This document shows positions 1 to 35,201 of a DNA stretch of 35,201 bases, one piece after another. Source of the stretch: a virus. Taxonomy: Duplodnaviria > Caudoviricetes. How positions within the stretch are numbered: the stretch's first letter is position 1; each line of letters opens with the position of its first letter. The position numbers and the translations under genes are program-made. The stretch spans positions 1 to 35,201 of IMG/VR virus record IMGVR_UViG_3300044657_000112. One strand, 5' to 3'. The notes beneath the pieces are model-generated. The model did no database searches. It was not told the DNA's origin and worked only from the letters and a program-made list of their open reading frames with translations.

Positions 1-141
1 CGTTCTCTCCTCACTTTCCCCACCACTGTCAGGAGGTAGTGATGACAATCACGCTTAAAATTGATGACGAAGTAATGCGCCTCATAGACCTTATGAGCGC
101 ACAAGAAGCCAATGCCTTTGATGGCGACCCCAATGACACCT
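1..141. repeat. Terminal direct repeat, left copy (circular-assembly overlap)
   Basis: 1-141 matches 35061-35201 except for one T/C difference (15 vs 35075). Confidence 0.95.
18..28 (+). repeat. Dispersed 11-mer CCCCACCACTG, copy 1 (same site as 35078-35088)
   Basis: Exact copies also at 6538 (rc), 6982, 16429, 17284 (rc) and 29733 (rc). Confidence 0.9.
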
Positions 142-233
142 ATGACAAGATACTCAAAGCTTGCAATTACAACATGGATGTAGTTGCCGAGCATTTTGAA
201 CTCGCCTCAAATAATGACGAACCAAGGTTTTAG
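42..233 (+). CDS. Small acidic hypothetical protein
   Basis: Strong RBS AGGAGG at 31-36; start GTG 39 or ATG 42; follows ssb across the circular join. Confidence 0.8.
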   Translation: MTITLKIDDEVMRLIDLMSAQEANAFDGDPNDTYDKILKACNYNMDVVAEHFELASNNDEPRF

Positions 234-429
234 GGGAGCGACTAATTCTCCTGTGGTCGTAACGAGGCCAGTAAGTCCAGTTGCTGCGTCCTAAAAGCTA
301 TAAATGCCAACAACTTTGTCCCCCTAGCAATTCATAGGGCAAGGAAAATTGGTCAAGCTCAGTCGCTTTAAAAAATGCAAAGTAAATTTATAGAAAGCCT
401 CGTATTAATAATAATCATCGGAGAGCATT

Positions 430-627
430 ATGAAAGTAATGGATGGAGACATGATTTCATGCCGTGATTGTAGCGGCAAAGGTTTCAAGTATGTAGAAAG
501 CATTTACCATGAGAGAAGCTCTTGGATGCCTCAAATGATGGTAGATGTAGTTCCCGAAGACTGCGAAACATGCAATGCTAAAGGCATCGTAATTGTTTCC
601 AAGGAGAAGGAAAATGCAAGATGCTAA
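430..627 (+). CDS. Small zinc-finger protein (DnaJ-type CxxCxGxG motifs)
   Basis: CRDCSGKG and CETCNAKG; GGAG RBS upstream. Confidence 0.8.
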   Translation: MKVMDGDMISCRDCSGKGFKYVESIYHERSSWMPQMMVDVVPEDCETCNAKGIVIVSKEKENARC

Positions 628-839
628 ACAATCTCAGACAAATACGCTTTATCAATCGGAAGACGACATGGCTTGGCTGGTTCGTCACTGTTCACCTCTT
701 CTTTACATTCACACTGCTGCTTATGCTCATTGGTCTAGGCATCAACCCCACACTGCTAGTCAGTGTAATCGGTGCGCCTCTGTGGATCTCAGTAGCTTTC
801 GTATCAAAATTCATCACAGATAAAATAATGGAGGACTAG
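621..839 (+). CDS. Small membrane protein, 2 predicted TM segments
   Basis: Two hydrophobic stretches; overlaps the upstream stop; next ATG abuts its stop. Confidence 0.7.
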   Translation: MLNNLRQIRFINRKTTWLGWFVTVHLFFTFTLLLMLIGLGINPTLLVSVIGAPLWISVAFVSKFITDKIMED

Positions 840-1511
840 ATGCCTTATTACGCATTAGTAAATGAAAGACATTCAACAGTTGGGCTTGAAACTATTGAGC
901 AAGTTGAGACTATTGTAGCCAAAAGTTTGGAAACAAAAAAATGGCCTCAAGGTGACTCAGGTTATGATGGCACTTGGGACATGGTAGAAATCTACGACAT
1001 GAAGGTTGAGTCCAATGGTAAGCGCAAGCTTGTTAAGAAATACTTCGCCAAAGATGGTGAGGTTAAACTTGCTGATGATTCTGCCTCATTAATTCATACA
1101 CATGCAAAAGACGACATTTACAAGATGTTTGGAATAAGCAATGTGTATGATCGCATGCAAGATCCAGAAAAGGTTTTTGTAGACATTTCAGTCATCAAAA
1201 ATCCATCAACATCAGACGATAGTTCTTTTGCTATGAAATACGAAAGCAACTACCTTGCCGAAGATGGAAGCGAAGATGCAGAAGAAAAGACAATCTCTCG
1301 CATTTTAGACCACAGAATGTTTGACACAATCATTGAAGCTGTCAGCAAAAGTTTCCTTGAAAACCAATGCGATGGGCAAAATGTCCTCAAAGTAGAATAT
1401 GGCGTTAGAGGCGAAAGCATTATGGAGGAGGATACATATGTCCAAGGATGGATTTTCAACAAAAAGGGACAACTTGTTGAGCAACATGGATATCCAAGGA
1501 AGGGGTTTTAA
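840..1511 (+). CDS. Hypothetical protein
   Basis: 223-aa ORF, GGAGG RBS, abuts both neighbours. Confidence 0.8.
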   Translation: MPYYALVNERHSTVGLETIEQVETIVAKSLETKKWPQGDSGYDGTWDMVEIYDMKVESNGKRKLVKKYFAKDGEVKLADDSASLIHTHAKDDIYKMFGISNVYDRMQDPEKVFVDISVIKNPSTSDDSSFAMKYESNYLAEDGSEDAEEKTISRILDHRMFDTIIEAVSKSFLENQCDGQNVLKVEYGVRGESIMEEDTYVQGWIFNKKGQLVEQHGYPRKGF

Positions 1512-1748
1512 ATGTCAGATCCTTATTACAGAAGCGACTGCGTCCTGACAATTGACAAACTTGAGTTCGACAACACAGACCCAGAATGGGTTACAGTCAG
1601 ATTCAAGCAAAATGGAAACACAGTTCACACAGTTCATGTGTCACCAGATGAAGACAGAAAATTTGATTTCTTTAACAAAATAGAGTTCGGAGATCGTTAC
1701 ATACTAATGGAGAGCATATATGCTTCAAATACCGTTAAATCAGCTTAA
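1512..1748 (+). CDS. Hypothetical protein
   Basis: 78-aa ORF between coupled genes. Confidence 0.7.
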   Translation: MSDPYYRSDCVLTIDKLEFDNTDPEWVTVRFKQNGNTVHTVHVSPDEDRKFDFFNKIEFGDRYILMESIYASNTVKSA

Positions 1749-3336
1749 ACATGCCAAAGACAATGTTCGCAAAGTCAAATCATCATCCCAAAGCCTAAAT
1801 GCACTAGCAGCCTCTATCGAATCACAGGGGCTGCTGCACAACCTTGTCATCCGCAAAAATGGCAAGGGTTATGAGGTCATTGATGGCAATCGCCGCCTTG
1901 AGGCACTCAAGAAAATCTATGGCAAAGAAGCTGCCAATGAGATCAACTGCATTGAGATCACAGAGAGTGACAATGAGGTAGGTCTTCATGCCAACATGAT
2001 GCGTGAAGACATGCACCCGCTTGACGAATGTGATGTTATCCACGCTCTTTGTGCAGATGGTGAAGAAGACTTCGACTCTGTAGGCAAACGCTTTGGTCAA
2101 ACAAATCAATGGGTTAAGCAACGCATTGCACTGTCGGAGCTATCTGACAAAGCCAAAGAGATGTTCCGTAACTATGAGTTTGGCATTGGCGTTGCCAGTG
2201 CATTGACTCTTGGTTCACATGAACAACAAGACCACTTCCTAGAAGAACATAAAGGCAGAGAGATTCACGTCCTATGGGTCAAGCAAGCTATGACTCAAAA
2301 GAAAGTGCCTACATCTGCTGCGCTGTTTGACATCACCAACCCATCGCCTCAGGTCATTGCTGACTTGGGCATCGAGTCTGATTTGTTTAGTGAAGAAAGC
2401 TTCATAACAGACTTACAAAAGTTCGAGGAATATCAGAACGCTCACATTGATAGTTACATTCAAGATAAGCGTAACGAAGGCTATCAGGACGTTGTGTATC
2501 TAAGAGATGAGTATTATTTTGACTCGCCGCAATGTCGTGGTTGGTCAAGTGTCCATGATGAAACAATCCCTAAACAAGATTGTATTCTTGTTGTGATATA
2601 CAACTCATATACGCATCAACTCAAAGAATTGCGTATGATGAGCAGAGAGCAGCTAGAGTTAGAATCAAAAGCAGAAGAGCAAGAAGAAGAAATAGAACTT
2701 ACACCTCTGGTATATACAGAGCCTCAAAAGCAACTGCTTCATGGCTATTATGCAAAAGAGATGAAAAATAAGCTTTGGGATTATGAAGATCATTCAGAGC
2801 TAACCAAACTTATGATGGCAATCATCTGCCACCGTAGGCTTGGATATACATATTCATACGAACATCGTATTGGCAACATCATTGCCGAAGAACAAAATAT
2901 ATTTCCAAGGGAGGAATATCCAGATGACTACAATACTCCTGAGTATGAAGAGTACATTGATATACATATTCAAGCTGCTCGTGAAGTTTTCGACAGTGAT
3001 GGAACTACTCCATTACAATATTGTCTTGATCTCGACCGTAAAGAACTATCTCGTCTCTTTAGCGCAATATGTCTCACGGCTATTAGCAAACATGATTGCC
3101 AGAATGAGAACTTCCAAAAGTCAGCCCCAGCTGTTGTTGAATCACAAGGTTGGTTCAAGCCAGACATCAAATGGCTAAACAAATATAAAACTGAGCAAAT
3201 TGATATGCTTTCAGAGTATGTCACTGGCAGCATCAAAGCTGGCAACAAGAAAGAAAAAGTTGAGCATCTCAGAAATCATCTAAGCATGTCTCCAAGGTTC
3301 GATCCGTTTGGTGATTGGCCTCAGCCCAAAGAGTAG
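1720..3336 (+). CDS. ParB/Spo0J-family protein of the long plasmid leading-region type
   Basis: LAASIESQGLLHNLVI, GNRRLEAL (ParB GxxR motif), REDMHPLDE, HTH (VGKRFGQTNQWVKQRIAL), C-terminal WFKP block. Confidence 0.9.
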   Translation: MLQIPLNQLKHAKDNVRKVKSSSQSLNALAASIESQGLLHNLVIRKNGKGYEVIDGNRRLEALKKIYGKEAANEINCIEITESDNEVGLHANMMREDMHPLDECDVIHALCADGEEDFDSVGKRFGQTNQWVKQRIALSELSDKAKEMFRNYEFGIGVASALTLGSHEQQDHFLEEHKGREIHVLWVKQAMTQKKVPTSAALFDITNPSPQVIADLGIESDLFSEESFITDLQKFEEYQNAHIDSYIQDKRNEGYQDVVYLRDEYYFDSPQCRGWSSVHDETIPKQDCILVVIYNSYTHQLKELRMMSREQLELESKAEEQEEEIELTPLVYTEPQKQLLHGYYAKEMKNKLWDYEDHSELTKLMMAIICHRRLGYTYSYEHRIGNIIAEEQNIFPREEYPDDYNTPEYEEYIDIHIQAAREVFDSDGTTPLQYCLDLDRKELSRLFSAICLTAISKHDCQNENFQKSAPAVVESQGWFKPDIKWLNKYKTEQIDMLSEYVTGSIKAGNKKEKVEHLRNHLSMSPRFDPFGDWPQPKE

Positions 3337-3791
3337 TTCATACCCCAATATGCAATCAGGGCTGACTCAGCTATTCCGTCCTGATTACGTTTCTCCCAGC
3401 AGACAGAGGCGTCTGGCATTAGTTCAGTTGCTCTCTGTCTTGCTTGGTCTTTGTCAGACGTAACACCAAGATCCTTCTTCCAGACTTGCGGCCTTACCTC
3501 TACAAACTTGTAGCCCAACGCCACAATTAAACCAAGATATATTCCATAACCAAAGCCAGTACGAAACGTGCTGACAACGCCTTGTTTTGGCATTGCTTGC
3601 TGCTTTTCAATAAACACTATCTTGGGAGAATAATCATCGAGTAATTCACATATAGATGCGACAGCCAAGAACTTCTTTGTCTTGCCAGCTACTCTGTATG
3701 TTTCTATAGGCACTGGCTTACAAACCAAATGCCTGTCATTCATAAAGGTAATTCCACCAGTAACGCCTGGGTCAATTCCGCAAATCATCAT
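3321..3791 (-). CDS. RuvC-like Holliday junction resolvase
   Basis: GIDPG, VFIE, FxxGxGYG, PQVWKK and DGIAES RNase H-fold motifs. Confidence 0.85.
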   Translation of the reverse strand: MMICGIDPGVTGGITFMNDRHLVCKPVPIETYRVAGKTKKFLAVASICELLDDYSPKIVFIEKQQAMPKQGVVSTFRTGFGYGIYLGLIVALGYKFVEVRPQVWKKDLGVTSDKDQARQRATELMPDASVCWEKRNQDGIAESALIAYWGMNYSLG

Positions 3792-4005
3792 TGTAAGCCT
3801 CTAATTTAATGTGACATCCAAGGGCTTCAGCCCAGCAATGTGCATTAAACAATGTTGGCTTCCTATTCCCACTTTCCCACTTAGCAACAAGTCCTGACGC
3901 ACAGCCAATGCGATCATCAAGCCGCTGCTGTGTCAGTCCTAGCTCATTACGCCTATTGCTAAACTGTTTAATGAGATAATCAGGGAATGTATCTGCATGA
4001 TTCAT
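3772..4005 (-). CDS. XRE-family HTH transcriptional regulator
   Basis: RRNELGLTQQRLDDRIGCASGLVAKWESGNRKP. Confidence 0.9.
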   Translation of the reverse strand: MNHADTFPDYLIKQFSNRRNELGLTQQRLDDRIGCASGLVAKWESGNRKPTLFNAHCWAEALGCHIKLEAYNDDLRN

Positions 4006-4011
4006 GGTGAC

Positions 4012-4042
4012 ATTATAAGATCATTCACAACATTCAAGTCAA
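4012..4042 (-). promoter_or_regulatory. sigma70-like promoter TTGACT-N19-TATAAT; leaderless HTH transcript
   Basis: TATAAT ends 6 nt before the ATG at 4005; no SD sequence; 19-bp spacer. Confidence 0.65.
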
Positions 4043-4110
4043 TAGTAATGTGAATTGAGCTTGCTTTTTGCATAGAATTACCGCAATCTGGTATCAAAGG
4101 AGGCGTAATT

Positions 4111-4410
4111 ATGTCAAATTTACCCTTTGAAATGCCAGTAAAAGATGTGTCAATCCACGCAGAGGGAATTGACGCAACAGATTGGATTCTAATTGATCCA
4201 GAAGCCAAACCAAAAGACGGTGATAATGTACTGATTAAAGATACCGACAGGTTTCTTATTCTTACATATTACTGCCCATACTATCTTGCAGGAAAAGAAT
4301 CCTTAATGGACATGACAATGTACGATCTTATGGGGACTATCATACAAAAATCAAAAACACAAATTCTAGGAGAAGAATATTATGCCGAAGTTGAGAGGAG
4401 CGCACTTTGA
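4111..4410 (+). CDS. S24 (LexA/UmuD C-terminal)-like domain protein, probably catalytically dead
   Basis: DVSIHAEGIDATDWILIDPEAKPKDGDNVLI resembles the S24 fold, but the catalytic Lys position is Leu; AGGAGG RBS. Confidence 0.55.
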   Translation: MSNLPFEMPVKDVSIHAEGIDATDWILIDPEAKPKDGDNVLIKDTDRFLILTYYCPYYLAGKESLMDMTMYDLMGTIIQKSKTQILGEEYYAEVERSAL

Positions 4411-4600
4411 GTGGTTAGCCACTGAAATAGCAGCCGACATACAACCACGGAAGCTAGACAGCTTTATCCGTAAGGTAAGACTATTTTCCCAAAATAATCG
4501 TTTCAATGAAGATCTGTTCCGTGACAGATGCGCTGATACGCTTCAAGCCAATGAGTATGATGAAGGACTAAATCCTGAATTGTACCAAGGGAGACACTAA
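4382..4600 (+). CDS. Small phage hypothetical protein
   Basis: NNRFNEDLFRDRC motif typical of small phage proteins; TAATG coupling to the next gene. Confidence 0.75.
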   Translation: MPKLRGAHFEWLATEIAADIQPRKLDSFIRKVRLFSQNNRFNEDLFRDRCADTLQANEYDEGLNPELYQGRH

Positions 4601-5463
4601 TGCTTACAGAAGCGCAACTAAAAGAACGTGCCACATATATCGGTTCATCAGATGCCAAGGCGATTGTTACAGCTAACTATGGCGACTGGCAAAAGCTAGC
4701 AGAAGAAAAACGTGGTGAACGTGTATGGAAACCAACCAAGCAAGTCCAGCTACTCATGGACACAGGGAGTTATCTTGAACCATATATCATTGACAAGTGG
4801 GCAGAAGAAAACAAACGCCAAGTCAATTTTCGTGGCGGCGGCAAGACTATTGTTGTTAACGGTGTGCCTATCCATTCTACCTTTGATGGGCGTGTTGTTG
4901 GCGATAATGCTCCTCTGGAGATCAAGGCGCACTTCGGCTTTAAAGACATAGATGAGCTAGCAGAGTTCTATGCGCCTCAATGCCAGCATCACATGATTGT
5001 ATCTGGTGCTGACCGCTGCTACTTCGTTGCTCTTTTCGGCGTTCGTTGCCGCATAGAATGGCGTATGCTTAACAAGGACGAGCGTTGGTGTGAAGACTAC
5101 CTAGCTAACTGCAAGTCCTTCTGGTCGTACTACCAAGGCCATACACCACACGATCCTTTACCTATGCCTCCGGTTGACCACAGCGACATGTTCGTTATGA
5201 ATATGCGTGACCTCGATGGCTTTGATGAAGAGATGGATCACAAATTTGGTTTTGCAGCACAAAACATCATTGACGCAAAGCAAGTTGTCAAAGTCAGTGA
5301 TGAAGCCAAAGATATGTTTAAAGAGTTAATGCCTAACAACTGTCGTAAGATGGACTATGATCTAGGTGGCAACATGAAGGGCCACTGGATCAGAGTTACA
5401 CGCTCACGATCTGGCACACTCACCTGTACTCACACTGCACCTAAGGAGAAGAATGATGACTGA
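4600..5463 (+). CDS. YqaJ/lambda-exonuclease family recombination nuclease
   Basis: R..YIGSSDA, G..LE, STFDG, LEIK, Y.PQCQHHM.VSG motifs. Confidence 0.9.
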   Translation: MLTEAQLKERATYIGSSDAKAIVTANYGDWQKLAEEKRGERVWKPTKQVQLLMDTGSYLEPYIIDKWAEENKRQVNFRGGGKTIVVNGVPIHSTFDGRVVGDNAPLEIKAHFGFKDIDELAEFYAPQCQHHMIVSGADRCYFVALFGVRCRIEWRMLNKDERWCEDYLANCKSFWSYYQGHTPHDPLPMPPVDHSDMFVMNMRDLDGFDEEMDHKFGFAAQNIIDAKQVVKVSDEAKDMFKELMPNNCRKMDYDLGGNMKGHWIRVTRSRSGTLTCTHTAPKEKNDD

Positions 5464-6031
5464 TTCAGTCTGGCACAATTTATCACGTTTTGATGTATCT
5501 AAAGAAGTAGAGCAGAAGGGTCGCTTTGACTATCTGTCTTGGGCATGGGCCTGGGCTTTTGTCAAAGAAAAGTATCCTACTGCTACCTTTGAGAAGCATA
5601 TCTTCAAAGACAATCAGGACAATCCGCTGCCATTTATGCGTGACACTAAAGGTCATACATATGTTGCAGTTACAGTGACCATCGAAAGCGTATCTCATAC
5701 AGAGATTCATTACGTTATGGATCACAAAAATCAATCTGTTCAGCATCCAGATGGCGGTCAGGTTAACAAAGCTCTACAGCGTTGCCTTGTCAAAGCCATT
5801 GCTTTCCACGGTCTTGGCCTCAATGTCTATGCTGGTGAAGATCTGCCTATGGATCTTGACGAACAGGATGGTTCTATTATCATCGAGGACTTTAACAAAG
5901 CTAAGTCGATTGATGACATTGATGGTATGTGGCGTAAGCACTCATCTGCTATCAGTACACTTGGCAAGGTTGCAAAAGGTCAGGTAACTGATGAGTTCAA
6001 GAAAGCGAAAAACAAGCTCAAAGCTGCATAG
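5453..6031 (+). CDS. sak: Sak (Rad52-like, DUF1071) single-strand annealing protein
   Basis: YLSWAWAW, VMDHKN, NKALQRCLVKAIAFHGLGLNVYAGEDLP. Confidence 0.9.
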   Translation: MMTDSVWHNLSRFDVSKEVEQKGRFDYLSWAWAWAFVKEKYPTATFEKHIFKDNQDNPLPFMRDTKGHTYVAVTVTIESVSHTEIHYVMDHKNQSVQHPDGGQVNKALQRCLVKAIAFHGLGLNVYAGEDLPMDLDEQDGSIIIEDFNKAKSIDDIDGMWRKHSSAISTLGKVAKGQVTDEFKKAKNKLKAA

Positions 6032-6212
6032 GCAAGAGTTGTGTCAAGCCTGTGCTGCATGGATAAATTGTAGCACAGGTGGCTTTGTAGTTGACGCAGC
6101 GGGCAACACAAAATGCTACCAATGTTATATTTCTCGTGCTGAAATAATACACAAGCCCGATCACAAGCTTGTAGAAGCAAAAAGAAAGATGACAGATGCA
6201 AGTATTCTCTGA
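5991..6212 (+). CDS. Small zinc-ribbon protein
   Basis: CQAC ... CYQC; overlaps both neighbours. Confidence 0.6.
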   Translation: MSSRKRKTSSKLHRQELCQACAAWINCSTGGFVVDAAGNTKCYQCYISRAEIIHKPDHKLVEAKRKMTDASIL

Positions 6213-6528
6213 CAGAAATTTACAAAGGCTGCTTGCTGCATCTGCTGTAATCCTATCATCAGAATCACATGCTGTAGAAAACTGTCTGTGGATCACTGGC
6301 AAAGGTAAAGACGGTGACTACAGACAGCTTTTCGTATCTATTGATTTCACAGAGATTGATGAGATGATGATAACCGTAACTCTATCAAATGAGAAACGTG
6401 GCAAAAGCACTTACATGAAATGGGGTCATTCACGTTGGATGACTGAAGGTGAAGTCGCTGGCATATGCCACATAATGATTGAAGCTCTCCATGACGGTGA
6501 TGGAGAGGACATCGTATTAATCAACTAA
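6196..6528 (+). CDS. Hypothetical protein
   Basis: 110-aa ORF within the early operon. Confidence 0.7.
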   Translation: MQVFSDRNLQRLLAASAVILSSESHAVENCLWITGKGKDGDYRQLFVSIDFTEIDEMMITVTLSNEKRGKSTYMKWGHSRWMTEGEVAGICHIMIEALHDGDGEDIVLIN

Positions 6529-6558
6529 CCCAACCAACAGTGGTGGGGAGGAGTCAAA

Positions 6559-6963
6559 ATGCTTGCTTACTTAATCAACCCTAGATACCAAAAAATTTCT
6601 GCTGCCAAATACTCAGGCAACTATGAGGATATCTATACATTCCTCAATGACGCCAGAGCCTTTGATGTTGTTCGATTATATGAAAATGAAGACGTTGCTT
6701 TTGTAGATGACGAAGGCTTGTATGTAGAAGATCAATACTTCTGGATTCACAAGAACTACCCAACGCCTCTTGCTGGTAACGCATTAATCCTTGGCACTGA
6801 TGATGAAGGTGAATCAGTATCGCCTAAAACAAAGATTACAGACATCAATGATGATGTTAAGTTTATAGGCACTAGGTTTGAACTTGCTTTATTGCACAAA
6901 CTTTACAAAGATATTGAGGACTACAGACCTTACTTCTTTGAATCAGAAAAGGGAGCAGCTTAA
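6559..6963 (+). CDS. DUF3846-like phage protein
   Basis: FVDDEGL and PLAGNALILGTDDEGES motifs; GGAGGAG RBS. Confidence 0.8.
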   Translation: MLAYLINPRYQKISAAKYSGNYEDIYTFLNDARAFDVVRLYENEDVAFVDDEGLYVEDQYFWIHKNYPTPLAGNALILGTDDEGESVSPKTKITDINDDVKFIGTRFELALLHKLYKDIEDYRPYFFESEKGAA

Positions 6964-7023
6964 AGCCACCCCCTTCTCTTTCCCCACCACTGCCGAGTCG
7001 GGCAAGTGATTTAGAGATGATAT

Positions 7024-7055
7024 AAAAAAGAGACCCCCCAGTCAAGGGGAGTCTC
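7024..7055 (-). terminator. Rho-independent terminator
   Basis: Minus strand GAGACTCCCC-TTGACT-GGGGGGTCTC-TTTTTT: 10-bp stem with one G-U, then U6. Confidence 0.85.
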
Positions 7056-7092
7056 AGGTTCTAGGGAGAACAACATGCCTAATGTTGTCCGT
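7024..7092 (-). ncRNA. Candidate small RNA with anti-SD segment
   Basis: Upstream TG-a-TAACAT -10 element, 5' hairpin ACAACAT/ATGTTGT, UUCUCCCU, then the terminator. Confidence 0.45.
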
Positions 7093-7130
7093 AAATGTTA
7101 TCACAAGAAGTAACGAGGGCTATTCACATT

Positions 7131-7352
7131 ATGTTTGAAGATGATCCAAATGCACAAGAAGACTCTGTAGGCAAATATTACAACCTAGAAACAATCACAA
7201 TTGTTGATAAGGATGTTGGTATGGATTTGAGGCCACCAAGAGAGTTCAAGTCATATAGGGAAAGAAACAGTAAAACAAACCCCGATGATGTGTTTAAAAT
7301 GTTACTTTCTAATACCCTTCAAGCTACGCAATCCAAAGCTAGCAGCTATTGA
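7131..7352 (+). CDS. Hypothetical protein (uncertain)
   Basis: ORF convergent with and overlapping the holin-like gene; weak GAGGG RBS. Confidence 0.4.
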   Translation: MFEDDPNAQEDSVGKYYNLETITIVDKDVGMDLRPPREFKSYRERNSKTNPDDVFKMLLSNTLQATQSKASSY

Positions 7353-7679
7353 AGCGTAAACTGCATACTGAAACCAAGCTGGTGTAGCAGATAAGGCTTC
7401 AAATCCACGCTCTACAAATGGTTGCGTAAAAGGAATAAAGCACATAGCAATTATGACAATAAAAAGTACAGTCCATGCTTCGTCTTTCCAGCTATTGTCG
7501 CTGTTCTGAGCCATGATCTTTTCCCAGCCAGCTTCATGTGTGGCTGCTGTAACCATGACCTGTGCCTCTGCCTCTGCTTTTGCTTTAGCAACAACTCCTT
7601 TGGCTTTGGTCTGCTCTACCTTTGATTCCATCCATGACCCAGCTAAACTAGCTATAGGGCCTATAAGTGCTTGTATCAT
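7302..7679 (-). CDS. Holin-like membrane protein (3TM/GTA-holin type)
   Basis: N-terminal amphipathic helix, SWKDEAWT, two TM segments, ASFGLR, basic C-terminus. Confidence 0.75.
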   Translation of the reverse strand: MIQALIGPIASLAGSWMESKVEQTKAKGVVAKAKAEAEAQVMVTAATHEAGWEKIMAQNSDNSWKDEAWTVLFIVIIAMCFIPFTQPFVERGFEALSATPAWFQYAVYASIAASFGLRSLKGIRK

Positions 7680-7873
7680 TTTTTCTCACTTCCTAGCCAT
7701 ACTGCAAATGCACCTGTCATAGCACCGGATACAACACTGACCATTGCACTTTGCTGTGTGCTAATAGTTTCCAGACTCATCCCCCATTCCACTACACGAA
7801 TATACATGATTGTCATAATAAACATCATTGCTCTTGGTAGCAGTTTAAGCTTTAATATTGTCTCGGCACTCAT
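7676..7873 (-). CDS. Small 2-TM membrane protein (lysis-associated?)
   Basis: LLPR.MM, EW.M, QQSA.VSVV.GAMTGAFAVWL; ATGA overlap with the holin-like gene. Confidence 0.75.
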   Translation of the reverse strand: MSAETILKLKLLPRAMMFIMTIMYIRVVEWGMSLETISTQQSAMVSVVSGAMTGAFAVWLGSEKK

Positions 7874-7890
7874 TTAAACCTCGGTGTATT

Positions 7891-8250
7891 ATGGATGAAC
7901 CTCTAAGAAATATTATTTTAGCTAAAGCCAAAGACGCTGTAAAAGAACGTGGTGAAAATTATGGAAGTCCATCGGACAATTTTAACATAGCAGCGTCTCT
8001 TTATGAAGCTCATCTAGGCGTCCCTATATCTGCTTTCGATGTTGGTGCTTTGCATATACTTAATAAACTCTCCAGATTACAGAATGATCCTACTCACTTT
8101 GACTCTTGGGTTGACATAGCTGGTTATGCTGCCGTTACTTGCGAAGCGATCTACGATATTGTAAATACTCAGCACCCTCATGAGGATCAGCAAAACATTG
8201 TACCCATGACACCTCGGATGGATTTGTCGGATCTATTACCTGAAGAATAG
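7891..8250 (+). CDS. DUF6378-like phage protein
   Basis: RGENYGSP..NF, K.SRL...P.H.DSWVDIAGYAA. Confidence 0.85.
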   Translation: MDEPLRNIILAKAKDAVKERGENYGSPSDNFNIAASLYEAHLGVPISAFDVGALHILNKLSRLQNDPTHFDSWVDIAGYAAVTCEAIYDIVNTQHPHEDQQNIVPMTPRMDLSDLLPEE

Positions 8251-9166
8251 CCTGACCATATTTCTGTTGCTCAAATCCTTTCACAAACGCATATGTATCG
8301 TGATACTTGTAGCCCCTAGCTCTTGCAAGCCAAGCTGTAGTCTCTTGCTCAACAAGCTCTATATGCGCTAATGCCCAGTTGTGTCTATGTCCAGAGATAT
8401 AAAGATGAGCATTAGATTTAAACTTTGCAGCTTTGATCTGTGCATGTAATGGATTCCACTGGCTATGCCCAGGCATATCATGCGCTGCTACAATCCGGCA
8501 CTCACGTTTGTTAGGGAATGTTAGAGCAATCCTAGCTTCCCAATTCTCAAACAAACAATCTGTCTGTGCCATCCACTTCAAAGGATCACCAGCACCAGAC
8601 CACATATCGTGATTGCCTCCAATTAGAACCATAGGGTTCATCTCTTCGATCAACCACTCAACAAGCTTCCAAGCTGTTTTGTGTGATGTATCCTGTTCGC
8701 CATAAAGACGCCCTAATCTACCCACCCAATTATTCTGCTGATCTCCAAGTGAACAACCATAAATACCTTCGTTGCTTTGGATTATATCAAGATGCTCTCT
8801 AAGGGAATCCCAGTCGCAATGGTTGTCATCAATGTGAGGATCGCCTAACCACAACAAACCAATAGGCTCGTCTGTGTGCATCCTGATCTTAGACCATTTC
8901 TTTGACTCACGATGTTTCTTGCGCTGCTTAAACCTTGTGTGCAAATGATCTACAATGTCATCAACAGGTATATCATCGTCTATTTTAACAGGGGATGTAT
9001 ATCCAATGTCAGCATCGTCAATAATGCCAGCTGCTTTACCAGCTCTCAGTCTGTACTGCAAAGTGCTTCTAGCAATACCTGACTCTCTTGATGCACTTCT
9101 TGTCCCACCATGCTCTTTAACAAGCTCGTAAGCTTGTATGATTAAGTCCATTTTACTTTCTGACAA
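8135..9166 (-). CDS. Calcineurin-like metallophosphoesterase with N-terminal HTH
   Basis: GDPH, GD, GNHD, H and GHRH motifs; N-terminal TRSASRESGIARSTLQYRL. Confidence 0.9.
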   Translation of the reverse strand: MSESKMDLIIQAYELVKEHGGTRSASRESGIARSTLQYRLRAGKAAGIIDDADIGYTSPVKIDDDIPVDDIVDHLHTRFKQRKKHRESKKWSKIRMHTDEPIGLLWLGDPHIDDNHCDWDSLREHLDIIQSNEGIYGCSLGDQQNNWVGRLGRLYGEQDTSHKTAWKLVEWLIEEMNPMVLIGGNHDMWSGAGDPLKWMAQTDCLFENWEARIALTFPNKRECRIVAAHDMPGHSQWNPLHAQIKAAKFKSNAHLYISGHRHNWALAHIELVEQETTAWLARARGYKYHDTYAFVKGFEQQKYGQAILQVIDPTNPSEVSWVQCFADPHEGAEYLQYRRSLRK

Positions 9167-9176
9167 AATGATTCCC

Positions 9177-9680
9177 CTATTTAATTAACGTGCTTGCCAT
9201 TGCTGCGCTAAATAATAGAAAGAAAAACAGGAATATAGCAAGAGCCATTACAAAAACTATTATTGCACCTATTTTAATGTTATCCATCATTTCATTGTGA
9301 GCTTTCTGAGCAGCTCTCTTGGATCTTAATTCTGCCTCTTTTGCTTCTTGTATTCTTCGGTTTCTTTCAGCAAGTATTTCTTTCCAAGTGTCAGGGCCAA
9401 AACGCATGTTAACCATGTTCGCTACTTCTTGTAGCTTCTCATTAGCTATCTTTGCGTCAATCATTTCCTGTGCAACACTTTGAACACCAAACTGATCTGC
9501 AATACCAACACCAGATTTCTTGTTACTGGCTTCCTGCACTTGCTTTTGACCAGTAAACAAGGCATCAATCTGCCCAGCTATCTGACCAATATCTTTTGCT
9601 GTACTAATGTTTTGTTTAATAAATTCAGTGGCTTGACGTACTAATGCAATGCCAGCAAGTGCTGTGCTTATTGGCTCCAT
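9177..9680 (-). CDS. Coiled-coil protein with C-terminal TM anchor
   Basis: Likely start MEPISTALAG, TAATG-coupled; RFGPDTWKEI motif; hydrophobic C-terminus. Confidence 0.8.
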   Translation of the reverse strand: MEPISTALAGIALVRQATEFIKQNISTAKDIGQIAGQIDALFTGQKQVQEASNKKSGVGIADQFGVQSVAQEMIDAKIANEKLQEVANMVNMRFGPDTWKEILAERNRRIQEAKEAELRSKRAAQKAHNEMMDNIKIGAIIVFVMALAIFLFFFLLFSAAMASTLIK

Positions 9681-9883
9681 TAAGATAACATCCCTTCTTT
9701 TAAAGGTTGGCAACGCCATGAAATTGGCATTAAGCCATTAGCCATCTCACCAACATCTCTACCCATTTCTAATGCACGACTCTTACATTCTTTGTGGGTA
9801 AAGTATGGGCCTCTTATGTCGTGGAACTCAATGCACTGAGTAGGGTCTGCTATCGCACAGGCTAATACAATAGCCTTAAACAT
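9680..9883 (-). CDS. Small Cys-containing protein
   Basis: MFKAIVLAC...C...GPY....C...WRC. Confidence 0.75.
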   Translation of the reverse strand: MFKAIVLACAIADPTQCIEFHDIRGPYFTHKECKSRALEMGRDVGEMANGLMPISWRCQPLKEGMLS

Positions 9884-10043
9884 CTTCTTTCTTCTTTAGG
9901 CTTTGATATATGCGTATGACCGCAAGACCAATACCCAACACAGTAAAGGCTAACGCCATCCACTCATTTAGTGGTTCAAGCCAAACAGGACTAGTAATAG
10001 CACCAGTAGCAATCGCAATATCTGTGTGCAAGTTGTTGTTCAT
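9876..10043 (-). CDS. 55-aa holin-like membrane protein (not in ORF track)
   Basis: MNNNLHTDIAIATGAITSPVWLEPLNEWMALAFTVLGIGLAVIRIYQSLKKKEDV; fills the gap in the operon. Confidence 0.75.
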   Translation of the reverse strand: MNNNLHTDIAIATGAITSPVWLEPLNEWMALAFTVLGIGLAVIRIYQSLKKKEDV

Positions 10044-10052
10044 TTCAATCTC

Positions 10053-10364
10053 TTACGTTTCTGAATTAGCAGCCTCGGCTTCGGCGGCAGCTGCTTCGGC
10101 GGCAGCTGCTTCGGCGGCAGCAATAGCAGCTTGTTCTGCATCATAGGCGGCTTGCCAAGCGTCTACACACCATTGGTATGGAGACAAATCTGTGATTGCT
10201 GTGTTAACAGGGTTGCCATCATCATCCTTGCTTTCGACATCACCGTTCGTGTCGTACCATTGCAGCGCGTGAAACTCGCTAGGCAGCGCAGATAGGTCTA
10301 ATTCTGTGTAGGCAACACCGTCTTTTAATACTGTGCGATCTTCTTTAATTATTGATACTCTCAT
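10053..10364 (-). CDS. Tail-fibre-associated protein with Ala/Glu-rich tail
   Basis: HALQWY..GDVE motif; follows the fibre genes; ATGA coupling. Confidence 0.75.
   Translation of the reverse strand: MRVSIIKEDRTVLKDGVAYTELDLSALPSEFHALQWYDTNGDVESKDDDGNPVNTAITDLSPYQWCVDAWQAAYDAEQAAIAAAEAAAAEAAAAEAEAANSET
10078..10121. repeat. 15-bp tandem repeat, about 3 copies (encodes AEAAA)
   Basis: GCTTCGGCGGCAGCT x2 plus GCTTCGGCGGCAGC. Confidence 0.9.
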
Positions 10365-10666
10365 TGTTTTACCTCAATCATATCTACAAGGGTTGGGTTT
10401 TTAATTTTTTCTAGCAAATCGTGGCTAGTTTCATTTTGCTTAACCATCTCATTGCGGAAGCTTTCAACTGCCGCACCTGTCTGGCGTGATTGCTGTGCGT
10501 TCTCAATAAGAAGCATTGGCATCCAAGCCATAGCGCAGCCAAACTCATCTACGTGCTTGCCAGTGTTAGGATCAGTGCCAGCCAGCTTTACAAACCAAGC
10601 GCAGTCTAACTGTTTGCAAGGCTCAAAGCTGTTGAGAGGGCAATTATGTTTTACATCAAGCTGCAT
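10361..10666 (-). CDS. Cys-rich tail-fibre-associated protein
   Basis: CPL....C....CAWF ... CAMAWMPMLLIEN; TAATG-coupled to the fibre gene. Confidence 0.8.
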   Translation of the reverse strand: MQLDVKHNCPLNSFEPCKQLDCAWFVKLAGTDPNTGKHVDEFGCAMAWMPMLLIENAQQSRQTGAAVESFRNEMVKQNETSHDLLEKIKNPTLVDMIEVKQ

Positions 10667-11370
10667 TAGTCTTTACTCGCTATAATAAGGTCAACATATT
10701 CGACATTAATAGCGGCTGCACCACCGCTAAAAGTTGCTGATAATGAGTGACTGTGTGAACTGCCGCTACCTGTGGTGTTTGTAGAGTAACTAGCATATTC
10801 ATAAGTGTTTGCGGGAAAAGATGTTGGATGCCAAGCCATAATCTTGCCAGCTGGACTTTTGCTGCTGCTGCCAGAATTAAAATAAGCAACGTTTATTGTG
10901 TGATTGTGGCTTGGAACTTGAGAAGTGGTCAGCGTGTGTGCGCCAGTAGAACCTGAAACAGTACCAGTAACAGTCGGTGTGCCAAAAGCTGTTGTAAATG
11001 CGCTTGAACCACCAGAACCAACAGTGCCACTTACAACTCGCAATGCTTTATCGTTGTGCGTTGTTTGTTTTGTCCAGCCACTAGGCGCAGTGGTTTGCTG
11101 AAATAGCATCAGTGTACCTGACGCAAACGAAACTATACCAGTCAGGTTTGAGCCATCAATGGCGGGCAATGGGTTAGGCAGTCTTGCCCCATCCAATGTG
11201 CCTGTTGTTAATGAAGCTGCGTTCACCGAATTAGCTGGCAATCTGGCAGCATCAAGTGTGCCAGTTGTTAAAGCAGACGCATCATTAGAAGCGGGAACAT
11301 TATCTAATGCCCCCGCTACGATGTCGCCGTTAGCGTCAACTAGGTTTGCAATGTCTCTTGCTCTAGTCAT
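10666..11370 (-). CDS. Short tail fibre (collar-like domain plus HxH tip)
   Basis: MTRARDIA start, LTTGTLD repeats, APSGW, HTLTTSQVPSHNH, SHSH. Confidence 0.85.
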   Translation of the reverse strand: MTRARDIANLVDANGDIVAGALDNVPASNDASALTTGTLDAARLPANSVNAASLTTGTLDGARLPNPLPAIDGSNLTGIVSFASGTLMLFQQTTAPSGWTKQTTHNDKALRVVSGTVGSGGSSAFTTAFGTPTVTGTVSGSTGAHTLTTSQVPSHNHTINVAYFNSGSSSKSPAGKIMAWHPTSFPANTYEYASYSTNTTGSGSSHSHSLSATFSGGAAAINVEYVDLIIASKD

Positions 11371-11387
11371 TTATATTCTCCGCTTCA

Positions 11388-13982
11388 TTAATTTTTGCTC
11401 GCCATAATTGCATCAACATACTTTACGTTGATTGCAGCTACGCCGCCTGAGAATGTTGCTGAAAGTGAGTGGCTGTGTGAGCCGCCGCCGCCTGTTGGCC
11501 CAGTACCATTAGCCGCAGTACTTTGAAATTGTATTGTAGCCGTTCTCTGGTCATCAGCCCCCCATGCCTTTGTATTTGCTGCTGAACCATTTAAATCACT
11601 ATCAAATTGATATGTACGCGCAGCGTGTTGGTGACTTGGCATCTGAGAGGTGGTTAGTGTATGAGAGCCAGTAGAACCGGAAATAGTACCTGTTACGCTT
11701 GGCGTTGCCAGTGCAGTAGACAATCCAGTTGAACCACCGCTGCCTACTGTGCCACTAACGATACGCAATGCAGCATCATCGTCTGTAGTTATCTTAGTCC
11801 AACCTGTGGGGGCTGCGGTCTGACCAAACAGCATCTTTGTGCCAGAAGCAAAAGCCTCAACGCCTGTTAGTGCAGAGCCATCGCCAGCATATGATGTTGC
11901 TGTAACTGCACCACCGGCTGTAACTGTAACCTGATCGTGATTAGCAATGCCAAGGCTAGATAAAGTTGGCGTTGCAACTGTTCCCCACGAAGCAAGAGAG
12001 CCATCTGTAGTAAGATATTTACCACTGTTTCCTGTTTGGCTTGGAAGTGCATCTACATCACCGGCTTCAAAGTCACCTGATGTGCTATTAAAAAGCAACG
12101 CTTGACCATTGGTAACTCCAGTCGTGTTTACATCATTGGCATCGTTGACGCTGAAGTTGCTGATAGAGAAAGTGCCGTAAGCTACAGTATCTAATGTGTC
12201 ACCCGCTGCCGCACCTGTTGCTAAAACAATGTCGGTGCCGCTTGTCGCTGTAAAATCTGTGCCAACAATTAGCTTAATACCGTTGAGGAACACATCAATG
12301 TAACCAGCGTCATATGTTGCAGCAAATGTGGTTTGACCAGCCGTTGCTGTGTGAGTTGTGCGCTGTGATGTTCCGTTTACTGATGAGCCAGCGTTCTGGA
12401 AACCTGACGCACCATACACTTTCATAGTATCTGATGATGTATCAAACCAGAGATCACCTGTTGTTGGTGATGATGGTGCTGTCGCTGAGATAAAGTAAGT
12501 ATCACCGAAAGCGTTGATGTCAGCTAGATTGTTTGATGCGTTGATAACAGCGGCAATGTCTGCACCAACAGCATTGACGTTAGCAATGTTGTTAGCCACT
12601 ACGTCAATCTCTGAGGTGGCCTCATTAAGATCGTTAGCTACTGTGACTACTTTAGCTACTTCAGCCGCAATTGCTGAAATATCAGATGCGTTGGTGGCCG
12701 CAGCAGTAACGTCAGCAGCAATTCCAGCCACGGTTGTAATGTTAGCAGAGATGCCAGCCGCAGTGTTTACGTTAGCAATGTTTGTTGCCACGGTTCCAAT
12801 GTCAGTTGCATCAGCAGCGACAGCGTTAATGTTAGCTGTGTTACCAGCAACAGAGTTAACATTGGCAATGTTAGTTGACACGGTGCCAATATCAGAAGCA
12901 TCAGCGGCTACTGCATTAATGTTAGTGGCATTTCCTACCACAGCGTTAATGTTAGATGCGTTACCAGCAACCGATGTCACATTAGCTGCAATGCCTGAGA
13001 CTGTAGTTACGTCAGATGAGATGCCAGCCACAACACCAATGTCTGTTCCATCAGCCGCCACTGTAGTTACGTCAGCAGAAATACCGGCAACCGTGTTGAC
13101 GTTAGCAATGTTAGATGAGACTGTACCGATATCAGTTGCGTCACCCGCTACTGCGGTCACATCTGCCGAAATACCGGCTACTGTAGTTACGTTACCTGAA
13201 ATTCCGGCAACAGTGGTGACATTGGCGTTATTGCCAGCCACTGTATTAATATTGGTTGTGTTTCCAGCTACTGTGTTGATATTAGATGTGTTGCCAGAAA
13301 CGGTTGTAACATTGCTAGATATGCCAGCTACTGTGGTTACATTTGCAGCAATGGCAGCCGTATCACTAATAGCATCTGTTGCTACAGTGCCGTCCTCGAT
13401 GTCAGCAAGTGTAGCAATATCAGCAGCCAAAGCACCAACAGTTGTTACACCAGCTACAGTAGGCCCTGCTTCTGGCTCACCAGTTACAGCATTAAACGCA
13501 AGAGTAGTACCCTTACGAGTGTTAAGGTTAGGCAGTTTAAGATCTACAGTTCCATCTGAATCTGCAAGCTGCAAAGTACGAGTAATCTTTGTCTCAAGCT
13601 CTTGCTCAATAGCAATGATCTTATCAAGCTCTGTATTAAGAGATGAAATGTTGAATGGGCCTGATGTTGGAAAGTCACTAGTACGTTCAACAGCAATATC
13701 ACGGAACAATGTAAATGTATCTGTGCCAGCAGAATAAGAGTCACCCAAGGTTACATAACCACCTGAGAAACCATCATCTACAGCAACGCCGACAACAGCA
13801 AAAGTGCCAGTACCAGTTCCTCTGGTAAGCACAGTATCTGTTCCAGCTGCATTAGTAACAATTACATTAAGATCATCCAAACCAAAGAATGGAAAATCAA
13901 TCGTAAGCTGAGTAGTATTAGCAACTACCGCTTGCGTGTATTGTACTCTTGCATCATCATCTGCTATTTGGATTGTCGCCAT
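11388..13982 (-). CDS. Long tail fibre protein
   Basis: T7 gp17-like N-terminus (DFPFF, LNTELDK), repetitive shaft, GDLWFDT, collar plus HxH tip. Confidence 0.9.
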   Translation of the reverse strand: MATIQIADDDARVQYTQAVVANTTQLTIDFPFFGLDDLNVIVTNAAGTDTVLTRGTGTGTFAVVGVAVDDGFSGGYVTLGDSYSAGTDTFTLFRDIAVERTSDFPTSGPFNISSLNTELDKIIAIEQELETKITRTLQLADSDGTVDLKLPNLNTRKGTTLAFNAVTGEPEAGPTVAGVTTVGALAADIATLADIEDGTVATDAISDTAAIAANVTTVAGISSNVTTVSGNTSNINTVAGNTTNINTVAGNNANVTTVAGISGNVTTVAGISADVTAVAGDATDIGTVSSNIANVNTVAGISADVTTVAADGTDIGVVAGISSDVTTVSGIAANVTSVAGNASNINAVVGNATNINAVAADASDIGTVSTNIANVNSVAGNTANINAVAADATDIGTVATNIANVNTAAGISANITTVAGIAADVTAAATNASDISAIAAEVAKVVTVANDLNEATSEIDVVANNIANVNAVGADIAAVINASNNLADINAFGDTYFISATAPSSPTTGDLWFDTSSDTMKVYGASGFQNAGSSVNGTSQRTTHTATAGQTTFAATYDAGYIDVFLNGIKLIVGTDFTATSGTDIVLATGAAAGDTLDTVAYGTFSISNFSVNDANDVNTTGVTNGQALLFNSTSGDFEAGDVDALPSQTGNSGKYLTTDGSLASWGTVATPTLSSLGIANHDQVTVTAGGAVTATSYAGDGSALTGVEAFASGTKMLFGQTAAPTGWTKITTDDDAALRIVSGTVGSGGSTGLSTALATPSVTGTISGSTGSHTLTTSQMPSHQHAARTYQFDSDLNGSAANTKAWGADDQRTATIQFQSTAANGTGPTGGGGSHSHSLSATFSGGVAAINVKYVDAIMASKN
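12514..13360 (-). repeat. Degenerate coding repeats of the fibre shaft
   Basis: Many (N/D)(V/I)(T/N)(T/A)VA(G/A) units. Confidence 0.85.
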
Positions 13983-13990
13983 AATATCCT

Positions 13991-14026
13991 CTTATACATT
14001 GTTGGCTTCATTGCGTTAATTCACAT
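13991..14026 (-). promoter_or_regulatory. Putative late promoter ATGTGAA-TTAACG-N17-TATAAG
   Basis: 12-mer ATGTGAATTAAC shared with 25463-25474, upstream of the capsid gene. Confidence 0.55.
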
Positions 14027-17000
14027 CTATTCCCCAAAAACACCATCATAAATAGGGTCAAGGTAAAATAGGTTTCCTGTTGGAGTGACAAACCTAGCAT
14101 TGTCCAATGTTTGCTGATCTGCATTAAATGTAACAACATCCCCCATGATGCTGCTAAGATTCATTGCATTGGAAATTCCAGGGCCAAGAACAGCTCCAGC
14201 TTTTGCAGAATCAGGCAGTCCATACTGAGGCTGATCTGTAAGGAAAGGTCTCATACCTAACTTGTAATCCGATACTTTTTCTACAGCATTATTAACATCC
14301 ATAGCCCATCCAAGTATTCCTGATCTGTCTACAGCATTTATAAGCTTTTCATCAAAAGACTCTTCTTTATCAATACCATACTGAGCTTTCTTGAACTCGT
14401 TGACCGCAGCTGCAAGACCAACAAGAAGAAACGCTCCTTGCCAAAAAGCACCATCACGCTCTTGCAAGCCAGATGTAAGCATACGAACCATTGCACCCTG
14501 ACCATATGACTTAAACTGAGTAATAAAAGATCCCATCTCAGTAGATGTCCACAAAGCACGATCACCAGCCCCAGGGGTAATAATCATACGCTCAACATTT
14601 TGATTTAACGCATTTCTATAAAGAATACGCATCTCAGCATCAGTCCAAGAGTCAGTGTTTGCAAACCACTCTCTTTCAACTCTACGCCCATGCCGTTGTA
14701 TCTGCTGCCTAATGCGATAGTGATCTCCACGATCAATACCATTCTTTAACAACTTCTCTTTGTCTGCTCTGGATAAAGCTTCCCAAGTTGTCATTAAAGC
14801 ATTGTTCATCCTAAACATTGTAACTGTGCCAGCAAATTCCTTTAGGGCTTGGTTCCAGTAGTTTAGGCCGTTCATTAAAAAGAACATTCCAGTAGCTTGA
14901 TTAAGCCCACGTTCAAATCCATAACGTGAACCAAACATATCTCCAATGTCGCTCATTGCATGCGCTCTGAGTCCAAGAACCGCATCAGCAGCAACAGCGG
15001 CTTGATTCAATTCCCTTCTTCTCATTCTTTTTACATAACCAGCTTGCTCTTTGAACAACTGACGGAAACCACCTTCATAGGTGTTCTTAAAACCTTCAAC
15101 CATTACTGTTCTGGCAACATCTGGCACAGAAGAAATCATTGCGCTTCCCATACCAGCAAGCACATTAAAAGATTTCATAACCCTAATAAACCTACTGCTA
15201 ACAGCATGAGGGTCTTTAGATGCACCGTAAGTACCACGCAGCCTGTCACGCAAACCACGAATATCCTCGATGTCACGCTCCATCCCTTTCTTGAGAGCAG
15301 CACGTCTTTCTGCGTTAGGAGCTTCTCTCATAAGCCTTTCATAATCTGAAACAATGTTGTCAATGACTGACTTCATGTCGGGGCTTCCATACTTAGCTGT
15401 AAGCTCAATATCCATACCCATAGTCTTGGTATGGTGACGCATTAACACCTCGATGTCACTTTCAAGAAACTTCTCTATCTCAATGTCAGGTATTTCTAGG
15501 CTTCTTGCATGAACGCCTGATGGGTTTTTTGCCCAATCAAGTGAGTCAACAACCTCATCAGCATCATAAAACGGTCTGTTTCTGGTAACAGTGTCTAATA
15601 CATTCTGAGCAAATGTGTCTGCGCTGCCTTGATCCATACCCATTCTTGTAATGGCATGGCGTTTAACAATAGACAGAAACTCATCCTGATGTTTCATGAT
15701 CATGTCAATGCGATAAACACGAGGCACATAACCATCGGCTGTATTTGGCGTAACACCTTCAGCTCTAATTCTCTCTAGGCTGCGCTGTAGTCTAATACCT
15801 TCTGGGCTTTGTTCACCTACACGCTGTATCTCACGAAGAATCTGTGCTTCAAACAAGCGCACTCTTTCTGCTTCCTGTTTAATAAAGTTAAAGTTCTTTC
15901 TGTATGACTGTGCAGCTTGAGTAACATACTCAGATGCAGCATCACCAACATCATCAACATCACCCCTACGCATGGCTTTTGCCACACGAATACGGAACTG
16001 TGTTTCTGTTAAATGACCACCGCTTCTATTAAGAAGATCGCCAGCAGACATTTTAATCATCTGCATAGAGCGAGATATATCAGTATCAGCAGGAGTTACA
16101 CCACGATAACGCAAGTAAGCTGTATCTGACTCTCTTACAGTGTTGAGCAAAGGAGACAGATATTTTGTCCTAAATGTGGTTTCTACAGACTGATCCATCT
16201 TTTCTCCAAGATCGACCTTCTTCTGCATCATACCGCCAACATCAACCATACCAACCGCAAGGTTGCGAACAAATGCGTTATCGCTCTTCAACATACGAAG
16301 AACAGGGTTCCAGGGCAACTTCTCTACACCAATGCCTGTTTCTTTCAGAGCATCTTGCTCCATAGTGGCATAGAGAGTTTCTCTGTAACGCTCTGGTGAT
16401 ACGTTTGCACCAGCTGCTTTGTAGGTTCCCCCACCACTGCCAGTTGGTGTGAATCCGCTTGTTGGTGAAAGCCTATTACCAAACTTAGCTGTAAGAGTAC
16501 CACCCACCAAACTCAATGCTGTTAAAGCCAAAGCAGAATGAGATGCGTCTCTGTATTCGTTTTGAGACGCAATCAACATTTCTTCTGGTGCAAGAATAGC
16601 CGCTGTAAAAGCAGTACCCCCAACAAACCTTCTTGTCTTTGATGCTGAGTTCAATACCTTAATAGGAGCTAATGGAGCAAAGGTAGTTGGAGTAGCTAAA
16701 GTAGCTACTACTTGTGCTGGCCCTGATGCTGTTGCAGCAAGAAGTGCCATATCCTCTGCGTCTTCTTTGAAGTTTTCTAACTTCATCATAGATTCAGCAT
16801 GGCCTTGACTGTGCATAAAACGCCATAGTCCGTCCTTACCACCAAGCTCTCTTATAAGGTTTTTGTCCTGAAAAGGATCATATCCCTCTTCAGGCTGATA
16901 CTGTGAGTCTGTTGATTTTACAAGACGTTGCAAGGATGGAAGAAAGTTATGTTGCCTAAAAGCGGCACCCCATACAGATGTAAAACTACTATCAAACACA

Positions 17001-17968
17001 CCATAATCATAGGCGTCATCATTGCCTAGTTGAGATGGTATATACTCACCATACTGAGTGTTTGGCTCTCCATACAAACTTGTATATGACTTGCTCATAG
17101 ACTCTCTTGTTGGCAGATTCTGATTAGACTTTGTAGGTCTAATTTCAGGATCAAGCTGAACAGTGTCAGGCAAATCATCAGTAACAGGCTTTAATTCTAC
17201 TGGTGATTTAATAGGCGCATCATCAACAACAAAGTCTTGCTCAAACTCCATCTGTGGTGTTTCAAAATCAACTTCCTCACCGACAGTGGTGGGGGCTTCT
17301 TGCGGCTCTCTAGACGCAGCAATCTGACCTTGAACTCGTGAAACAAGTTCCTCATTAGTCAATTGACGTGATGGTGCATCAGCTGGTGCAGTCACAGCTA
17401 ATGTTTCATCAAGTCTTTTTTTTTGCGTTTCTGCATCTATATTGTTCAGATAGTAATCTGCTTCACTATTACGCCTTGTCGGAAACTCATCTCCAAAATT
17501 TCGTAAATTTTTTACAGCACTTTGCCAATCATCATTAGTAACTTCACGCCAAAAGTTAGGGGTTTTTGTTTCAAGGTCTCCATGTTGAAAACGAACAGAG
17601 GCAATAACCGTGGCTTTGTTCATTGGCAAATCATCAAATGACTCACCAGTAGCACCTTTCCATTTTGTGCGAAGATCGTTAAGAACTTCACCATGAGAAA
17701 ACTCATCAATAATCTTAGCTTGAGAATCTGATACATTTAAATCAGATGCAATCTCTGCTGCATTAGCACCCTTAATACCGAGATAAGGCGTTAGAATATC
17801 TATAATATCTTGAGGCAATCCAGCAAGATCAGAAAGGTTGCGCTGACCAAGATCAAAGCCAGTAGCAATAGTAACACCAGACTTCATGTTCTTAGTTTTA
17901 GGAACATACCCACTAAGAATACGTTTGCCTTCTTTTACGCCTATAAAGTCCCAATCAATATTGCTCAT
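14027..17968 (-). CDS. Large internal virion (ejection) protein with N-terminal pesticin-like muramidase
   Basis: IDWDFI...EG....GYVP....SGVTIATGFDLGQ ... RR..EA; size and position of T7 gp16. Confidence 0.85.
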   Translation of the reverse strand: MSNIDWDFIGVKEGKRILSGYVPKTKNMKSGVTIATGFDLGQRNLSDLAGLPQDIIDILTPYLGIKGANAAEIASDLNVSDSQAKIIDEFSHGEVLNDLRTKWKGATGESFDDLPMNKATVIASVRFQHGDLETKTPNFWREVTNDDWQSAVKNLRNFGDEFPTRRNSEADYYLNNIDAETQKKRLDETLAVTAPADAPSRQLTNEELVSRVQGQIAASREPQEAPTTVGEEVDFETPQMEFEQDFVVDDAPIKSPVELKPVTDDLPDTVQLDPEIRPTKSNQNLPTRESMSKSYTSLYGEPNTQYGEYIPSQLGNDDAYDYGVFDSSFTSVWGAAFRQHNFLPSLQRLVKSTDSQYQPEEGYDPFQDKNLIRELGGKDGLWRFMHSQGHAESMMKLENFKEDAEDMALLAATASGPAQVVATLATPTTFAPLAPIKVLNSASKTRRFVGGTAFTAAILAPEEMLIASQNEYRDASHSALALTALSLVGGTLTAKFGNRLSPTSGFTPTGSGGGTYKAAGANVSPERYRETLYATMEQDALKETGIGVEKLPWNPVLRMLKSDNAFVRNLAVGMVDVGGMMQKKVDLGEKMDQSVETTFRTKYLSPLLNTVRESDTAYLRYRGVTPADTDISRSMQMIKMSAGDLLNRSGGHLTETQFRIRVAKAMRRGDVDDVGDAASEYVTQAAQSYRKNFNFIKQEAERVRLFEAQILREIQRVGEQSPEGIRLQRSLERIRAEGVTPNTADGYVPRVYRIDMIMKHQDEFLSIVKRHAITRMGMDQGSADTFAQNVLDTVTRNRPFYDADEVVDSLDWAKNPSGVHARSLEIPDIEIEKFLESDIEVLMRHHTKTMGMDIELTAKYGSPDMKSVIDNIVSDYERLMREAPNAERRAALKKGMERDIEDIRGLRDRLRGTYGASKDPHAVSSRFIRVMKSFNVLAGMGSAMISSVPDVARTVMVEGFKNTYEGGFRQLFKEQAGYVKRMRRRELNQAAVAADAVLGLRAHAMSDIGDMFGSRYGFERGLNQATGMFFLMNGLNYWNQALKEFAGTVTMFRMNNALMTTWEALSRADKEKLLKNGIDRGDHYRIRQQIQRHGRRVEREWFANTDSWTDAEMRILYRNALNQNVERMIITPGAGDRALWTSTEMGSFITQFKSYGQGAMVRMLTSGLQERDGAFWQGAFLLVGLAAAVNEFKKAQYGIDKEESFDEKLINAVDRSGILGWAMDVNNAVEKVSDYKLGMRPFLTDQPQYGLPDSAKAGAVLGPGISNAMNLSSIMGDVVTFNADQQTLDNARFVTPTGNLFYLDPIYDGVFGE
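17416..17424 (-). other. A9 candidate slippage/frameshift site
   Basis: CAA AAA AAA AGA at codons 182-185; stop codons follow quickly in both shifted frames. Confidence 0.5.
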
Positions 17969-17970
17969 TA

Positions 17971-20900
17971 CTAAAACCTTAGTTCTTTAAGTGCTAAGAA
18001 GAAATCATCTACCTCTTCTTTCGTAAGTGTGCTTGGGTCAATAGGATCTCCACCAAAGCCAGATACAAACTCATTGTAGCCGTTAATCAAAGGCAACAAG
18101 GACGTGTCTGTTCTTGTGTTCTCAATATTCTCAAAAGTATTTTGAACAAATGCAGGATCAAACAAACCAACTGTGTTAAACACATCTTTAGCACGTTTAG
18201 TTCTAAGCTTTTGAATAACCTTTGGAAATGTGTCCTTGTAAGCCAAAGAGCTTTTAAAGTCATAAGAATAGTTATTGCTTAAAGGAACTAACTTACCAGT
18301 GCCTGATCTAAGGGCTACTGTGTATGTCTGTGTCCCACCATAAGACTCATTAGGGAAGAAATGTAATGTATGCGTTCCCTTAAGGTCAGCACCAAACAAA
18401 CCTTGCACTGGAGCCTTTGGTCCTACATCAACAATATCATTAAGGCCATCAATAATAGATGGATTTACCATACCGCCTACAGCTTTAAACCTATCAATAA
18501 AGTCATTACGAACATCATTCATAGTAAGAGTAACGCCAGCATAGTTAGGCACAGTCGCTTGAGCTTGCCTTAATATAGGGCTTGTAACTAATTCAGGCTT
18601 TCCAGAAACAGGATTAACCTCAAGCCCAACACGTTTTCCAAGTTCCTTAATCGTAAGGTGCATGGCAACTTTAGGATCGTGAGCACCTTTAAATGGCAGT
18701 ATTTTAGAGTACCAAGATTTCTTTATAAAATCTTTTATATATGGGTCTGCTAATACAGTACCAACTGTATTGCTTAATCCAGCGTTAGAAGCCATCTCAC
18801 GATACATATCGGCGTATTCTTCATCAATAACAGGAGTCATTAAAGACCAGAAGTTTACCTCATCTATAGAATCTCTAAAGGTTTCTACAAAGAATGAATC
18901 TTCATCGGCTGTAATACCGTTAGTGTTTAAATAATCACTTACACTTCTATTCATGTTTTGCGTTTCAAAATTAGAAAACATGTTAACAGTGTTTTCAACG
19001 CCAAGCTTAGATGCCATTCTTAAAAACACAACGCTTTCAGTATCTAAATTACTGTAGAACTGGGCTTCAATGTTTTCAAATGGCTGACCCTTGTAAGCAT
19101 TACGCAATGCACTCATAACCTGACCCATAGTGCGAACAGCAACATCAGCGTTTTCTGGTCTAAACATAATTGTGTCTACAATAGACTTAAACTCAGAATG
19201 AGCAGAACCTTTTGTAGTTACTGCAAATGCAGCCACAGCGTTCATGCTGGCAGCTTGAACAGCCTGATCTTGACTCATAAGATTTATATCAGCAAGAACA
19301 TCAGCCCCACTTTGATCCTTAACTCTGACTTTGCTAAAGTTAAATACTTCGTTATGTGCTGACTCTTCTTTTGATGAAAGCTTTTGTCCTGTCTTTAGCT
19401 TTGACTCTGCTTTAACAGCAAGATTGTACTTATCTCGCCTTTCATTATAATTTTTTTGATAGGCTTCCACATTATTGATGTATTCTTTCCTTGAAGGAAA
19501 ATACTTACCCTTACCAATTACCCCAGTTTTTTCAAGTCCTTGCATTACTTCTTCTGATAAGTAATATGCTGGCTCCATTAAGTATGTACTCATTGGGCCT
19601 AACTCAACTTGAAGCTGAGAACCTATTTTCTTAGCTTCACCTTGATTAAAATAACCAGCAGATTCTAAAAATGCTTTTTGAGCGTCAATCCTTTTAGAAG
19701 TACCGATATCACCTCTAGCTACCATATCGTTAATAGAAGAAAGGCTTGCTCTAACCTGATCTGGTGTGTGCAGTTCTGGTGCTTTAATAACAGCTAAATT
19801 AGCTTCATATATAGTGTTGTTAGCAGATGCTATAGCACTTGCTTTTTGCTGCTTATAACCCTCAGAAACTTGCAGCAAAGCATTTTGCTTGGCTTTATCA
19901 AGATTGTGTATTGGGTGATTAGGATCAAGAATCATACTTGAAACATCAGCACCATTAACAATCACATCAAATGTAAGCCCATCATACAAAGCTGACTGCA
20001 TTTCCGTTGCTTCTTTTTTGGCAAACGCTGCTGCTCTTTCAAGAGACATCAATGTCTCGGTACCAATTTTTCCTACAGCTTCTGAATCAACATTTGGATT
20101 TTCCTGTGACTCATTAACAATTGTAAGCAAAGTTTGATATGCAGCTTCAGCTCCCTCAGATGCGTACACCTTTTTAATGAGAGTCTGACCAACACGACCA
20201 GCAACGACTGTTCTGTCTATGTCTCTAAGCTTTGTTAATCCTAAATCTGTAACTTCATTAAGACTTAGGCTTTCAAAGATCTGGTCTTGCTCATTCTGAA
20301 TCTCATTGATTCTATTAAAAACAGCATCCTGCATTTCAGGATCTGCATTTTGCAAAGACGCAATAAGCTTGCCCTTTTCTTCTGAAAGGAACTTATAAGC
20401 AGTTTCATTTTGGTATATAGAGTTTTCTTTTATATTCTTTTGCTGCAAAGCTAACGCTCTGTTTTCAGCAATACCAAATGTTTGAACAGCTTTTGGTGTT
20501 AACGCAGATCTAATCTGTGGATCTAGTTCAGATAGGCCATCAAGATAGCCTTCTAAAGCACCCCTAATGCCGTTGGGATCATTAGGGTTTTGATCTAAAG
20601 CATTTTGTGCTGCCAAGCTAATGTCATTAGACGCAGCAGAAACATATGTTCTTGTTGCTGATTTTCTGTAAGCGTCAAGAATAGCTTTTTGGTCACTTGA
20701 ATTGTATGTTTGGGTTGCTTTGCCGTAATCAAAGTTAACAAGAGGCTGCAAGGTCATCTGACCGTTTTTGTCTTTTTTGTATACTGCGCCAGAAGTTTCT
20801 CCATCAATCTCAGCTTGACGAAGCAAATCATTATATTCACGTTTACGAATATCAGTACCAATGCTGCTAGCTATGTTTCCAACTTGCTCTAATTGACGAG

Positions 20901-20982
20901 CAGATTCAAAGAAACCACTAAGATCTGGCATACCAGTTGGCTGCACAGTTACACTTCTACCGCCTGTCTTTTTATATGCCAT
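17971..20982 (-). CDS. Internal virion protein (T7 gp15 position)
   Basis: 1003 aa, helical composition, synteny. Confidence 0.75.
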   Translation of the reverse strand: MAYKKTGGRSVTVQPTGMPDLSGFFESARQLEQVGNIASSIGTDIRKREYNDLLRQAEIDGETSGAVYKKDKNGQMTLQPLVNFDYGKATQTYNSSDQKAILDAYRKSATRTYVSAASNDISLAAQNALDQNPNDPNGIRGALEGYLDGLSELDPQIRSALTPKAVQTFGIAENRALALQQKNIKENSIYQNETAYKFLSEEKGKLIASLQNADPEMQDAVFNRINEIQNEQDQIFESLSLNEVTDLGLTKLRDIDRTVVAGRVGQTLIKKVYASEGAEAAYQTLLTIVNESQENPNVDSEAVGKIGTETLMSLERAAAFAKKEATEMQSALYDGLTFDVIVNGADVSSMILDPNHPIHNLDKAKQNALLQVSEGYKQQKASAIASANNTIYEANLAVIKAPELHTPDQVRASLSSINDMVARGDIGTSKRIDAQKAFLESAGYFNQGEAKKIGSQLQVELGPMSTYLMEPAYYLSEEVMQGLEKTGVIGKGKYFPSRKEYINNVEAYQKNYNERRDKYNLAVKAESKLKTGQKLSSKEESAHNEVFNFSKVRVKDQSGADVLADINLMSQDQAVQAASMNAVAAFAVTTKGSAHSEFKSIVDTIMFRPENADVAVRTMGQVMSALRNAYKGQPFENIEAQFYSNLDTESVVFLRMASKLGVENTVNMFSNFETQNMNRSVSDYLNTNGITADEDSFFVETFRDSIDEVNFWSLMTPVIDEEYADMYREMASNAGLSNTVGTVLADPYIKDFIKKSWYSKILPFKGAHDPKVAMHLTIKELGKRVGLEVNPVSGKPELVTSPILRQAQATVPNYAGVTLTMNDVRNDFIDRFKAVGGMVNPSIIDGLNDIVDVGPKAPVQGLFGADLKGTHTLHFFPNESYGGTQTYTVALRSGTGKLVPLSNNYSYDFKSSLAYKDTFPKVIQKLRTKRAKDVFNTVGLFDPAFVQNTFENIENTRTDTSLLPLINGYNEFVSGFGGDPIDPSTLTKEEVDDFFLALKELRF

Positions 20983-21413
20983 TATGCTGTACCCACTGGT
21001 TTATAAAATGTATCGTAAACACCGCCAGCAGCTTTTGCAAAACCACCCATTGTGGCGGCTGATGCACCAGCTTTAGAACCAGCAGCACTAAGCTCAAACT
21101 TGCGTCTAGTAGACATGCCCATGAGCCTGATGCTTGCAATATCATTTTTTGCTACTTGGATTTCATCTGTCTCCAAAGCCAATACAGATGGAGATGTGCC
21201 AAGTGCTACACCCTGAGATGACATTGCAGTACCAAGTGCAGCAAGTTGAATACGCAGCTTTCTATTACGCTCAATCTCTTGCTGACCAGCTTGTATCTTG
21301 GCTAAATCAGCTTGTTCTTTATATGACTGTGCTTCTAGCTCATAAGCTTTTCTTTGCTGTTGAGCAGCAGCCAGGCCAGCAATAATGCCGACAACTTGTA
21401 ATCCCATACCCAT
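20982..21413 (-). CDS. Internal virion protein (T7 gp14 position)
   Basis: Ala/Gly/Gln-rich, SQGV..GTS motif, follows the nozzle gene. Confidence 0.8.
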   Translation of the reverse strand: MGMGLQVVGIIAGLAAAQQQRKAYELEAQSYKEQADLAKIQAGQQEIERNRKLRIQLAALGTAMSSQGVALGTSPSVLALETDEIQVAKNDIASIRLMGMSTRRKFELSAAGSKAGASAATMGGFAKAAGGVYDTFYKPVGTA

Positions 21414-23344
21414 TATACTTCTACCTCAAGCATTATGCCATTAAGACCAATAGGCAATGGCTCGTCTTGTGTAACCGTCACAGTACCATCATTCGACCAC
21501 CCAAGGAAGTATATCTCTTTACGAGCCGTAATAGCATCCGGTGGATTTGCAAAGTTACTTGTAACACGTCTGATAATAACTTTCGTACCTTTTGCTTTTA
21601 CATCAAGAGTTTCATTCAGATCAAGAACAGCTCTTACAATACGCCGTTTCTGACCAAAAGATATACCATCCTGCAACTGAAACTCAGGAGGCAAAGTTGT
21701 TAATGTCGGTGTGTAGTTGATGCCAATCTCAACTTCATCAACAGCAGCATTAAGGGTTATATTGCCTGTTCCATCAGTTGTGTATGACCCAAGGCTGTAA
21801 TTACCTGACTTTACATGAACAAGAGTATTGGGCAAATGCGCTATCTGCCAGTTTGTCTTGGCTGTCACATCAGTATCTTTAAATGCGCTGTCTAAATGGT
21901 AGCCATTGTCTAGAAGCTCTAATGTTGTAAGAGTGGATCCATCAATTTCTCTTTCAGATATTACATAAACTCTTCTGTTAACATTAACAATGTTCTTGAA
22001 AGAACCCTGTGTTTCATACAAAGACCAGCCTTGCAGCTTTTCCTTACGAATACTTGTAAAGATAGCAATATTGCCATCAGTATTTACTGAATAAAGATAG
22101 CTCTCTACCTGATCTGATGCTTCACGTTGAGCGCATATATCAATAGGGGTGCCAATAAGATGCTGAGACAATATGGTAATTGAATCAGAATTATATGCTT
22201 GGCTTATGTCAGAGAAGATAAACTCTCTGATTGCACCCTTTGTCTTCGTCAAAAATACAATAGCACCGTCAAATTCAACAGGATTAACCTCACCGCTGCC
22301 AAACGATGTCTGCTTCTTTACAGATATTGTAGATGGCGTTAGTGGGCGACTCTCAACAGTAGGACAGTACAATTCTTGCTCTGACGTAAACACAGCCAAA
22401 TGCCGGAATGATTCCATAGACTTGATTTCAGAAACTTGGTTCTCAGCAATCTGAATCTGAATAGACTCATCATCAAAACCTGAACCAACATCAAAGTTAA
22501 AATACTCACCAACTTTTGAAAAGAACATATGGTTTGGTAAGTCTCTTGACCCACCAAAGATAAGCCTTTGATCATGGAATGTTACTGATCGAGCATAACC
22601 ATGACGTGTAGAAAACACTTGTTCTTTCCAAGTATCTCTTGCATTTGTGTTAGCTACAGATTCGCTAAATGCACCTGTTACAACAGTTCCAGACACATAA
22701 GCTGTTATTTCAATATAAACAACCTTATCAGCAGAGTCGATGAACTCTATATGCTCCCCAACCCAAGAACTGCTAAATATGGAAGAAGAAGCAGTAAAGT
22801 TCTGAGAGCCTGTATTGCTGTTTTGCGGTGTAATTGTAACCGCTGGATCAACAAATCTATAAAATGGTTCGTAATGTGCAAGGCCGTCATGGTCAAAATC
22901 ATAATCTGCTAATGTAAATGTTGATGCTGATGTTCTTGTAAGCTTCTGCATAGCAAAGTCAGGATGAACAATAATCATTGTATCACCAGACTGCGCTACT
23001 TTAATTTCACCAATCTGAGATGTAGCCCAAGGACAGGATGTTAGTGTCTGCGTTATCGAGGAGAGGCCAAGAGTATCAACAATATCCAACTGCCCATTAC
23101 TAAATAGAAGGATGTATGATTCATCCTCATCATAAATATATGACTCCATTTGATAAGTAATGTTGGAAAGCGTTTGAAGATATCTACAGCCTGGTCTACG
23201 AGTGATACCACCTTGCGCCCGCAAACGGAAATTACGGAGCGTTTTAGCACCGTTTTTATAGGCATCCGAGTCCAGTCTGGACGACAACAGAGGTGTCAAT
23301 TCCCCTGATGTAAAGTTTGTGTAGAACTGCCGTAGAAGTGCCAT
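21413..23344 (-). CDS. Tail tubular protein B (nozzle)
   Basis: NFTSGELTP, GGITRRPG, FHDQRLIFGG, SKVGEYFNF. Confidence 0.9.
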   Translation of the reverse strand: MALLRQFYTNFTSGELTPLLSSRLDSDAYKNGAKTLRNFRLRAQGGITRRPGCRYLQTLSNITYQMESYIYDEDESYILLFSNGQLDIVDTLGLSSITQTLTSCPWATSQIGEIKVAQSGDTMIIVHPDFAMQKLTRTSASTFTLADYDFDHDGLAHYEPFYRFVDPAVTITPQNSNTGSQNFTASSSIFSSSWVGEHIEFIDSADKVVYIEITAYVSGTVVTGAFSESVANTNARDTWKEQVFSTRHGYARSVTFHDQRLIFGGSRDLPNHMFFSKVGEYFNFDVGSGFDDESIQIQIAENQVSEIKSMESFRHLAVFTSEQELYCPTVESRPLTPSTISVKKQTSFGSGEVNPVEFDGAIVFLTKTKGAIREFIFSDISQAYNSDSITILSQHLIGTPIDICAQREASDQVESYLYSVNTDGNIAIFTSIRKEKLQGWSLYETQGSFKNIVNVNRRVYVISEREIDGSTLTTLELLDNGYHLDSAFKDTDVTAKTNWQIAHLPNTLVHVKSGNYSLGSYTTDGTGNITLNAAVDEVEIGINYTPTLTTLPPEFQLQDGISFGQKRRIVRAVLDLNETLDVKAKGTKVIIRRVTSNFANPPDAITARKEIYFLGWSNDGTVTVTQDEPLPIGLNGIMLEVEV

Positions 23345-23347
23345 TCA

Positions 23348-23968
23348 TTATAGACCTTCAATGTTTTGATAAATACCATTTCCAAGACGCACACGATGAA
23401 AGCGACTAGGACGTAATCCTTGAGTTGTTACCTGTTGGCTATCACGAGACTTTGCTCTACGAAACTGAGCTTCAGCAAGATCAACATATGATTTGGCTAC
23501 ATCAGATTTACGAGTAACTGAAAGAGCAAATACAGAAGCCAATCTAAAGATTACCCACATTGTAAATGCAGGAGGCCAATACTGAGTCTCTGGACGATAG
23601 ATATAGTTTAAAACAACATCCTCGCTTACTTCAGCATTAATATAGATATAACGCTCATAGATGTCGTACTGCTGGGGTTGATCGTCAATGGTAACAGTTT
23701 GTACCTGAACAACCGCAGGGCTTGTAGGAAGCGCATATGCAGCGTCCCAGCGATCTACCGGAACGGCTGTAAGCCTACTAAGTGTCTTCTGACCAGTAGC
23801 AAAGTTCCAGTTATGCTGCGCCAAGCAATCTTCTACTACATCTTCAAAAATAGTATTTGCAACCAACGCTTCGTCAGTTTGATCTGTAAACGAAGCCAAT
23901 GGCTCCAGACCAACCAGAACCATTGCTTTCTGCGCTACTTCAATATCAGTAGATGGGGTTGTTGGCAT
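23348..23968 (-). CDS. Tail tubular protein A (adaptor)
   Basis: HNWNFA, AYALP, F...V..RLA; synteny. Confidence 0.9.
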   Translation of the reverse strand: MPTTPSTDIEVAQKAMVLVGLEPLASFTDQTDEALVANTIFEDVVEDCLAQHNWNFATGQKTLSRLTAVPVDRWDAAYALPTSPAVVQVQTVTIDDQPQQYDIYERYIYINAEVSEDVVLNYIYRPETQYWPPAFTMWVIFRLASVFALSVTRKSDVAKSYVDLAEAQFRRAKSRDSQQVTTQGLRPSRFHRVRLGNGIYQNIEGL

Positions 23969-24081
23969 TACTTACCGTAACCTTTTCCCATTGTCTTGGT
24001 TGATTTCTTTGGATTAAGACACTTGCCAGCAGCCCGACATTTGCCGGGGGTTGGGCAAGTTGAACAAGTTTTAAATGCCAT
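23968..24081 (-). CDS. 37-aa basic four-Cys peptide (not in ORF track)
   Basis: MAFKTCSTCPTPGKCRAAGKCLNPKKSTKTMGKGYGK; TAATG overlaps at both ends. Confidence 0.8.
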   Translation of the reverse strand: MAFKTCSTCPTPGKCRAAGKCLNPKKSTKTMGKGYGK

Positions 24082-24209
24082 TATTTTACGCCCTTACCTA
24101 ATTTAGCATTGGGGCCAATCTTACGAACATAGCCCTTACGAATCTCCTCTTTAGGAGGAATAGAAGGGGCAGCTTTCGCCGCCGCCTTCATTGTTGGTTT
24201 CTTAGCCAT
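24081..24209 (-). CDS. 42-aa basic peptide (not in ORF track)
   Basis: MAKKPTMKAAAKAAPSIPPKEEIRKGYVRKIGPNAKLGKGVK; TAATG overlaps at both ends. Confidence 0.75.
   Translation of the reverse strand: MAKKPTMKAAAKAAPSIPPKEEIRKGYVRKIGPNAKLGKGVK
24164..24188 (-). terminator. Hairpin/weak terminator after the capsid-cement genes
   Basis: AAGGCGGCGGC-GAAA-GCTGCCCCTT, then CTATT; about 20 nt after the cement stop. Confidence 0.55.
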
Positions 24210-24469
24210 TAACGACTATCTGTTGTCATGCTAACGATGTCGCCGGTATCGACTACACCGCCAGAGTTAGACACAACAGTTGCAATGCCGAAGCCATCTG
24301 AAGCATTGATGAAGATCACATCGCCTACGTTCATCTCGCTTGATACGCCGTTAAAGTAAGCAGCTGTATCAATTGTGTTTAGAGCGTCTGCGGTTGACTT
24401 GTAATGCCAAATATGGAAGCCATTGCCTGAGTAGTTGACCAAAGAAAGGTCTGCTTTAACTAATGCCAT
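24209..24469 (-). CDS. Capsid cement/decoration protein (putative)
   Basis: Small beta-rich ORF right after MCP; YF...MNVGDVI; GGAGG RBS. Confidence 0.7.
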   Translation of the reverse strand: MALVKADLSLVNYSGNGFHIWHYKSTADALNTIDTAAYFNGVSSEMNVGDVIFINASDGFGIATVVSNSGGVVDTGDIVSMTTDSR

Positions 24470-24481
24470 TGTAAACCTCCC

Positions 24482-25300
24482 TTATTTCTTCAGTGAAAGT
24501 TCGTAACAAGCGTTCGCATCAATCAGTGTTGCGTTCATTTGCATCTTGTTCAATACAAAATACGCATCTTTATCGTTGTGATACTGCATGTTAGATGAAA
24601 CGTCTGCACCGATTGCATGACCAACTGCTGACTGATGCCAAGCAAAGCACTTGCGGTTTGAGCCATCATCGTCCAATCCTGAGAATGGGAACCATGTAAA
24701 GCCAAGCCACTGTTTTGCTGTTACTGAGTTGGCAAAAGGCAAGTTTTCCTGACCGATGTACTCTGCACGAGAGAACTCATCAATGTCCATCAACTGTGAC
24801 CAGTTTTCCCAACCAATAACGCAATAACGCTGACCATCATCAGGAACATCGTTGTTGCCAAAAGCTTCCATCAAGCTGAAAGCCCAAGTCAGTGTGATGC
24901 CGTTAGTAGTCTCGTTAAGTGCATTTGTAGTTGCATCCATTGCGTCGAGGATCAGTTCGTCAGTCTTGCGACCAAGTGCATAAGCACCTGACTGCTGTGC
25001 AACGAGCATCTCATCGTGGTTGATACGCAATTGATCCAGATCGTCAATCCACTCACCAGCGAAGTAATCTTCAAGGGTGACTGAGACGTTGGTGTGATCA
25101 AGGTTCATCGGGGCAACATTGCCGTGACGAGCCTTGGTAGTAGCAAAACCTTTACCGATTTTCTGGAAAGTGGTCTTATTCTTTACGCCGTTGGCTGTAC
25201 GAATAGTACCACGAAGTTTTGAACCCATACGCTGATACGCCATGTGGACGCCGGATTCAAACTCCTCGATAAAGGAAGTGTCAATAGATGGGGTTGCCAT
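24482..25300 (-). CDS. Major capsid protein (BPP-1-like)
   Basis: FIEEFESGVH..YQ..GSKLR, DDLDQLRIN.D, YALGRKTDELI, WLGFTW. Confidence 0.92.
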   Translation of the reverse strand: MATPSIDTSFIEEFESGVHMAYQRMGSKLRGTIRTANGVKNKTTFQKIGKGFATTKARHGNVAPMNLDHTNVSVTLEDYFAGEWIDDLDQLRINHDEMLVAQQSGAYALGRKTDELILDAMDATTNALNETTNGITLTWAFSLMEAFGNNDVPDDGQRYCVIGWENWSQLMDIDEFSRAEYIGQENLPFANSVTAKQWLGFTWFPFSGLDDDGSNRKCFAWHQSAVGHAIGADVSSNMQYHNDKDAYFVLNKMQMNATLIDANACYELSLKK

Positions 25301-25474
25301 ACTATTAGCTCCTTATCCTAAAGTTAAAGTTACATTGTCCATCCGGTTATTCCTTCATATTGGCTTTGTTCGGTTGTCCAGTTAGGGGAGCTACCCCATT
25401 TAGGGCCGAGACCAACACTACGGGCCTTCAGTACGGTAAAACTGACAGAAAGTGATGTGTTTGTTAATTCACAT
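25301..25474 (-). promoter_or_regulatory. Capsid promoter motif and structured 5' leader
   Basis: ATGTGAATTAAC, then nested GGCCC/GGCCC ... GGACAACC/GAATAACC; TAAGGAG RBS. Confidence 0.55.
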
Positions 25475-26230
25475 TTATTTCTGCCGAGAATATTGGTTAA
25501 ATCCAGCCCGAACCTTTGCAATAAAGGCTGGGTCTTTTTCCTTCCAATAACGCTCGTCTTGCTGCATTGAACGTAAATCATCAATGCTAAGACGCTCTTG
25601 AAACTCCGATGGCGAGACCATGTTAAACTGTGGCTGACCATTGAGTTCCATGAGTTCTTCAAATAATTGAACCGTGTTAGCTGACGCTGGCATATTAGCA
25701 AAAGCAGAATATGCTTCTTCGCTAAGTGACTTGCTTGCCCATGAATCTACACGCTCTAAACGCTGCTCTGCATATTCACCCAGAGCCTGTGACTCTACAT
25801 TCCAATCAGGGCCACGCTGAGTATCCATAGCGGCATATTCGTTAATTACTTCGTTAAATTCTTGCTGAGATAGACCGTAGTTGTGTGCTTTGCTACGAAA
25901 CCAATCCAACATAGGATCATCATTAGCAATCGTGTATTCCAGACCTTCTGGCGGTGCAAATTCAATTTCATAATCGCCTGGGCTAATTGGTGCTGCGCTT
26001 ACAGCTTCATCGTTAAGCTCTGAAACAATCTGCTCTCTTAGCTCATCCTTGCGCTGATAAAACTTACGCTCAAGCTCTTTATAGCTATTCGCAAGTTCTT
26101 CTGGTCTTTCAAACTTCTCAGGAAGCCAATCAAATCTTTCTGATGCTCCTTGAGGTTGCTCCTGCATTTCCGATGCCTGAACCTCGACTGATGCTTCGGT
26201 CTCAACGCTTTCTGTTGCTGCTTCGTTCAT
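25475..26230 (-). CDS. Capsid scaffolding protein
   Basis: Acidic; WLPEKF...ELANSYKELERK; C-terminal DERYW...DP; precedes MCP. Confidence 0.85.
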   Translation of the reverse strand: MNEAATESVETEASVEVQASEMQEQPQGASERFDWLPEKFERPEELANSYKELERKFYQRKDELREQIVSELNDEAVSAAPISPGDYEIEFAPPEGLEYTIANDDPMLDWFRSKAHNYGLSQQEFNEVINEYAAMDTQRGPDWNVESQALGEYAEQRLERVDSWASKSLSEEAYSAFANMPASANTVQLFEELMELNGQPQFNMVSPSEFQERLSIDDLRSMQQDERYWKEKDPAFIAKVRAGFNQYSRQK

Positions 26231-26499
26231 TAACAATCCCACTTCCTTAGTGCTTTGTTGATACGGCTGTTAGGGTCATTAGCCGTTTTTTTACTTGTAA
26301 GCTTCTTTTTCATACCCATCATCCGCTTACAAAAAGATTTACGTCTTGCTGCTGCCTTTGGAGACTTCTTGGCTTCTTTGGCAGATACAGGACGTTTGAT
26401 GTTCTTTCCTTGTCTACGCAAAGATCTACGACCAGCTTCATTCAAACCGCCAGATTCACTTTGACCTTCTTTACGTTGCCATGCTGCTGTCTTTGCCAT
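26230..26499 (-). CDS. Small basic protein (DUF6321-like)
   Basis: GGLN..GR, RRKSFCKRM.G, DPNSRINKALRKWDC. Confidence 0.85.
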   Translation of the reverse strand: MAKTAAWQRKEGQSESGGLNEAGRRSLRRQGKNIKRPVSAKEAKKSPKAAARRKSFCKRMMGMKKKLTSKKTANDPNSRINKALRKWDC

Positions 26500-26729
26500 T
26501 ATGTCCTCGCATAAGTTGGTTTCTTACCACCGCTGGATGGATTTGTTGCACGTTTACGTTTTGTTGCCGCTTGCTTCTGACCTTTGCTCATGCTGCTGGC
26601 TTTTGATTGAGGTACACATTTAGGATAGCTTCTTTTATCACCCATCTTGCGACCGCATGGTGGATGTTTGCCATCTTTGGTAGTGGATATATCAACCCAC
26701 TTTTCATTGAACCACTTTGTTAGGCTCAT
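26499..26729 (-). CDS. Small basic protein (DUF5872-like, second half)
   Basis: LTKWFNEKWVD, CGR, YPKCVP. Confidence 0.8.
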   Translation of the reverse strand: MSLTKWFNEKWVDISTTKDGKHPPCGRKMGDKRSYPKCVPQSKASSMSKGQKQAATKRKRATNPSSGGKKPTYART

Positions 26730-26866
26730 GTGTATTTACCACCCATCTTTTTATATTGCTGAACAAGCTGACCAGATGCGTATGCGCTAGGCCATTTCTT
26801 GACTCTCGCTTTCACAATAGCTCTTGCTCTTGCATATAATTTTGGATTGGTAGGTTTACCAGACAT
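26726..26866 (-). CDS. 46-aa basic protein (DUF5872-like, first half)
   Basis: PTNPKLY, WPSAYASGQLVQQYKKMGGKY; likely start ATG at 26866. Confidence 0.8.
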   Translation of the reverse strand: MSGKPTNPKLYARARAIVKARVKKWPSAYASGQLVQQYKKMGGKYT

Positions 26867-26867
26867 A

Positions 26868-27185
26868 CTATTTATCCATATTAAACTTATAATTTTTATA
26901 AGTCCCATGCCTTGTCGCATCCGCAGTCGGAGTAGACTCACCGAATATAGAAATAGCAGTTAATACTGGACCTTTGCCCATAGTCTTAAACAACTTCTGA
27001 GCTATATTTAGTTTAGGCTTTTTAGATTCTATTGACGCCATCAAAGCTTTTTCAATGCTCTTTTTTTGTTGAGGAGAAAGTTCTTTTTTAGGTTTAAGAG
27101 TTCTAGGATCAGGATTCTTTTTAGCCGCATTGGCTATTTTTCTCATCTGCTCAGATGTAAGGCCTTTGTGTTTACGCTCAGTCAT
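26868..27185 (-). CDS. Lys-rich hypothetical protein
   Basis: 105-aa ORF coupled to its neighbours. Confidence 0.7.
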   Translation of the reverse strand: MTERKHKGLTSEQMRKIANAAKKNPDPRTLKPKKELSPQQKKSIEKALMASIESKKPKLNIAQKLFKTMGKGPVLTAISIFGESTPTADATRHGTYKNYKFNMDK

Positions 27186-27435
27186 TTTGCTTTCTTCCTA
27201 ATTCTGTACGCTTTTTAATAACAGCCACTATCCAGCGACTGCCTTCTGCATGAGCTAGAGTTTCGATTCCCACCCCAGCACCGTAGATGTTATTTGTCGA
27301 CAAGCTTTCCAAATATTGTAAGAAATCCCTTCCAACCCCTGAGCCAAAAAGAGCATAGGCTTTAGAATTAAGATCTTGGTCAACTTCCTTAGTGTATCCT
27401 CTACCATCTGGCGAAACATTTATTTTCTCCTTCAC
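27178..27435 (-). CDS. Post-portal protein (BPP-1 Bbp19-like)
   Basis: LFGSGVG..FLQYL, LAHAEG.RWIV. Confidence 0.8.
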   Translation of the reverse strand: MKEKINVSPDGRGYTKEVDQDLNSKAYALFGSGVGRDFLQYLESLSTNNIYGAGVGIETLAHAEGSRWIVAVIKKRTELGRKQND

Positions 27436-29015
27436 TGCATACCCCCGCCTTGCTGTGCAGCCATCAATTGCTGCATTAACTCGGCGTTTTGCTGGACTTG
27501 TTGTGCATCCGCAAGTAGCTCTTCTTGAATACCGAACTTCTGCGCTAGATAACGAATAACCTGTTCTTGATTGTAAAGTGCTGGTGTAATCTCAGGGCCA
27601 AACGTACCAGCAACTGTCTGCTGAAAACGAACAAAGTCAGCAACATCTTGCTGATCTTGCGCTCTTAGCAATGGAGATACTGGAACAATTCTGAGTTCAC
27701 GACCATCAACTTTAGGTATGTCTAATAAACCTTGGTCTGTATAAATCTTGATAATACGCTCAACTAGAGGCTGCAAAAACTCTTTCTGCATACGACCAGC
27801 TACAGCACCCATATCTCTAGCTACATCGGCAAGTCTCTCAGATACCTCAGTAGCAGATAGAGGAGTTCTAGCATTTGGTCTTGTGTCGAGTTCATCTATA
27901 AATAATGCCTTACGAACATTACGGCGCATATCATCAAGCACAAGTTGAGCAACATCAAAACGGCCCGGACTTTGCAGCGTTTCGATTGTCGAGCCTGGGC
28001 TTCTCGGGATAAAGGTTCCCGGCTGAATTGTAATGTTGTCTGGATTAAAAACGCCATCATCATCATAAACGTAAGATCCGGCTATCGCCATCTCTGCGTT
28101 TTCCAAAATAAGTTGAACTGTAAGATTCAAAGTCTTAATAGCTGGCATGGCTTGCAACACAGGGCCACGACCCCATACCTCAAAACCAGACTTAGACCAG
28201 CGTGTTGTGATCCAAGGAACGCTACCACGACCTACTAGCTTCTGCTTCTTTAAGATATGATTGTCGGTTTCAGAGATCAAGTAATATGTGTACTCATCTC
28301 TAAACTTATCTTTCTCATCATATATTGTGGCTTCAATAACCTTAGTTTTACGCTGCGGATCACGCTTTTGAACCATAGCCATCTTTTCACTGAACTTAGC
28401 ATCAGGATAACGATGCTTAATCTCAGTAATATCCATCTCATTGTTCCAACGGAACCAACCAGCAACGGAGTCAAGATTTCCGGGCAAAAGTGCTACATTT
28501 GTTGGCGGTACTGACGTAAAATGCAGATCACCAATAAAGCGTCCTTCTTCAACAAGAAGGTTCATTGTACCAAGACCTAGATCCTGAAAACCTTCATGCA
28601 CCTCTGAGTTAAAGTTAGAGTTACGAAGACCCTCATGTAGAAGCTCTGTGATGCGATCAAGCTCTGCAAGCATAGCCTTGTTGATAGCTTCCTTTGGAAA
28701 CTCAGGGCCTGGAATTAGCTTAAAAGCTCTACCGTTAGGCGGAAAGAAGCCAAGCTGCAATCTGGATGCAAACTTAGGCAAACCTACAACGGCTGTTTCA
28801 TCATAGATATTCTCTGTACGTCTTGCAGCTGCACTTTCCTGAAAGAAGCTTTCACGATGGGGAAGAACGTAATCATAAATCTCTTCCCAGATATCAGACC
28901 AAGATGACCAGCGACCACGAGCCTTCTTGTAACGATTCATTACATTTTCTAGTTCCTTCTTATCATCAGCAACTCCCGCTGGTGTAGGAAGGTTGTCATC
29001 TTGTCTACTAGCCAT
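27432..29015 (-). CDS. Portal (head-tail connector)
   Basis: WEEIYDYVLP, IYDETA, RW....EVWGRGP, SATEV.ER, VSPLLRAQ. Confidence 0.93.
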   Translation of the reverse strand: MASRQDDNLPTPAGVADDKKELENVMNRYKKARGRWSSWSDIWEEIYDYVLPHRESFFQESAAARRTENIYDETAVVGLPKFASRLQLGFFPPNGRAFKLIPGPEFPKEAINKAMLAELDRITELLHEGLRNSNFNSEVHEGFQDLGLGTMNLLVEEGRFIGDLHFTSVPPTNVALLPGNLDSVAGWFRWNNEMDITEIKHRYPDAKFSEKMAMVQKRDPQRKTKVIEATIYDEKDKFRDEYTYYLISETDNHILKKQKLVGRGSVPWITTRWSKSGFEVWGRGPVLQAMPAIKTLNLTVQLILENAEMAIAGSYVYDDDGVFNPDNITIQPGTFIPRSPGSTIETLQSPGRFDVAQLVLDDMRRNVRKALFIDELDTRPNARTPLSATEVSERLADVARDMGAVAGRMQKEFLQPLVERIIKIYTDQGLLDIPKVDGRELRIVPVSPLLRAQDQQDVADFVRFQQTVAGTFGPEITPALYNQEQVIRYLAQKFGIQEELLADAQQVQQNAELMQQLMAAQQGGGMQ

Positions 29016-29016
29016 T

Positions 29017-29247
29017 TTACATCCTTATAGAACCAGAGGGTTTACCCATGCGACGGTATCCCACAAAACCTTGAACGTCCTCTTCTTGCAGCGAGCGTTG
29101 ACCAGCAAGATTGCTTCTGCGTACACGATCACGCTCTTCCTTGCGGGCTTTCTCTTCTGCACGTTCCTTTTCCAAACGAGCTTTCTCTTCCGCCTTCTGA
29201 GCTTCAAGCTCTGGATCAGGCGGTGGTGTGGAGCTACCGAATCCCAT
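29017..29247 (-). CDS. Small pre-portal virion protein
   Basis: MGFG..PPP followed by a charged helix; position typical of T7/BPP-1-like phages. Confidence 0.75.
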   Translation of the reverse strand: MGFGSSTPPPDPELEAQKAEEKARLEKERAEEKARKEERDRVRRSNLAGQRSLQEEDVQGFVGYRRMGKPSGSIRM

Positions 29248-29650
29248 TTTCTTCTCCTTCTTCTGGTTTTAAGAAGATGTCTTTTCCACCAGATTTACGC
29301 AATTCACAATAGAGTTGATAAGGCGTTAATATCCAAGGTTTATTTATTCCGCAAACATGCTTTATAAAACTCACGCAATAAAGCCAACGAGGTAGATATA
29401 TAGGGTTCTTTTTGCCTTCCACTTCAAGGCATACGCAATTAAACATAAGGTCAGTAACCAACCAGTCGGCTTCTTGGTCTCTAAGCCACTCAAAATTGAA
29501 TCTTTGGGTTGCATATTCAAATTTAAACCATGTATCCAGCTCTGGATCGAAACAAACGGCAAAAACATGACCAAAACCTTGCCTATGTTTGGTAAATATG
29601 CGCCATAAACCGACATTTTGGGCCTCTTTAAAGCAAATTATCCATTTCAT
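29234..29650 (-). CDS. Permuted papain-like (NlpC/P60-type) protein, putative
   Basis: FGHV precedes YCVSF; C-terminal TPYQLY. Confidence 0.6.
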   Translation of the reverse strand: MKWIICFKEAQNVGLWRIFTKHRQGFGHVFAVCFDPELDTWFKFEYATQRFNFEWLRDQEADWLVTDLMFNCVCLEVEGKKNPIYLPRWLYCVSFIKHVCGINKPWILTPYQLYCELRKSGGKDIFLKPEEGEENGIR

Positions 29651-31200
29651 AATGCTCTGGCATGTCCTTTTTGTCCCCTAGATAGTCTTGATCTATTCTT
29701 CATACGCTCAAATGGGTTGCTTACCCTCTCAACAGTGGTGGGGGAGGGTGCTGAACGACCACCGAGAATCACTCTTCGACCCTCACCGCCCCCTAACATT
29801 GCATACTGCAACGCATCGTGTATATGGGAGAACCTGTTTTTGTTAGGTTTCTCGTCATAAGACTCTCTGCCCATATGATACATACGCTTATACTGATATC
29901 CACCTTCAAAACCAGAAATCAATGTCGTACATGTTGGGCTTACAACAAAAGACGGATAACCATCTGTCATACGATTTAACACAGATTCAACAGATTCAAT
30001 TCTAACCTGAGTATCATTGGTAGGTGCTGGGTATGCTGTAATACCGGCTGCTCTCAATATCATAAATGGCGTATTTTCTGATGTCTGCGCCATCTGATTA
30101 CCAGCGGGATCACCAACAAACTTGAACTCTAGTCCTTCCCAGTTGTTTTTGGCGATTTCTCGCTTGAGTACATCTGCGAATCTTCCAGCTCCCATATCCT
30201 GTCCGATGACTTCGTGGAAAATAGACCAACGCCCAAAGGTTGTCTGCTGGGCGAATACTGCCGATGGCGTCCTGCCAAAGTCAATGCCGACGATAACTTC
30301 CTTACCCTGTATGGGTTCGATGGGTGACTTCGCAACGTGAGTCTCCTTTCTGAAGGTTGGATAAACAGGTTTGCCATCAAGCAACGCCTGATACTTATTC
30401 AACACATAAACATTCACCCACATGGAACTCTTACCAAGAATAATCTTGTCGTAATAGTCTGGCTGAATGTTATCTAGATTCTCTGCTTTAAGATTCTTAA
30501 CGTAACCAATAAGATTACCTTCTTTATCTTTCTGCTCGATCATAGCCCCTGGCTGCGAGTAGAAAGTCCAATCATCTGGCTTAACAAGAAGCATCTTTTC
30601 TTCATTAGACATATACTCTGGCGGTGCAGCTTCACCAGACATAATTGCCCACCAATGGGTTTCATCAGGTGAGTTGGTGTCCATAATAACACCATACCAA
30701 GAAGGGCCGCCATCCCGCATAGATGGAAAGCGACCAACACGCATAGTACAAGCATCAACAATCGACTTTGGTATTTCTCTGGCTTCGTTGATCCAAACTG
30801 CGGTCAACTCCAAAGACAACAGCTTCTTAACATCTTCCTGTTTGTCCAAAGCCAAAAAGATGACTTCGCACTCAACAACGGTTTTGTCCCCCAGAGCGAA
30901 ATTGATATTGTGAGTGTAGGGAGGAGACCACACAAACCTACCAATCTCGTCTGAGAACCAATCACGCCATGTCTTAATAGTCGTAGTTTTTAGCTGTGGA
31001 TTCGTATTCCTGATAACAGCAAACCTAGTACGCCGGACACCATTAGCATTTGGCTTTTGATTTACCGCTATACGCATCAACTCCATGCAAGAGGCAACAG
31101 ACTTACCAGATCCAACTGGCCCTCTGATGCCCCTTACAAAAGAGCGATCTTTCATAAACGCCTTGGCGACTGACCCTGGCGGTTTATAGTTTAAGTTCAT
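29647..31200 (-). CDS. terL: Terminase large subunit
   Basis: Walker A GPVGSGKS, Walker B WINE, DTN coupling motif, nuclease GIDFG and HIHDALQY. Confidence 0.95.
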   Translation of the reverse strand: MNLNYKPPGSVAKAFMKDRSFVRGIRGPVGSGKSVASCMELMRIAVNQKPNANGVRRTRFAVIRNTNPQLKTTTIKTWRDWFSDEIGRFVWSPPYTHNINFALGDKTVVECEVIFLALDKQEDVKKLLSLELTAVWINEAREIPKSIVDACTMRVGRFPSMRDGGPSWYGVIMDTNSPDETHWWAIMSGEAAPPEYMSNEEKMLLVKPDDWTFYSQPGAMIEQKDKEGNLIGYVKNLKAENLDNIQPDYYDKIILGKSSMWVNVYVLNKYQALLDGKPVYPTFRKETHVAKSPIEPIQGKEVIVGIDFGRTPSAVFAQQTTFGRWSIFHEVIGQDMGAGRFADVLKREIAKNNWEGLEFKFVGDPAGNQMAQTSENTPFMILRAAGITAYPAPTNDTQVRIESVESVLNRMTDGYPSFVVSPTCTTLISGFEGGYQYKRMYHMGRESYDEKPNKNRFSHIHDALQYAMLGGGEGRRVILGGRSAPSPTTVERVSNPFERMKNRSRLSRGQKGHARAL

Positions 31201-31955
31201 TAGATGAACTGTCTCCGAGATGCACCACCAGCTGCGCCTTGCAAAGCTGTGCGTCTAGCAGCGGTACTTAGTTGAGTTGTGGAGCCGGTTACATTAGTAG
31301 CGGTAGACGCTGTTTGTGTAGTTCCAGTAGAACCGCCATCGCCACCACCAGCAAGACGCTCAGATGCCTGAACATCAGTAGCACTCATTACATAACCAAT
31401 TCCACGCTGGGCTTTCTTTCCAGTACCAATTGGATTGTAACTAGAACCCCCAGTATAAACATCCCCCCTGCCAAACGGAGTATCCTTGGTCTCAACAACA
31501 CCTTGGATACGACCAATGCTGTCATAAACAGGAGTACCGCCAGCCTGAATACCACTTCTAATTTGACCAGCAGTATACTTACCAAGCTTATTTAATCCTG
31601 TTGCCGCCATTCCAATAACAGAAGGAAGGTTCTGTACACGCTCAGATATCTGGCCTTTATTTACACGATCATCAAGATCACGAAATGCACCAGTCGTTGA
31701 TGTTGTAAATTGATCTACTGATTTATCCATTGCTTCATTGGCAACATCAGATGGAGACATAGCTCCGTAATTATCAGAGTTTCTCGCTGATGCAGAAGAA
31801 CCAGTAGCCATGCTACCTTTCGCAACACCGGCAGATTGACGACCACCCTTTTCTTGAGCAACCGCTCTTTGGTTCTGCTCTTTCTTCGTTAATCCTACTT
31901 GTCCACGAGTTGAAGAACCACTTGGGCCTCCGCCTCCTCCGCTTTCGTCACCCAT
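31200..31955 (-). CDS. Gly/Ser/Thr-rich hypothetical protein
   Basis: 251-aa ORF, AGGAGG RBS, TAATG-coupled to terL. Confidence 0.8.
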   Translation of the reverse strand: MGDESGGGGGPSGSSTRGQVGLTKKEQNQRAVAQEKGGRQSAGVAKGSMATGSSASARNSDNYGAMSPSDVANEAMDKSVDQFTTSTTGAFRDLDDRVNKGQISERVQNLPSVIGMAATGLNKLGKYTAGQIRSGIQAGGTPVYDSIGRIQGVVETKDTPFGRGDVYTGGSSYNPIGTGKKAQRGIGYVMSATDVQASERLAGGGDGGSTGTTQTASTATNVTGSTTQLSTAARRTALQGAAGGASRRQFI

Positions 31956-32108
31956 CTGATCCTCCTATTGGCTTATTGGGGTAAAAAAATATTTTTAACA
32001 GATTAGTCTATTTAAGTCTATCGTGTGGATGATTCACCTTCTTATGGGTCATCGCCAGTTTTTCAAGGCCGTTCTCTGTGTACGCATAAGTCTCAATGGG
32101 GCCCCATA

Positions 32109-32543
32109 CTAATCTACGTTAAAGTTAATCTGCACCGCTGTACTCGGCCCTCTCGGTGCGTCATTCCTAAATCCAGCACGATCCATCAGATCCCTAGCAG
32201 CTTCAAGCCTAACGTGTTGTGAGTTACTTCCTAGCAGTTCTCTCATCGTTGCCATCGCTTGTGTGGCGTCCCAACCCAAAGTAATCGTAGCCAACTGCTG
32301 TCTGTATTCGATAACATGTTGTTTGTTCAGGGAATTATATGCCCATGCCTTGTTCCTACCCAGAGCTTCAGCAGCTTCTTTCGGGTTGCAACCGTTATGC
32401 AAGATCATATGCACCAGATCAGCCTGTGCATCAGTGACCTTATCATGCTGTGTTCTGAGTGTTGGTGAGTGTTTGTCTATGTCTTCCATTGGGACAACAC
32501 CGCCCTTGTATTTCTCTTGTTGTTGGCTATTGGCTTTTGTCAT
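32109..32543 (-). CDS. terS: Terminase small subunit (putative)
   Basis: HTH region, VRLEAARDLMDRAG, C-terminal VQINF; first gene of the late operon. Confidence 0.75.
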   Translation of the reverse strand: MTKANSQQQEKYKGGVVPMEDIDKHSPTLRTQHDKVTDAQADLVHMILHNGCNPKEAAEALGRNKAWAYNSLNKQHVIEYRQQLATITLGWDATQAMATMRELLGSNSQHVRLEAARDLMDRAGFRNDAPRGPSTAVQINFNVD

Positions 32544-32572
32544 ATCCGTGTCCCATAACTCTTCGGAAGGAG

Positions 32573-32603
32573 ATTATACACACATGCGTTCAAACCCTGT
32601 CAA
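32573..32603 (-). promoter_or_regulatory. Late-operon promoter TTGACA-N19-TATAAT
   Basis: Perfect sigma70 hexamers with a 19-bp spacer, 29 nt upstream of terS. Confidence 0.7.
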
Positions 32604-32807
32604 TACACTATTTGTATGTCATTGATATCATTGCTTATGCTACGCCAAACTCTCAGGCTAACGTCAAACCGGATGGGGTTCGGCTTCGCGGCAAACCCCA
32701 CGTCCAGCATGACCGGAGTTTTAACTTATTGCATCTCATTCTAACGACGAACCGCCTTGGTCGGCGGTCGCCAGACAAGCTGGCAAGTCATCACGCCGTG
32801 GGTTGAG

Positions 32808-33059
32808 AACACACACACACGAGTTTGTACCGTATCACAATGTAAAATTGTGGCATTTAGTCTCGATTCGTAAAGCCCTCAATATTCTTTGGCTCTTTCA
32901 TTTCTATACATATGGTGTCGCCGTACAGTGGTGCGGCTCGTTGTTCTTTATCATCGAGTTCTATATCGGCCAAAGAATATTGACCTTCGGCAAGGGGCTT
33001 GACGAACTGCGAGCCATAAAATGCGGAGCCATTGTTGCGTACAATCTCGTATGCGTGTT
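32808..33059. other. Long imperfect inverted repeat (fold-back element)
   Basis: Perfect 15-bp core 32879-32893/32969-32983 plus a nested series of outer helices. Confidence 0.85.
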
Positions 33060-33085
33060 TGCATAACTTTCAACAGGAGAACATC

Positions 33086-33259
33086 ATGCAACAGTTAGAC
33101 CTATTCACTACAGTAACCGCCAAGTCAGTAGATGATGTCAACATCACCATCTCGCCAGCACAGTATGAGATCATGCAGTGCATCGCATCCGGCGACTTGA
33201 TACGAGCTACTGAGCTTATCGAGTTACAGAACGATACTGATGACGACATTTGGTTTTAA
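33086..33259 (+). CDS. 57-aa protein with QLDLF clamp-binding motif and DDDIWF SSB-like tail
   Basis: AGGAG RBS at 33075-33079; MQQLDLF...NDTDDDIWF. Confidence 0.8.
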   Translation: MQQLDLFTTVTAKSVDDVNITISPAQYEIMQCIASGDLIRATELIELQNDTDDDIWF

Positions 33260-33270
33260 GCCAAATATGA

Positions 33271-33297
33271 GTGGGGTAGGCATAGGGTCTACCCCAT
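33271..33297 (+). other. Intergenic RNA hairpin without U-tract
   Basis: GTGGGGTAGGC-ATAGG-GTCTACCCCAT. Confidence 0.6.
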
Positions 33298-33320
33298 AAC
33301 CTAGACGTGAGGAGAATCAC

Positions 33321-33917
33321 ATGACTAATACAGAACTTACCACAGAGAATCTTGACCGCGTAGCTCGTGCATTACAGGCAGACGCTAAACCATCACCTGA
33401 CAAGCAAGCACTCTGGGATGCAGAGTTCAAGCGTAGGATGCACGCTCTGATCGACATGTTTGAGGATGGCCCCGAGGTTATCCTACAGTGCAAGTTGGCA
33501 GACCAGTTCACTCGCACCTTCGAGAAGATCACACACAATGTCACAGCTGCTGGCACACAGGCCAGACGTGAGCTTCGGGACATGAAGCGTGACGATGTTG
33601 GTATCGAGATCACTGGTAACAAGGTCGAGGATATGGAGAACAAGATCGAGCTGCTTCGTCAGCAATGGTGGATTGCCAACCATGCCTACAAGATCATGCG
33701 GCATCAGGTACGCACAGAGGTCATCGGCAAGACCGGTATGAACTGGGGACAGTACATACCCGCTGATGAGATGTCTCGTGTCAAGCGTGTCAACTTCCGC
33801 AAGGGTCAACTCACTATGGAGCAGTATCAAGCCAACAAGCAGGACTTCTGGTCATACGCCAGAGATGCTGGGCTGGTAGAGATGCCCAGAGATGACAGCT
33901 TTGCTTCCAATATCTAA
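33321..33917 (+). CDS. Helical/coiled-coil early hypothetical protein
   Basis: 198 aa, GAGGAG RBS, followed by a terminator. Confidence 0.85.
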   Translation: MTNTELTTENLDRVARALQADAKPSPDKQALWDAEFKRRMHALIDMFEDGPEVILQCKLADQFTRTFEKITHNVTAAGTQARRELRDMKRDDVGIEITGNKVEDMENKIELLRQQWWIANHAYKIMRHQVRTEVIGKTGMNWGQYIPADEMSRVKRVNFRKGQLTMEQYQANKQDFWSYARDAGLVEMPRDDSFASNI

Positions 33918-33925
33918 CACTGCAC

Positions 33926-33961
33926 GAGTGGTGGGGCTGCGGCCCTGCCACTCATTTTTTT
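33926..33961 (+). terminator. Rho-independent terminator
   Basis: GAGTGGTGGGGC-TGCG-GCCCTGCCACTC-A-TTTTTTT. Confidence 0.85.
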
Positions 33962-34006
33962 GCGTCCGGCAACCGCCGTTGAAACGCCTCAGACTGGAGA
34001 AGCCAA

Positions 34007-34204
34007 ATGAAAGTTTTATACAAAGCTCAAGTCCATTCAGAAAAAGGGTGGCAAGATTTATCGTCACAATGGTTCACAGATTTTCACACTGCAAAGAGTC
34101 TTGTGAAATCCCTAGCAAAGCCAAGATTGAATCATAAAAGGGTCATAAAAAAGATAATGACTACCCCCCACTCTTATCAAATTTCACTTGCTTACACAGA
34201 TTAA
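34007..34204 (+). CDS. Small basic hypothetical protein
   Basis: GGAG RBS, 65 aa. Confidence 0.65.
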   Translation: MKVLYKAQVHSEKGWQDLSSQWFTDFHTAKSLVKSLAKPRLNHKRVIKKIMTTPHSYQISLAYTD

Positions 34205-34222
34205 CCAACGGAGGTTTCAGCC

Positions 34223-34507
34223 ATGGTATTTTATGTAATCGCTGGTATATTTTCTGCCCTAGCAATACTGTTTTTATTAGCCAAATTCGACTTCAAAAAA
34301 GTTCTTTGGCTTGACATCCCAATTGACATCGCCTCTACTATCTTGCTCGTTGCTATGTTTGCTGGCACATTTGCTGGCATGATGGCAGCTGTCATTGGCG
34401 GTTGTGTCATCTCGCTAACCTTGCTAACAGCTAAAAAGCTTATAGGTTACAAAAAGCCAAAGTGGTTTAAATATAAGTATCAGTGGGTAGAGATGCCTGC
34501 TCGATAG
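34223..34507 (+). CDS. Membrane protein, about 3 TM segments
   Basis: GGAGG RBS; GTFAGMMAAVIGG motif. Confidence 0.8.
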   Translation: MVFYVIAGIFSALAILFLLAKFDFKKVLWLDIPIDIASTILLVAMFAGTFAGMMAAVIGGCVISLTLLTAKKLIGYKKPKWFKYKYQWVEMPAR

Positions 34508-34612
34508 TAAGAATTGACACTGTTGCCCAGCTAGCAGGGACGCAATGCAGTGACAGAGGCTAGACGTGATGCCTCATCTTTCAATCATCCTCTAACGCAA
34601 AGGAGAAATAGG

Positions 34613-35023
34613 ATGAACTTCGCACAAATCACAGTTTCCGGTAATGTAGGTTCAGCCCCAGAGATTCGGGATGTTAACGGCACCAAAGTCGCTAACTTCT
34701 CAGTCGCTGTCAACGAGTCCTACACCAACAAGTCAGGCGAGAAAGTGGAGACTACCCACTGGTATCGTGTCGAGGCTTGGGACGGCAGCAATGGCAAGGG
34801 TCTTGTATCCAACGTCATTGAGAAATATGTCGGCCAGGGTACAACTGTATTCGTACAAGGTATGCCTCTGATTGAGGAGTACGAAAAGGATGGGCAGAAG
34901 CAACGCTCATTCAAAATCAAGCTAGCTGGTGCGGGATCAACATTCCGCATGGGCGGCAAGTCAGGTGGTGACGCTGCGCCTCAGGCACAAGCTCAAGCAC
35001 CTGATGAAGACATTCCGTTCTAA
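34613..35023 (+). CDS. ssb: Single-stranded DNA-binding protein
   Basis: GNVGSAPEIR, VANFSVAVNE, TTHWYRVEAW, C-terminal DEDIPF; AAGGAG RBS. Confidence 0.95.
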   Translation: MNFAQITVSGNVGSAPEIRDVNGTKVANFSVAVNESYTNKSGEKVETTHWYRVEAWDGSNGKGLVSNVIEKYVGQGTTVFVQGMPLIEEYEKDGQKQRSFKIKLAGAGSTFRMGGKSGGDAAPQAQAQAPDEDIPF

Positions 35024-35035
35024 TCTGCCTTAGAC

Positions 35036-35079
35036 GGAAGAGGAGAGAGCGTGTTACCTCCGTTCTCTCCTCACCTTCC
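35036..35079 (+). other. Hairpin downstream of ssb
   Basis: GAGGAGAGAGCG/CGTTCTCTCCTC stem extended by GGAAG/CTTCC. Confidence 0.6.
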
Positions 35080-35201
35080 CCACCACTGTCAGGAGGTAGT
35101 GATGACAATCACGCTTAAAATTGATGACGAAGTAATGCGCCTCATAGACCTTATGAGCGCACAAGAAGCCAATGCCTTTGATGGCGACCCCAATGACACC
35201 T
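35061..35201. repeat. Terminal direct repeat, right copy
   Basis: Matches 1-141 at 140 of 141 positions. Confidence 0.95.

What the first reader, a model, noticed from the sequence alone, without database searches (positions are those of the whole stretch)
33086..33259. 57-aa double-mimic protein: beta-clamp motif at one end, SSB tail at the other
Seen: the first early gene encodes MQQLDLF...NDTDDDIWF. Established: QL[S/D]LF is the consensus DnaN sliding-clamp binding motif, and DDDIPF-COOH is the SSB tail that recruits PriA, DnaG, Pol III chi, RecQ and ExoI. Both motifs are at exposed termini joined by a short, probably helical core. Inference: an adaptor that links the clamp to SSB-interacting proteins to build a host replisome on phage DNA, or a two-site inhibitor of host replication and repair. 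It sits directly behind the fold-back element in a genome with no replication enzymes, so the two may form an undescribed minimal replication-hijack system, possibly switched off by the candidate sRNA at 7024-7092.
Basis: partly seen in the sequence, partly recalled or inferred. Interest (0 to 1): 0.88.

Follow-up and report, generated by a model that had tools for sequence, protein, structure and literature searches.

The report
Phage first-gene protein with clamp tag
The first early gene of this marine phage encodes a tiny acidic protein found across its whole phage group; in this lineage it carries a conserved peptide that likely docks it on the host's DNA sliding clamp, while the claimed second mimic at the other end is absent from most relatives and likely has another role.

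Summary
The ORF is real (57 aa, good ribosome-binding site) and has QLDLF at residues 3-7 and DDDIWF at the end. It belongs to an unannotated family of strongly acidic 54-92 aa proteins found at the start of the early operon in 65 of 65 usable loci of this ~35-kb polymerase-less marine podovirus clade. What defines the family is a helical hairpin (E-x7-GD-x2-R) and a hydrophobic second-last residue, not the two motifs. QL[DE][LF]F is under strong purifying selection where present (pN/pS 0.03) but occurs in only 15 of 65 loci. An SSB-like tail occurs in 5 of 65, never has the SSB proline, and is swapped for DLQ in close relatives. The genome also encodes a true SSB with a canonical tail 1.4 kb downstream. 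Best reading: a host-takeover hairpin with a lineage-specific clamp tether (binding untested). The double-mimic replisome adaptor is not supported at family level. The upstream fold-back is real, covaries and is clade-wide, but does not track the motifs. The proposed antisense RNA does not covary with its target.

The parts
33086..33259 (+). 57-aa acidic protein, first gene of the early operon; member of an unannotated clade-wide family
   Evidence: net charge -15.8 per 100 aa
33075..33079 (+). Shine-Dalgarno AGGAG, 6 nt before the ATG
   Evidence: GGAG/GAGG precedes the same Met in homologues
33092..33106 (+). QLDLF, predicted beta-clamp-binding motif (lineage-specific)
   Evidence: pN/pS 0.03; 15 of 65 loci; literature consensus
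33107..33154 (+). variable linker (residues 8-23); relatives carry an insertion of about 36 aa here
   Evidence: pN/pS 0.66 for residues 8-22
33155..33229 (+). conserved helical hairpin core (residues 24-48); E28, G36, D37 and R40 invariant in 35 of 35 aligned diverse members
33239..33256 (+). DDDIWF tail; one of many family tail variants that share a hydrophobic second-last residue; resembles the SSB tail but lacks its proline
32804..33065 (.). clade-wide closed fold-back leader: an (AC)n block (32809-32820) pairs with a GT-rich block 27-36 nt before the ATG; RNA versus ssDNA not resolved
   Evidence: no Rfam match
32573..32603 (-). divergent promoter-like site TTGACA-N19-TATAAT upstream of the small terminase (late operon)
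   Evidence: 19-nt spacer in 33 of 45 loci, no match in 12
34613..35023 (+). phage's own SSB with a canonical tail (DEDIPF), in the same early region

Best explanation
This is the first early gene of a polymerase-less marine podovirus and encodes a small acidic helical-hairpin protein of a clade-wide family, which likely acts as a host-takeover factor and, in this lineage, is likely tethered to the host beta sliding clamp by its N-terminal QLDLF, while its DDDIWF end is likely a variant of the family's own tail rather than an SSB mimic. Shown: the gene, its position, the family, selection on QLDLF, and the patchy distribution of both motifs. Predicted: the hairpin fold with flexible ends. Inferred mechanism: (1) the protein is made early from the host-polymerase early operon; (2) the acidic hairpin and its hydrophobic tail bind a basic, DNA-handling surface of a host protein, probably as a dimer (target unidentified); (3) QLDLF occupies the clamp's peptide pocket, concentrating the hairpin at forks and competing with host clamp clients such as Hda or repair and translesion enzymes, without disabling the Pol III machinery that the phage itself needs. 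My odds for single steps: QLDLF binds the clamp about 0.7; DDDIWF binds SSB-partner pockets in vivo about 0.15-0.2.
For: A family member lies at the head of the early operon in 65 of 65 usable TerS-anchored loci (80 fetched of 124 found; 14 too short, 1 without a called ORF). It is the first SD-led ORF in 57 of 65. All 44 unique locus proteins are acidic, -12 to -20 per 100 aa. E-x7-GD-x2-R is in 119 of 123 unique sequences and a hydrophobic second-last residue in 121 of 123. In QLDLF all five codons vary synonymously while residue 2 varies freely; pN/pS is 0.03 against 0.66 for the linker (18 coding sequences, not independent). The variants QLELF, QLDFF, QPDLF and QLPLF keep the Q-x-x-hydrophobic-F pattern. 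QPDLF is a validated clamp motif in phage Mu MuC, which also has an N-terminal one, and MuC overexpression titrates the clamp away from Hda (PMC12867686 passages). QLDLF is the strongest pentamer, and acidic flanks are proposed to help binding (PMC11139829 passages). The motif sits in two separate groups on the TerS tree. In three related genomes it is the only such motif among the called ORFs.
Against: No binding was measured, and the host and its clamp are unknown. The motif is missing from 50 of 65 loci, and four related genome records have none in any called ORF, so its benefit is conditional. Some close homologues degrade it (QKLPLF, QLPSLDF, QPVPSIDF). The core's target is unidentified: no significant PDB, Pfam, PHROG or Atlas match. 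The host-takeover role rests on position, size and charge only.
Confidence: 0.45

Rival explanations
1. One reading: a true double mimic in which QLDLF binds the clamp and DDDIWF binds SSB-tail pockets (PriA, DnaG, chi, ExoI), bridging or blocking them, at least in this sublineage.
For: The tail has an acidic run, Ile and a terminal Phe, whose carboxylate is the key SSB-tail contact (PMC5872125 passages). 15 of 17 sequences with a terminal Phe also carry the clamp motif. IWF is kept with synonymous changes in two subgroups with DNA and in two more known only as proteins.
Against: Both motifs co-occur in only 5 of 65 loci. 20 of 35 motif-bearing sequences lack a terminal Phe. Tails are exchanged freely. 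0 of 123 end in PF, while the clade's real SSBs end in [IV]PF in 33 of 35 and IPI in 2. The family conserves the second-last residue, not the last. The phage already has an SSB with a canonical tail. The co-occurrence is confounded by shared ancestry.
Confidence: 0.12
2. The clamp is the target of the whole family: the acidic hairpin dimer plugs the clamp's DNA channel like Twort Gp168, and QLDLF only adds avidity in some lineages.
For: Gp168 is a small homodimer (modelled residues 12-54) with negatively charged surfaces that fills the clamp channel (PMC8565349 passages). This family is also small, helical and acidic. Gain of a clamp motif in two groups would be natural if the clamp were already the target.
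Against: This phage has no recognisable polymerase and likely needs the host clamp, so blocking clamp loading would hurt it. Gp168 was not among the sequence or fold hits (inconclusive for a 57-aa model).
Confidence: 0.12
3. A clamp-coupled transcription co-activator (MuC-like or T4 gp33-like): the hairpin binds host RNA polymerase and QLDLF links late transcription to replication, for example at the TTGACA-N19-TATAAT late promoter.
For: Mu and T4 both use the clamp for late transcription (PMC12867686 passages). The late promoter-like site has an over-long 19-nt spacer in 33 of 45 loci, which suggests a need for an activator (inference; MerR-type precedent recalled).
Against: The 19-nt promoter is present in members that lack the motif. 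The protein has no DNA-binding domain. An HTH protein (3772-4005) is a more obvious regulator.
Confidence: 0.12
4. QLDLF does not bind the clamp in vivo. It is one of many interchangeable N-terminal arms that packs on the core or binds another partner, and the protein is a generic acidic anti-defence or DNA-mimic factor.
For: N-terminal arms differ completely between subgroups. One model placed strands in the N-terminal half. Every member is acidic whether or not it has the motif.
Against: The conserved positions and tolerated substitutions match the clamp-motif rules. The motif stays at the terminus despite a ~36-aa linker insertion and is unstructured in both models.
Confidence: 0.15

Closest known systems
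Phage Mu MuC/Mor (PMC12867686)
   Same: Phage proteins with an N-terminal clamp motif (QHDLF; also QPDLF, a variant seen here) that engage the host clamp.
   Different: MuC is a 16.5-kDa DNA-binding activator and its family carries the motif throughout; this 57-aa protein has no DNA-binding domain and most of its family lacks the motif.
Twort Gp168 / G1 Gp240 clamp inhibitors (PMC8565349)
   Same: Small, helical phage proteins with negatively charged surfaces, aimed at the clamp.
   Different: Gp168 fills the DNA channel and avoids the peptide pocket; no sequence or fold match was found here; this phage likely depends on the host clamp.
Bacterial beta-clamp clients with QL[S/D]LF, e.g. Hda with a disordered N-terminal motif (PMC11139829)
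   Same: Exact QLDLF pentamer at a disordered N-terminus, followed by acidic sequence.
   Different: No enzyme domain is attached; binding is unmeasured.
SSB C-terminal tail DDDIPF (PMC5872125)
   Same: Acidic run, Ile and a free terminal Phe.
   Different: Trp replaces Pro; the terminal Phe is not conserved in the family (17 of 123); the phage has a separate true SSB.
HTVC010P-type pelagiphages (PMC8477408) and Pelagibacter phage EXVC031P Hodr (OQ414635)
   Same: ~35-kb podovirus layout with early and late regions on opposite strands and no DNA or RNA polymerase; TerL is 59% identical to Hodr.
   Different: 43% GC against the 29-36% used to define that group; no DnaA-domain gene detected; no significant match to the 57-aa or the 198-aa protein in the isolate collection.

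Membership tests
Beta-clamp clients (clamp-binding motif) | Pentamer Q-aliphatic-x-[L/M]-[F/L] | tested here: met
   QLDLF at residues 3-7; definition from PMC11139829 passages
Beta-clamp clients (clamp-binding motif) | Motif in a disordered, accessible segment | tested here: met
   pLDDT 51-57 and no secondary structure for residues 1-9; prediction only
Beta-clamp clients (clamp-binding motif) | Motif conserved in homologues | tested here: inconclusive
   Strongly conserved in the sublineage (pN/pS 0.03) but present in only 15 of 65 clade loci
Beta-clamp clients (clamp-binding motif) | Measured binding in the clamp's peptide pocket | not testable with these tools
   Needs experiment
SSB C-terminal tail (DDDIPF) mimic | Acidic run plus free terminal Phe | tested here: met
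   DDDIWF followed by stop
SSB C-terminal tail (DDDIPF) mimic | Proline before the terminal Phe | tested here: not met
   W56; 0 of 123 family sequences end in PF; the clade's SSBs end in [IV]PF in 33 of 35
SSB C-terminal tail (DDDIPF) mimic | Terminal Phe conserved across homologues | tested here: not met
   17 of 123 sequences; 8 of 65 loci
SSB C-terminal tail (DDDIPF) mimic | Binding to PriA, DnaG, chi, ExoI or RecQ pockets | not testable with these tools
   Needs experiment
Gp168/Gp240 clamp-channel inhibitors | Sequence or fold similarity | tested here: inconclusive
   Best Z 3.4 with no Z>=5; a 57-aa hairpin carries little signal
Mor/MuC activators | Mor domain with DNA-binding HTH | tested here: inconclusive
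   No Pfam family significant for the protein or its relatives; at 57 aa it is far shorter than the 16.5-kDa MuC
HTVC010P-type pelagiphages (genome level) | G+C 29-36% as used in PMC8477408 | tested here: not met
   43.0% GC
HTVC010P-type pelagiphages (genome level) | At least 40% shared genes | not tested
   Only TerL, SSB, ParB-like, 198-aa and 57-aa proteins were compared with isolates

The most novel reading that the evidence does not exclude
An abundant clade of polymerase-less marine podoviruses opens infection with a minimal hairpin scaffold that carries swappable host-binding arms. In this lineage both arms hit the replisome (QLDLF the clamp pocket, DDDIWF the SSB-partner pockets), making it a two-headed mimic, expressed from behind a clade-wide 260-490-nt closed fold-back of a new kind.
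Probability: 0.12. Interest if true: 0.75.

Novelty: new variant of a known kind. Interest (0 to 1): 0.4.

Why it matters
Polymerase-less marine podoviruses depend on host replication machinery (PMC8477408 passages), and how they take it over is unclear. A universal first-gene family with a selected clamp motif in some lineages gives a small, testable candidate. It also offers a natural comparison between members with and without the tether. Phage proteins with clamp motifs are already known (MuC), so the motif itself is not new; the family, its invariant core and the clade-wide leader fold appear unannotated in the libraries searched.

Tried and rejected
Complex prediction with a Caulobacter clamp never ran because the queue was full, so there is no verdict on binding; dimer formation was also not modelled. 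Fold searches gave nothing meaningful: Foldseek PDB best E 4.5, viral best E 1.0, VIA best Z 3.4. Sequence searches gave no annotation. The Pfam LTM hit (10 of 35 members at E<=0.1, best 0.003) is only a lead for a dimerising hairpin. A recalled resemblance to clamp-loader collar helices or UVR domains found no support in these searches. Host: two scans of prokaryote genomes found nothing; isolate hits for SSB and ParB were uninformative. RNA runs: short contigs from RNA libraries cover 33086-33187 and 33191-33390 at depth 2-3; DNA carry-over is not excluded, so this is not counted as evidence of expression. Antisense RNA at 7024-7092: the match to the gene's ribosome site is 13 of 14 nt, E 3.5; the segment is itself an SD plus ATG next to a minus-strand terminator-like hairpin; it is kept in G001 and largely in G002, whose gene-1 site differs; rejected. 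Hits L057-L061 to a homologue's N-terminus are methylase ends, not family members. Long repeat-like hits P0029, P0030 and P0033 were treated as spurious without further checks. No clamp motif was found in 286 other early ORFs. A family-wide viral scan was not possible because the alignment was too diverse. Literature searches listed no description of this family; most subscription papers and all supplements were not seen.

Full report
Observation. The ORF at 33086-33259(+) reads MQQLDLF...NDTDDDIWF with AGGAG 6 nt upstream. QLDLF is the only strict clamp motif in 50 window proteins, where composition predicts 0.013; an SSB-like end is expected 0.004 times (both post hoc). Two AlphaFold2 runs give a helical hairpin at residues 24-48/52 with low-confidence ends.

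Context. The window is a complete circular genome of 35,060 bp plus a 141-nt terminal overlap, 43% GC. It has podovirus structural genes, and its TerL is closest among isolates to Pelagibacter phage EXVC031P Hodr (59%). No polymerase, primase or helicase was detected. It does encode SSB with a canonical DEDIPF tail, Sak, RecE/YqaJ, a resolvase and a ParB-like protein. HTVC010P-type phages likewise lack polymerases (PMC8477408, passages). The host was not found; a marine alphaproteobacterium is my inference.

Close homologues. Searches seeded on the protein gave a tight group. QL[DE][LF]F is kept with synonymous changes at all five codons while residue 2 varies. pN/pS is 0.03 for the motif, 0.66 for the linker, 0.29 for the core and 0.26 for the tail (18 of 21 coding sequences, three left out as truncated or with a long insertion; pairs are not independent). 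The tail comes in two alleles, IWF and DLQ, with mosaics in both directions. A few homologues degrade the motif.

The wider family. Anchoring on the neighbouring small terminase avoided selecting for the motifs. Of 124 relatives the best 80 were fetched; 14 had under 700 nt upstream and one had no called ORF. All 65 others carry a homologue at the head of the early operon, as first SD-led ORF in 57. Some of these loci are near-identical. The clamp motif is in 15 of 65 loci (12 of 44 unique proteins), a terminal Phe in 8, an SSB-like end in 5 and both motifs in 5; all 44 are strongly acidic. Pooling with database hits gave 125 unique sequences; two read-through fusions were dropped, some entries differ only in start call, and the pool is enriched for the query's sublineage. 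Of the 123 kept, 119 have E-x7-GD-x2-R, 121 a hydrophobic second-last residue, 35 the clamp motif, 17 a terminal Phe, 15 both, and none ends in PF. The clade's true SSBs end in [IV]PF in 33 of 35. The family therefore conserves W56, the position where this protein differs from the SSB tail, and not F57. On a TerS tree the motif falls in at least two groups; recombination or independent gain cannot be told apart, since core identities do not decide it. In seven related genome records (85-100% complete), three have the motif only on this gene and four have none in any called ORF. Against my reading: 15 of 17 terminal-Phe sequences also have the clamp motif, which leaves room for a sublineage double mimic, though shared ancestry explains it equally well.

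Literature. QLDLF is the strongest natural-type pentamer, and Hda carries its motif on a disordered N-terminus (PMC11139829, passages). MuC has validated QHDLF and QPDLF motifs and titrates the clamp from Hda when overexpressed (PMC12867686, passages; supplement not seen). The SSB tail binds through its terminal Phe carboxylate and acidic residues (PMC5872125, passages). Gp168 is a small dimer that plugs the clamp channel (PMC8565349, passages). The T4 gp33, MerR-spacer, single-strand-promoter and LTM comparisons are recalled. No family annotation or fold match was found.

The fold-back. It is real: z -4.9, 12 of 51 pairs compensatory in 10 related loci, against at most 3 in slid controls (structure derived from these sequences, two main alleles), and no Rfam match. 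An (AC)n block pairs 18-43 nt before the start codon in 40 of 43 loci that have the block, closing a 260-490-nt domain. Stability is the same with and without the clamp motif (median z -2.3, n=13; -2.5, n=32), and neither strand is favoured (24 of 45). It is a clade feature and not a partner of the motifs. The proposed antisense RNA matches at chance level and does not covary.

Verdict. The gene, family and selected clamp-type motif are real. The most likely reading is an acidic host-takeover hairpin with a lineage-specific clamp tether (0.45 for the whole mechanism, about 0.7 for clamp binding alone). The double mimic gets 0.12. Binding is untested and the core's target is unknown. Novelty: new variant of a known kind; interest 0.4.

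Noticed in passing
window 32804-33065 and loci L063-L142: Clade-wide closed fold-back of 260-490 nt ahead of the first early gene, closed by (AC)n pairing with a GT-rich block (40 of 43 loci), with covariation and a recurrent TTGAC about 76-98 nt before the ATG; no Rfam match; RNA or ssDNA unresolved. Deserves its own study.
   Followed up: partly
window 32573-32603 (-): Perfect TTGACA and TATAAT hexamers with a 19-nt spacer before the small terminase; the spacer is 19 nt in all 33 of 45 loci that match, which suggests an activator-dependent late promoter.
   Followed up: partly
window 19, 6538, 6983, 16430, 17284, 29733, 33927: AGTGGTGGGG occurs 7 times on both strands (about 0.07 expected for the 9-mer); 7 and 5 times in G001 and G002, 0-1 times in five more distant relatives. 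Possible operator or host-specific motif.
   Followed up: partly
window 1-141 and 35061-35201: 141-nt terminal overlap with one mismatch: the window is a complete 35,060-bp circular assembly.
   Followed up: yes
window 33321-33917 (+): 198-aa protein conserved near the start of the early operon across the clade, with no Pfam, PHROG or significant PDB match; a candidate initiator or regulator.
   Followed up: partly
window 39-233 (+): Acidic 64-aa protein right after SSB ends in DEPRF (DEPPF in relatives L077 and L083), another acidic tail with a terminal Phe.
   Followed up: no
P0017, P0027, L098, L101, L109 and L057-L061: The segment F[DE]HDWND occurs in N-terminal arms of several family members and near the C-terminal end of DNA-methylase-like proteins in another phage group; shared short motif or exchanged DNA.
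   Followed up: no
window 7024-7060 (-): Hairpin followed by a T run on the minus strand, likely the terminator of the late transcript where it meets the early operon.
   Followed up: partly
L005, L007, L013, L035 downstream of the gene: One or two further small helical ORFs (47-73 aa) are inserted between this gene and the 198-aa gene in some relatives but not in the window.
   Followed up: no
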